Shown: piece after piece, positions 1 to 64,000 of the stretch
Layout: the number at the start of each line of letters is the position of its first letter
Numbering within the stretch: position 1 is the stretch's first letter
NCBI GenBank assembly: GCA_029856365.1
Contig: JAHQWW010000004.1
Coordinates: forward strand, 50,580-114,579
Direction of reading: 5' to 3'
Length of the DNA: 64,000 bases
Source of the DNA: Candidatus Hodarchaeota archaeon
GTDB lineage: Archaea; Asgardarchaeota; Heimdallarchaeia; Hodarchaeales; Hodarchaeaceae
Program-made: the position numbers and the translations under genes
The notes under the pieces: model-generated
What the model was told of the DNA's origin: nothing
The model's input: only the letters and a program-made list of their open reading frames with translations
Databases searched by the model: none

Positions 1-66
1 TGCTGCTGTTCTTTTCAGAATTTAATATTATAATCTAGATTGAAAAACTTATAGAAATGCAATAAG

Positions 67-513
67 ATGAGAAGATTTTTTGATTCTCTTTTAATAAAAT
101 TTAGAGGTAAAACTATGGCTAAAACGAATGAACCTGTTGTTGTTTCTTCTAAAGTCTGGGCAATTCTTCTTGAAATTGAAGCATTAAGAATAAAAGAACA
201 TAAGTTAATTCGTAACCTTTGGTTCGATTTGAAGGAACACCATCATCGTAAAATCCATCAGATGGTGTTTGAGCAAGCTTTGCAGTCAAATTCTGCGTTT
301 CCTTCTGTCTCACGAAAAGAACTCGATGATTGGGTTTCGAAAAACATTACCACAGTATTTATAACATTAATTGAGCAAGGGGACATTATTGTTCAAGAGG
401 AAGAGCCAAGTAAACCTCGAAAGTGGTTGTTTCAGGGAGTGGAGAAAATTAAAAAGAAAATTGATGAGACTCGAGAAAAAAATGCTGCTGATCAGAAGAA
501 GACCTCAAAATGA
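67..513 (+). CDS. hypothetical protein (start probably ATG 115)
   Basis: 148-aa ORF; AGAGGT SD-like motif precedes ATG at 115; no family recognised. Confidence 0.6.
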   Translation: MRRFFDSLLIKFRGKTMAKTNEPVVVSSKVWAILLEIEALRIKEHKLIRNLWFDLKEHHHRKIHQMVFEQALQSNSAFPSVSRKELDDWVSKNITTVFITLIEQGDIIVQEEEPSKPRKWLFQGVEKIKKKIDETREKNAADQKKTSK

Positions 514-569
514 ATACAAATTTTAGATAGGCTAGACATCAAGCATTTTTCTCTTATTAACTACCGAAG

Positions 570-3278
570 ATGGAGGAAAATAAATTTCAATATTCATTTA
601 CTCAATTATTGAAAAATCCTCCTCCCCCAAAAAAACCAACAAAAATCCTCTTAGAAATCTTCTTCCAACTAAATTCATTGAAACTCAAACACTTGACATG
701 CAGCAATATTTTGCTTCAATTCATTAGCCTCCTTTTTTTCAGTCCAAAAAGTATTCCTTTTTCTAATGACGAACGATTCACTAATTGGAAAGAAGTATAC
801 GACTATTATGGTAACCCTGAACGTATTTTTCTTTCAATAGAAGATAAATTAATTCCTACTTCCATAAAAAGCTTATTTCTTAACAAAAATCATAATCAAG
901 ACGATAAATTGGTGGCAGATTGGTTAAATACAATTGATTGGGGTACTACTGCGGATTATCTTAGCAAGAATTATCGTTGGTTAAATGACTATTATGATTT
1001 AGAAACTAATGAAACAGATTTAATCACCTTAGAAATCTTTGATACTATTGCAGCTAGCTTGAAGAGAGACGAGTCCTCTTCGAAAAATTTGTGGGGGGAA
1101 GTTTATACTCCTTATCGATTTGCAGCCTATATAGCAAAAGAAAGCTTGATTCATTGGCTTAATAGCTGTTTCCAAGGAAACAAACATATCAATTTATTAA
1201 ATCAAAATGTGTCCGAACTAGATGAAGAGTCCAAATCTCTTCTTCTAAATAAGCTCGAGTCTATTAAAATATTAGATCCAGCAGCAGGTACAGGTGTTTT
1301 TCTACTTGCTGCTGCAAAATTGTTATTAAAAAAATTGAAGGAATTACAACCTAATGGATCCACCCAAAACTTGAAAACTCAGATATTGGAGAGAAATCTT
1401 TTTGGTGTAGATATAGATATCTTTGCTGTAACTATTTCTTTAATGAAATTCTGGTTGTGGGCTTGGGATCATAAGGATTTACATTCTTTTGTCCAAATTT
1501 CATTTAAATATAATTTTTATGAGGGTAATGCCCTTTTGGGGTTCCAAAACATGCCCACAGACTATAGAAAAAACAATCTGGCAAAGCAGCAGTTAGAAAA
1601 GCAAAAAAGCTTGCTTGACTACCAATATGATCAGAAAAATCTCAATCAATTTGCCATTTATAAAGTATCAAATCACCAAAGCTCTATTCAAGGACTAAAT
1701 CAGCTTTTTAAGTTCGCTCAAAGTCTTATTAAACATCATTCATTTAAATATTTCATTTTAGAGGGTGATCGTGTTCTCTGGAATAGTGAAAAAGATAGCT
1801 TAAACAAGAATGTATTGAAGAAAACTCGATTTTCCGCTTCAAATTCATGTTCTTCAAATTACAATCTCTATGCTGTTTTTTCACCTTCATTAAATGCGAA
1901 AGAAGAAGAAACAATAACATCTACACTTTTAGAATGTAAAAAATATTCCATCCCCAAAAAGTTTCATTGGATTTATTTTGGACCATATACTCCTAAGTTC
2001 GATTTGATTATCGGCAATCCTCCATTTGTAGCATTAACTGATATGACGATGATTTCACGAAAAATGCTACGAAGAGAATATCCAAATATTTATACAGGTA
2101 ATAATGATCTTTCTTACTTCTTTATTACTCGTGCTCTATCGGCCTTAAGAACTGATAATGGAATTTTATCATTTATTCTCCCAAAATATCTATTACACAG
2201 TGTATATGCTAGAAAAATCAGGAATTTGATAGTCCGATCAGCAAAAATTCTTGAAATTCATGATTTAGCAGAATTTGCCCTGTTTAAAAATACGAGTATA
2301 AAAAATATTATTTTACATTTAAAGAGAGGCAGAATCCGCTCTAATGATATATTTATCTATTATAAATATCGAAAAAAGAAATCTCAAGCCTATAGGGAAG
2401 TCTGTAACATTCAGCAGTCCAATCTTAAATCAGAAAAGTGGATACTACTTGATCCTCCTAAGTTAAATCTTCTCAATCGCATTAGAAAGAATTCTAATAT
2501 GAGACTGAAGGACGTAGCTTATATTAGTAAAGGAATCGAAACTGGTTGCGATCGTATTTTTGCACCTAAAGAGCCATTCTATTTTTCTAGGATATTAAAG
2601 GTCAATCAAATCCATATTAAACCTTGGATCAAAGGAAAAGACATTAAACGATTTTCAATATCTAGCACAGGAAGAGAGGTTCTTTTTGCTCCCTGTTATC
2701 GTAAACATGAAATTATAGCAAATAAGAAAATCTTAAACTATCTTAAACAAAACAAAAAATTATTATTAAATAGAAGCCGCGTTTTTAAATTTTACCTTTG
2801 GCGATCTGGGGATGAAAGAAAGACAATGAAGTGGGATACCCGTAAAATTGTTTCTCCCTATAAGGCCACTCAAAATACCTTTGCAATCGATTTAAAAGGC
2901 AGTCTTTCCTCAAAAGATGTTGTTTGGATAATTCCTAATGAAAAATTCTCTAAAAAAGATTTTATTCTGTTTTTAGTTGCTATTTTGAATTCTGAAGTGT
3001 TAACCTTCTTTGCCCTGAATTCTATCAAAGATCTTGGAGGTCTCTATGAATATTATCCAAAACAAATCCAGGATTTTCCCTTGGTTATTCCAAAATTCAA
3101 TACACCAGAGTATAAATCCATTTGTGATCTTACTTCCAAGATATTGAAGAGTCAAAATGACATAAAAAAAATGAAATCAGAACGGAGATTAAATGAAATT
3201 ATCTTTAAATTATATTGTCTTTCTCAAGAAGAAATAGATCTTTTAGAGGAGTGCAATCATCAGTGTTTCCAGAAATAA
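570..3278 (+). CDS. gamma-class N6-adenine DNA methyltransferase (Eco57I/TaqI-like) with C-terminal target recognition domain
   Basis: Motif X GEVYTP, motif I ILDPAAGTGVF, GVDID, motif IV IIGNPPF; TaqI_C-like C-terminal region (LVAILNS...YYPKQIQDFPL). Confidence 0.9.
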   Translation: MEENKFQYSFTQLLKNPPPPKKPTKILLEIFFQLNSLKLKHLTCSNILLQFISLLFFSPKSIPFSNDERFTNWKEVYDYYGNPERIFLSIEDKLIPTSIKSLFLNKNHNQDDKLVADWLNTIDWGTTADYLSKNYRWLNDYYDLETNETDLITLEIFDTIAASLKRDESSSKNLWGEVYTPYRFAAYIAKESLIHWLNSCFQGNKHINLLNQNVSELDEESKSLLLNKLESIKILDPAAGTGVFLLAAAKLLLKKLKELQPNGSTQNLKTQILERNLFGVDIDIFAVTISLMKFWLWAWDHKDLHSFVQISFKYNFYEGNALLGFQNMPTDYRKNNLAKQQLEKQKSLLDYQYDQKNLNQFAIYKVSNHQSSIQGLNQLFKFAQSLIKHHSFKYFILEGDRVLWNSEKDSLNKNVLKKTRFSASNSCSSNYNLYAVFSPSLNAKEEETITSTLLECKKYSIPKKFHWIYFGPYTPKFDLIIGNPPFVALTDMTMISRKMLRREYPNIYTGNNDLSYFFITRALSALRTDNGILSFILPKYLLHSVYARKIRNLIVRSAKILEIHDLAEFALFKNTSIKNIILHLKRGRIRSNDIFIYYKYRKKKSQAYREVCNIQQSNLKSEKWILLDPPKLNLLNRIRKNSNMRLKDVAYISKGIETGCDRIFAPKEPFYFSRILKVNQIHIKPWIKGKDIKRFSISSTGREVLFAPCYRKHEIIANKKILNYLKQNKKLLLNRSRVFKFYLWRSGDERKTMKWDTRKIVSPYKATQNTFAIDLKGSLSSKDVVWIIPNEKFSKKDFILFLVAILNSEVLTFFALNSIKDLGGLYEYYPKQIQDFPLVIPKFNTPEYKSICDLTSKILKSQNDIKKMKSERRLNEIIFKLYCLSQEEIDLLEECNHQCFQK

Positions 3279-3299
3279 ATTTACATTAAATATGTTAAA

Positions 3300-5576
3300 T
3301 CATGATTTCTTATCATTTCTAACCGATAAGAAATCAAAATACTCCAGAGCCTTATTGAAGTAGCTTTGTTCCAACAGAGGATGAGCTTTCAAAGTTATGA
3401 TGAACTCTTCTCTGGTCAATTTATAGACTAAGGCAGCAACAGCATCGATAGCAGTAATAGAATCTTGGTAATCCGCTTCTAATCGAGCTTTTGCAAGGGA
3501 GGAAGAGGCCTCCATTTTTCGTCTTGCCCATTCCCTTCCTAGGGGAATAAAACTTTTAACAATAGAAACCATTTTTTGGTGAAATTCTTTATTAGGATCG
3601 AACAAAGGAACAGGCATACTATCCATAATATACTGATTGATGTTTATCCCATAGCAAAGCTGGCGTATTCTAAACTCGAAAGGGATAGAACACATAATCC
3701 CAGCTAAATAGAATTCCACGTTAGTAATGCTTGGAAGATTATAGAGACAAATCACACTATTCGAAATAACGGATTTTGGTGGAAGAATGGCAATTCGCAT
3801 TCGCCTGCGTCTGTGATTTCCTGAAAAATTTTTCCATACGATGATTGTTTGATCCCAAAATGAAATTTTCCTCTGATATTCCTTAAATGATCGAATCCAA
3901 TACCGAGGATATGTATCATCAAATCCTAACCGCACTAAATGACGTCCTTCTATAAGGGGATGTGGAGTGATATTTTTGATTAATAGATTCCTATCATTAG
4001 TCATATCAACTCCTCGTGACGTTTTGCAGCCCCATTTATTAGAGGAAAGGGGAGAAAATTTAGTCATCTTTCGATTTATTTTTAATTCAAGTTGATTTCG
4101 CACTGCTGGAACGATACATTCAGGGGAAGCAATAAGAATATCCTCCCGTGAAAAATAAATGAGATTTTCAGATGTTTTAGACAGATTCTTTACACTAATT
4201 TTGGATAAAGCGTCAGTAGAGGAAATTCCTTTAATAAATGGGAAAACCTCATCTGCAGTGCTTTTTTGAGCTAAAACAATAAGAATACTCAGGCCTGGTT
4301 CAGCATCAGGAAACATTTCCTTATTAGAGACGATTTCAATTATTAAATCAAGACGCATTTTCGTTATTAGCATTCGTCGTAAAGGTTGACTATAATACTC
4401 TCCCAAAAGTCCACCAGGAAGAATGATACCCAAAAAGCCATCAGAACTACAGAGATTATAAAATCGTTCAAGAAAGAGTTTAAATAAGTTTTTCTCGCCT
4501 GGTTGCCACTGAAAATACTTGTTAAAATATTCAGTAGTGTTTTTGTAAAATTCTTTCATTTTTAAATACTTGGAATGTGATTCAGTGTCTTTATCTCGAA
4601 TTGTCTTGATTTGATGTGAATAATTTGCTCCCTCAATAGCTGTAGATCCTAACCATTCTCGATCATAAAGCTTCCATTTGTCCCACGGAGGATTACCGAT
4701 AACTGCATTGAATCCATAGTCTTCAGAAAAAAAGACTTCGGGAAATTCTAATTCCCAGAGAAATGTGACCAATTCTTTATTCTTAGCTTTAAAAATAAAC
4801 GAAAAAAAAGGTATTATTGTCATCTGATCAAATAACTTGTTTGCCAGTTCAGCTTTATATTTCTCATTTTCTTTTAATATTATATCTACACTCCCATCAA
4901 AAGTTTTGTTCCAGTACATCTTTGACATTCGATCTCTTTGTAAAAGAAGAGTGCTAATTTCTGTAGAATACAGAGAAAATAACTTATTTCTCGCTTCACT
5001 GTTCATATGAATAGGAGAAATTAGTGAGTTTCCTGTTTTTAAATTAAATTTGACCGCAATCCGTGCTAATCTCGTTATTTCAGGTGTAGAAAATTCTTCT
5101 ATGATCTTATCACGAGCCTGATATACAATTTCTGGGTCAAGATCTACCCCATAAATCATCGATCTAATAATATGAAGTCTCCAAACATCTAATGTAAATT
5201 TATCTTTCTTCCCCACCATTAAAAAATCCATTGCTAATTTTTTTTGAAAATAAGTGCAAAAAAGATCTAAATAAGATGATGTTCGGGTTTTTTCCCATAA
5301 TTCGCTCAAAAATTCCTCAAAGAAATGAATCACTTCAACCAAAAATACTCCGTCACCCATGGCTGGATCTACAAAGCGTAAGGTTAGAACTTTATTAAGT
5401 AGGTTTGCGATAGTTGAATATTTAGTAGGATCTTCAAGAGAACGCCATGGTTTCCAAAAACACTCTGAAATAATCGACCCGCATACTTCATGGACTATTT
5501 GGCGTGCGATCATAGGATGGGTAAAAAACTGTCCGTGTTGTTTTTTTTTGACAAGAGTAGAGTGTTTATAAAACAT
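3300..5576 (-). CDS. gamma-class N6-adenine DNA methyltransferase (Eco57I-like MTase-TRD)
   Basis: Motif X GQFFTHP near the N-terminus, FVDPAMGDGVF, IYGVDLD, NLKTGNSL, FLWELEFPEVF, VIGNPPW. Confidence 0.9.
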   Translation of the reverse strand: MFYKHSTLVKKKQHGQFFTHPMIARQIVHEVCGSIISECFWKPWRSLEDPTKYSTIANLLNKVLTLRFVDPAMGDGVFLVEVIHFFEEFLSELWEKTRTSSYLDLFCTYFQKKLAMDFLMVGKKDKFTLDVWRLHIIRSMIYGVDLDPEIVYQARDKIIEEFSTPEITRLARIAVKFNLKTGNSLISPIHMNSEARNKLFSLYSTEISTLLLQRDRMSKMYWNKTFDGSVDIILKENEKYKAELANKLFDQMTIIPFFSFIFKAKNKELVTFLWELEFPEVFFSEDYGFNAVIGNPPWDKWKLYDREWLGSTAIEGANYSHQIKTIRDKDTESHSKYLKMKEFYKNTTEYFNKYFQWQPGEKNLFKLFLERFYNLCSSDGFLGIILPGGLLGEYYSQPLRRMLITKMRLDLIIEIVSNKEMFPDAEPGLSILIVLAQKSTADEVFPFIKGISSTDALSKISVKNLSKTSENLIYFSREDILIASPECIVPAVRNQLELKINRKMTKFSPLSSNKWGCKTSRGVDMTNDRNLLIKNITPHPLIEGRHLVRLGFDDTYPRYWIRSFKEYQRKISFWDQTIIVWKNFSGNHRRRRMRIAILPPKSVISNSVICLYNLPSITNVEFYLAGIMCSIPFEFRIRQLCYGININQYIMDSMPVPLFDPNKEFHQKMVSIVKSFIPLGREWARRKMEASSSLAKARLEADYQDSITAIDAVAALVYKLTREEFIITLKAHPLLEQSYFNKALEYFDFLSVRNDKKS

Positions 5577-5606
5577 TTGAGATTCCTATAATTCATTATG
5601 AGAGTA

Positions 5607-8189
5607 TCATTTAGCTTTTTGGATCCGCATTTGTACTAGATTCTTTAAATCATTGTATAAGTTATTTACCAATGCCTGTGAGAGTGAAAATAATCTCGCC
5701 ACATAATCGTTAGTAATTTGCTTTATTGATTTTGGGGTTCCTTGTAAGACAGAGAATGGAGAATAGTCTAAAAGCTGTGAAAAAGCGTGAAATATATCTT
5801 TTGAATAAGTCTTGACTAATAAATCGTAGTTAGGAATTTTAAGCAATTCATATTCATAAACTTTGATATCTAAACCGCCTTCACCCAAATTACTACGTCC
5901 CAAAAGTTCTAATTGTAAAGTGGTAAAAATAGAATTAAGGTACAAGAAATAACTAGTAAATAAGAGGTCACCTTGTTTAAATTTAGTATTAATAAATTGG
6001 ATACCATATAAACGAGCATCAAAATAAAAATCTTGCGGATTATAGAAAAATGGAAATCGGTCATTGATTGTCATGAGGCAAAGAAGGTTGAAGGACTCAT
6101 ATTCATGTGATGGTAGACTATACCAATTTTTCCGTGAACTACACGTTGGTCTTTGGTTGAATTTATTACCCACGGACGGAATCCATTTCTCTCCCCAACG
6201 AATGTATTTTCTTATGCCTGTTTTTAATCGATTAATGGGAGAAGGGGAAGCAATCAAAATAACTACAAAATTTAGGTCTTTTTCATGAATCTCATAATTT
6301 GTGAGACTCCGAGGGGATTTGACTAAATAATTAGGAACCCAAGTAGAACCATCGTTGTCTTTAAAAGAATACTCCCAAGAATATTTTTCTTGTCCAATAT
6401 CACGATGCATCCAATAATCCTTTTCAATGATGAACATCGGTTCACTTGGATGAAATCCTTGAGCTTTAAATTGCTTAATTACTAGCTCATCCTTTAAATA
6501 TAACATTAAATCTCCAGTGTCTGAATCCCAGCTAGATGTAAAGAATGCATTTGATTTACCTGGTTTACCCACATAAAAAAAGTCATTTGCTCCACTTGTA
6601 AACCCCCTTCGGACATGAGCCACTTCTCCCAATATAATTAGCTTTTCATCAAGCTTTTTTATTAGTTTGAAGTAGTCTATTGGAGCGCGAAAATATATTC
6701 CCCATTTAGATTTCGAGAAAAGCTCTTTTTGTTTCACAGAAACAACTTGAATCCTTGATGAGTAATCTTTGAGATGGGAAATCTTTTTATCAACCAGTAG
6801 TTCAAGATCTAATATGTTGTTAATTGATACAAAGTTAACCAAGTTTTCAGAGTTGGTAACTTCTTGATATGCCTCCATTTTCTTTCGTTTAAGCTTCAGG
6901 ATAGCTGTATTAACATCTGCAGTTGGAATAACCTTTTGTATTCTAGAATTAATAATAAATTCAATCAAATAATGGTCTAAAATGAATTGTTGGAGTTGTT
7001 GACCATAAACTACATCCAACCAAGAATTAGGAATAATTAATCCGACATTATCTTCTTCATCCAAGAGACTAGTTGCATGCACTAAAAAATAAACATATAA
7101 ACCTGATCTTCCTGATAATGAAGTTCTGCTATAAGAGGGGGTTGTTTCAATTTTTTGGAGATCTAACAGGATTTTCTCTTTTAAAAACTCCTTATATTCT
7201 GTTGTGAGTATCTCATGACGAGTATAGGGAGGATTCATTAATAACGTGGTCATCCCTGAGTTTTTCATTAACAATTCTAATGTTGAGGAGTCACAATTGA
7301 AGAAATCATAACGATAAATCCGCCAATCAGCCATGGAGTTTGGATTTATTAAAAGAAAATAATTGATAGCACTCTCTGCAATATCTGCTAAAACAGGGTC
7401 TAGTTCAACACCAATAAGCTCAATCTGATTGTACTGAATTGTTCTAGACTCAATTAAGACTCTTAAAGCACCTAAAAGGAATATTCCTGTTCCACATGCA
7501 GGATCGATAATTCTGGTGGTTTTTTCTGTTAAATTCTGTTTACAGATGAAATCTACAACCGGTAATGGTGTGAAGATTTGCCCTTGTAGTTGTTTTTGGT
7601 ACTCTGGGATTCCTATTTCGAATATATATGGTAGTAATAGCTGATTTCCGCTTTTAATATCCCCTCTAATTTTACAAATAAGATTAATGATTTCTAGACA
7701 AGAATCCCAGTCTTTAAACATGAAAATAAGAAGTTTATTAAGAGGAAAACCCTCATAATCCAAAATAGGGGTTTTCGGTTCAGATTTATTTGCTAATCTC
7801 CAAAGATTCTCTAAATAACCGACAAATTGATTTCGAGCTTCTTCTAAATTAGAGGAATCTTCTAAAGGGGACTGAATCAGGAGAGAAATTTTTTCTAGAA
7901 ATGAATTTAGCTCAGGAGTATTTTCTAACTTCTTCAATGAGAGCTGAATTTTATCATAAAGGAGAGTAATCAATATTTTTGATAGTGGTTGTACGAATTT
8001 TAAGGGCTTATTTTGCCATTCATTCCATGAAACCTCGTCTAAAACCTCATAAATTCGTTCTTGAAGTGGTAGTTGGTGAATGAATTGCTTTTGTATGTAA
8101 GTTTCCACTGAAGGGAGAAGAATTTGAAAAAAAGATAAAAAGTATTGTGGTTGCATTTTTCCAATTGACAACATTTCTGTGGATCTCAT
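5607..8189 (-). CDS. gamma-class N6-adenine DNA methyltransferase
   Basis: GQIFTP, IIDPACGTGIFL, GVELD, LMNPPY, VRRGFTSGANDFF, C-terminal GRSNLGEGGLDIKVYE. Confidence 0.9.
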   Translation of the reverse strand: MRSTEMLSIGKMQPQYFLSFFQILLPSVETYIQKQFIHQLPLQERIYEVLDEVSWNEWQNKPLKFVQPLSKILITLLYDKIQLSLKKLENTPELNSFLEKISLLIQSPLEDSSNLEEARNQFVGYLENLWRLANKSEPKTPILDYEGFPLNKLLIFMFKDWDSCLEIINLICKIRGDIKSGNQLLLPYIFEIGIPEYQKQLQGQIFTPLPVVDFICKQNLTEKTTRIIDPACGTGIFLLGALRVLIESRTIQYNQIELIGVELDPVLADIAESAINYFLLINPNSMADWRIYRYDFFNCDSSTLELLMKNSGMTTLLMNPPYTRHEILTTEYKEFLKEKILLDLQKIETTPSYSRTSLSGRSGLYVYFLVHATSLLDEEDNVGLIIPNSWLDVVYGQQLQQFILDHYLIEFIINSRIQKVIPTADVNTAILKLKRKKMEAYQEVTNSENLVNFVSINNILDLELLVDKKISHLKDYSSRIQVVSVKQKELFSKSKWGIYFRAPIDYFKLIKKLDEKLIILGEVAHVRRGFTSGANDFFYVGKPGKSNAFFTSSWDSDTGDLMLYLKDELVIKQFKAQGFHPSEPMFIIEKDYWMHRDIGQEKYSWEYSFKDNDGSTWVPNYLVKSPRSLTNYEIHEKDLNFVVILIASPSPINRLKTGIRKYIRWGEKWIPSVGNKFNQRPTCSSRKNWYSLPSHEYESFNLLCLMTINDRFPFFYNPQDFYFDARLYGIQFINTKFKQGDLLFTSYFLYLNSIFTTLQLELLGRSNLGEGGLDIKVYEYELLKIPNYDLLVKTYSKDIFHAFSQLLDYSPFSVLQGTPKSIKQITNDYVARLFSLSQALVNNLYNDLKNLVQMRIQKAK

Positions 8190-8234
8190 TATATCAACAA
8201 TTTGAAAGTAAATATTTTTCTCTTTCTTGGTTTT

Positions 8235-9002
8235 TTACTGATTTTCTAAAGGAAAAAATAAATCCAGTGGGGCAATCTTGGGAACCTCTGTCTCATAATA
8301 CATACATATCTCAGTCATTGGGCATAATGGACATTTCGGCTTCTGTGCTGTGCAAACTATTGCTCCCAGATCTAAGATACCCTGATTGATAAACCAAACG
8401 TTTCCTTTAGAAATGATTGTTTCAGAAAGCTTCCAAATCTCTTTCTCAAATATTACGTTTTTTTCCCACTTCCACAAACCGAAAATACGTCCTAGAACGC
8501 GTTCTACATTTACATCAACAATTGCAGCAGTTCTATCCTCCTTCTCAAAAGCAAAACTAAGAATCGCGCCTGCAGTATAGCGGCCAATACCTTTGAGGGA
8601 TAAAAGGTCATCCAAGTTACTAGGAAACTGTCCATTTCTCTCAAATGTAATTTGTTTAGCAATTTCATGTAAATATTCACCTCTTCGTTTGTACCCCAAT
8701 TGATCAGTGATTTCTTTAATCTCTTTAAGAGGCGAATGAGCCAACCTTTGAATAGTTGGGAACTGTTGCAAGAATTTATTGTATATGGGAACGACAATTT
8801 CTACATTAGTCTGTTGAAGCATAATTTCGCTGACAAGAATTTTGTAAGGATCTCGAGTACGACGCCAAGGTAAATCACGACCGTTTTGTACAAACCATTC
8901 AACGAGGGCCTTGACAAAAAATGCCAATCGTTGGCTTTGTATATCGTTAAGAAAAGACACCCTTTTCTTAAGTGATTTTTGTGCTTTCTTCTGACTTGTC
9001 AT
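8235..9002 (-). CDS. mutY: HhH-GPD A/G-specific adenine glycosylase, MutY-like, short form with no C-terminal 8-oxoG domain
   Basis: RDLPWR, VSEIMLQQT, HhH LKGIGRYTA, VDVNV, [4Fe-4S] motif C-x6-C-x2-C-x5-C; only 255 aa. Confidence 0.85.
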   Translation of the reverse strand: MTSQKKAQKSLKKRVSFLNDIQSQRLAFFVKALVEWFVQNGRDLPWRRTRDPYKILVSEIMLQQTNVEIVVPIYNKFLQQFPTIQRLAHSPLKEIKEITDQLGYKRRGEYLHEIAKQITFERNGQFPSNLDDLLSLKGIGRYTAGAILSFAFEKEDRTAAIVDVNVERVLGRIFGLWKWEKNVIFEKEIWKLSETIISKGNVWFINQGILDLGAIVCTAQKPKCPLCPMTEICMYYETEVPKIAPLDLFFPLENQ

Positions 9003-9187
9003 CTTATATTGCTCTAATTCATGAAAGTTTTTTAGAGATCTTTCTTGATTTAATACATTGAAAGATAATACTACCCCAGTTATTTATTTTTTTTATTTTC
9101 AGTTTTTTAATACGAGTGTGGAGTTAAGTCATCACGAAAAGAATGCTTAAAAACACGAAAAATCGTTACTTTTTTTAATCTTGGAGG

Positions 9188-10027
9188 ATGAATACCACAA
9201 TGAACGAGAAAAAAGAAAGTACCACGAAGAAGTTAGGGAGATTTTTAGGTAAAAAAGCGGTTGATGCTGGACATATTATTGATAGAGAAATTAGAAAAGC
9301 GGGTAAAATAGCTAGGGATGAATTTAAGGAATTTGATGTTGGAAATATAGTAGTAAAGCCAACAGAACGACCTAAAGATGAGTCAGTAGTTCATTTTACT
9401 CGTCGTGCCCGCCCAACAAAGACCTATACACAAGCAAACCGTACAGTCCAGTTTTTCTCGCGTAATCCTGACAAAAAGGAAATGAATCCTGGGATTGATG
9501 GACTTGTGAGTTTTTCGATTCTTATAGCTCCCTTTGCACTGCTTATTGGTGCTTTAATCATTTTTACGAATTTTGATGAATTATTAGCAATATTATTGTT
9601 ATTCCTCTATGCAATTCTTATTGCAATCCCTGGAGCATACCTTGGAATTGATGCTATATTTGCAGGGGCACGATCCGTGATTAAGGGGGGAACAACAACA
9701 GTAATAACAATCTTTCGTGGTTTTTTTGAATTCTTATCTCTTATGGTACAAGGAATAACTGAATTATTAATCCTTGTATTAAATGGACTATTTGGGTTTG
9801 CTAAGGGAGCCTTTGATACTTTAGCTGATTATATTGTGTTTATTGGTGTGTATACTCTATTTGCAATTGCAATTTATTTCGTTCTTCAACTTCTAAATAT
9901 CACTCAAATTTCTGGCTCTTTTATTGTATTAGGATTCTTAGTTTTATTACCAGCTCTCCTCCCTGCGAGTATTGCCCATCGTTATTGGTTACTTTGGAGA
10001 TTGAATCGAGAATCAGCTTCTAGATGA
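9188..10027 (+). CDS. hypothetical integral membrane protein with a charged N-terminal domain
   Basis: GGAGG SD just upstream; about 100 hydrophilic aa, then several hydrophobic segments. Confidence 0.75.
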   Translation: MNTTMNEKKESTTKKLGRFLGKKAVDAGHIIDREIRKAGKIARDEFKEFDVGNIVVKPTERPKDESVVHFTRRARPTKTYTQANRTVQFFSRNPDKKEMNPGIDGLVSFSILIAPFALLIGALIIFTNFDELLAILLLFLYAILIAIPGAYLGIDAIFAGARSVIKGGTTTVITIFRGFFEFLSLMVQGITELLILVLNGLFGFAKGAFDTLADYIVFIGVYTLFAIAIYFVLQLLNITQISGSFIVLGFLVLLPALLPASIAHRYWLLWRLNRESASR

Positions 10028-10066
10028 AATTAACTTACCCTAATTCCATTCAAGGAGTTCGATAAA

Positions 10067-10531
10067 ATGGTTATTACAACATTAGATAATATTGACGAAA
10101 TGATTATTCGTTCTTTAAGTCAAGACGGTAAAGAATCATATACAAAGATAGCCAACAAGTTAGGGGTCTCAGCCCAGACAATATCTGACCGTGTGGAAAA
10201 ATTAAGGAAGAAAAAGATAATAAAAGGTTTTACTATTGAAGTGGATCCCGAAAAAGTAGATTATCCGATCGAGTTCATTTGTGAATTGGATATTGATGCC
10301 AGTGTAATGGACGATGTGCTCGCTGTGTTGGAACAAATTGAAGAAATACATGTCATCAAGATTACCACAGGAATCCATGATATCTTATGCATTGGAAATG
10401 CTCAGAATATTGAAAATCTACACAATATTATCGAAAGAAAGATATCTACCATTCTGGGAGTAAATAAAACCTATACTTCGATTACTTTAAAGAAAATAAA
10501 GCAAAATCAAATCCTGAATTTTAATGTCTAA
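10067..10531 (+). CDS. Lrp/AsnC family transcriptional regulator
   Basis: LDNIDEMIIRSLSQDGKESYTKIANKLGVSAQTISDRVEKL HTH; TTGIHD in a RAM-type domain. Confidence 0.93.
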   Translation: MVITTLDNIDEMIIRSLSQDGKESYTKIANKLGVSAQTISDRVEKLRKKKIIKGFTIEVDPEKVDYPIEFICELDIDASVMDDVLAVLEQIEEIHVIKITTGIHDILCIGNAQNIENLHNIIERKISTILGVNKTYTSITLKKIKQNQILNFNV

Positions 10532-10694
10532 TCATGAATTATTATGAAATATTTAGCCTTTTAAAACGAATTAAATATCCAATTTTTATCATAGATCAAT
10601 TATAACTCCAATTGTTGAGCAAAATATGCCAAATTAGTCAAGTTTAAAAATTAAAAAGTGAATCACAGCGAAAAATAATAGGAAAGAAAAGAAA

Positions 10695-11888
10695 ATGTCT
10701 GCTAAAGTCTATTATGGGTCTTTACAACATGGTACAAATCAAAGATTCGCCACTTTCGCAGCGAAAGTGGACAAAATCGTTGAATTGCTTGATTTTTCTA
10801 CTATTGAAAAACACGACAAAGTTGCTGTCAAAATGCACCTTGGGTTCCAAGATGTCTATCAAACGGTTCCAGTTTTTTTTGTTCGACGTATTGTGAAAGC
10901 GATCAAACAGGCTGGGGGGTGGCCATTTATTACCGATAATCCAACAGCAGTCTATAATGCTGTCGATCGTGGTTATACACAAGAAACCTGTGGATGTCCA
11001 ATCATTCCTATTAGTGGGGTGAAAGATGGTTATACAGTTGAGAAACGCGTTGATTACAAAAATGTAGATACATTGGACATGGCTGGTGTTTTACATGATG
11101 CTGATGTACTAGTTGATGTGAGTCACATCAAAGGTCATAACTCGTGTGGATTTGGAGGAGCCATCAAAAACATAGCCGTCGGGGGATATGCAGCGCAAAC
11201 CCGTTGGAATAAAATTCATGGTGTAGAACAATACATCCCTTATTGGGATCCTGAAAAATGCTCTCCTAAACATGCAAAGGAATTGGTTCTCTCATGCCCT
11301 TACAAACAAATAAAGTACAACGAAGAAAAACACAAACTTACAATTCCCTTTGGTATGTGTAATCAATGTGATGAGTGTTTAGAAGCGGATAAAGAGGTTG
11401 GATGTTTAGAATATCGACAGGAGCATTTCTCAGCTTTTCAAGAATTATTGGCAATAGCTGCAAAACAAGTTTTGGATACATTTAACGATGATAAGAAATT
11501 CTTCATAAGCTTCCTACTCGAGATAACTGCTCTATGCGATTGCTGGGGTTTTGCACAACCTTGTATAGTAAATGACTTAGGGGTGTTAGGTAGTAGAGAC
11601 ATTGTAGCAATTGAAACCGCTGCTCTAGATCTTATTGCAAAAGAAGGGCTTATTGTAAAAAATATCCCCCCTCACTATATACATGCAAATCTAGATCCTA
11701 ATGTTGATCTTCATCCATTCCAACGTCTTCATGGGCGAATGAAGAGCCCATATTTGGCAGTTGAATTCGCTAGAGACCTCGGTTTAGGTACACAAGAATA
11801 TCAACTGATAGAAGTCTTATCTCCAGAAGAAACATTGAAAAGTGAACCCCCAAAGGGAGTAAGTGAACGTGATCCCTCATTCTATTAG
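10695..11888 (+). CDS. DUF362 family Fe-S protein
   Basis: KVAVKMHLG, SHIKGH, GFGGAIKNIAVG, CNQCDEC, LCDCWG, DIVAIETA. Confidence 0.85.
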   Translation: MSAKVYYGSLQHGTNQRFATFAAKVDKIVELLDFSTIEKHDKVAVKMHLGFQDVYQTVPVFFVRRIVKAIKQAGGWPFITDNPTAVYNAVDRGYTQETCGCPIIPISGVKDGYTVEKRVDYKNVDTLDMAGVLHDADVLVDVSHIKGHNSCGFGGAIKNIAVGGYAAQTRWNKIHGVEQYIPYWDPEKCSPKHAKELVLSCPYKQIKYNEEKHKLTIPFGMCNQCDECLEADKEVGCLEYRQEHFSAFQELLAIAAKQVLDTFNDDKKFFISFLLEITALCDCWGFAQPCIVNDLGVLGSRDIVAIETAALDLIAKEGLIVKNIPPHYIHANLDPNVDLHPFQRLHGRMKSPYLAVEFARDLGLGTQEYQLIEVLSPEETLKSEPPKGVSERDPSFY

Positions 11889-12018
11889 TTATTAACTCAT
11901 ATAGACTTGTTAGCTGGTCTGAATCCAAGAGAACTCCTTGTAGAAAACATTTCCTTAGCCTGAAAAATAAAAATCTTAAAACTACAAAAGATTTGATGCT
12001 TAACAAATGAATTGAGGC

Positions 12019-12504
12019 ATGAAGATGAGTGATATAAGTAGTGGATTAATAAAACTTGCTTATCGTGGAGTAGCTGGATTTTTTATTCTTTTATTATTGT
12101 TTATTTTTGGAGTAGTTGGCATTGCTCTTGGATTTGCGGGTGGTCTTATTATTGCTTTGTGTTGGATTCCTCTAGCCTATCCAGAGATATTAACTGAATT
12201 TAATATCGTTGTCATTGGTGGTCAGGGCACTACAGATCCAGTAGTAGCTTCCCTAGCATTATTAGTCGCGGGGCTTGTTCTCCTAGCTGTAGGATTTTTG
12301 TTTTTGATAATAACCTACTTAATTGGAAAAGGAGCAATTATTGTTGACAAAGAACTCGCAAATGTTATAGATAGCGCCTTTTCAGGCTCAGGAAAAGATC
12401 GAATAGCCCGTTTAGAACGATTAGCGGCTTTACATAACAGTGGTGCTCTTAGTGATAAAGAATTCGAGCACGAAAAAGCACTAATTCTAGAATCAGAGGA
12501 ATGA
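12019..12504 (+). CDS. membrane protein with C-terminal SHOCT domain
   Basis: Two long hydrophobic segments; C-terminal LERLAALHNSGALSDKEFEHEKALIL fits the SHOCT consensus. Confidence 0.8.
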   Translation: MKMSDISSGLIKLAYRGVAGFFILLLLFIFGVVGIALGFAGGLIIALCWIPLAYPEILTEFNIVVIGGQGTTDPVVASLALLVAGLVLLAVGFLFLIITYLIGKGAIIVDKELANVIDSAFSGSGKDRIARLERLAALHNSGALSDKEFEHEKALILESEE

Positions 12505-12537
12505 AAAGAAGAATCACCCTTTCATCCCTTTTTTTCT

Positions 12538-13245
12538 TTATAGAGTAATTTTCATCGGTTCTTTCATTCTAGGAATGACCACATTTATATCAGGCATTTT
12601 TTCAAGTGCCATAGCCTTAAACTTCTGCATTTCGTCTTGGTTACCATGCATCGTCACTACAACTTTTGGTTTGATGTCTAAAGTCATCTTAAGAGCATTC
12701 TTTGGAGAACAGCTCGGAGAGGGGGCACCAGTGGGAAGAAAAGCTAGATCTGCAGAATAATCCTCCAACGGAATATATCCAGAGTCGCCCCCATGAAAAA
12801 CACTAAAATCGGGCCACTTCATCCTGAAGAGGGTTATTGATCCTGGATGGACACCACCAACAGCTGCAATCTCAAGACTATCAATTGATAATGATTCAGT
12901 TGATGTTAAAGCTTTTACTTTATCAGCAGGAACCTTTGTTTTTAATTCTCTGGCCACCTGAGAATCCGCAATAACTATAGCCCCAGATACCTCGAAAATC
13001 TTTGAAGTCGTCTTAACATCAAAATGGTCTCTATGGGTATGAGTATTTAACTGCAAGTCAAGATTCTTTAAAGCTTTTATCTGATCATCGCTATCTAGAG
13101 CCATTTGACACATATCAACGGCAATGGCTTTGTCTGCCGCTCTAAACACAATACTTGAATAACCAAAATAGATGAAAGCTATTTCATTCTTTTCTATTGG
13201 TAATGAAAATAACTCTTTAATAGGAGTAGACATGATTGTGAACAC
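12538..13245 (-). CDS. metallo-beta-lactamase-fold hydrolase (UPF0173/UlaG-like)
   Basis: THTHRDH, VFHGGDS, PKVVVTMH. Confidence 0.88.
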   Translation of the reverse strand: MFTIMSTPIKELFSLPIEKNEIAFIYFGYSSIVFRAADKAIAVDMCQMALDSDDQIKALKNLDLQLNTHTHRDHFDVKTTSKIFEVSGAIVIADSQVARELKTKVPADKVKALTSTESLSIDSLEIAAVGGVHPGSITLFRMKWPDFSVFHGGDSGYIPLEDYSADLAFLPTGAPSPSCSPKNALKMTLDIKPKVVVTMHGNQDEMQKFKAMALEKMPDINVVIPRMKEPMKITL

Positions 13246-13452
13246 CTCATGATTCAGAACATTAAGTAAAATTATTCTTTATATATACATTAGGCTAATT
13301 TCCGACTAAATTTATTCGAATAAATTCAATGTCAAGTTGGGAGACAATTTTCAAGGGGAAAATTCGTGATGAACTCCTCCAAAAACTAGTGAATGAGTTA
13401 TTTAAGTTTATAAATACAGAAGTCTAGTAACGTAATGAGTAAGTGAATATTA

Positions 13453-14291
13453 ATGGAACAAACGGCTGAAAAGATCATTCAGAGGATTGGTCAGCAGACG
13501 AATCTCCCAAGGAAGGATATTTTGAAAAGAATTGCCCAACTCAGTAGGTCACTCAAGTATAATATAGAGGATGACGATCCTACGATTCCAAAACTCCTTA
13601 CCCAAGAATTAAATGTTGGTCTAGATGGAAATCCTACGGATTATCTTTATATAGAACTCTTGTATGATAAATGGCCACTTTTTGCACGAATCATACCATT
13701 AACAACAATATATAGGAGAAAATCACAAAAATACTCAGGAAAATAGGCCCCAAAATAGAACTCGAGGAGGTGACACATGATACATATGGTATGGAGAAGC
13801 ACCATTCTCTTGGAAAAATTTTCAGATGGCAAGAAATCATAGGGGGGGACCACGTATTTATGAGAGATGGAATTTTATTATTTATCGCACCGTACACTGG
13901 ATATCAAGATTACACTTTATTAGCCAATAATTACACCCTTGAGGAGGTGGTCGAACAGGCTGAATCATATCGAACATTCACAGATTACACAGTTGTTAGA
14001 ACAAATGAACCGAATAAAACCTACATTCCATATTCTTTGTATGAAAAAATATACATCCAACCCCCCGAATGGGCAGAAATTGATACAGAAAACCATGATG
14101 GTTGTCTAAAATTCCCCTATATTACACTTGATTCCCTACAAGTTACCCCAGAGTTAGAATCCATTTCCTTTTTTAATACAGCAACGAAAGAAATAATTGG
14201 AACCGAATCTCTACAGTATTACCAAAAACTCAAACAAATTTGGATATATGATGAATTATCCCTTCGTGTGATAATTATTTTCCAATTCTAG
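13453..14291 (+). pseudogene. frameshift-split hypothetical gene (ORFs 13453-13746 and 13770-14291); N-terminus resembles the helical N-domain of archaeal RPA/DUF2240 proteins
   Basis: The frame of the second ORF is open from 13716 (EKITKILRKIGPKIELEEVTHD...), overlapping the end of the first ORF, consistent with one indel near 13705-13720. Confidence 0.55.
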
Positions 14292-14452
14292 TTTTTAAAC
14301 ATAGGGCACTTTTCAATACTCATCTTTTCCCTATATAGTTACTTTATAATTATTTCCCAGTCGTTTCCTTGACAGTAATCTTTATAATTCCCTCTAGTAC
14401 TTTTTCTCTCAAAAACAATTATCACATTTAATGAATTTATGAGGTTCAAGAA

Positions 14453-15652
14453 TTGACTAGCTCTAAGGAATATATGGATATTGATAAAAATTACGGAGCT
14501 CATAATTATCATCCTATTTCTGTTGTTGTAGCGAAAGCTCAAGGTGTTTGGGTGTACGACCCCGAAGGGAAGAAGTACTTAGATTGCTTATCTGCTTACT
14601 CTGCGGTTAATCAAGGCCATTTACACCCCAAAATTATCCAAGCATTGAAGGATCAGCTTGATCGGGTCGCATTGACTTCTCGTGCGTTTCATAATGACCG
14701 TATGGGTCTTTATCTGAAACACCTCCTTGATATTTGCGGGGAGGGGTTTGACATGGCCCTACCAATGAACACAGGAGCTGAGGCGGTCGAGACTGCCATC
14801 AAAATGGTTCGACGATGGGGTTATGAAGTTAAAGGAGTTGAAAAAGACAAGGCTGAGATTATTGTGTGTGCTAATAATTTTCATGGCAGAACAACAACCA
14901 TTGTTGGTTTTTCTACTGATCCTCTTGCCAATACTAATTTTGGTCCATATACTCCAGGATTTAAAATCATCCCTTATGATAATCCTGAAGCTTTAGAAAA
15001 AGCAATTACTTCAAACACCGTTGCATTCTTAGTAGAACCAATCCAAGGTGAAGCTGGTGTTATTGTCCCAGCAGAGGGTTATCTGAAAAGAGTTCGAGAG
15101 ATTTGTACTAAGCATAATATTCTCTTAGTACTTGATGAAATACAGACGGGGTTTTGTCGTACTGGAAAGATGTTCTGCCATCAATATGAAGACATCATTC
15201 CAGATGTGATGACCTTGGGTAAAGCCTTAGGCGGAGGGTTACTCCCTGTCTCTGCTGTTGTGTCTCGCAAGGAAATTATGCAAGTTTTCACTCCTGGATC
15301 CCATGGTTCTACTTTCGGTGGATTTCCTCTAGCATGTGCTGTTGGAGATGCTGCATTAGATGTTCTTGTTGAGGAGAAGTTAGCTGAACGCTCAGCGAAA
15401 TTAGGTGCCTACTTTCTGGACGAGCTGAGAAAAATTGATCATCCGCGCATAAAAGAAGTGAGAGGAAAGGGTCTTTTTACTGCGGTGGAGCTCCATGAAA
15501 AAGCACGACCTTATACTGAACAACTCATTAACGAAGGCATTTTAGCTAAAGAAACACATGATTTCGCCATTCGTTTTGCTCCTCCCCTTGTTATCACCAA
15601 AGAGCAACTAGATTGGGCTCTTAAAATTATCAAGAAAGTACTTGGATCCTAA
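14453..15652 (+). CDS. rocD: ornithine--oxo-acid aminotransferase (class III PLP enzyme)
   Basis: GAHNYHP, YLDCLSAYSAVNQGH, MNTGAEAVETA, EPIQGEAG, DEIQTG, LGKALGGG, HGSTFGG. Confidence 0.95.
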   Translation: MTSSKEYMDIDKNYGAHNYHPISVVVAKAQGVWVYDPEGKKYLDCLSAYSAVNQGHLHPKIIQALKDQLDRVALTSRAFHNDRMGLYLKHLLDICGEGFDMALPMNTGAEAVETAIKMVRRWGYEVKGVEKDKAEIIVCANNFHGRTTTIVGFSTDPLANTNFGPYTPGFKIIPYDNPEALEKAITSNTVAFLVEPIQGEAGVIVPAEGYLKRVREICTKHNILLVLDEIQTGFCRTGKMFCHQYEDIIPDVMTLGKALGGGLLPVSAVVSRKEIMQVFTPGSHGSTFGGFPLACAVGDAALDVLVEEKLAERSAKLGAYFLDELRKIDHPRIKEVRGKGLFTAVELHEKARPYTEQLINEGILAKETHDFAIRFAPPLVITKEQLDWALKIIKKVLGS

Positions 15653-15698
15653 AACCTTCTTTAAATCAACTTAGGACTTCTCTCAACAAGAGAGGGAT

Positions 15699-16352
15699 TC
15701 ATCCCCAAACAAGTAATGCAAGAAGAAGAACCCCTAAAACACCAGTTATTAGTCCATTAAAGAATAACCACCATCGAGACGTATGTAAAGGTAGTGTCCT
15801 CCTCATTTCCCAGGTATCCCGTTTTTTCTTATTTTTTACTGGCATTTTAAATGGTAAATGAATGAGATATGTCCCTTGAAGCGCTTTGATTGTCTCTACT
15901 CCTGTTAATCCTGAAACAAAACCACCAACTAACATTGCAGTTGTACGAGTCACTCCTTTTTCCTTTATTTCCTTCTCAGGATCGACACTTGGAAATAGGT
16001 CTAGTAATAAATGAGAAGCGAATCCTAGAAAGAACGGTGTGAAAACCAATGCTAAAATAAGGCTCTGATCATCAGGAATAGCCAAATATTTCTGGATAAG
16101 AAATGTAATAGTGATAAATAGGGGAATGAATACACTATGAGTAGCTACATCCCGATGATGCATCCAATTTAGAAGTAAATCCCAATCAGGAGCCTCAGCA
16201 CCAATTAATGCCATGAGAAAGGCGGTTACCACCCATAAAGGCGAGACATCTGGAAGATCTGGCACATAATTCGCATCAACAAACCAATAGATCACGACAT
16301 ACATAAAAAATATGATTATTACAGTCATCAAATGCCACTTTCGATTTGCCAT
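15699..16352 (-). CDS. membrane-bound metal-dependent hydrolase (YdjM-like)
   Basis: PDWD...HHRDVATHS...SHLLLD motifs among transmembrane segments. Confidence 0.75.
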   Translation of the reverse strand: MANRKWHLMTVIIIFFMYVVIYWFVDANYVPDLPDVSPLWVVTAFLMALIGAEAPDWDLLLNWMHHRDVATHSVFIPLFITITFLIQKYLAIPDDQSLILALVFTPFFLGFASHLLLDLFPSVDPEKEIKEKGVTRTTAMLVGGFVSGLTGVETIKALQGTYLIHLPFKMPVKNKKKRDTWEMRRTLPLHTSRWWLFFNGLITGVLGVLLLALLVWG

Positions 16353-16495
16353 CGCACCTTACCATCCTTGATTTTTCTTTTCAGCAATTCATCTTTTCCT
16401 TTAATTTATTTCTATTTACTCCCAAAATTGCTTTATAATCCTTTCAATTATTGGTTTGTTAAAGACTACCAACATAATAGGGATCGTTACACATT

Positions 16496-17002
16496 ATGGA
16501 CTGGAAATACTTACGGCCAGCGGTCTGGCCAGGCTCTGAAATGCAGAAAAGCATTCCACACGGAGATGTTCAACCTAATGGTATCGATATATCAATTGGA
16601 CGCTTGTTTCAATTAATTGGAAACATTAGATTGACTTCTAAGATAGAAAAACGTCAATATCCTAAATTACTAGAATTAATGCCTCATGACAATTTTTGGC
16701 ACTTAAAGCCTGGGATTTACCTTGTTGAGGTAGCAGAGGAAATTATGATCCCTAATAATGCTATTGGTTTTGTTACGCCTCGTTCAACTTTGATTCGGAT
16801 GGGAGCAACAGTATTTTCTGGAATATGGGATAAGGGGTTTCAAGGAGTAGGTGACAATCATGGCCGTATTTTATTACAAACTTCTCTCCCCTTTAAAGTC
16901 CATGTCTCTGTCGCTATTGCTCAGATGATTTTTATAAGTGCAGTCGACGATGAGACGGTGTACCAGGGAAACTATCAACCCGAATCAGATTCAAACCTAT
17001 AA
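16496..17002 (+). CDS. dut: trimeric dUTPase / dCTP deaminase family, archaeal type
   Basis: VQPNGID, PRSTLIRMG, WDKGFQG, IAQMIF, YQGNYQ. Confidence 0.85.
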   Translation: MDWKYLRPAVWPGSEMQKSIPHGDVQPNGIDISIGRLFQLIGNIRLTSKIEKRQYPKLLELMPHDNFWHLKPGIYLVEVAEEIMIPNNAIGFVTPRSTLIRMGATVFSGIWDKGFQGVGDNHGRILLQTSLPFKVHVSVAIAQMIFISAVDDETVYQGNYQPESDSNL

Positions 17003-17092
17003 AACGGATAAAATAAGAGATCTTTATCATTCAGATTTGATAGTGCAGGTGCGCGTTTATACTCCCTCAAGATGTACAGTTCAGTTTTATGC

Positions 17093-17386
17093 CTAAGAAG
17101 AGGCAATCCGAAATTTTTGTGGAGAAATTCTCTCCGAATGGCACTCAGGACACTTATGAGGATCAGATATTCGAGATCTACCAGAAAAAGTATAATTACA
17201 ATTCATACAGATCGCAGGACGTACTTCTATTCGTTTTTTTTCAGAACGGATTGTTTTTCTAACTGAATCGAGATCCTGAACGACAACTTTTACAGGAACA
17301 TTCGTTAAATCAGCCAATTCTAGCAGAGTCATTTCTTCGTGCTTTGAAAGAAGCTCAATAATCTTTTCTCTCCGTGTTTTCATCAA
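17093..17386 (-). CDS. archaeal HTH-Zn ribbon transcriptional regulator (COG3357-like)
   Basis: TRREKIIELL HTH; PAICMNCNYTF...KCPECHSERISP. Confidence 0.88.
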   Translation of the reverse strand: MMKTRREKIIELLSKHEEMTLLELADLTNVPVKVVVQDLDSVRKTIRSEKKRIEVRPAICMNCNYTFSGRSRISDPHKCPECHSERISPQKFRIASS

Positions 17387-17565
17387 TTCTCAACTCTTTT
17401 TTTAATTGAATGTTGTTAGTCCTAGTAATACATATTCCAGAAAGAGGATTGTATCTAAAATGGCAAAAACTGGAACCATGTAAATCTATTTTCTTCCATG
17501 ATGGATATACTAGATGATGCATAATATCTCTTCTATAACTCTATAAGAAGGCTTGTTACATAATC

Positions 17566-17937
17566 TTATTTCCCATCACTTATGTCTTCTTCTTCAATAA
17601 CAGGTAGGAATATTTTTAATTGCCCATATTGAATACTTGGTAACATGATTGCATCATACAATGAGCTGTTTAATGGTATTCTTGATAAGTTTAACATTCG
17701 GGCAATATAGGAAGACAATCCAATTATCATTAGTAGTGGACCCCAGACGAAAGACATGACTAAGAGAATGTCCTGTGGTGTAATTTTTAAGTATTCAGTT
17801 GGATTATAGAAAATTGATAAAAGAAACATAACGATTGAGAAAATTAAACCCAAAATTATGATAAATTTAATCCAAATAACCACTGAATGTTTCCCTTGGA
17901 GGTTTTCCTTCAATGTCGATTGATTTTCCATCTTCAA
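17566..17937 (-). CDS. small two-TM membrane protein
   Basis: Two hydrophobic helices; start probably ATG 17931. Confidence 0.55.
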   Translation of the reverse strand: MKMENQSTLKENLQGKHSVVIWIKFIIILGLIFSIVMFLLSIFYNPTEYLKITPQDILLVMSFVWGPLLMIIGLSSYIARMLNLSRIPLNSSLYDAIMLPSIQYGQLKIFLPVIEEEDISDGK

Positions 17938-18134
17938 TCACAATTATTACTTCATTCATATTGATTTATAAGGTATATTGATACAATAAACTAACTTCAG
18001 TTCAAATTAGCGATATCATTAAAGAGTAATTTCCTTTCTTGTTAATTGATTTTCCATTTTGAATCAAACTCGTACCAGATCAGGCGTTTACTACGTTTTT
18101 AAAAACTTATAAGTCTAGCTTTTACCCATATTCA

Positions 18135-19190
18135 TTGATAATTCTCTCATTTAATATGTACTTTTCACCTCCTCATTACACAACAATATCAAAGCTAAAG
18201 ATGATTTACGTCAATAATTTCTTAATAATTATGGAATGGATTATATTGCAACTAAGGAGACTACTAGTTATATTTCTTGTTATAATTATTGTTACTTTGA
18301 CAATTCAATATCAAAGAACGGAACCCATTGGAAAAGAGGAATGGCCTCCTCCAACAAATAATATTAACATCAAACAAGAAATGAGTCCTTTTGTTACTAA
18401 GTCGTGTTCTTCTCATATTGAGATTCAAACTTATGGTGGAGGAAAAAGTGATATGGCTCACTCAGTAATTCAGACTGCAGATAATGGATTCATCCTAGTA
18501 GGATCCACCGAATCATATGATGGGGAACAAGACATGTGGCTCGTAAAGACAGATGTCAATGGTTTACTCCAATGGGATCAGGTTTATGGTGAAAGTGCTT
18601 GGGATTGTGCTTATTCAGTACTTCAGACTGAGGATGGTGGTCTGATCCTATCAGGGTTCACTTGGATTTTTCGTGGAGGTGATTTAGATGGTGCTATGTG
18701 GTTAGTGAAGACAGATGCTAATGGCACACTCGAATGGGATCAGACATATTCAGGATTAAATGAAGATAGTGCTAATGCTTATTCAGTAATTCAGACTGTT
18801 GATAACGGATTTATCATAGCGGGTTGGACAGAATCGTATGGAGCAGGTTCTTTTGACATATGGCTAGTGAAAACCGACGTGACTGGTAAAATTCTATGGA
18901 ATCATACTTATGGTGGATTAGAACCTGATGTTGCTGAATCCTTAATCCAGACAGCGGATGGGGGATTCCTTCTAGCAGGCTACACAGCATCATACGGATC
19001 AGGTTCTTTAGATATGTGTCTTGTGAAAACCGATGCTGATGGAATAAATGAATGGACAATACCAGTTAATTCAACTTCGACAATACCAACAACAAATATG
19101 ATTGTGAATAATCGTATACAGGGATTAGATATTTTCACACTTATTTCTACGATTGGTATTCTAAGCATTTGTCTTAGACAAAGAAAATAA
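18135..19190 (+). CDS. surface protein with four beta-propeller-type repeats and a C-terminal TM plus basic-tail sorting signal (start probably ATG 18231)
   Basis: N-terminal hydrophobic helix; four roughly 50-aa QTxDxGF/L...D/AxW/CLVKTDxxG repeats; Thr-rich linker; GLDIFTLISTIGILSICLRQRK end. Confidence 0.8.
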   Translation: MIILSFNMYFSPPHYTTISKLKMIYVNNFLIIMEWIILQLRRLLVIFLVIIIVTLTIQYQRTEPIGKEEWPPPTNNINIKQEMSPFVTKSCSSHIEIQTYGGGKSDMAHSVIQTADNGFILVGSTESYDGEQDMWLVKTDVNGLLQWDQVYGESAWDCAYSVLQTEDGGLILSGFTWIFRGGDLDGAMWLVKTDANGTLEWDQTYSGLNEDSANAYSVIQTVDNGFIIAGWTESYGAGSFDIWLVKTDVTGKILWNHTYGGLEPDVAESLIQTADGGFLLAGYTASYGSGSLDMCLVKTDADGINEWTIPVNSTSTIPTTNMIVNNRIQGLDIFTLISTIGILSICLRQRK

Positions 19191-19548
19191 ATGGGAATTG
19201 CCTTTTTCTGTTAAGTACCAACAATTAAAGGCATCTCAAACATTAAACATTTGATAATTTTATGAATTTATGTCATCAGAATAAACGAAAAACATCTTAT
19301 TGTATTGTTAACAAAAGACTTGTGCTTTGAAAATATTTAATCAAATCAAACATTGAAGGTTTTCCATGGTATTGATTGATTTACCATTTGAAACTTAAGT
19401 CCAATTAGAGATCTCATTGAAGAAAACATTTCCCAGAGAAAAAGATTTATCCCTTTCAACAATATGATTAAGTTGAAGCTATAACTAACAAGGACAGAAG
19501 TGTTTCTTTTATTATTAATAACTATTTATCCTGACAGGTGCTATTTAT

Positions 19549-20880
19549 ATGTTTGAGTTAATCTTTATCGGCCTACTTGTATTTGGTGCTATTTATGTCT
19601 TTTTCTTTCTGATTTACTCTTCTATTAAGGAAGAAAAGAATTTTGCTCTAGATGTATACCGATATCTCAGCCGAAGATATCCAAAAACTGTCATTGTGGA
19701 TTACGGAGGGATCTCATCTGATCCAATCATTCATTCTCGTAATGCTGGTCCATTTAAACTCATTGAAGTCAAAGTTATTACAGAAAAAGAAGCGAATAAG
19801 ACTGATCAGGATCTAATTTTGCGAGGGGAAGTTGATCCTCAAAAATTTCAAAAAGGAGAGATGTCAGCCAACCTCTCCCTAGATCCTCAGTTCCGATGGG
19901 ATCGCCACGTTCGAGATCTTGAAATAGGTATGCCAAAGATAGATAATCGTTTTATCATTTCTTCTGATGATCCCCTTTTTCCACGTCAGTTATTAACTCA
20001 AACAGATTTAGGAAACCTTCTCCAAAATAGCTTTGATTTGGAGGGTTATTTTATTAGATGGTTTGAAAGTCCCGTTATTCAGGTACGTATGGAAACAATG
20101 AACTCTAATAGCTTCATTCAAGCTTTTAACATTCTCCTTGGAACTATCGGTGCCCTTTCCGAGAAAGGTTTTCTAACCCGAAATATTGGGAAAATGAGAA
20201 AATCAGATGTTCAAATTCCGTCCTTCTTATCAACTTCAAAGGTAGATGAAATTGAAGATAAAAAACAAGTGGATACAAAATTAGTGGATACTCCCACACC
20301 AGAAAAGATCATTTCGGAACCAGAAGAACCTATCCTCACTTGGAAACCACTTCCAGGCATTTCAACCGAAATCACAAAGCCATATGCCATTCAAGATCAA
20401 GAAGAAGCTGTTGAAAGTCCATATCAGTCCTTTTTTAGCTCTATTAGTTATCAAGCCAAAAAAATTGAATTTAAACCTACTCATGTTAGAATATTAACCT
20501 ATTCAAGAGCAGCTCAAGAGATAATTGTGACATTTCCCGAAAATGAACGTGCTTTATTTTCCACATTTACTGGCCGCTCCCCATCTGAAGTTTTTGAACT
20601 CCAAATTAATTTTCAAGAAAAAGCACGATCAATAGATTGGAGTGATGCGTGGAAAGACATAACCATTTCAGGCCCTCCAGATATTATAGGAAAATTACAA
20701 ACTCGAACAGGAATTGCCCATCGGATTACAAACACTGGTGAAACTATGGTAACAGTGAAGGGTCACCCCCATAAAGGGATAGAATATAAACTCGTGGTTC
20801 CCAAAACAATACGAGGAATCAATGCAGGCTATTCTCTCCTAAAAGATATGATTTGGTTTTTTGAAATGATTTTCCTGTGA
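19549..20880 (+). CDS. hypothetical membrane-anchored protein, two soluble domains joined by a Pro/Glu-rich linker
   Basis: N-terminal TM (aa 1-27), 443-aa ORF, AGGTG SD. Confidence 0.75.
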   Translation: MFELIFIGLLVFGAIYVFFFLIYSSIKEEKNFALDVYRYLSRRYPKTVIVDYGGISSDPIIHSRNAGPFKLIEVKVITEKEANKTDQDLILRGEVDPQKFQKGEMSANLSLDPQFRWDRHVRDLEIGMPKIDNRFIISSDDPLFPRQLLTQTDLGNLLQNSFDLEGYFIRWFESPVIQVRMETMNSNSFIQAFNILLGTIGALSEKGFLTRNIGKMRKSDVQIPSFLSTSKVDEIEDKKQVDTKLVDTPTPEKIISEPEEPILTWKPLPGISTEITKPYAIQDQEEAVESPYQSFFSSISYQAKKIEFKPTHVRILTYSRAAQEIIVTFPENERALFSTFTGRSPSEVFELQINFQEKARSIDWSDAWKDITISGPPDIIGKLQTRTGIAHRITNTGETMVTVKGHPHKGIEYKLVVPKTIRGINAGYSLLKDMIWFFEMIFL

Positions 20881-21101
20881 GGATTGATTGGAGTATGTAA
20901 TCAATTCTTATAAATTAAAGAAAGAAATTAATAAAAGAGATATAAATCGCTTTCTGAAATCGGAAAAGCTGTTAAAACTGAAACTTTGAGAACAACCAAA
21001 TTCAGAACTTTCGGATAGACTCTCGAGTAAAGCATATTAAAAACCAATAGAACTTTTACCTGTCTTTGAAAGCTTGAATAAACCTAAAAGAGAGATAGCT
21101 T

Positions 21102-21731
21102 GTGACGGTGCTTAAGATCGTACTAATTGGCGATGGTGGTGTCGGTAAAACCGCTATTCGGGAAAGATACCTTGGTAAAGGTTTCAAAGCCCAGTACCTA
21201 CTGACAATTGGTGCAGATTTCGCTATGAGGGACGATACTATCAAAGGTGAACCTATTCGATATCAAATATGGGACCTAGCAGGACAACAACGCTTCGATG
21301 CGGTTCGAGAAGTCTACTATAAAGGCAGTGTTGGTGCTCTCCTCGTTTACGATGTTACCCGTCCTGATTCTTACTTTAACACTCCTAAATGGATTAATGA
21401 ACTGTGGACAAATAATGGTCGCGGTCGAGTGCCCATTATCGTTGTTGCTAATAAAATCGATATGCGTGAATTATCCGATGATACTGTCTCTCCAGAACAA
21501 GGAAGGATCTTCACTGAACGGCTTACAAAGCTAACTAGACCAGAAGGATTTGATTGTTACTTCTGTGAAACATCTGCCAAGACAGGAGTTAACATTCAAG
21601 CTGCTTTTTCATTACTTGGCGAAAACATCATGAGATTTGTTAGTAAACAACGAAAAACAAGTCGTACCACAACAACTCGATTACGGGCTGCAGCGCAACA
21701 ACGATCTCAACGCGTTTCAAGACAATATTAA
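21102..21731 (+). CDS. Ras-superfamily (Rab-like) small GTPase with a basic C-terminal tail
   Basis: G1 GDGGVGKT, TIGADF, G3 WDLAGQ, G4 NKID, G5 ETSAK. Confidence 0.95.
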   Translation: MTVLKIVLIGDGGVGKTAIRERYLGKGFKAQYLLTIGADFAMRDDTIKGEPIRYQIWDLAGQQRFDAVREVYYKGSVGALLVYDVTRPDSYFNTPKWINELWTNNGRGRVPIIVVANKIDMRELSDDTVSPEQGRIFTERLTKLTRPEGFDCYFCETSAKTGVNIQAAFSLLGENIMRFVSKQRKTSRTTTTRLRAAAQQRSQRVSRQY

Positions 21732-21734
21732 CCA

Positions 21735-21752
21735 TCTTTTCTCTTTTTTCCT
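21735..21752 (+). terminator. archaeal oligo(U)-type terminator
   Basis: TCTTTTCTCTTTTTTCCT directly after the GTPase stop codon. Confidence 0.5.
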
Positions 21753-21820
21753 CTATTATCTTCATGAAATATTTTAGAAAGTATTCCATCTTTGAATACT
21801 GTATGGAAACATGTGAATCT

Positions 21821-22528
21821 TTAAAAAAGTGATCTAAAGTAAACTAAAATATGTTTCATACTAATTTTTGATTCTCCTGCTTCTCGTGGCTGAAATGCAT
21901 AAATAAATTCCCCAATTGAAGTCTTTCGAGGCATCACCTTAAGGAGATCAAACAGTAACTTGTATCCTTTGGGGGAAATAGTTTTAGGATTTTGAATTAT
22001 TAGCTCTGTTATAAATTGAGTTTCTCCCCCGAAGAAACCACTCATAATATCTTTCGGGCGTGGCCGTCGCCTTATCAACAATGAGAATTTCCCGAGAGTA
22101 GTTGCTCCCCAAGAAATGAGCTTACGAGTTAAACTCCATCCCTCTACACTTGAACGGCTTCCAATAACCAGCTCATTTCCTTCTGATAGTAGTTGAATCC
22201 CATCTGCAATACATTCTGGAGGATGTTGAAAATCACAGTCAATTACAAAAAAATAATCAGTTCTAGTAATTTTCAAAGCATCAACTAATGAAATTGTTAA
22301 CCCTTTAATCAATTCATTTTTACGATCTAAAAAGGTAATATTGGGATTTTTAGCACCCCAGTTTAAAACAACTTCTACGGTTCCATCTGTGGATCCATCA
22401 TCAGCTACAATAATTGAAACTTCAGAATATAATGATAATAATCTAGTTATCATCTTATCAACGTTACTTTTTTCATTTAATGTGGGAATAATAACTGTTA
22501 TCTGTTTAGTAAAGGTACTTTCATTCAT
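21821..22528 (-). CDS. GT2 polyprenol/dolichol-phosphate mannose synthase-like glycosyltransferase
   Basis: VIIPTLNE, ADDGSTDGT, IDCDFQHPP, IGSR, DIMSGFF, GYKLL, PREAGESK. Confidence 0.9.
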   Translation of the reverse strand: MNESTFTKQITVIIPTLNEKSNVDKMITRLLSLYSEVSIIVADDGSTDGTVEVVLNWGAKNPNITFLDRKNELIKGLTISLVDALKITRTDYFFVIDCDFQHPPECIADGIQLLSEGNELVIGSRSSVEGWSLTRKLISWGATTLGKFSLLIRRRPRPKDIMSGFFGGETQFITELIIQNPKTISPKGYKLLFDLLKVMPRKTSIGEFIYAFQPREAGESKISMKHILVYFRSLF

Positions 22529-23155
22529 AAGAAACTTCCATTTGCTTTTTTTTCTTTTTTTTTCTGATATATAGTCCGATATATATGTTTTTCAGATAGG
22601 ACAGACTTACTTCTGGGTTCTGATTGCACATTCTAGATTGATTGATTTTAAGATAATCAGTCGTAGATTGTACTTTCTCTTCTTCCATTTAGAATAATTT
22701 CTTCTTAATGACTTCGAGATGATCATTATCTTTTCTAGTCTTTTTGGATTTCTTCTATATCCTTTCGAATGATTTTTGATTATTATTGCTTTTTATTCTC
22801 AAGGATATATAATCCAATTATTTGTAGGGGATGTCAGGTGTCGTCTTGCATACACATAAGGTTCTTTTTATGGTATTCAAACAATAATGATCAAGAGTAT
22901 TTCTGTGTGATTAAAATTGCACTGAAGGCCATTATCGAAGTAATAAGAATATGGATTAAATATTATTGTCTAGAAACAAGCTAAATTTCTAAAGGCGGAT
23001 TATTTACGAGATCTTCTTGCTGTATAGGTTACAATTGCTAAAAACACAATTAAAAGAGTGCCACTCCCCAGCCAAGGGAATATAAATAGAGTGAAAGATC
23101 TGTCTATTCTGTTAACTTATTAATAGAAGATGCAGCGGTTCCCCCCACTCTTTAA

Positions 23156-23308
23156 CTATAGATCAATAATTTTCTTTAAAAGATAAAACAAAAATACTAA
23201 GCCACTAGTGGGTAAACCGAATAGTATCAGAATCGCAAGAATAACAAATAAGGCTTCTAAAATGATAAATTTGTCATCAAATCCAAGAGATTGGATAAAT
23301 TTGAACAT
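23156..23308 (-). CDS. putative 50-aa membrane micro-protein (not in the ORF track)
   Basis: MFKFIQSLGFDDKFIILEALFVILAILILFGLPTSGLVFLFYLLKKIIDL, translated by hand. Confidence 0.4.
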   Translation of the reverse strand: MFKFIQSLGFDDKFIILEALFVILAILILFGLPTSGLVFLFYLLKKIIDL

Positions 23309-23770
23309 ATTTGCTATTCTAGTTTGGGATTACAAGTGAGTCTTAGAACAGTACTTCAAAAATTTGCAGAAGGATTTTCTGTTAATGGAATCTTTCTGCA
23401 AACTCCTCAGGAAGTCTTTCCAATAATCCAACAGAGAGCTGATTTTCTTTTAGTACTTAAAAGGTATCCTGATCTCCAAGTTGGTGTTTCGGAAGTAATA
23501 ATGGATGATAAGAAAGTTGGTGCTTTAGTAGACTCTCTCAATAATAGGACCAAAATCATCATTCTCACAGCACCAAAGAACATTCAAGAAGTAGCTTCTC
23601 ATTGGAAGCGCTTCTTGCCTGTGGTCCGAAAACAAATCAATATAGATGACTTTATTCATCAAGAAAGTATCGAAACAAAATTGATCAATCGATTAGAAGA
23701 TATTCGAATAGCACTCAGCAAAACAGCTACAATTCTGAAGGAGAGAATTAATTATGACTCAAAACTCTAA
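23291..23770 (+). CDS. putative Roadblock/LC7-like (profilin-like fold) protein; start probably GTG 23336
   Basis: Pattern of helix (LRTVLQKFAE), strand (VNGIFLQT), strands (EVIMD, GALVDSL, KIIILT) and helix (NIQEVASHWKRFLPVVRKQI); fold inferred by eye. Confidence 0.55.
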   Translation: MDKFEHICYSSLGLQVSLRTVLQKFAEGFSVNGIFLQTPQEVFPIIQQRADFLLVLKRYPDLQVGVSEVIMDDKKVGALVDSLNNRTKIIILTAPKNIQEVASHWKRFLPVVRKQINIDDFIHQESIETKLINRLEDIRIALSKTATILKERINYDSKL

Positions 23771-25115
23771 TCCTCAAGATGAAATTGAACTTCAACTTGC
23801 GCAAAGGATCATCGAATTAACGAAAGCTATAGAACTAAACAAGTCAATGATTGAAAAGATCATGACTGACTTAGAACAAGGAAATTCGAAGATAGATGAG
23901 TGGGAAAAACAGATACAGGATTGGGATTTAAACCTAGGGACAAGGTTTGATGAAATAAATAAGCAATTCAGTAATTTAGAGGAAAAGTTTAAACAACAAT
24001 CCTCAACTATAGAACAGAAATTTGAAGAAATCTCAACCCAATTTAGTAATTTAGAGGAAAAGTTTGAACAACAATCCTCAACTGTAGAACAGAAATTTGA
24101 AGAAATCTCAACCCAATTTAGTAATTTAGAGGAAAAGTTTGAACAACAATCCTCAACCGTAGAACAGAAATTTGAAGAACTATCAACCAAATTTGCTGGG
24201 TTTGAAAAGACTCAGAGTAATCAAGAAGATCTAATTTCAGCCCAACAGCAAGCTATTGAGGAACAAAATACAGAAATTAAACATCGTATTGAGAAAGAAG
24301 ATTTTACTACAACCATTGAAGGTATTAATGAGATAAATTCCATTCTAAAACAAAACCAAGAATTGTTTCAATCGGAATTAAAGGATCATGTTGAAAAGAC
24401 TCAAGAACGATTTGACACCTTAGCAAAAACCATTGAATTAATAGGAGATGGGTTGTCACAACTCGAACACCATAAAGAAAATCATGCTACTCTTCTAGAA
24501 GAGCTTCGGGGAAGTTTAAGTCAATTTAAATACAAATTGAAAGAATTAATTACTCTAACGAAAGATGATCAAAGAGCTCATTTTGATAATTTTTCACGAA
24601 TTGTTGAAAGCTATAACGAGAATATCCGAACTGAATTAACAATCATGGCACAATCGTTAAAAGAATCAGATACACAGATCCTCGATGAAGTATCAGCTAG
24701 TTTTACACCTAAAAGGATTGGAAAAGAACTTCAACAAACAATCGCTGATTTGGCAAGCGAATTAAAATCAGAGGCTCAGAAAACAAGAGACGATTTAGTA
24801 GAAGGACTCCAGAAAAATGTTCAAGAATACGAAACAACAATGGAGAAGCAAAATACGGCTATAAAGAATTATCAACAACAATTAGAACACTTTCAAGATG
24901 AGATTCTGGCAATTATTGATAGGAAAGTTAATGAAAAATATGAGGTAGTATCTTCTTTGTTATCTAAGGTGGCAATTCAAGCAGAAGAACTCGTTCTCCT
25001 CATCAAAACCTCTGAAATTCAAATTTCTACTTCTCCCTTTCAAAAGAACCAAAATCAGTTTGATATTGGTGAAAATGACTCTAAAAAACCGACTGAAGCT
25101 GAAAATAAAGACTGA
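23754..25115 (+). CDS. long coiled-coil protein with three 25-aa tandem repeats
   Basis: E/Q/K-rich heptad pattern along 453 aa; overlaps the upstream gene by 17 nt. Confidence 0.85.
   Translation: MTQNSNPQDEIELQLAQRIIELTKAIELNKSMIEKIMTDLEQGNSKIDEWEKQIQDWDLNLGTRFDEINKQFSNLEEKFKQQSSTIEQKFEEISTQFSNLEEKFEQQSSTVEQKFEEISTQFSNLEEKFEQQSSTVEQKFEELSTKFAGFEKTQSNQEDLISAQQQAIEEQNTEIKHRIEKEDFTTTIEGINEINSILKQNQELFQSELKDHVEKTQERFDTLAKTIELIGDGLSQLEHHKENHATLLEELRGSLSQFKYKLKELITLTKDDQRAHFDNFSRIVESYNENIRTELTIMAQSLKESDTQILDEVSASFTPKRIGKELQQTIADLASELKSEAQKTRDDLVEGLQKNVQEYETTMEKQNTAIKNYQQQLEHFQDEILAIIDRKVNEKYEVVSSLLSKVAIQAEELVLLIKTSEIQISTSPFQKNQNQFDIGENDSKKPTEAENKD
23964..24188 (+). repeat. 3 x 75-nt in-frame tandem repeat (QFSNLEEKFEQQSSTVEQKFEEIST)
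   Basis: Units start at 23964, 24039 and 24114 and are nearly identical in DNA. Confidence 0.95.
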
Positions 25116-25241
25116 TATATTTTCAATAAATGTAGTGTATCGATCGAAGTTTATGGAATGATATCAAAATAAAAAGTTTTTCTTAGAAAAAACCTCCTTA
25201 ATTGAAGAATACTCTTAAAATAAAGACGATGTGAAATAGCT

Positions 25242-25769
25242 GTGACGATAGAAAGGCCTCTCAAGATAGTGATTGCAGGAGAGAAGCATGTTGGTAAATC
25301 AACCCTCGTACATAGGTTTATTCACAATCAGTTTCCATTGAAAGGTTTATACTCCACAGTTGGATTTGATTTTACAATTAAAACACTAACTTTGGAGAAC
25401 GGGTCAACAGTAATAATCCATCTGTTTGATTTTGGAGGTGAACCTGGTTATAAAAAGATCTTTCCCCAATATGCTTCTGATAGTGATGGACTCATTCTTG
25501 CTTTTGATCCATCACGAGAGGAAACTTTAGACGCTCTACATGATTGGATACAGGTTTATCAACAACGAAAGCACCAAACAAAAAGTATCAATTTTCTTGT
25601 TTCTACAAAAGCTGACTTGGGTATCACCACATCCCCCCTTAAAATTAATGAATTTAGGAATAAATATTCCATAGAAGAATACTTCAAAACAAGTGCGGTC
25701 ACAGGAGAAAACACTCAAAGAGTTTTTCAACGAATGGCTGTCATTATTCAACAACAGAGAATGAGATGA
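25242..25769 (+). CDS. Rab-like small GTPase, divergent
   Basis: G1 GEKHVGKS, STVGFDF, G3 FDFGGE, atypical G4 STKAD, G5 TSAV. Confidence 0.9.
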   Translation: MTIERPLKIVIAGEKHVGKSTLVHRFIHNQFPLKGLYSTVGFDFTIKTLTLENGSTVIIHLFDFGGEPGYKKIFPQYASDSDGLILAFDPSREETLDALHDWIQVYQQRKHQTKSINFLVSTKADLGITTSPLKINEFRNKYSIEEYFKTSAVTGENTQRVFQRMAVIIQQQRMR

Positions 25770-25804
25770 AAATAGATAATTGAACTAAAGAGGCTTTATA
25801 CCAG

Positions 25805-26362
25805 ATGACTAGATTTATCGCTGACGCAAGTACTCTTACAGTTAAAGTGGTTGTAGCTGGTCCTGGAGGAGTGGGTAAAACTACACTACTAAAACGATAT
25901 GAAACAAATAATTTCATACCGGCAGTCAGTACTGTAGGTATCAATTTTCTAGTTAGAGATCAGGAAATTGGAGAAACGATTTTACGTGTTGCATATTGGG
26001 ATTACGCAGGGGAAGATCGGTTTCGATCTCTCTTCCCTGGTTATTGTCAAGGTTCATCTGGAGCCCTGGTGGCTTTTGACTCATCAAGAGTTCAAACTCT
26101 TGCTGAAATACCTGAATGGCTAAGAATGATCCGAGAACACAACGAACCAGACATTCCTATTGTTTTACTCGGAAATAAACTAGATACAACATCCACAGAA
26201 GCAAGAAAATTAGTAGCAGAATCTGCTAACAACTTTGTTAAGAAATATAACCTTTCAGGCTATTATTTATGCTCTGCAAAGACAGGTGATGGAATAGAAG
26301 CACCATTTTCTCATTTAGGGATTCTAATTATTGAATGTAAAAAACGTCAAAGATTCCTATAA
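25805..26362 (+). CDS. Rab-like small GTPase
   Basis: G1 GPGGVGKT, STVGINF, G3 WDYAGE, G4 NKLD, G5 CSAK. Confidence 0.93.
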   Translation: MTRFIADASTLTVKVVVAGPGGVGKTTLLKRYETNNFIPAVSTVGINFLVRDQEIGETILRVAYWDYAGEDRFRSLFPGYCQGSSGALVAFDSSRVQTLAEIPEWLRMIREHNEPDIPIVLLGNKLDTTSTEARKLVAESANNFVKKYNLSGYYLCSAKTGDGIEAPFSHLGILIIECKKRQRFL

Positions 26363-26400
26363 AGCTTTTTAATTCAAATAGTATCAGGTGACTGGGGGTA

Positions 26401-27900
26401 CTAGAGGATGGAATCGAGAATTCCGTTAATCTTTTTCTCAAAAAAGCCTCTGGCTGCTAGATAACGCTTGTAGAATTTTTCATATTCATCACGTACCATT
26501 TTCTCGTATGAAATGAGAAATAATAGAATTGTAGCTATTATAGCAGCGAATCCAGCTAATCCAAACATAATTGCTGTGAATGAGTATTCCCAATCAATTA
26601 AGACCAAGAATGCGGGTAAAAAACCGCCTATAATTGCTACAAATGGTTGTGTCCAAAGTGATCCAAATCTGTTTATTCCCATGAATTGTGCTTCTTTTCC
26701 TTCAGGAACGAGATCAGCAGGTAAAGAAGCACGAACAGATTCAATAAAAACCGCTCCAAAACCCCCTATAGCAGCAATAACGAAAAATAAATTATAATAA
26801 TTGCCAATTTCCATACCTGCAATTAAAAAACAGAATCCGGAATAAATAAGCGATCCTACGATGGCTGTTCTCACCTTACCGAATTTTCGGATGAACAATC
26901 CAGCTGGAATCGCCATAACGGCTGAAACCAAGCCTGCTACTAGTAGCGCTAAGGGTGCATCACCTTCTGGTAGCCCTACAGCGACCAGATGGATAAGCAA
27001 GTACAAAGCAACTGCTTCACTGGCAAATCCCCAAAATGATTGAACCAAAAACATCTTACCAAAATCAGATCCAGAAAAATTTAATAGGTATCGTGGTGTC
27101 TGTAGAATATCTGTAATAGGGGAGTCAATAGGGGGATACGGTGGATTTGCTTTTTCTACCAAAAAAAATACTATAATCCCTGCGAAAGTAATTGTTAATG
27201 CTGGAAATAAAAATAAACTAAATTCAGCAATAAAAGTAAGGTTAATCATCTCACTAAAATCTAAGAGAAGTATGGTAAAAGAATTAAAAAAAACTAATCC
27301 GATTAAACTACCCAAAACTGTGAATCCAGCTAAAATTAAACCCACCCATCCTCGCTGTTCCTTGGTAAACAGCTCTGATAATAAAGCCCCATGAGGGGAA
27401 GAGGCTAATCCTAAACCCACATATATAAGGAAAAAACACATTGGAAAAATAATTACCAACAGATCATCATCGACTGTTCCTGCAAAAATCGGAGTGAGAA
27501 GAAGCATCAACCCAGCAAGTAAACTTCCACCTAGAATATAGGGTGCGCGTGCTCCATATTTTGAACGATAGTCATCGGAAAAGGCACCCCCAATGATTAC
27601 AGTTCCAAGAAATCCGATTGAACCTGCAGCGATAGAATAACTAAAGATGGTTTCAGCAAGTTCTCGGGTCAAACCCAGTCCAAAAGTATTGGATCCTTCC
27701 AAATAGGAGAGCTTGAAATAAGCAATAATGAATGCGATAAATATGGCGTTAGCTGTCCCAAAAATGCCTAAAGCAAAGATATTTCGAACTTTCTGAGATA
27801 AAAGTCGCTTTTCTCTCAATTCTTCAGTTGTAAGAAATTTGTATTCTTTTTTATTCTCGGGTTTAACTTTATTTGATTTTTCTATGCCCATATATAACAC
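26401..27900 (-). CDS. MFS transporter (GPH/SLC45-like sugar permease)
   Basis: About 12 TM; GAFSDDYRSKYGARAPYI motif A; ALLSELFTKEQRG; LPADLVPEGKEAQFMG. Confidence 0.88.
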   Translation of the reverse strand: MLYMGIEKSNKVKPENKKEYKFLTTEELREKRLLSQKVRNIFALGIFGTANAIFIAFIIAYFKLSYLEGSNTFGLGLTRELAETIFSYSIAAGSIGFLGTVIIGGAFSDDYRSKYGARAPYILGGSLLAGLMLLLTPIFAGTVDDDLLVIIFPMCFFLIYVGLGLASSPHGALLSELFTKEQRGWVGLILAGFTVLGSLIGLVFFNSFTILLLDFSEMINLTFIAEFSLFLFPALTITFAGIIVFFLVEKANPPYPPIDSPITDILQTPRYLLNFSGSDFGKMFLVQSFWGFASEAVALYLLIHLVAVGLPEGDAPLALLVAGLVSAVMAIPAGLFIRKFGKVRTAIVGSLIYSGFCFLIAGMEIGNYYNLFFVIAAIGGFGAVFIESVRASLPADLVPEGKEAQFMGINRFGSLWTQPFVAIIGGFLPAFLVLIDWEYSFTAIMFGLAGFAAIIATILLFLISYEKMVRDEYEKFYKRYLAARGFFEKKINGILDSIL

Positions 27901-27984
27901 TTCATCTTACTTTGAGCCCTTTTCAGGAAGAAATTCCTTTCTTTTAAGGAAAGAAATAATGCTTTTTAACCATCGTTCAAAAAT

Positions 27985-28016
27985 GTAATTCTTCTTTTAA
28001 GTAATTCTTCTTTTAA
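27985..28016. repeat. 2 x 16-bp perfect tandem duplication GTAATTCTTCTTTTAA
   Basis: Identical copies at 27985-28000 and 28001-28016. Confidence 0.9.
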
Positions 28017-28099
28017 AATTGGCTGAAATGTACAAGAGAATTTTTATCAGAAAATCCTAATTTTTGGATGAAGCTTGGAAGAGGTACATATTTTTCTAA

Positions 28100-28498
28100 G
28101 ATAAATTCAATCTCTTTTTTACGTTCGACAAAATAATCAGAAACTTTAGAAACGCAGGTTCTGGTAGATTTGTAGTAGGAGTAACAGTTAGTGATCTTAC
28201 CGTAAGGATTGATCCTGAGAATATTGCCAGGATTCAGTATAAAACTTCCCATTTATCAACCATAACTACCGAAATTTCAACATCTGCCTCTCTAGACGAG
28301 TATCTAGTTGACGTGGAATTACGTAATGAACCAATAAAGGTAGAACTCTTGGACGCGATGTAACTGAACATTACAGTTACAGACACGGAGATAACCACAA
28401 CGGATAGTATCGCATCCTTAGAAATCATAGCAGTTGACGTAATTCTTCTTACGATCATTTTAATTTCAGATTTGTCTTTATCTCGCACTAACAGATAG
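28100..28498 (+). pseudogene. relic 3' end of a surface protein gene (beta-rich domain, Thr-rich linker, C-terminal hydrophobic anchor)
   Basis: One frame reads ...GRFVVGVTVSDLTVRIDP...YLVDVELRNEPIKVELLDAM*LNITVTDTEITTTDSIASLEIIAVDVILLTIILISDLSLSRTNR*, with an internal TAA at 28361 and no clear start. Confidence 0.5.
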
Positions 28499-28872
28499 TA
28501 TTTGAATATTTAACTGAAATATGGGTAAAAATGACGAGTCACAACAATTAATATTGTTTTTTCTCCGTCATCAAGATAGTATAACTGTTGATAACTCTGT
28601 TTAACCTCTACTAAATCCATCTTAGGATTTATTCCTCTTATAACAAAACGTTTGAATACATTTATAATGTAGAGAACAAAGCTAAATCCAGAACCTTATG
28701 AAAATTTAAAAGGAATGGCTTTAATCACAAAAATATAATAGTACAAATCGTTAGCATCTTCTCAATTACTCATCGAGATGCTTTTTTTTAAAGTAAAAAC
28801 TGCTCTAAAAAAGTGAAGTTAGGAAACTAAAAAAAAGAGCCCCCCATTCTCACCTATGCCGAGGCAAAATCC

Positions 28873-38247: not shown

Positions 38248-38787
38248 TTAGATTTCTTCTTCGAAGGAATGGAGGTACTGACGAACGAGATCTTTGTATA
38301 TTCCTGGAATCACTTTCCCTCCGATCTTCGCAGACACCTCATAGAATGAAGCCCCGTATTGATTGGCGTAGTTTCTTCCTTCCTGACTAGTCACCTCACG
38401 TACATCTCCAAGATCAAGTTTATTCCCGACAATTGCTAAAATAGCTTCCTCTCCGACAACACTTCGGAAATCAGCAATCCACTGGTCTAGATCATCAAAC
38501 GTGGCATGATTTGTAATGTCATAAACTATCATACATCCAAAAGCCCCTGTAAAATAGGCTTTTCTAAGATTCCCAAAGTACTCCTGGCCAGCTGTATCAA
38601 CGAGAAGTAGTTTAATTTGTTGGTTGTTAACATTGACCCGTTTTGTAGTAACATCTACCCCTATTGTTGGTGTATAACTTGAAGAGAATTTGTTTTCTGC
38701 ATATCTTCGAATAAGGCTGGTCTTACCAACTCTGTAGGAACCCGCAGAGCAGATCTTTAATAACCAGTCATCCTTAGATGCACTCAT
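38248..38787 (-). CDS. Rab-like small GTPase
   Basis: G1 GSYRVGKT, YTPTIGVD, G3 DTAGQE, G4 NKLD, G5 EVSAK. Confidence 0.95.
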   Translation of the reverse strand: MSASKDDWLLKICSAGSYRVGKTSLIRRYAENKFSSSYTPTIGVDVTTKRVNVNNQQIKLLLVDTAGQEYFGNLRKAYFTGAFGCMIVYDITNHATFDDLDQWIADFRSVVGEEAILAIVGNKLDLGDVREVTSQEGRNYANQYGASFYEVSAKIGGKVIPGIYKDLVRQYLHSFEEEI

Positions 38788-39049
38788 TTGACAATACCCT
38801 CAATCTTATAATGTTAGAAACATAATTATAAAAAATCTCTAAATCACATTTTTTTTCGTGTGTTATTAATTCATAGATTTTTTGAATACATTTCTCTCTT
38901 TTACATTTCAACAATTTCTTTCATTTTATAGCATATGTCTATTTTTTTGTTACTGAAAGGAAATTAGTACTAAGAAGCACTAAACCTTAAATAACTTATT
39001 GAAAAATTGGGAGAGGCACACTCTAAATATTTCTAAAAAAAATCAGTTC

Positions 39050-39592
39050 TTAGAGACTAAATTTCTCTTCTTCTTGTAGATACAATAAATATCGTCGCAC
39101 AAGCTCCTCATATATTGCTGGAATCACTTCCCCTCCGAGCTTTGCAGATGTTTCATAAAAAGGGACATCATATTGAGTTGCAACTTTTTTTCCCTCTTCA
39201 CTAGTCACACAACGTAAATTTTCCAAGTCTATTTTATTCCCAATGATCGAAATAGCTGCATTTTCTCCGACTACACTTTGGAAATCACCTATCCAACGGT
39301 CAAGATCTTCGAATGTATCACGTCGGGTAATATCGTAAACTATGATGCATCCAAATGCTCCCTCAAAATATGTCTTTCGAATTCTTCCAAAATACTCTTC
39401 GCCTGCTGTATCTACCAATACGATCTTAACTTGATGGTTATCAACAGTGATTCTTTTTGTAGTAATATCTACTCCGATAGTGGGTAGATAGTCGTGGATA
39501 AACTTACCTTCTGCAAAACGACGAATAAGGCTGGTCTTACCTACTTGGTATGACCCAGCAGAACAGATTTTTAGCACCCATTCGTTTCGCAT
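39050..39592 (-). CDS. Rab-like small GTPase, tandem paralogue of 38248-38787
   Basis: G1 GSYQVGKT, YLPTIGVD, G3 DTAGEE, G4 NKID, G5 ETSAK. Confidence 0.95.
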   Translation of the reverse strand: MRNEWVLKICSAGSYQVGKTSLIRRFAEGKFIHDYLPTIGVDITTKRITVDNHQVKIVLVDTAGEEYFGRIRKTYFEGAFGCIIVYDITRRDTFEDLDRWIGDFQSVVGENAAISIIGNKIDLENLRCVTSEEGKKVATQYDVPFYETSAKLGGEVIPAIYEELVRRYLLYLQEEEKFSL

Positions 39593-39823
39593 ATTAGAAT
39601 AACCTCTATCTTAGACAATAACTTACTCAAAATAGGTTTTTACACCTAAAATTGTAATTTTTTGCATTCTTAATTATTATGATTCACTTATTACTTATTT
39701 TTTCTTATTTTATTTCTACCTTTCCAAATGATCTTCCTATGATAATCAAAAATCTTTACCATTGTTAAGCAATATCACTAAAGAACAATCATAAAACGGG
39801 AGGATTAGTCCTAGTATATATAT

Positions 39824-40435
39824 ATGATATTATTAAATGAAAAACTAGGAGTTGCGATTCCTTTGACAGTAGATATTATTGATATACGTCTCCACGGACG
39901 CGGGGGCCAAGGAGTTATGACCAGTAGTTATCTGATTGCTGAAGCTGCCCTTGTTGAAGATAAATATGTGCATGCTTTTCCTTCATTTGGACCTGAACGC
40001 TCAGGAGCACCAATTGCAGCATTCGCACGTATCTCTAATGAACGATTTTATGTTAAGACCGAAATATATGAACCAGACATTGTTATCGTGCAGGATCCCA
40101 CACTATTAGGGCAAGTGGATGTGGCTGCAGGCCTTAAAGAAGGAGGGCTTGTAATTATCAATACAGATGACCCCAGTTCCGAAGAAGTCGTTAAACTGAG
40201 AGAATCTCGTCCTGATGCTAAGTATGCGACAGTAGATGCTACTAAGATTGCAGCAGAAGAGATTGGAATTAAACAGACGAATACTGCCATTCTAGGCGCC
40301 TTGATTAAACTCACTAGCGAAGGAGTGATAAAACTCGACTCAATCAAGAAGGCTATTATGGCTAGATTTAGAGAAGAGCCAGCTAAGAAGAACATTAATG
40401 CTATAAACCGTTCTTTTGCGGAGGTTGAAATCTAA
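39824..40435 (+). CDS. porC: pyruvate/2-oxoacid:ferredoxin oxidoreductase gamma subunit (start probably TTG 39863)
   Basis: IRLHGRGGQG, FPSFGPERSGAP, VDATKIA, NTAILGA. Confidence 0.93.
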   Translation: MILLNEKLGVAIPLTVDIIDIRLHGRGGQGVMTSSYLIAEAALVEDKYVHAFPSFGPERSGAPIAAFARISNERFYVKTEIYEPDIVIVQDPTLLGQVDVAAGLKEGGLVIINTDDPSSEEVVKLRESRPDAKYATVDATKIAAEEIGIKQTNTAILGALIKLTSEGVIKLDSIKKAIMARFREEPAKKNINAINRSFAEVEI

Positions 40436-40782
40436 TGCCCACTCTTCCAACAGATGTGTCAGATGAAGAATTTAAGCAATGGGTAAAGGAAAAATGGGGG
40501 TATAAAAAACTTCCTATGGCTGGTAGCGCACCAGCAGGAAGCGCGAAATTTTTCCGTACTGGTGATTGGGCTGCAATGCGGCCAGTTTTAATTGCAGAAA
40601 ATTGCATTTCATGTTTGGAATGTTATTTTTATTGTCCAGATAGTGCAATCAAAATGGAAACTGGTGAAGACGGCAAAAAACGTCCAAAATTTGATTATTT
40701 CTATTGTAAGGGGTGTGGTGTCTGCGCGAATGAATGTCCAGGTAGAAAAGGAATGAAAGCAATAGTTATGGAGGAAATTTAA
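40435..40782 (+). CDS. porD: pyruvate/2-oxoacid:ferredoxin oxidoreductase delta subunit, 2x[4Fe-4S]
   Basis: TGDW...RP, CISCLECYFYCPD, YCKGCGVCANECP. Confidence 0.93.
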   Translation: MPTLPTDVSDEEFKQWVKEKWGYKKLPMAGSAPAGSAKFFRTGDWAAMRPVLIAENCISCLECYFYCPDSAIKMETGEDGKKRPKFDYFYCKGCGVCANECPGRKGMKAIVMEEI

Positions 40783-41958
40783 ATGGCAAGAATCGCGGTC
40801 ACGGGTGATGATGCAGTAGCCCTTGCTGCAAAAGCTGTTAATCCTGATGTTGTCGCTGCTTATCCTATCACCCCTCAAACAATCATAGTTGAAAGATTTG
40901 CTGATTTTGTCGCTGATGGTGAAGTTGATACTGAATTTGTCACAGTTGAATCAGAACACAGTGCGATGTCTGCTTGCGTGGGAGCTAGTTCTGTTGGTGC
41001 TCGTGTTTTCACAAGTACTGCTAGCGCTGGCCTCATGCTTATGTACGAAATAGTCTTTATTGCAGCATCTTCTCGTACACCCATTGTCATGGCGCTCGCC
41101 AACCGGGCAATAAGTGGTCCCATAAATATCCATGGTGAAATGACAGATCAGATGCTCCTTCGAGACTCTGGTTGGATTAGTCTCTTCTGTGAGGATAACC
41201 AAGAAGCTCATGACCAAACCATCATGGCTTTTAAGATCGGAGAACACCCTGATGTTTTATTACCTGTAGCTGTGGGCCTAGATGGATTTATCCTATCACA
41301 TGCCATCGAGGGAATTGAAAAAGTTTCTCGTGAAGAAGCATTAAGATTCATAGGAGGAGAAAGAAAGACAGATCTGAAACTAGATACTTCAAAACCATTA
41401 AGTATTGGCCTTCTCCATTTACAAGACTATTATATGGAAGCGCGAGCACAAATTAAAGATGCTCAGGATAGGGCGAAAAAAGTCATCTTAGATGTATTTA
41501 GCGAATGGGAAACACAAACTGGACGTAAATATGAGCCTATTGAATCTTACATGATGGAAGATGCTGAATATGCATTTATAACCATGGGCTCCTCTGCGGG
41601 AAATGCTCGAACAACTGTCGATGAACTTCGTGCAAAAGGGGAAAAAGTGGGACTAATTAAGATCAGAGTATACCGTCCTTTCTGGAGCGATAGAATTGTT
41701 GAACTTTGCAAGAACCTGAAAGGATTAATCTCGGTTGAACGAGCTCATTCATTTGGAGGCCCTGGAGCCATTCTTAGCCAAGACATCAAATCAGCCCTTT
41801 ATGGAAGTGGAATCTCTCCTTTACTAGCTGAATACACAATTGGACTAGGGGGCCGAGACACTCTCATCAGTGGCTACCATGGAATGTATAATAGAGCTAA
41901 GAAGGCTTTTGAAGAAGGTAAAAACTTACCAATTTTCTGGTGGGGGGTACGTGAATAA
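40783..41958 (+). CDS. porA: pyruvate/2-oxoacid:ferredoxin oxidoreductase alpha subunit
   Basis: AAYPITPQT, VESEHSAMS, DGFILSH, GLGGRD. Confidence 0.95.
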   Translation: MARIAVTGDDAVALAAKAVNPDVVAAYPITPQTIIVERFADFVADGEVDTEFVTVESEHSAMSACVGASSVGARVFTSTASAGLMLMYEIVFIAASSRTPIVMALANRAISGPINIHGEMTDQMLLRDSGWISLFCEDNQEAHDQTIMAFKIGEHPDVLLPVAVGLDGFILSHAIEGIEKVSREEALRFIGGERKTDLKLDTSKPLSIGLLHLQDYYMEARAQIKDAQDRAKKVILDVFSEWETQTGRKYEPIESYMMEDAEYAFITMGSSAGNARTTVDELRAKGEKVGLIKIRVYRPFWSDRIVELCKNLKGLISVERAHSFGGPGAILSQDIKSALYGSGISPLLAEYTIGLGGRDTLISGYHGMYNRAKKAFEEGKNLPIFWWGVRE

Positions 41959-41971
41959 AGGAGGAGCTATC

Positions 41972-42937
41972 ATGACAATTAATGTTCCTAAATATAAATT
42001 GAAAGATTTAGTAGACAAACCCACCTATTTTACTGGTGGTCACCGTCTTTGCGCTGGCTGTGCTGCTGGATCAATGGCACGTCAAGTAACGATGGCTTTT
42101 AATAAACCAACAATGATCTTCAATTCGACTGGATGCCTCGAAGTAGCAAGTACTATATACCCATTCTCTGCTTGGGAAGTACCATGGCTCCATGTGGCAT
42201 TTGAAAACTCAGCAGCAGTCGCTAGTGGCGTTGAAGCAGCAATCAAAGCAATGACAAGAAAGGGTACGTATACTGCTGGAAAAACTGACATCATAGTATT
42301 TGGTGGAGATGGGGGCACCTACGATATTGGTATCCAAGCCATTTCTGGAGCTTTTGAAAGAGGTCATGACCTTCTTTACATATTATACGATAACGGAGCG
42401 TATATGAACACTGGAATCCAACGATCTGGTGGTACACCATTCAGCGCTTCCACAACCACATCTCCTGCTGGTTCAGTAATTCCAGGAAAAACTCAATTTC
42501 GAAAACCTATAACTGAAATCATGGTAGCTCATCGAATTCCCTTTGTAGCAACAGCTGCCCCTGCATATCCAGCAGACCTAATCGCTAAAGTTCGGGCTGG
42601 ACTAGACGTAGATGGCCCTGCATTTATGCACATTGAAGCTTCTTGCAACCGAGGACAACGATTTGACCCGGCAAAATCGATTGAATATGTCAAAATGGCT
42701 GTAGAAACATGTTTACATCCATTATACACCGTAATCGACGGTGAATACACGCTTAGCCGACCTAGCGAACGAATTGCTAAAGATCCTTCAAGAAAAGTAC
42801 CTCTAGTGGAATTTCTCAGGAAAGAAGGACGATGGCGTCACCTTTTCAGGCCTATTGAACGTACAGATCTTATTGAGAGATTTCAAACAGAAGTCGATAA
42901 GCATTGGGAAGAACTACTTGTAAAATCAGGCTTCTAA
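41972..42937 (+). CDS. porB: pyruvate/2-oxoacid:ferredoxin oxidoreductase beta subunit (TPP-binding)
   Basis: GHRLCAGC, TGCLEV, GGDGGTYDIG, DNGAYMNTGIQRS; ATG 41972 follows a GGAGG SD (the track start at 41870 overlaps porA). Confidence 0.95.
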   Translation: MTINVPKYKLKDLVDKPTYFTGGHRLCAGCAAGSMARQVTMAFNKPTMIFNSTGCLEVASTIYPFSAWEVPWLHVAFENSAAVASGVEAAIKAMTRKGTYTAGKTDIIVFGGDGGTYDIGIQAISGAFERGHDLLYILYDNGAYMNTGIQRSGGTPFSASTTTSPAGSVIPGKTQFRKPITEIMVAHRIPFVATAAPAYPADLIAKVRAGLDVDGPAFMHIEASCNRGQRFDPAKSIEYVKMAVETCLHPLYTVIDGEYTLSRPSERIAKDPSRKVPLVEFLRKEGRWRHLFRPIERTDLIERFQTEVDKHWEELLVKSGF

Positions 42938-42942
42938 CCTTA

Positions 42943-42960
42943 CCTCTTTTTTTCTTTTTC
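42943..42960 (+). terminator. oligo(U) terminator of the por operon
   Basis: CCTCTTTTTTTCTTTTTC right after the porB stop. Confidence 0.55.
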
Positions 42961-43059
42961 AATATCTTATCCTAGATTAAGCTAATTTAAGTTTAGAGAG
43001 ATCGGAATAAAAAGATTTTTATCAGTTATTTATTTTGATAGTGAGCTGGAGTTCTAAAA

Positions 43060-43230
43060 TTGGCAGAATCAGGAATTATTGTTAAGGATACTGGAAAAGG
43101 GCTTCAACTTAATCTAGATGGAGAAATGTATAGAAAAATTGCTCAAGAATGGGAACAAGGCAAACTACGCCCATTTTATACTCATTTAAAGGATTTTATA
43201 AAGCATTTAGAAGAAGACTATGGCTCCTAG
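43060..43230 (+). CDS. 56-aa hypothetical protein (not in the ORF track)
   Basis: TTG start after a GGAG SD; MAESGIIVKDTGKGLQLNLDGEMYRKIAQEWEQGKLRPFYTHLKDFIKHLEEDYGS; fills the gap and converges on 43236. Confidence 0.7.
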   Translation: MAESGIIVKDTGKGLQLNLDGEMYRKIAQEWEQGKLRPFYTHLKDFIKHLEEDYGS

Positions 43231-43235
43231 AGATA

Positions 43236-43562
43236 CTACCAGTCATAAGGGGAGTTTCCATCTATCAACTCTCCAGAGAAAAGAATTAACAAATCATATA
43301 TTTCTCGACATGCGGCTAATTGCTCCGAACTAATGTTTTGTTTTGTCTGTAATTTTAAAAGTAGTGTTTCCTCCTCCCAAGCAATTCGTATATCAATCAT
43401 ATCGCTTTTATAGAAGATATGAAAAATTGGAGTCTTTTCAGAATATTGAAACTGGATCTCATTCTCCCTTAGTTTCGTTTTCAAATCCTCTTTTATATCA
43501 TTCCAGACGGATTTATCAGCAAACTGTACTATGAATTCATTTTGTTCTTGAACATCACTCAA
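43236..43562 (-). CDS. hypothetical protein
   Basis: 108 aa; 8-nt overlap with the upstream hydrolase gene. Confidence 0.7.
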   Translation of the reverse strand: MSDVQEQNEFIVQFADKSVWNDIKEDLKTKLRENEIQFQYSEKTPIFHIFYKSDMIDIRIAWEEETLLLKLQTKQNISSEQLAACREIYDLLILFSGELIDGNSPYDW

Positions 43563-44898
43563 TCTTAATTTGACTCCATTTTTCGGTTATAAATCTGTTA
43601 ATTTCACCTGCTACCTTCTCTGGTTCTTCGAAAATCACCATGTGACCTCCTGGGATTTCCTTGAAAGTCAGTAGGTGGCGAGGAATGCATTCAATCATTT
43701 CATCTTTTAAATCTTCAGGAATAAGCTGATCGTTTTCACCCCAAAGTACTAATAGGGGTTTTGTTAATGATTGGAGCTTTTTAGCATAATCCTTTGGTAA
43801 AAAATCTTTGAATATTTCATAATATACATTATCAGGGATACTAAATGCATGTTGAATAAATGGATTTATGATCTCATTTTTAGTACCTTTAGAATAAAGT
43901 ATCTTGGGAGCAAGTTTCTTAACCTGTCCTCTGAATGAACTCCAAATCTGAGTTGGAGGCAAGAGTTTAACTCCCTTTCTAAAATTATCTGTAGCACGGT
44001 GGGCACCTGAGATTAAAGCATATTTTTTAATATTAGAGTACTTCGGATTCGTGAACTCTTCTAAAATAATCGCAGAAAACAGAGAATGAGCTACAAGGAC
44101 AATTTCTTTTTCAGGGCCAAGGTACTCTAGAAAATCTTTAAGGTCTTGTATATAATCTTTTAATTTGAACTCTTCATCCTGTGTAATTGGTTCAACGAAC
44201 CCACGAAGTCCTAAGATAATTATTTGATATTGTCCGAGTAACGAAGAGATTAATGGATAATAATCCTCGATTCTTCCACCAACGGGTGACAGCAATAATA
44301 ACACGGTAGAATGGGAGTTTGAAGTGCTGTAAAAACAAACTTTACGGTCATTAAGCTCTATTTCGCGGATTTGGTAAGGAAAAGTTGGTTCTAATGGTGA
44401 AAGAACAGTTTTTGTAGGTTTAATGGCAAATGATCGCAATCGTGAAGTGACATCCCCTAAAAATTGTTGGAATTGTTCAACAGGTGTCGTTAACAACTGT
44501 GCAAAAATTTGAATTACATCTGCTTCTAAATGTTCAATATCCTCGGACTCTAACGCTCGAGTTTCTTCTTGAAACGCTAAAATCTCATTCTTCACAAATT
44601 CTAAATCAGCTAAACTAAAAGAAAAGAGCGGATTCATCTCGTTTGGTGGTTCACCTAACTTTAATTGCAGATAATGCTGTTTTTTCATTTTCTGACGTTT
44701 TTCTATTATGATTACGTCCCGAAGATGCTTAAGAGGATAATTTACAATTATCAAAGGAGACCGTTCTGCTGTTTGGACTGCGAATTCGATCCGTTTTTTC
44801 GTATTATTCAGTCGTAAAATACCATGACGTTTATCTCGTAAGCGTGAATCTCCTTCGTGATAAGTAGCTAACCATTCTGCTCTTATCTCTTTTGACAC
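43555..44898 (-). CDS. alpha/beta hydrolase with an extra N-terminal PH-like domain
   Basis: LGLRGF, elbow VAHSLFS, LVLWGENDQLIP, PGGHMV...EEPEKV; N-terminal 110 aa of strands ending in a helix. Confidence 0.8.
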   Translation of the reverse strand: MSKEIRAEWLATYHEGDSRLRDKRHGILRLNNTKKRIEFAVQTAERSPLIIVNYPLKHLRDVIIIEKRQKMKKQHYLQLKLGEPPNEMNPLFSFSLADLEFVKNEILAFQEETRALESEDIEHLEADVIQIFAQLLTTPVEQFQQFLGDVTSRLRSFAIKPTKTVLSPLEPTFPYQIREIELNDRKVCFYSTSNSHSTVLLLLSPVGGRIEDYYPLISSLLGQYQIIILGLRGFVEPITQDEEFKLKDYIQDLKDFLEYLGPEKEIVLVAHSLFSAIILEEFTNPKYSNIKKYALISGAHRATDNFRKGVKLLPPTQIWSSFRGQVKKLAPKILYSKGTKNEIINPFIQHAFSIPDNVYYEIFKDFLPKDYAKKLQSLTKPLLVLWGENDQLIPEDLKDEMIECIPRHLLTFKEIPGGHMVIFEEPEKVAGEINRFITEKWSQIKIE

Positions 44899-44931
44899 GT
44901 TATCATGCTTCCTTACGGGTATTTGCTTGAT

Positions 44932-45276
44932 CTAAGTTGTCTTTAAATTTGGAATTATACATAAGAAAACTAAATCTTCTTCTCCAGTGTTCCGATAACC
45001 ATGGGATTCATCCGAGGGGACATATAGTGTGTCTTCTGGGTGAATATGAAACTCCTCGGAATCAGTGAAAACAATCCCTTCTCCTGAAAGAATGAAAATC
45101 TCATGTTCTTCTACATGATTGTGTATCCCTATTTCCCCACCTGGTCTAATCACAAATCTCCTGAGAGAAAAATGAGGCGCTTCCTCTTTAGACCATAACC
45201 ATTGAATTGTTGTACCCGAGGATCCGTACATGGTTACATTTTCAGAAGAGATATCTATCACTTTCTTCAAATTCAT
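44932..45276 (-). CDS. cupin domain protein
   Basis: PGGEIGIHNHVEEHEIFILSGEG...VPSDESHGYRNTG. Confidence 0.92.
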   Translation of the reverse strand: MNLKKVIDISSENVTMYGSSGTTIQWLWSKEEAPHFSLRRFVIRPGGEIGIHNHVEEHEIFILSGEGIVFTDSEEFHIHPEDTLYVPSDESHGYRNTGEEDLVFLCIIPNLKTT

Positions 45277-45324
45277 TTTATTACCTTCAACTGCCTATAT
45301 AAGACTTGTGTTTCACAAATAAAC

Positions 45325-45543
45325 TCATTTATCAGTTAATTTCTTGCTTGTTTGGTGAATCCTTTCCTTAACCATATTAGTAACTCCACTCTTCTCCAGT
45401 TCTTCTTTTATAGATTCTTTAGCAATATCAGCCGCAGCCCCACCAACTGCTCGTGTGGTCACGTTCAATGCTTCTTTGGTAGCACCTTTTACTATCTTTT
45501 TCGTAATTTTCTTCATGACTTTTTCCCGAAAGAACTTTATCAA
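45325..45543 (-). CDS. small amphipathic helical hypothetical protein
   Basis: K/A/E-rich 72-aa ORF, co-oriented with the cupin gene. Confidence 0.55.
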   Translation of the reverse strand: MIKFFREKVMKKITKKIVKGATKEALNVTTRAVGGAAADIAKESIKEELEKSGVTNMVKERIHQTSKKLTDK

Positions 45544-45649
45544 GACTCTTCAAAAATCATTGCATAGATATTTCAAAACAAGATGTCATAAAGCTTGAGT
45601 AAACATTACTAAACGATGAATCTATGATTCCTGCTAGAGATGAAAGGCT

Positions 45650-48328
45650 GTGAAACCATGGTATGAAATAGTTCTCCCTCATTCAATGATTCGATCAGGT
45701 CACATAAAGGAGAGCTTTTTTGTTGCTGATCTAGGCAACATAATCCAAGGATTAGCACCCTCAGATTACTCTAATCCTCGGATGTTCTTTCAAAAAACAT
45801 TTCTAACTAAAGGATTACTTAGCCTTCTAAATACAGTACAAACAAAACTGTGTAATGAAGAAGGTAGTGGAATAATTAAATTACAAACACCATTTGGAGG
45901 AGGAAAAACACATGCATTAATCGCTATTTATCATTATGTTGCAAATGGAGCTGAACTTCACAATTATCTTCCACAGAGTTTATCACCTTTCAAAACCAGA
46001 GTTGCAGCAATTGTAGGAACAAACTTAAATCCTTTAGAAGGACGAAAGGAGCACAATATCTGCATCCACACAATATGGGGGGATATTGCGTACCAGATTG
46101 CAGGAGCTAATGGTTACAAAGAATTTGAAGCAAATGACATAAACCGCATTAGTCCTGGGAAGGAAAAAATTAGGAATTTTCTCATGAAATGTGAACCATT
46201 TCTTCTTCTTTTTGATGAAATTGCAGAATATGTTGCAAAAGCGCAAGGGATATCAGTAAATGAATCCAATCTTGGAATCCAAACCTTGCTATTTCTTCAA
46301 GAATTAACTGAATCAATTTCTTCATTATCACGAGGCTTATTAATAATTACTCTTCCATCTCATGAATTTGAAGACTTTTCGGAGACAAAACTTGACATAA
46401 TCAATCGGATGAACCGTATCATTGGACGCGTGGAAGTAATTGAGACACCAATTGAGCGTGAAGAAATATATCGGTTAGTTACGAAAAGATTGATTGATAA
46501 GGTACTCCTCCAAAAAGATCATGATGATATTATTTCAGAATATCTGCAGATATATCAAAAACGGAGAAACGAACTTCCTGAAAAGATCCAAGATCGGACT
46601 TTCTCAAGACGAATGAGAGATTCATACCCCTTTCATCCAGAACTTATTGATTTGCTTTATGATAAATGGCGTTACCTTTCATCATTTCAGGGCATAAGAT
46701 CGATTTTAAGAATATTAACACGGACTCTTACTTATCTATGGTCTTCCCAGAAAAACCTAGACCTTATTCGTCCTATGAATGTTAATCTTCAAGAGTCTCT
46801 GCTAAGAAACGACTTTTTAAGGCACATTAATGCTCAGTTCGAATCAATTTTTCGTTCAGATGTAATTGGGTTTGACTCTAAAGCTAGTTATCTCGATAAA
46901 AAGTATCCAGATTGGAATAATCTTGCTTCGGGACTCTCTCAAACAGTTTTTTTACATTCATTTACGCTAGGTGAAACCCCAAGAGGTTTAACTCTTTCTG
47001 AACTCAAACTGAATACAATTAATCCACAGATTCACTGTTCTTTAATCTCTGAGATTCTTCATCAACTCCTTAGAACTCTCTACTACTTGCATTTTGAAGA
47101 TGGACGATATTATTTCAGCCATGAGCCTAATCTAAATCGCAAAATTCAAGAGATAAAAGATTTATTTCAAGAGGATTTCGAAGAAGAAATGAGAGAAGAA
47201 GTTAAAAAGCACGTTGGGAAAGAATTTTCAACATTCATTTGGCCAAATTCCTCGAGTGAAATTCCTGATGATCAAAAGCTAAAGGTTGTGTTAATCCATC
47301 CTTCAACTCCGAAAAGTTCATTAAAAGATTGGTTGGAAAAAAAAGGGACTACATTCCGCCAAAATAAAAACACGATTATTTTTGCTATTCCTAATGAATC
47401 TCATCTCAACGACTTACAGAATTTAATACACACCAAACTTGCTTTAAAAGAATTAAAGGCAAAAACTAATACAAAATCATATAAAATTTATTCAGAGATC
47501 AAACAACGACAAGATAGGATTATGGATTCATTATCTTATAGCGTTAGAAAAACATATTCAATTCTTTACGATGGAACACGTACAATTTCACTAGGACTCC
47601 CTCAAATTGATTATGAACCTCTTACAACATGGTATCATCGTGAATTGCTTACACGTGAATTCATTGTTTCTAAACTCCATTTTCGAAAGTTAATTGAACT
47701 GTTTTTCAGCTCAGGCCAATGTATTTCGACCCAACAAATCCTTAAACAATTTTTTGTAAATCCTGATTTTTTCAAGATCGAATCTACTGCTATAATTCAA
47801 CAAACAATTTGCAGCGGAGTTGAACAAGGAGCTTTTGGAATCGCAATTTTAAGTGATAACAAGATACAAACGAATTCATTCTTTTTTTCAGTTGAACTTG
47901 CCCCAACACAGGTCACCTTCTTGTCAAAAGAAGTACTCTTAAGTAAGGAAATTGCAGGTGTAATAGCCAGTCAAATAACTAATGATCCTAAAATAGAAGA
48001 AATACTGATTCCTGAAAAGCCCGAGAAAGTTACTCCTTCTGATCTTTTATATTCATCAACTGAAAAAAGAAAAACTCAAGATTTCTATTCACTATCTCTA
48101 GAAGTTCAAGATCTAAGATCAAAATCTTTACCAGCGTTTTATCGGGGAGTTCTTATGCCATTGGAATCCAAAAAAGCCAAAATTTCTCTAGAAATTAAAT
48201 TAAATGTTAAGAGCGAACATAAGATCCCTGAAACGGCAATTGAAACGACAATTAAGGAAACTATTCGTCAACTTGGGGCTCGAATCACCAGAATCAATAA
48301 AGAGGAACAAAAATCATATGAAAAGTAA
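45650..48328 (+). CDS. DUF499 family AAA+ ATPase
   Basis: MKPWYEIVLPH, FVADL, FFQKTFLT, Walker A LQTPFGGGKTH, TIWGDIAYQ, Walker B LLFDE, SYPFHP, FQGIRSILR, EPNLN. Confidence 0.88.
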   Translation: MKPWYEIVLPHSMIRSGHIKESFFVADLGNIIQGLAPSDYSNPRMFFQKTFLTKGLLSLLNTVQTKLCNEEGSGIIKLQTPFGGGKTHALIAIYHYVANGAELHNYLPQSLSPFKTRVAAIVGTNLNPLEGRKEHNICIHTIWGDIAYQIAGANGYKEFEANDINRISPGKEKIRNFLMKCEPFLLLFDEIAEYVAKAQGISVNESNLGIQTLLFLQELTESISSLSRGLLIITLPSHEFEDFSETKLDIINRMNRIIGRVEVIETPIEREEIYRLVTKRLIDKVLLQKDHDDIISEYLQIYQKRRNELPEKIQDRTFSRRMRDSYPFHPELIDLLYDKWRYLSSFQGIRSILRILTRTLTYLWSSQKNLDLIRPMNVNLQESLLRNDFLRHINAQFESIFRSDVIGFDSKASYLDKKYPDWNNLASGLSQTVFLHSFTLGETPRGLTLSELKLNTINPQIHCSLISEILHQLLRTLYYLHFEDGRYYFSHEPNLNRKIQEIKDLFQEDFEEEMREEVKKHVGKEFSTFIWPNSSSEIPDDQKLKVVLIHPSTPKSSLKDWLEKKGTTFRQNKNTIIFAIPNESHLNDLQNLIHTKLALKELKAKTNTKSYKIYSEIKQRQDRIMDSLSYSVRKTYSILYDGTRTISLGLPQIDYEPLTTWYHRELLTREFIVSKLHFRKLIELFFSSGQCISTQQILKQFFVNPDFFKIESTAIIQQTICSGVEQGAFGIAILSDNKIQTNSFFFSVELAPTQVTFLSKEVLLSKEIAGVIASQITNDPKIEEILIPEKPEKVTPSDLLYSSTEKRKTQDFYSLSLEVQDLRSKSLPAFYRGVLMPLESKKAKISLEIKLNVKSEHKIPETAIETTIKETIRQLGARITRINKEEQKSYEK

Positions 48329-48438
48329 TATATTCACCAATTCTGTTTATATTAGGGCAATATCATCCTCCAAGTGCTCGAGAAAACACATTTCACAAGA
48401 GAAAAAGTTTAAGTATTAACAAAGTAATTCTCAACTTC

Positions 48439-50277
48439 TCATTGTTGCTTAGTTCTAAAAAATAGATATATTCTTTCAGCTATTACACGACTAATTCCTT
48501 CAACTTGAGCTAACTCTTCAACAGAGGCATCACGAATTCTACTTAAATCTCCAAAATATTGAAGTAAAGAATTTCTACGCTTAGCCCCAATGCCACCAAT
48601 TTGATCTAATTGTGATTTGGGTTCTAATAGCCGTCTTTTCCTATGATATGTGATCGCAAACCGATGGGCTTCATCCCGACATTGTTTAAGTAATTTTAAT
48701 GCTATACTCTCTTGGGGAATAGGAAGAGGATCCTTCTTCTTGGGTAAGAAAACTTTTTCTTCTTTTTTTGCTAGACCAATGACAGGGATTTTTTTGATTT
48801 TTTGATTATATTTTTGTAATACACTATATGCAGCATTAACTTGGGGTTTCCCCCCATCAATCAATAATAAATCTGGTAAAGAGGAAGCAAAGCGAGAATC
48901 ATCATGCATAAGCCGTCGATTTAGCACCTCTTGTAACATAGCAATATCATTGGGTTCGGGTTTAATTGATTTTATTTTAAAACGACGATATTGCGATTTT
49001 ATAGGCATTCCATCTTCAAATACAGACATAGAGCCGACTGGGAAAGCTCCTTGAATATTTGAAATATCATATGTTTCTATACGTCGTGGTAATTCTGAGA
49101 GGTTAAGATAACTTTGAAGCTCAACAAGAGCTTCCCTTTTGATTTGCTCTTTCTTTTGGATTGACTTTACTTTTTCACTAAGTTCTAATTGTACACTGTA
49201 AATGTTTTTCTTGAGAATAACAGAATTTAGAATCTCTGGGTTGACATTGATTTTTACACTCCTTCCCTGTTTTTTGGATAACCAGATTTCTAAAATCTCT
49301 ATTTCATCATCTAAATTGCTTGAAACTTCAATAATATCAGGAATAAAATCTGCTTCTAAGTAATAATGAGTTATAAAAGACTTAATGATCTCTGTTTCTG
49401 GTAAAGTTTCGAGAATTCCCAAAAATTTTGCGTCATAGTCTATAATATTGTCATCACGAATCCAAAAAACTATCAACATATAATAATTTGATTCTTCTAA
49501 TAGAATAATGATATCTTTATCTCTAGGTCGAGGGAATTCCTTTTGAGAGTCAATAATAGTTTTAATTTGACTTATACGATCACGAATTTTCGCAGCTAAT
49601 TCAAAATCCAAGTCGATCGCAGCATGATCCATTTTTTGGTATAATACCTCAAATAGATCCTCATTTTTACCTTGAAGAAATAATATAAATTGATCAACTA
49701 TTTGTTGATATTCTTTAATGGATATTTTACGAACACAGGGAGCAGAACAACGCTGAATAGAATAATCTAAGCATTCTTTTTTTGTTCGAAAACAGTAACT
49801 CTTGTTAGCGATAGGAAAAATCCTACGGAGCGAACGAACAGAAGCACGAAGAGCCTTAACATCTTTTTTCCGACCAAAATACCAATCTTTGGGATTTGTG
49901 ATACTTCGGACAATGAGTAAACGGGAAAAAGGCTCTTCATCTGAAGGTACAGTTATCTGAATCATAGGGTATTGTTTATCATCCAAAAATTGAAAATTAA
50001 ACCTTGGGCTATGCATTTTTATTAGTTCTCGTTCACGTAAAAATGCAGCTTCTACAGACTTATGAATTTCATAATCTATAGTTTTGATTTTCGAGACTAG
50101 TCGTCTTGTTTTTGGATCAGGTATATTTTTCTGAAAGTAAGAGGTTACACGTTTTTTAAGATTTGATGTGGCACCGATATAGATTATTTTACCATTTGCA
50201 TCAAGCATTAGGTAACAACCTGGTTGATCAGGTAATGTTCTTGAAATTGAATCACGAACAGAAACCATGGTAGTCAT
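48439..50277 (-). CDS. uvrC: excinuclease ABC subunit C
   Basis: GIY-YIG LPDQPGCYLM...IIYIG, UVR motif LDFELAAKIRD, IETYDISN, PDLLLIDGGKPQ, RDEAHRFAI, HhH IGGIGAKR. Confidence 0.96.
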   Translation of the reverse strand: MTTMVSVRDSISRTLPDQPGCYLMLDANGKIIYIGATSNLKKRVTSYFQKNIPDPKTRRLVSKIKTIDYEIHKSVEAAFLRERELIKMHSPRFNFQFLDDKQYPMIQITVPSDEEPFSRLLIVRSITNPKDWYFGRKKDVKALRASVRSLRRIFPIANKSYCFRTKKECLDYSIQRCSAPCVRKISIKEYQQIVDQFILFLQGKNEDLFEVLYQKMDHAAIDLDFELAAKIRDRISQIKTIIDSQKEFPRPRDKDIIILLEESNYYMLIVFWIRDDNIIDYDAKFLGILETLPETEIIKSFITHYYLEADFIPDIIEVSSNLDDEIEILEIWLSKKQGRSVKINVNPEILNSVILKKNIYSVQLELSEKVKSIQKKEQIKREALVELQSYLNLSELPRRIETYDISNIQGAFPVGSMSVFEDGMPIKSQYRRFKIKSIKPEPNDIAMLQEVLNRRLMHDDSRFASSLPDLLLIDGGKPQVNAAYSVLQKYNQKIKKIPVIGLAKKEEKVFLPKKKDPLPIPQESIALKLLKQCRDEAHRFAITYHRKRRLLEPKSQLDQIGGIGAKRRNSLLQYFGDLSRIRDASVEELAQVEGISRVIAERIYLFFRTKQQ

Positions 50278-50522
50278 CTATTCTTTGTCTAAAATGTGTA
50301 GGCCTTTATACTTGCTGTTATGACTTTCATCTTTTTCATTGAATATATTTTTCTCAACAATTATCATTTCACAGAAGAATTATATGACAGTTTTCGTAAT
50401 CTATCTAGAATTAATCTGATCTTAGAGGTTCTACTAATAATTATAGAAGAAATGTATTTTTAAATAAGTTATAGGAGACTTAGAAAAAGGAGAAAGAAAA
50501 TGATCCAGTTGATAACTTGGAA

Positions 50523-53500
50523 TTATTTATGGATCGCCTCACGTCTTTGATCAAATATAGCCTGAAAGTCTTCAATCGTACCCTTGTTACTGAAAAGTAG
50601 AATTGTTTCAATTGTTTTAACTTTTCCAGGAGCTAGTTTATATCTATCATAACAAACCAGTTCACTATAATTATTCGCGTTCATATAATTCCCACTCAAA
50701 GTAATTTTAGGATCTGGTGAAACCATAAGTAATTTTTCTTTGTTATCTCCGAATGAAGCGATTGCCCAATTATCTGGTGGAATTGTATTCAGTACGCGTT
50801 CCTTTTTAGTCTTAGAATATGTCCAAATCTTGTTGTGTCGCTTTGTTATGAGTTCTTGGATTGGTTTCAAGAATAAAAGAAAGCCTGTATCTATTGATGC
50901 CATTACTCCAGAATTATTCTTGAATGAAAGTTGACCCAAAAGTAGTGGGCTTTCAGAACGAGTATAGTAAGTAATTTTACAAGTAATATTTTTCAAACGG
51001 AAATCATTAATTGGAGATTTAAGCTGATAAGAGAGTCCAAACCAATTATTTTTTTCAACAAGAATGGGATCACACCAAGTATTATCAAGAAATTCCAGCC
51101 AATCCCAATTATATGACGTTTTGATAAAAGGATGAAATCCACCTACAAATCGCTTGAACCAAACAAAGGATTCACGATTGGGAAACCGTGAGAAGAAAAG
51201 ATTTTCACCACCACAAAATCTAGCAGTATATAAACTTGCCCCGTGGATTGGGCTTGTTTGAAAAGACAATAGATTGTTTGAGAAAAGCCAAAAATTCTCT
51301 TTCTTTTCAAGAGTTACCTTTCCTGAACTCTTATATGGAATGATTGCCCCAGAAAAAGGGCGAGAAGTATAGGGGAGATGAATTTTTCCTTTGTATGTAA
51401 AAATTTGAGAATCTTGAGGATCTAAATGCTTATTTTTCGGAATCTTTTTTTGAAGCTGTTTGTTAGTTCCTCTTTCAAGTTTCATTTTCCGCTGAAAAGA
51501 AGATTTCCACAAAGAACTTTCCAGATCAATTTGAACTTCTATTGGTGTTTCTCGACGAGCATAATATAAGATATCTATTGGGATATTGTCAGAGTCCACA
51601 TCTATCCAATTTAAACCTGGTATTGGATTATGTGTAGCTCCTGGAATTGTTAAATCTTGACCACATCGGATTTCAAAAGATGAAGTACAGTACTCGATAG
51701 TACTATCATCAACAGGAGAAAATTCTTTACCATTAAACTCGTTCAACCAAATTTTACGAGTCAAATGAGCTATGGACCTTCCAAAAACCCAAGTAAAATG
51801 TCCCATTTTGATAGTTTCTCCTGGTTGCAAAATATAGCTTTTAGTATCAATCTGTGGGCCACTAAATGGATTTCCTCTAATTGAATCGACTTGAGAAGAA
51901 TCCCAGATAAGGCCACATCCAAAACCAAGCTGATTCTCTTTTGCTATCCAAGGTTCTGCATAATCATCACCATTTTGGGGAAAATCGAAATTATCGTTAA
52001 ATTCAGGATCATCTGAAACGAGCCACCCAGATTTAAGTGGTAAAACATATTTTCCTAACAAAATGCCTGGAGTTCTCCAAGGGCTCCAGTGACGAATGGC
52101 AATATTTTCAAGTGGGAGATCAGAAGTGTTTGTCATCTCATAATAGCATGAGATTAATGGCTTCCCACCCTCAACAATGATCCAACGGATGACCTGTAAT
52201 CCAGGTTTTTCGACTTTACTCTGCATTACTTGTTTAAAAGAAACTTCAGAGTCATTTTGTACGATTTCATATGGACGATTAAGTCGCCAGAATTCTGAAG
52301 ACTCGGCAGGGAAGGGTTTTCCAATGTTCATTCCAAAAGTCCAAAAAGGAAATTCACCCACATCTTTTGAATTTACATATTGTAGTTCATTTGTTTCCTT
52401 TAGATCAAATTGAAATCGCAACTGTTCATTCTCAATCACAGCTGCTTTGTGAGGATTAACATAGGCAACTGCTCCAGCCTTAGTAAAACAACTCACATGC
52501 CGAATTATTGAAGGTAGTGCTGACTCTCCATCAGATTTCTGTTGATAAAATTGGATATTCCACTGCCAAGCAGCAATAATTGGTTCTATAGGTCTTTGAA
52601 TCTCCACTTGGGTTTCAAAAGCATTACCAGATTCCAATGAGTCAATTCTAACTTCATGAGGAGCTGATAATCCCTCTCCAGTAATTAAAACACGTCCATC
52701 AAAAGGAAGGTTCATTAAATTCCGAAAACCAACTGGGATAACAATCTGCTTTATGTATCTCCCGAAATAAGCTGAGGTTTCACTCATTATAACTTGAAAA
52801 GGTTCTTTCGGCACCCATCCTACTGCTAATTGAATTTCCTTACCATCAATATCGAAAGCGCCATAAAGGCGACAATCGGTTCTTTTCCAAGGATCTTGAT
52901 CTAGAATGTATGTTTCAACATCAGGATTTAGTTCTACTTCGATAGTGATCTGCTTTTCAGCACCAGCTTTAATAATTTCATCTATTGATTCAATGGAAAC
53001 CTTTTTAATACCTTTTAACAGTGTCAAGTTACCTTTAATTGCAAGAGGTCTATTATATTCGTTAAATATCCTCAGTTCGGCTGTTGTTAAATCAATACCA
53101 AAAAATACTTCATGTAGATTGGGAACTAGTTGTACAGAAAGTTCTTCCCCATTAACAACATGTGAAAACCCTGAGATCTCCTTTGCATGACGATCAACAT
53201 ATACTGTTAAAGAATTTTGGCTATCTTGAATGAAATGATAAAAATAGGATTTCATACCAAATTTTTTAAATTCGTCTGCTTTTTGGGTTACAGTGAGTTC
53301 CCGTGACTCATACCAATCATTTTGACTAAAAAATGGTCTAAAAAAAGCTGTGTTTAAAATCGCAGGTATATAATTCTCCATCAACACAGATGTCTTAGGA
53401 CACCACATGAAACCTGTCTTTTTATAAACAGGAACTGCCCGTAGATTTCCAGGCCAAGTATGTAAATCTAACCGTCGTTTACCATGTTTCGCTGCAGTTT

Positions 53501-53930
53501 CAACGGCCTTTAGGAGCAATCCTTTTCCAAAACCCCGTTTTTGTTGAGAAGGGCGAACACCTAACAGCTCAGCATACATTGTATCTTCATCAGTCCAATG
53601 ATTGTCAACGGAACAATATCCCTGAATAGTTCCCCCTTCATCAACGACCATTCGTCTTGTTAACTTTATTGCAAACCACTCTTTGAGTATTCTGTCAGCT
53701 GTAAATTTGGTTTGTCCAAAACCCCCACCCCAACTATCATCATCAGACCATTCGTTCACACAATCAGCAAGGCGTCCAGTATCTTCTATAGTAGCTTCTA
53801 ACTCCCGAATTAGCTTCATTTGGGGAGTGTTAGGGTAACGAATTTTCATATTATCGTCCTGTTCACATGTACCTAAATGATGATCTTTTGAATGAAGATT
53901 TTTGGTCATCTTGTGTACCTCTGATGACAC
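50523..53930 (-). CDS. large GNAT-family N-acetyltransferase with a long beta-rich C-terminal region (start probably ATG 53849)
   Basis: LLGVRPSQQKRGFGKGLL (acetyl-CoA motif A), LDLHTWPGNLRAVPVYKKTGF. Confidence 0.85.
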   Translation of the reverse strand: MSSEVHKMTKNLHSKDHHLGTCEQDDNMKIRYPNTPQMKLIRELEATIEDTGRLADCVNEWSDDDSWGGGFGQTKFTADRILKEWFAIKLTRRMVVDEGGTIQGYCSVDNHWTDEDTMYAELLGVRPSQQKRGFGKGLLLKAVETAAKHGKRRLDLHTWPGNLRAVPVYKKTGFMWCPKTSVLMENYIPAILNTAFFRPFFSQNDWYESRELTVTQKADEFKKFGMKSYFYHFIQDSQNSLTVYVDRHAKEISGFSHVVNGEELSVQLVPNLHEVFFGIDLTTAELRIFNEYNRPLAIKGNLTLLKGIKKVSIESIDEIIKAGAEKQITIEVELNPDVETYILDQDPWKRTDCRLYGAFDIDGKEIQLAVGWVPKEPFQVIMSETSAYFGRYIKQIVIPVGFRNLMNLPFDGRVLITGEGLSAPHEVRIDSLESGNAFETQVEIQRPIEPIIAAWQWNIQFYQQKSDGESALPSIIRHVSCFTKAGAVAYVNPHKAAVIENEQLRFQFDLKETNELQYVNSKDVGEFPFWTFGMNIGKPFPAESSEFWRLNRPYEIVQNDSEVSFKQVMQSKVEKPGLQVIRWIIVEGGKPLISCYYEMTNTSDLPLENIAIRHWSPWRTPGILLGKYVLPLKSGWLVSDDPEFNDNFDFPQNGDDYAEPWIAKENQLGFGCGLIWDSSQVDSIRGNPFSGPQIDTKSYILQPGETIKMGHFTWVFGRSIAHLTRKIWLNEFNGKEFSPVDDSTIEYCTSSFEIRCGQDLTIPGATHNPIPGLNWIDVDSDNIPIDILYYARRETPIEVQIDLESSLWKSSFQRKMKLERGTNKQLQKKIPKNKHLDPQDSQIFTYKGKIHLPYTSRPFSGAIIPYKSSGKVTLEKKENFWLFSNNLLSFQTSPIHGASLYTARFCGGENLFFSRFPNRESFVWFKRFVGGFHPFIKTSYNWDWLEFLDNTWCDPILVEKNNWFGLSYQLKSPINDFRLKNITCKITYYTRSESPLLLGQLSFKNNSGVMASIDTGFLLFLKPIQELITKRHNKIWTYSKTKKERVLNTIPPDNWAIASFGDNKEKLLMVSPDPKITLSGNYMNANNYSELVCYDRYKLAPGKVKTIETILLFSNKGTIEDFQAIFDQRREAIHK

Positions 53931-54100
53931 TATCTGATATTAACGATAGAATAATGTCATTATTACTTTTAAGGAGAATCAAACTTAAGAATGCAGATAC
54001 TGGCAATTTTAATTAATTATTTAATGCGAATTAATGAATGGAAAAACACAAATACAGGTAGAACAGAAGTAATTAACTAGTGTTTCAATTCTGTTGATAG

Positions 54101-54922
54101 GTGAACTTATTTTTGACTGGAAGGAAGCATTTCTTTATTATGTGCCCCCCTTTTGAAATTACAGGGAAAAAACAATTGATTGTCACGAAAAGAGGATATT
54201 TTGAAATTTCTCACAACAAAATCCAATACAAAATCACAAACATGACAACAGATTTCTTGGTGCTACAACCGCAGGAGGGGATTGGGATGATGACTGAATT
54301 ACCACCATATGCCAATATTGACGCGTTTCGATTATTTCATCTGCTTTCTGAGGGGATGACTGAAATTTGCTTTTCGCTCACAGGAAAAAGAAAGGAAGAT
54401 CTGTTACTGGATTTTATTTTCGGGGAAATCCTACCTTTCACGATGAGACAATATGATTCGGGCTTTTATCAGCTGAAATTGCTTCCAGATTCTATATATC
54501 AAGAATTTTATAGAATGTTGTTTACTATTGAAGAAACCATGACAACAACGATATCAACATTTGATGAGAACGTATTCATTCCATTTAAGCGAAAATTCAT
54601 TTCTACAATCCACAATCGAACCGAGAAAGAAGAAGTAAGTACTACAATTGGCACTTTTTCCCGAGATTTTCCCAGATTCTTCAGACTTCATAAAGATCTG
54701 TTAACAATCCTTCTTTCACAAGCCCGACAAGTTTCTGACCATCAACATTTATCATTTCACATTTTTGCTCCAATACTGCGAAAAATACGTATGCTTAATG
54801 CAATGAAGGAATATTTCTACATTGAAGGACGAAAAAAACACATTGAACTAAAAATAACACCAATGAGAGTGGATTCAACAGAAATTGTTGAAAAAATCTC
54901 TCCATTAGTCGAAATAAAATGA
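54101..54922 (+). CDS. hypothetical protein
   Basis: 273-aa ORF filling the gap; no family recognised. Confidence 0.65.
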   Translation: MNLFLTGRKHFFIMCPPFEITGKKQLIVTKRGYFEISHNKIQYKITNMTTDFLVLQPQEGIGMMTELPPYANIDAFRLFHLLSEGMTEICFSLTGKRKEDLLLDFIFGEILPFTMRQYDSGFYQLKLLPDSIYQEFYRMLFTIEETMTTTISTFDENVFIPFKRKFISTIHNRTEKEEVSTTIGTFSRDFPRFFRLHKDLLTILLSQARQVSDHQHLSFHIFAPILRKIRMLNAMKEYFYIEGRKKHIELKITPMRVDSTEIVEKISPLVEIK

Positions 54923-54957
54923 AAACTTGCCTAAGAACTTGCTAATGGAGCTAAAAA

Positions 54958-55629
54958 CTACGTTTGATAAAGATAGACTTTAAGAATTTCAAATAATTTA
55001 TCTAAAGATTTGTATGGACTATGCAATGTTGAAAGATAAGAAATCCCGAATTTTGACTGGGGAAAAGTAATTTTAAATTCATCCATGGTGGGAGCGAAAT
55101 TTGCTAAAAAGTCAACTGCTCGTTCCTTGATTGCAGGGGACATTGTAAATGGTTTCTCAGAGGTTGGGGGTAAGAAAAGATCCACCTTATTTACGACAAA
55201 ATGAAAAATGTATTTCGTAAATGTTGCCTTTCTATCAGCTTTCTCAGGCCTTAAATCAAGTGAATCTAGGAAATAATTATAGGAATCCTCCATTGCTACA
55301 CGTTGCACCTCAACAGATTGATCAGGATCAAGTAAGAAGAGCATACCATCCGTTTTGTACTTTCGCATTGCCTCCCGCCATTTCCGTCGAAGTTTATAGT
55401 CGCCTGGATTGTCAATTGCAATGATTCGATATTTTCTATGTGCTTCGGGTGAGTACCAAGGATAATCCTCTGAACTTTTTAATTTTATCTTTTTTTCTTC
55501 AACGTTAATCTCAAGAGTTTTCTTACTTACGATTTTCTTAACATCTGTTCCTTTCATCCGGTTAATTAAGGTTGTTTTACCCACCCCTGTATTCCCTAAC
55601 ACTGTTACACGAATATCGCGTACAAACAC
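54958..55629 (-). CDS. divergent small GTPase (Ras superfamily; Arf/Rag/MglA-like side)
   Basis: G1 GNTGVGKT, G3 DNPG, LFLLD strand, G4 NKVD. Confidence 0.85.
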   Translation of the reverse strand: MFVRDIRVTVLGNTGVGKTTLINRMKGTDVKKIVSKKTLEINVEEKKIKLKSSEDYPWYSPEAHRKYRIIAIDNPGDYKLRRKWREAMRKYKTDGMLFLLDPDQSVEVQRVAMEDSYNYFLDSLDLRPEKADRKATFTKYIFHFVVNKVDLFLPPTSEKPFTMSPAIKERAVDFLANFAPTMDEFKITFPQSKFGISYLSTLHSPYKSLDKLFEILKVYLYQT

Positions 55630-55899
55630 ATTTCAACCTCTTGTTGAGTCATTACTCTTGAGGGTTATTCTCTGTTTCGTATTGCAAAAAATAATTGATC
55701 ATTTAAAAACTGATTCCTTTTGTCAATGATTAATAGAATTCGAAGTGCGTTCAAACTCTTTTTGGCTAGTGAAGGTTCTTAATTAAAGGAAAAATACTTT
55801 TGATATTTGGAGTTTTTTTAAACTAATTTACATTGCCAATAAGCTTTAATTTATGAATGAGAAATATAATACTGCAATATCAAGAAAGATGTTTATATC

Positions 55900-57921
55900 G
55901 TGTTGGAGAGATGGATCCTGCCAGAATTTCAACTAAAATCTCCTTATCAGCCGCGTGGTGACCAAGTAACGGCAATCACGCAATTAGTTCAAGGAATAAG
56001 AAATGGAAAGAGATTCCAAACTCTTTTAGGTGTTACTGGGAGTGGGAAAACTTTTACGGTCGCTAATGTCATTGAACAAGCACAAAAACCAACTCTAGTA
56101 ATCTCTCACAACAAGACCTTAGCAGCCCAATTATATCAAGAATTTTCTGAGTATTTCCCTCACAATGCTGTGGAATATTTTGTGTCTTTTTACGATTATT
56201 ACCAACCTGAAGCATATCTACCAACAACTGACCGATATATTGAGAAGGATTTTAGTATCAATGATGAGATAGAGAAGATGAGGGCTTCAACCACGAGGAG
56301 TCTCCTCGAACGTGATGATGTAATTGTGGTTGCAAGTGTTAGTTGTATTTACGGTCTTGGGTCACCTGATTCCTATAAAGACTTGAGTCTTTTTGTTGAA
56401 CGTGGCATGATTACCTCTAAAGAGGAAATCCTATCCAGACTAATCGATATTCAGTATGAACGCGATCAAGTGGATTTATCACGAGGAAAAATCAGGTCAC
56501 GAGGGGACACGATAGATATTTGGCCAATATATGAGGAAAACAAAGCTATTCGAATTGAACTATTTGGAGATGAAATTGACCGTATAACTTATATTCACCC
56601 TATTTCGGGTAAAACTCAGCTTTATCTCGATCGTACAATCGTTTTTCCAGCAAAACATTATGTTCGACCCAAAGATGAGCTTAAAGCGGCACTTAATGGA
56701 ATTCGAAAAGAGTTAAGAATACGACTCAAAGAGTTAAAACAAAAAAGCAAGATAGTTGAAGCACATAGACTCCAACAACGAACACTGTATGATTTAGAGT
56801 TGTTGGAAGAAACTGGTTATTGTCCTGGGATAGAGAACTATTCTCGATACTTTGATAACCGCGAAGAAGGAGAACCACCTTCGTCATTACTGGAATTCTT
56901 TCCTAAGGATTATCTCCTTATCATTGATGAATCCCATATGACTATTCCCCAGATTGCAGGAATGAGAGAAGGTGATCGTTCTCGGAAAAAAAACCTGATA
57001 GATTATGGATTTCGGCTTCCATCAGCTTATGACCACCGCCCCCTTACTTTCGAGGAATTTGAAATTCGGATGGGACAGACCTTATTTGTCAGTGCAACAC
57101 CTGGTTCCTATGCTCGAAGAAAAAGTGGAAGAGGAGGCATAGTAGAGCAAATAATTAGGCCTACAGGATTAATTGACCCAGAGATAGAAGTAAAGATTAA
57201 ATTAGAAAATCCGATTGATGACTTAGTAGAAGAAATTCGTCGTACTACAGAACGAGAGGAAAGAACATTAATCACTACTTTGACCAAACGAATGGCTGAG
57301 AATCTTGCTGACTATCTTGATGAAATAGGCGTACGTTCACGTTATTTACATTCAGAGATCAAAACTTTGGAACGAACGGATATCTTACGATCTCTAAGAC
57401 TTGGAGAGTTTGATGTTCTAGTGGGAATTAATCTTCTAAGAGAAGGACTCGATTTACCTGAAGTCTCTTTGGTTGCCATTCTAGATGCAGATAAGCAAGG
57501 TTTTCTCAGAAATGAACGATCACTTATACAAACTATTGGCCGTGCGGCTCGAAACGTCAATGGGCGGGTAGTCTTCTATGCAGACAAAATATCGGAATCC
57601 ATGGCAATGGCTATAGCTGAAACAAAAAGACGTCGGCACAAACAATTGGAATACAACGAGAAAATGGAGATAATACCCCAGACAATTATCAAAGAAATAC
57701 GTAGTCCTCTTGTTGAGCTACGGACATCATTTACAGATATTAAACAGAAAAGAATCTCTGCAGAAGATCTACCAGAGTATATTGAAGCACTTAAACAGGA
57801 AATGCAGCTAGCTGCGAAAAATCTTGAATTTGAAAAGGCTGCAGAAATACGAGATATTATTATTGAATTAGAAAAACCTACAACAAAGAGAAAACCAAAA
57901 ATAATTGACAGAAAAAAGTAA
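55900..57921 (+). CDS. uvrB: excinuclease ABC subunit B
   Basis: PRGDQ, LGVTGSGKT, HNKTLAAQL, YDYYQPEAY, DESH, GINLLREGLDLPEV, QTIGRAARN, C-terminal UVR. Confidence 0.98.
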   Translation: MLERWILPEFQLKSPYQPRGDQVTAITQLVQGIRNGKRFQTLLGVTGSGKTFTVANVIEQAQKPTLVISHNKTLAAQLYQEFSEYFPHNAVEYFVSFYDYYQPEAYLPTTDRYIEKDFSINDEIEKMRASTTRSLLERDDVIVVASVSCIYGLGSPDSYKDLSLFVERGMITSKEEILSRLIDIQYERDQVDLSRGKIRSRGDTIDIWPIYEENKAIRIELFGDEIDRITYIHPISGKTQLYLDRTIVFPAKHYVRPKDELKAALNGIRKELRIRLKELKQKSKIVEAHRLQQRTLYDLELLEETGYCPGIENYSRYFDNREEGEPPSSLLEFFPKDYLLIIDESHMTIPQIAGMREGDRSRKKNLIDYGFRLPSAYDHRPLTFEEFEIRMGQTLFVSATPGSYARRKSGRGGIVEQIIRPTGLIDPEIEVKIKLENPIDDLVEEIRRTTEREERTLITTLTKRMAENLADYLDEIGVRSRYLHSEIKTLERTDILRSLRLGEFDVLVGINLLREGLDLPEVSLVAILDADKQGFLRNERSLIQTIGRAARNVNGRVVFYADKISESMAMAIAETKRRRHKQLEYNEKMEIIPQTIIKEIRSPLVELRTSFTDIKQKRISAEDLPEYIEALKQEMQLAAKNLEFEKAAEIRDIIIELEKPTTKRKPKIIDRKK

Positions 57922-58037
57922 TCATATTTGATTGTTTAATTAACCCTGTTCTAGACAGATAGTTTGATTAAATGGAGATTACTTTCCTATTTTAATGGTC
58001 TCAGTAAATGCTAGGAAAAGGAGAAAATACCCAACAT

Positions 58038-59447
58038 CTAACAATGAATAGGTCGGCCTAAAGCACATAATACTGCTTCTTTGATCGTTTCATAATATAC
58101 AGGATGCGAGTGTTCAACTTTAATTAAATCTGCTGCTTTCATTCGATTACCTACTGCTAAGGCCCCTTCTGCAATTAACTCAGTCGCATTGGGACCGATA
58201 ATATGGATACCTATTATTTCTGTACTTTCATTAAGAATTACCTTAACAAATCCACGATTCTGCCCTGAAATAATAGCCCGTCCATTTCCCTGAAAAGGAA
58301 ATTTACCGACCAAGATTTCACCATACTTGTTTCTCGCTTTTTCCTCAGTCAATCCCACGGATGCTACCTCTGGATTTGTGAATATAGTTGTAGGAATGGC
58401 ATGATAATTCATTTCAGCTTCATAGCCAAGTGCATTTTCAACAGCTACTTCTCCTTCATGCGAAGCCGTGTAAGCTAGCATTGGTGATGGCACTCCTTGA
58501 ACCACATCGCCAGCAGCATACACACCAGGTATGTTTGTCTCCATCTTGTTGTTGACAATAATTCCTCGATCATGTTCGACTCCTATCATATCAAGATTCA
58601 AACGACTTATCTCTGGAGCTCGTCCAATCGAAACTAAGACATAATCAGCCTCAATATTGTGTTCTTTATTTTCAGAATCTATAAAAGTTACTCTTTTTCT
58701 GCCAATGGGAGTGTCTGAAATGCGAGTGACGCGGGAACTGGTATGAACTTTGATTCCAGATCGTTTAAAGGAAGCTTCAAGTTCTGCACCGAGATCAGGA
58801 TCTTCCATTGGGATTAAACGTGGAAGCATTTCCACAATAGTGACATCTGTTTCCTCAAAGCATCTAAAAACACATGCAAACTCCCCACCAATCGCACCTC
58901 CGCCAATAACAATCAAGCTTTTAGGAATTTGATGGAGTTCAAGTAATTCTTTACTTGTTAGGACTTTCACACCATCAATTCCTGGAATAGGAACAAAAAA
59001 AGGTTTACTCCCTGTAGCGATGATAACTTTTTTGGAGGAAACACGGTATTTCCTGTCAATTGCTGTTACAGAGATTGTATAAGGATCAATGAATCTTCCT
59101 TCTCCACTTAACACACGAACATCAGCATTCTTCAGTAGATAATCGACGCCTTTTACAAGACGACGGACAATCATATTTTTTCTCTTCTGAATACGAAAAA
59201 AATCAACACCAAGATACTCAGACTTCAACCCAAATCGTTCCATTTCTCTTAGCGCTTTACATCGTTTCGCGGACTCAACGAACACTTTTGTGGGAATACA
59301 ACCACGATTAAGGCAAGTACCTCCGACCTGACCCTTTTCGATCAATACAACGCCATTTGCTTGTAATTGAGCTGCTCTAATAGCCGCCACATAACCTGCT
59401 GGTCCACCCCCAAGAATGGCAATCTCGCTATGAATGATTTCTTCCAT
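58038..59447 (-). CDS. lpdA: dihydrolipoyl dehydrogenase
   Basis: GGGPAGY, GGTCLNRGCIP, GGGAIG, YAAGDV, FTNPEVA, HSHP. Confidence 0.93.
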   Translation of the reverse strand: MEEIIHSEIAILGGGPAGYVAAIRAAQLQANGVVLIEKGQVGGTCLNRGCIPTKVFVESAKRCKALREMERFGLKSEYLGVDFFRIQKRKNMIVRRLVKGVDYLLKNADVRVLSGEGRFIDPYTISVTAIDRKYRVSSKKVIIATGSKPFFVPIPGIDGVKVLTSKELLELHQIPKSLIVIGGGAIGGEFACVFRCFEETDVTIVEMLPRLIPMEDPDLGAELEASFKRSGIKVHTSSRVTRISDTPIGRKRVTFIDSENKEHNIEADYVLVSIGRAPEISRLNLDMIGVEHDRGIIVNNKMETNIPGVYAAGDVVQGVPSPMLAYTASHEGEVAVENALGYEAEMNYHAIPTTIFTNPEVASVGLTEEKARNKYGEILVGKFPFQGNGRAIISGQNRGFVKVILNESTEIIGIHIIGPNATELIAEGALAVGNRMKAADLIKVEHSHPVYYETIKEAVLCALGRPIHC

Positions 59448-59713
59448 TTGAAAACAACTCTGAATTGAATGATATTCAAAATAAAATGTTATTATTCATT
59501 TATATCAATTCTTTAACTACAATGTATTGCTAACGTCAAATATGATATTTTTGCTTAAAAATTGGTTGAAGAGATCCAACTGCGGAAATATTTTCCTTTA
59601 GACTGAATTTAACGCTTATATTTTATTAATTGCTAATGAAATATGATTCAGTGTAGAATTGTCTTTATAAAAATAAGGTATATTATTTAAATCAGTCATA
59701 TTTCCTACTGAAA

Positions 59714-61096
59714 TTGCATAAATCGACCGAAATTTGTGGAAAATCAAATAAAAATATTTTTATGGGTAGTTTGATAATGGTACTCCATCCTGTGCAACTG
59801 ATTGGTCTAATCATCTTCATTGGAACCTACATTCTGATTTCTACTGAGAAATTACATAGGCCAATTTCTGCTCTCTTAGGAGCCAGTATCATTTCTATCT
59901 TGCTGATTGTTTCACAGTGGGAATATGATGGACATGTAACAACTTTTCACACCATTGTTTCACGAGTGGAATGGAATACTCTTCTTTTCATCACTGCTAT
60001 GATGATTATTACAATTATTTCAAGTAGATCGGGTCTTTTCCAATATATCAGCATTATCATCGTCCGATTTACACAAGGCAGCCCAAAAACGTTATTATTC
60101 TCATTATCATTATTAACATTCATTATTAGCTTCGTTTTTGATGTCATCACTACAATGCTAATTATCGCACCTCTCACAGTGGAAATCTACAAAATTCTAG
60201 AGTATGATTTTAGACCAACGCTCATTGTAGAAGCAATTACAGCTAATTTCGCATCAATTCCCTCATTGGTTGGGAGTATTCCAAACATTGTCTTAGCAGA
60301 TAAGAGTGGCGCAACATTTATTGACTTCGTACTAGTAATGGGGCCCCTTAGTCTTATCTTACTTGTAACTGCTCTACCCATTTACTATCTCACGGCAAGA
60401 TCCACATTTGTAGCCCCTCCATCGTCATTGGTCAAGGAAATCTTCCTATTAGATCCATATATCCTTGTAGAAGATAAACGAACGTTCTATGTTTCAATCA
60501 TTGGACTAATCGTGTTAGTAATGGGATTCATCTTTGGTAGTGTTGTGAACTTAAAAGCAGCTGAAATTGCCCTATTAATAGCTGCAGGACTGTTACTCTT
60601 TTCAGGAATGCATCCTAAAGAAATTTTTCGAGACGTTGAATGGATCTCAGTCTATTTCATTATAGGACTGTTTCTTCTTGTTGGATCGATTGAAATTTTG
60701 GGATTACTGGAGCTCCTTGGCGAGCTCTTAACCCCCTTCTTGGAGCAGCCTTTAATCATCTCTCTACCTTTTATCTCATTTGGAATTGGGTTTATTTCAG
60801 CAGTTGTAGACAATATTCCCATTTCAGCTGCATTAGCTCCAGTTTTTTTTGATTTACAATCTGCAGGTGTTGTTGGTCCAATTCAATGGTGGACATTAGT
60901 CATAGCTGTAAATCTGGGTGGGTATATTCTCCCGATTGGAAGTCCTGCAAATATTCTGGCAATAAATTTATCTAATCAAGAAGGATCAACGATTACATTC
61001 GTGCAATTTTTAAAAGTCGGTGCAGTATTAGGATTACTCCATCTTTTTATAGGTACGATTTATTTAATCATACTTTCCACATTGGGCTTTCTATAA
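59714..61096 (+). CDS. ArsB/NhaD/SLC13 (P-protein-like) permease
   Basis: VEWNTL, LVGSIPN, SAVVDNIP, NLGGYILPIGSPAN; start probably ATG 59762 or 59777. Confidence 0.88.
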   Translation: MHKSTEICGKSNKNIFMGSLIMVLHPVQLIGLIIFIGTYILISTEKLHRPISALLGASIISILLIVSQWEYDGHVTTFHTIVSRVEWNTLLFITAMMIITIISSRSGLFQYISIIIVRFTQGSPKTLLFSLSLLTFIISFVFDVITTMLIIAPLTVEIYKILEYDFRPTLIVEAITANFASIPSLVGSIPNIVLADKSGATFIDFVLVMGPLSLILLVTALPIYYLTARSTFVAPPSSLVKEIFLLDPYILVEDKRTFYVSIIGLIVLVMGFIFGSVVNLKAAEIALLIAAGLLLFSGMHPKEIFRDVEWISVYFIIGLFLLVGSIEILGLLELLGELLTPFLEQPLIISLPFISFGIGFISAVVDNIPISAALAPVFFDLQSAGVVGPIQWWTLVIAVNLGGYILPIGSPANILAINLSNQEGSTITFVQFLKVGAVLGLLHLFIGTIYLIILSTLGFL

Positions 61097-61820
61097 TATT
61101 CCATCGCTCATCTACAAGGTTTTAGGTGTCTTTCTTCTTTCTTGCTCTTAATATCTAGTAGTAAACCCAGCTTGAGATTGATTTTAGGTCTTTTTGGGGT
61201 TGTTTTATTGGAGTGAATGAAATGATTATGAAAGATAAATGAATATTGTAAAAATGACTTTATTACTTACAAATGGAATGGGGTTTGGTAGGGCAAACTC
61301 TGTTATTAAATTGTCAACTCAAATCATATGCACGTACAAACCCAGACATATCATTCATTTTTTCTCCTTTTTAACTTACTTTGAGGTTCTTAATAGTCTC
61401 ACAATTAATGGTTCACCTTTCAATGCCTTTAAACTTCGCCCTAGGGAATATAAGTTCAAGTACACACAAAATCTGATAAGATTGCCCTTAATCATTATAT
61501 TAGGATTGGAAATCAGTTAAATAATTCACTAAAATAAAATCATACTAGTTTTAACTAAGACTTAACAATTAGATAGCATCATTTTGCTAGATAAATCTGC
61601 TAGAACTATATTCGTATCATCTTCATGGATCATAAATCAATTACCTCTCTCAATACAAGTATAGATTTATTTATTGAGCTCTATATAAATTATTCTAATT
61701 TTTGAATGAAGATCATGAATTGATCAATTCAAGAAAATTAACGCAAAGTTGAATAGAATAGGTTACAAGACTTATTATAACATTACGATTTGGGAAGAGT
61801 CTCCTTTAGATAACCCTATA

Positions 61821-61842
61821 GAAAATAAAAAAGGTTTAAATA
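61821..61842 (+). promoter_or_regulatory. candidate BRE-TATA promoter for the acidic micro-ORF
   Basis: Purine-rich GAAAATAAAAAAGG followed by TTTAAATA at 61835-61842. Confidence 0.4.
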
Positions 61843-61946
61843 CATGAATATTCAAACGTTTTTTCTGGTCAGATTTTCCTTAAATTAGGTTAAACTAACC
61901 ATAAGTTGAAAAAAACCAAATATATTCAAAATAGGATTCACTAACC

Positions 61947-62084
61947 ATGAAGATCGGTCCAAAAAATAAGAAAAATGAAGAAGAAGAGGAGGAAGATTGG
62001 GATGATGAAGACTGGGATGACGAAGACGATGACTGGTCAGAAGATGATGATAAATACGATGAATATAAAGAAGAAGATGCTTAA
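61947..62084 (+). CDS. 45-aa polyacidic Trp-containing micro-protein (not in the ORF track)
   Basis: MKIGPKNKKNEEEEEEDWDDEDWDDEDDDWSEDDDKYDEYKEEDA; mixed GAT/GAC and GAA/GAG codons argue for coding rather than slippage. Confidence 0.7.
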   Translation: MKIGPKNKKNEEEEEEDWDDEDWDDEDDDWSEDDDKYDEYKEEDA

Positions 62085-62198
62085 ATAACAAGTGAAGATG
62101 AGAATGTTAGACTCCGTAAATCATAGGAACGGGAGAGAGTTCTAAGAAGATCTTTTTTGCTGAATAATGACGAAACAGTTACTTTGTGGTGAATAACA

Positions 62199-62270
62199 AT
62201 GGCAAAGAAAAAGAAAGGGACAAAGAAAAAAACCCAGACTAAATCTAAAGAGAAAAAAAAAGAAAAATAG
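62199..62270 (+). CDS. 23-aa Lys-rich micro-protein (not in the ORF track)
   Basis: GGTGA SD at 62188-62192; MAKKKKGTKKKTQTKSKEKKKEK. Confidence 0.55.
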   Translation: MAKKKKGTKKKTQTKSKEKKKEK

Positions 62271-62545
62271 ATTACCATCATTCCTCATTTTTTTTTGAGT
62301 TAAACCAGCATAAATTTGATTTGGAGAGACTTTTTTAAAAGAGAGTTACTAATAATAACTCAAGTTCCAGGATGGGTGTTTAAATTGTTGCTGCAATAAT
62401 TGCTAATATGAAAAGATTCAACAGAACTATGATATAGAATCACCAAGAAAATTAAGAAATAATTCATCTAACGGATTTTTTGATGTATTATTTCAGATTT
62501 TCAACTGAACAATATATATAGTAAAATTACTTAATTCACTTAGAA

Positions 62546-63382
62546 ATGATTTATCTGGGAACTGCGGGATGGTCTTACCCCCATTGGCATGGTACGTTTT
62601 ATCCGAGAGACGTTGAAAATGAACTCGAGTATTATAGTAATTATTCTCTATTGAATGAAATAAATACCACCTTTTATCGAATCCCTTCAGAATCCATGAT
62701 TCAAAGATGGTATCGCTCCACTCCCGATGATTTCATCTTTAGTGCAAAACTTTTTAGGGAAGTGACACACTCAGGAGGTCACTCACACCTTACTTTAAAG
62801 TTAGATAAAATAACCGAGTTTTTTACTCGTATGACGAGGCTTGAAGAGAAACTACAGGTGATATTAGTCCAATTTCCCCCTAGTTTCCGTAAAACTCCAG
62901 AGACACTCTCTTTTTTAACTCGAATGCTTGATAAATGCTCAGCTCATTTCTCAGGCCAAATCGTTCTAGAGATTCGGAATAAATCTTGGTTCAGTGACGA
63001 TTTTAAAGATCTTCTAATTGAAAAGTACATTACATTAACAGAAACGACTACATTAAACATTCCTGAAAAATATCGGAATAAAAAGGTATCGTTGTATTAT
63101 ATTCGTCTTCTTGGAGATAGAAGGATTATTCCAGACAAAAAACTTGGAAAATTCTTTTTGGAAAAAAAACAGGAAAGAAAAGATTGGTCCCTTAAGATCA
63201 AGCTGCTTAGTAAACTGTATGATACTATTTTCGTCCTAATTAACAATAGATTTTCTGGTTATGCTATAAATGACGCTATTGCTCTCCGAAAAATATTCAC
63301 AAAGGAAAATATACCAGCACAAGGATTTGAAAACACGGATAAATATATAAGGAGACAAATGAGTCTTAGAGAATTTTTTTAG
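62546..63382 (+). CDS. DUF72 (YecE-like) protein
   Basis: IYLGTAGWSYPHWHGTFYP, EINTTFYRIP, FSAKL...VTH, LVQFPPSF, LEIRNKSW. Confidence 0.93.
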   Translation: MIYLGTAGWSYPHWHGTFYPRDVENELEYYSNYSLLNEINTTFYRIPSESMIQRWYRSTPDDFIFSAKLFREVTHSGGHSHLTLKLDKITEFFTRMTRLEEKLQVILVQFPPSFRKTPETLSFLTRMLDKCSAHFSGQIVLEIRNKSWFSDDFKDLLIEKYITLTETTTLNIPEKYRNKKVSLYYIRLLGDRRIIPDKKLGKFFLEKKQERKDWSLKIKLLSKLYDTIFVLINNRFSGYAINDAIALRKIFTKENIPAQGFENTDKYIRRQMSLREFF

Positions 63383-63413
63383 ATTTATTATGAAGTTTAA
63401 GATGGTTTTAATA

Positions 63414-64000
63414 ATGAATAAAGTAAGAATTGGAGTCCTCACTATTGGTCAGTCTCCACGGAAAGACATTATGACGGACATAATGCCTCTCTTTCTTCCC
63501 CATATAAAAATTGTGGAGGGAGGTTTATTGGATAACCTCAGTCCAGAGGAGATCCAAGATTTAAAACCAGGAATAACTGAAACTCCCTTAATCACTCGAC
63601 TGAGAGATGGGAGTCAAGTTCAATTGAGTGAAAAGAAAATTAGCGAGCTCTTACCCAAGGCCATCAATCGAATGAAAACCAAGACAAAAGTCAAAGCTAT
63701 TGGAATCCTTTGTTCACATGTTTTTCCAGAAAACGAGTTTTCATTTCCAGTTATTTTCCCCTTTGATCATCTAAAATTATTAGTCAACTGTATACTAAAA
63801 ATTAGAAGTCTTGGGGTTGTGGTTCCCTTAAAAAATCAAATTACTAAAGCAAGAAATAAATGGGAAACAGAAAAGATTGTTATTAAAGAGAAATCACCAT
63901 ATATCAAAGGAGAGAGTTGGAAAATAATCACGCAAAGTTTTGTTGAGGAAAATGTTGAGGCTGTTATTCTTGATTGCATTGGATTTAGATTAGCAGATAA
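63414..64000 (+). CDS. AroM family protein, truncated by the window end (not in the ORF track)
   Basis: IGVLTIGQSPRKD, GLLD, LITRLRDGSQV, ILCS, LGVVVP, VILDCIG; frame open to the end of the window. Confidence 0.85.
   Translation, partial: MNKVRIGVLTIGQSPRKDIMTDIMPLFLPHIKIVEGGLLDNLSPEEIQDLKPGITETPLITRLRDGSQVQLSEKKISELLPKAINRMKTKTKVKAIGILCSHVFPENEFSFPVIFPFDHLKLLVNCILKIRSLGVVVPLKNQITKARNKWETEKIVIKEKSPYIKGESWKIITQSFVEENVEAVILDCIGFRLAD

What the first reader, a model, noticed from the sequence alone, without database searches (positions are those of the whole stretch)
23291..26362. Putative operon: Roadblock-like protein, long coiled-coil and two small GTPases
Seen: four co-oriented genes (17-nt overlap, then gaps of 126 and 35 nt) encoding a small alpha/beta protein with Roadblock-like topology and a C-terminal helix, a 453-aa coiled-coil, and two dissimilar Rab-like GTPases. 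Established: Roadblock proteins regulate small GTPases (MglA/MglB, Rag/Ragulator), and long coiled-coils are classic Rab effectors and tethers (golgins, EEA1). Inference: a self-contained regulator-effector-GTPase module, possibly a prokaryotic precursor of tethering or polarity machinery. The Roadblock call is by eye only.
Basis: partly seen in the sequence, partly recalled or inferred. Interest (0 to 1): 0.75.

Follow-up and report, generated by a model that had tools for sequence, protein, structure and literature searches.

The report
Hidden Roadblock, helical rod, two GTPases
In Hodarchaeales, Asgard archaea discussed as close relatives of eukaryotes, a protein with a hidden Roadblock fold and a long helical rod are encoded as a coupled pair beside two unusual Rab-like GTPases that lack the catalytic glutamine, which names testable partners for archaeal GTPases whose regulators are otherwise hard to assign.

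Summary
Four co-oriented genes lie at the stated coordinates, with a 17-nt overlap and then gaps of 126 and 35 nt.

- **P1**: 144 aa, true start GTG 23336. No sequence method sees a known family. Its AlphaFold2 model (pLDDT 81) has the exact Roadblock topology. Its best structural matches are Roadblock domains of Rag, LAMTOR and MglB (Z 9 to 11.1), ahead of GAF and profilin.
- **P2**: 453 aa, an all-helical, heptad-periodic rod. The N-terminal half is variable and repetitive, the C-terminal half is conserved, and neither has a known relative.
- **P3 and P4**: 30% identical to each other, and their best solved matches are Rabs. Both carry Glu in place of the switch-II Gln in every orthologue. 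Only 3 of about 44 GTPases in this genome do so.

The order P1-P2-P3-P4 is unbroken in all 18 whole loci (20 with truncated ones). P1 and P2 overlap in 14 of 17. In a second family, P1 and a short P2 stay coupled with a P3-like or P4-like GTPase nearby. The P1 family was found in one order only (21 of 23 genomes there, 0 of about 375 other Asgard genomes).

Most likely this is a lineage-specific Roadblock/scaffold plus GTPase switch module. Binding, GAP/GEF activity and cellular role are all inferred. A golgin-type tether or trafficking precursor is not supported.

The scan met this same cluster in five other genomes, and one follow-up there reached a similar verdict.

The parts
23336..23770 (+). 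P1: 144-aa cryptic Roadblock-fold protein. The Roadblock core is residues 1-100 and a long amphipathic C-terminal helix covers 103-143. The longest ORF starts at TTG 23291, but homologues start at GTG 23336.
   Evidence: AF2 model: pLDDT 81, order alpha-beta-beta-alpha-beta-beta-beta-alpha-alpha. Foldseek top hits are LAMTOR, Rag CTD, MglB and Asgard Roadblock2/3. VIA gives Z 11.1 to 8yl2_A (rmsd 2.2 A over 96 aa) and 9-10 to MP1/p14, MglB and MglC. No Pfam, NCBIfam, HHalign or PDB sequence match. F10, G18, W90 and R92 are invariant across the wide family.
23754..25115 (+). P2: 453-aa helical rod. Its ATG lies inside the last 17 nt of P1, with GGAGAG 9 nt upstream.
   Evidence: AF2 predicts three long helices and a disordered tail from residue 421. 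Heptad periodicity is about 12 SD above shuffles. Only compositional coiled-coil hits in Pfam, NCBIfam and PDB, and all PDB hits fall in residues 8-268, i.e. almost wholly in the N-terminal rod. Foldseek found no match. Homologues occur only in the same Asgard group.
23964..24194 (+). 75-nt (25-aa) tandem repeat, 3.1 copies, inside the variable N-terminal rod of P2.
   Evidence: Tandem Repeats Finder: 95% matches, score 413. Orthologue lengths range from 370 to 465 aa, and 224-231 aa in the sister family.
24501..25013 (+). Conserved C-terminal half of P2 (about residues 250-420), including the family signature I-I-D-R-K-V-N-E-K-Y-E.
   Evidence: The 35 invariant columns all lie in residues 259-421. 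The same C-terminal signature is kept in the short P2 of G022 and G023.
25116..25241 (.). 126-nt spacer between P2 and P3. It may hold an internal promoter or terminator; this is unresolved.
   Evidence: The spacer is 52-188 nt in 17 loci and is poorly conserved except for about the last 25 nt. No Rfam match.
25242..25769 (+). P3: 175-aa Rab-like GTPase. G1 is GEKHVGKS, G3 is DFGGE (Gln replaced by Glu), G4 is TKAD, G5 is TSAV.
   Evidence: Pfam Ras E 1.4e-25. Best PDB match is Rab30/Rab6. The motifs are invariant in the aligned orthologues. Orthologues scoring over 300 bits were found only in genomes that also have P1.
25805..26362 (+). P4: 185-aa Rab-like GTPase. G1 is GPGGVGKT, G3 is DYAGE (Gln replaced by Glu), G4 is NKLD, G5 is CSAK.
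   Evidence: Pfam Ras E 6.5e-33. Best PDB match is Rab18/Rab11. The motifs are invariant. Orthologues occur in 20 of 21 genus genomes and 2 of 2 sister-family genomes, and in 0 of 17 genomes of other families of the class.
21102..21731 (+). GTPase0: a canonical Rab-like GTPase (DLAGQ, NKID) with a polybasic C-terminal tail. It is a possible further member of the neighbourhood, not of the operon.
   Evidence: Pfam Ras E 1e-42. It is 82-95% identical and syntenic in the genus loci that reach far enough upstream. Its homologue lies directly beside the P3-like gene in G022.

Best explanation
This is a Hodarchaeales-specific small-GTPase switch module. P1 is a highly diverged Roadblock-fold protein. 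By analogy with all characterised Roadblock proteins it probably forms a dimer. It is made in fixed proportion with the helical rod P2, because the two genes are translationally coupled. Its long, conserved, charged C-terminal helix most likely docks on the conserved C-terminal half of P2. The P1-P2 complex would then serve as the regulator platform (GAP or GEF) and scaffold or effector for the two Rab-like GTPases P3 and P4. Both GTPases lack the catalytic glutamine. They therefore either hydrolyse GTP very slowly or need a catalytic residue supplied in trans. The invariant basic residues of P1 are candidates for that role: R92 in the HWKR motif of helix 3, and K42/R43 at the end of the short helix 2. 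Shown here: the genes, their conservation, the predicted fold, the motif substitutions, the gene order and the shared phyletic pattern. Inferred: every physical contact, the direction of regulation and the cellular role. For the role, a polarity or positioning function like MglA-MglB with the coiled-coil protein AglZ is the most economical analogy.
For: Fold:
- The AF2 model of P1 has the Roadblock order of elements.
- An unbiased scan of 48,161 chains ranks Roadblock/longin GTPase regulators in 23 of the first 24 places (Z 8.4-11.1, 93-111 aligned residues, rmsd 2.2-3.5 A). The exception is the uncharacterised mouse protein 2gnx at rank 21 (Z 8.8). GAF (best Z 8.3) and profilin (best Z 8.2) first appear at ranks 25 and 29.

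Coupling of P1 and P2:
- They overlap by 4-26 nt in 14 of 17 loci.
- They overlap by 13 nt in the sister family member G023.
- They are adjacent in every locus seen.

Link to the GTPases:
- The order P1-P2-P3-P4 is unbroken in the 15 genome and 3 metagenome loci that contain all four genes, and in 2 truncated genome loci as far as they reach. Meanwhile the flanks change: the MFS gene is present or absent, and there are insertions upstream.
- In the sister family, G023 keeps P1, a short P2 and a P3-like gene (DFGGE, TKND). G022 keeps a P4-like gene (DYAGE) 3.3 kb downstream.
- A tree places these genes as orthologues (99/97 and 100/97 support).

Shared phyletic pattern:
- P1 and P4 were found only in families f1 and f2 of about 399 and 41 genomes searched respectively. 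P3 orthologues score over 300 bits only in f1 and about 165 bits in f2, and P2 homologues come only from MAGs named for this group.

Shared oddity of the two GTPases:
- Glu replaces Gln in only 3 of about 44 GTPases of this genome with a readable G3 motif, and two of the three are P3 and P4.
- This holds although P3 and P4 are only 30% identical and are not resolved as sisters.

Precedent:
- MglB is a Roadblock dimer that acts as GAP for MglA through its two-helix face (PMC3199381).
- Bacterial group 1 Rup GTPases lack the catalytic Gln and have a coiled-coil neighbour (PMC4316618).
Against: - No interaction was tested.
- The Roadblock assignment rests on one predicted model built from a 20-sequence alignment. 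No sequence method links P1 to Robl_LC7 (HHalign probability 0.25%).
- GAF and profilin folds score only 1-3 Z units lower.
- P1's helix 2 has only 7 residues, whereas in MglB helix 2 forms both the dimer interface and the GTPase-binding face. The canonical binding mode may therefore not apply.
- Within the genus-level group the whole 13-kb region is syntenic, so gene order there is weak evidence. The stronger test rests on only two fragmentary genomes of the sister family, and in one of them (G022) the cluster is broken up.
- The 52-188-nt spacer before P3 allows separate transcription.
Confidence: 0.55

Rival explanations
1. P1 and P2 form a structural or cytoskeletal pair with no functional tie to the GTPases. 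The adjacency would be inherited synteny within a narrow clade.
For: The whole region from hyp443 to SMC is syntenic across the genus-level group. A 52-188-nt spacer separates P2 from P3. In G022 the P3-like gene lies on another contig, and three unrelated genes separate P2 from the P4-like gene.
Against: No insertion or inversion ever separates the four genes in the 18 whole loci, although the flanks do change. G023 keeps the order P1, P2, P3-like. All four families share one narrow phyletic range. Every characterised Roadblock-fold protein that matched works with a GTPase or an NTPase motor.
Confidence: 0.2
2. A split Rag/Ragulator-like unit. P3 and P4 would sit as a pseudo-heterodimer on a P1 Roadblock dimer, which stands in for the fused C-terminal Roadblock domains of RagA/RagC. 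P2 would play the part of the helical LAMTOR1-like wrap.
For: The best structural match of P1 is the Roadblock C-terminal domain of an Asgard RagA-like GTPase (8yl2_A: Z 11.1, 16% identity). Two dissimilar GTPases are encoded side by side, as for the one MK-D1 Rag-like pair found in an operon (PMC10933270).
Against: P3 and P4 are single-domain and Rab-like by sequence. Pfam Gtr1_RagA gives no hit for either and their best solved matches are Rabs. The Z advantage of the Rag CTD over other Roadblocks is only about 1. P2 shows no similarity to LAMTOR1.
Confidence: 0.1
3. A golgin- or EEA1-like tether with its Rabs: a precursor of eukaryotic membrane-tethering machinery.
For: P2 is a long coiled coil and P3/P4 are Rab-like GTPases. 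The lineage is one discussed as close to eukaryotes (earlier notes).
Against: P2 has no transmembrane segment and no GRIP, GRAB or other recognised domain. Its rod is repeat-driven, varies in length and is halved in the sister family. P3 and P4 have no conserved C-terminal Cys for prenylation. The module is confined to one order. No homology to any eukaryotic tether was detected.
Confidence: 0.05
4. An accessory of chromosome organisation, acting with the SMC-ScpAB operon that follows the cluster.
For: SMC follows P4 directly and in the same orientation in the loci that lack the MFS gene (L018, L021-L024, L028, L031, L080). The weak NCBIfam hits of P2 are to SMC/Rad50 coiled coils.
Against: The SMC-like hits of P2 are compositional (E 5e-8 against a cut-off of 567 bits). 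In G022 and G023 the P1-P2 pair is not next to SMC. No DNA-binding domain is present.
Confidence: 0.05

Closest known systems
MglA-MglB polarity switch (Myxococcus, Thermus), with the coiled-coil MglA partner AglZ and the Roadblock paralogue MglC
   Same: A Roadblock-fold protein is encoded with a Ras-superfamily GTPase. MglB matches the P1 model at Z 9.0-9.5 and MglC at 9.3. MglB also carries a C-terminal helix beyond the Roadblock core. A long coiled-coil protein belongs to the same system (AglZ, cited in PMC4316618).
   Different: P1 has no sequence similarity to MglB or Robl_LC7, and its helix 2 is much shorter. P3 and P4 are not MglA: they keep the G3 Asp and have Glu where MglA has its catalytic Gln82 (PMC3199381). 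There are two GTPases rather than one, and the coiled-coil gene is translationally coupled to the Roadblock gene.
Asgard operon of a LAMTOR1-like Roadblock protein, a Rab-like GTPase and a DENN-domain protein (Liu et al., bioRxiv 10.1101/2020.10.19.343400)
   Same: It is an Asgard gene cluster that joins a Roadblock-superfamily protein with a Rab-like GTPase, and it is read as a GTPase-regulator module.
   Different: There is no DENN gene here (Pfam scan of neighbours). The partners are a helical rod and two Gln-less GTPases. That operon is reported in most Asgard lineages, whereas this one was found in a single order.
Rag GTPase heterodimer with Ragulator (LAMTOR1-5)
   Same: The best structural matches of P1 are Rag C-terminal domains and LAMTOR2/3 (MP1/p14). 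There are two dissimilar GTPases. A helical protein partners the Roadblock protein.
   Different: P3 and P4 are single-domain and Rab-like, with no Gtr1_RagA signature. P2 is a long rod, not a short lipidated wrap. No homology is detectable.
Bacterial group 1 Rup GTPase neighbourhoods and Streptomyces conservons (CvnB Roadblock with CvnD GTPase) (PMC4316618)
   Same: Group 1 Rup GTPases lack the catalytic Gln and have a conserved coiled-coil neighbour. Conservons put a Roadblock protein and a GTPase in one operon, and the CvnB-type structures 3leq/3kye match P1 at Z 8.9-9.7.
   Different: Those systems include histidine kinases or membrane/OmpA proteins that are absent here. They have different GTPase families, and none has a tandem pair of GTPases.

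Membership tests
Roadblock/LC7 (Pfam PF03259; MglB, LAMTOR2/3, DYNLRB) | Sequence match to the Robl_LC7 profile | tested here: not met
   Neither P1 nor nine relatives hit PF03259, even at E up to 1. HHalign of the family profile against the nine canonical Robl_LC7 proteins of the same genome gives probability 0.25%. A profile search of PDB sequences found nothing.
Roadblock/LC7 (Pfam PF03259; MglB, LAMTOR2/3, DYNLRB) | Fold: a five-stranded antiparallel sheet between helix 2 on one side and helices 1 and 3 on the other, in the order alpha-beta-beta-alpha-beta-beta-beta-alpha (PMC3199381) | tested here: met
   Tested on a predicted model only. The order of elements is H3-14, E16-22, E27-32, H36-42, E50-56, E59-67, E73-78, H80-100. 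Z is 9-11.1 over 93-104 residues to Roadblock domains, which rank first in an unbiased scan. Helix 2 is unusually short at 7 residues.
Roadblock/LC7 (Pfam PF03259; MglB, LAMTOR2/3, DYNLRB) | Dimerisation through helix 2 and strand 3, and binding of an NTPase | not testable with these tools
Eukaryotic-type Rab GTPases | Canonical G motifs, including the switch-II DxxGQ | tested here: not met
   P3 has DFGGE and TKAD. P4 has DYAGE and NKLD. Both G3 motifs are invariant in all orthologues.
Eukaryotic-type Rab GTPases | C-terminal Cys prenylation motif | tested here: not met
   P3 ends QQQRMR. P4 ends ECKKRQRFL, and that Cys is not conserved in orthologues.
Eukaryotic-type Rab GTPases | Closest solved relatives are Rabs | tested here: met
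   Best PDB matches are Rab30/Rab6 (E 8e-19) for P3 and Rab18/Rab11 (E 5e-26) for P4. On a tree of this genome's GTPases, both branch outside the main Rab-like clade.
MglA family | Intrinsic catalytic Gln82 and Arg53 finger (PMC3199381) | tested here: not met
   Both proteins have Glu at the Gln position. The Arg finger was not assessed.
Rag/Gtr GTPases | G domain fused to a C-terminal Roadblock domain, and the Gtr1_RagA signature | tested here: not met
   P3 and P4 are 175 and 185 aa and single-domain. PF04670 gives no hit for either.
Golgin/EEA1-type coiled-coil tethers | A long coiled coil | tested here: met
   AF2 predicts about 400 residues of helix. Heptad signal is about 12 SD above shuffles.
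Golgin/EEA1-type coiled-coil tethers | A membrane anchor or targeting domain (TM, GRIP, GRAB, FYVE) | tested here: not met
   No Pfam domain scores above its cut-off. The sequence shows no long hydrophobic segment. The C-terminal tail is acidic and predicted to be disordered.
Golgin/EEA1-type coiled-coil tethers | GTP-dependent binding of a Rab or Arl | not testable with these tools
   This needs biochemistry or multimer modelling.
Asgard LAMTOR1-like Roadblock / Rab-like / DENN operon | A DENN-domain gene in the cluster | tested here: not met
   The Pfam scan of the four genes and four neighbours shows no DENN domain.

The most novel reading that the evidence does not exclude
P3 and P4 are a matched pair of Gln-less switches, and their hydrolysis is completed in trans by an invariant arginine of the cryptic Roadblock P1 (R92 or R43). 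That would make P1 a Roadblock GAP that, unlike MglB, supplies a catalytic residue. It would be held on a length-variable coiled-coil scaffold, and together these would form a positioning or polarity system specific to the archaeal order discussed as closest to eukaryotes.
Probability: 0.15. Interest if true: 0.8.

Novelty: new variant of a known kind. Interest (0 to 1): 0.55.

Why it matters
Asgard genomes encode dozens of small GTPases and Roadblock/longin proteins. However, these genes are generally not in operons together, so matching a given GTPase to its regulator from the genome layout is difficult (PMC10933270). Dey, Thattai and Baum raised whether operons could reveal GTPase targets as an open question (PMC4917890).

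This cluster gives one concrete and conserved assignment: a Roadblock-fold family that sequence searches miss, a coupled helical partner, and two specific Gln-less GTPases. All four proteins are small and soluble-looking, so the pairing can be tested directly in vitro. It also shows that counts of Asgard Roadblock proteins based on sequence profiles miss at least this family.

Tried and rejected
- **Sequence routes to a family for P1 all failed.** These were Pfam, NCBIfam, HHalign against the genome's own nine Robl_LC7 proteins, and a PDB profile search. An exhaustive HMM search of 1.84 billion proteins found only 17 clusters, all of similar small size except one doubtful 318-aa hit.
- **P2 has no recognisable relative.** The ESM Atlas gave no hit above 0.86. 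Foldseek found nothing. A PDB profile search returned only compositional coiled-coil hits, all within residues 8-268.
- **Context of the most distant P1 relatives (P0073-P0081) could not be obtained.** Single-protein scans found nothing. Profile A8 found only the known loci among 399 Asgard genomes, and that scan scored only 10 candidates per genome.
- **The apparent absence of P1 and P3 in G006 is an artefact.** A 100-N scaffold gap cuts the cluster there.
- **No RNA family** matches in 21000-27000.
- **The antisense 132-aa ORF at 23792-24190 was dismissed.** It lies on the repeat and has no support.
- **No conserved TATA box** could be shown in the P2-P3 spacer, so operon versus two transcription units stays open.
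- **Literature searches found no prior description.** Searches for DxxGE GTPases and for Asgard Rab-like proteins lacking the catalytic glutamine returned nothing.


Full report
**Observation**

The four ORFs exist as described, all on the + strand: 23291/23336-23770, 23754-25115, 25242-25769 and 25805-26362. The overlap is 17 nt and the gaps are 126 and 35 nt. The window is contig C18:50580-114579 of a 4.24-Mb, 84%-complete assembly.

Names attached to homologues (Hodarchaeota, Hodarchaeales, Heimdallarchaeota, Promethearchaeota MAGs) place the genome in the Asgard order Hodarchaeales. Earlier notes of this scan say the same.

**P1**

- Twenty-seven homologues were found. All that carry a name are Asgard, and nearly all are 141-146 aa. 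They begin at the position of GTG 23336, so the protein has 144 residues.
- No Pfam or NCBIfam family matches P1 or nine relatives.
- An AlphaFold2 model from a 20-sequence alignment has mean pLDDT 81, and 81-95 over residues 1-100. Its elements run H3-14, E16-22, E27-32, H36-42, E50-56, E59-67, E73-78, H80-100, H103-143. This is the Roadblock order described for MglB (PMC3199381). It is not the longin order, which has no N-terminal helix.
- Foldseek against the PDB lists LAMTOR subunits, Rag C-terminal domains, MglB and Asgard Roadblock2/3 (E 1e-3 to 3e-2, probability about 1).
- VIA-align gives Z 11.1 to the Roadblock domain of an Asgard RagA-like GTPase (8yl2_A, rmsd 2.2 A over 96 residues). 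It gives 9-10 to MP1/p14, RagC, Mon1-Ccz1, MglB and MglC.
- The Foldseek-independent scan of 48,161 chains puts Roadblock/longin regulators in 23 of the first 24 rows. The exception is an uncharacterised mouse protein (2gnx, Z 8.8). GAF (best Z 8.3) and profilin (best Z 8.2) appear only from ranks 25 and 29.

So the fold call is supported, with three caveats:

- It rests on one predicted model.
- Related sandwich folds score only 1-3 Z units lower.
- Helix 2, the dimer and GTPase face in MglB, has only seven residues here.

At sequence level the family stands alone. HHalign against the genome's nine canonical Robl_LC7 proteins gives probability 0.25%. A PDB profile search finds nothing. An exhaustive search of 1.84 billion representatives finds 17 clusters.

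Across the widest alignment only F10, G18, W90 and R92 are invariant. W90 falls on the hydrophobic stripe of helix 3 and R92 beside it; that R92 is exposed is an inference from helical periodicity. A basic pair at the end of helix 2 (K42/R43) is also kept in most members. The C-terminal helix has low confidence (pLDDT 57-71) but conserved charged residues (E110, E113, E121, D122, R124, K135, E136). That pattern is what one expects of a helix that needs a partner.

**P2**

- AlphaFold2 predicts three long helices (7-181, 188-316, 324-420) and a disordered acidic tail. pTM is 0.22, so their mutual arrangement is unknown.
- Hydrophobic residues follow a heptad pattern far above shuffled controls (0.52 against 0.26 +/- 0.02).
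- The N-terminal half is variable and holds a 75-nt tandem repeat of 3.1 copies at 95% identity. Orthologues range from 370 to 465 aa.
- The C-terminal half (about residues 250-420) holds all 35 invariant columns.
- No family, fold or Atlas cluster is related. All hits are compositional and fall within residues 8-268.

**P3 and P4**

- Both are single-domain Ras-superfamily GTPases whose best solved matches are Rabs. They are 30% identical to each other.
- P3 has GEKHVGKS, DFGGE, TKAD and TSAV. P4 has GPGGVGKT, DYAGE, NKLD and CSAK. These motifs are invariant in all orthologues.
- Among 54 Ras-like ORFs of this genome, 36 have DxxGQ and only three have DxxGE: P3, P4 and one further gene at window 39050-39592.
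- On a maximum-likelihood tree, P3 and P4 form two separate, well-supported lineages outside the main Rab-like clade. They are not resolved as sisters.
- Neither has a conserved C-terminal Cys.

**Conservation of the arrangement**

- P1 was found in 19 of 21 genomes of the same GTDB genus-level group and in 2 of 2 genomes of a second family of the order. It was found in none of 17 genomes of three other families of the class, and in none of about 375 other Asgard genomes. One caveat: the phylum scan scored only 10 candidates per genome.
- In G006, one of the two genus genomes without a P1 match, the cluster is cut by a 100-N scaffold gap. In G004, the other, which is 74% complete, P1 and orthologues of P3 and P4 were not found.
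- The order P1-P2-P3-P4 is unbroken in all 18 loci that contain the four genes, namely 15 genomes and 3 metagenome contigs. It is also unbroken in 2 truncated genome loci as far as they reach. Meanwhile the MFS gene downstream comes and goes, and insertions occur upstream.
- P1 and P2 overlap by 4-26 nt in 14 of 17 loci. The P3-P4 gap is 7-35 nt and the P2-P3 gap is 52-188 nt.
- Within this group the whole region is syntenic, so the sister family gives the more telling test.
  - In G023, P1 overlaps a 224-aa P2 by 13 nt, and a P3-like GTPase (DFGGE, TKND) follows after 132 nt.
  - In G022, P1 and a 231-aa P2 are followed by three unrelated genes and then a P4-like GTPase (DYAGE). The P3-like gene lies on another contig, beside a homologue of the upstream GTPase0.
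  - The tree confirms orthology of these genes.
- P3 orthologues (over 300 bits) and P4 orthologues occur only where P1 occurs. Other families reach only paralogue-level scores of 80-94 bits.

**Reading**

The P1-P2 pair is the fixed core and almost certainly forms a complex. The tie to P3 and P4 is strong but not absolute. The shared Gln-to-Glu change in two otherwise dissimilar GTPases suggests that they share one mode of regulation.

The best-supported mechanism is a Roadblock/scaffold plus GTPase switch module, whose steps are set out under Best explanation. The direction of regulation (GAP, GEF or effector) is open. MglB supplies no catalytic residue (PMC3199381). A GAP that completes a Gln-less active site would therefore be a new use of the fold, and P1's invariant basic residues make this testable.

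The golgin-type tether reading fails on the anchor, on the variable rod and on the narrow distribution.

**Comparison with what is known**

- Roadblock-GTPase pairing is an old prediction and a known kind, seen in MglA/MglB and in conservons (PMC4316618).
- One Asgard operon of a Roadblock protein, a Rab-like GTPase and a DENN protein has been described (10.1101/2020.10.19.343400).
- MK-D1 GTPase genes are generally not in operons with their candidate regulators (PMC10933270).
- My searches of the held literature found no description of this cluster or of DxxGE Asgard GTPases. The library is incomplete, so this is not proof of absence.

I file the finding as a new variant of a known kind.

**Earlier notes of this scan**

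First readers noted the same cluster in five other genomes. One follow-up (e1-5455146) reached a similar verdict. My tests were made independently on this window and agree with it.

Noticed in passing
window 21102-21731 (+): A third Rab-like GTPase with canonical DLAGQ/NKID motifs and a polybasic C-terminal tail. It is 82-95% identical across the genus and lies about 1.6 kb upstream of P1 in the loci that reach that far. Its homologue sits directly beside the P3-like gene in G022, so it may belong to the same functional neighbourhood.
   Followed up: partly
window 19549-20880 (+): A 443-aa orphan protein with an N-terminal transmembrane helix and no Pfam or NCBIfam match. It is syntenic upstream of GTPase0 in most relatives.
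   Followed up: no
window 22529-23335, incl. 23156-23308 (-): The spacer between the GT2 gene and P1 is 807 nt here, against roughly 125-350 nt in most relatives. It is unique in the genome and has no Rfam match. It contains a 50-aa ORF with a TM-like stretch, divergent from P1, that is 66% identical at the same place in the closest relative (L016).
   Followed up: partly
window 38248-38787 (-) and 39050-39592 (-): Two tandem Rab-like paralogues just after the SMC/ScpB locus. The second (DTAGE) is the only other GTPase of this genome with Glu in place of the switch-II Gln.
   Followed up: partly
G000:C161:4621-5595 (outside the window; locus L060): A canonical Robl_LC7 gene directly followed by a GTPase with a TKYD G4 motif, which is a classical MglB/MglA-like pair. 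On the tree this GTPase, P3 and P4 all branch outside the main Rab-like clade.
   Followed up: partly
window 23964-24194: The 25-aa repeat of P2 is 95% identical between copies at the DNA level, so the rod is still expanding in this lineage. The antisense 132-aa ORF at 23792-24190 is a by-product of the repeat.
   Followed up: yes
L065 (G006:C1:217000-231000), 7551-7650: A 100-N scaffold gap cuts the cluster right after the C-terminus of P3. This explains why this one-contig, 1.4-Mb assembly seemed to lack P1 and P3.
   Followed up: yes
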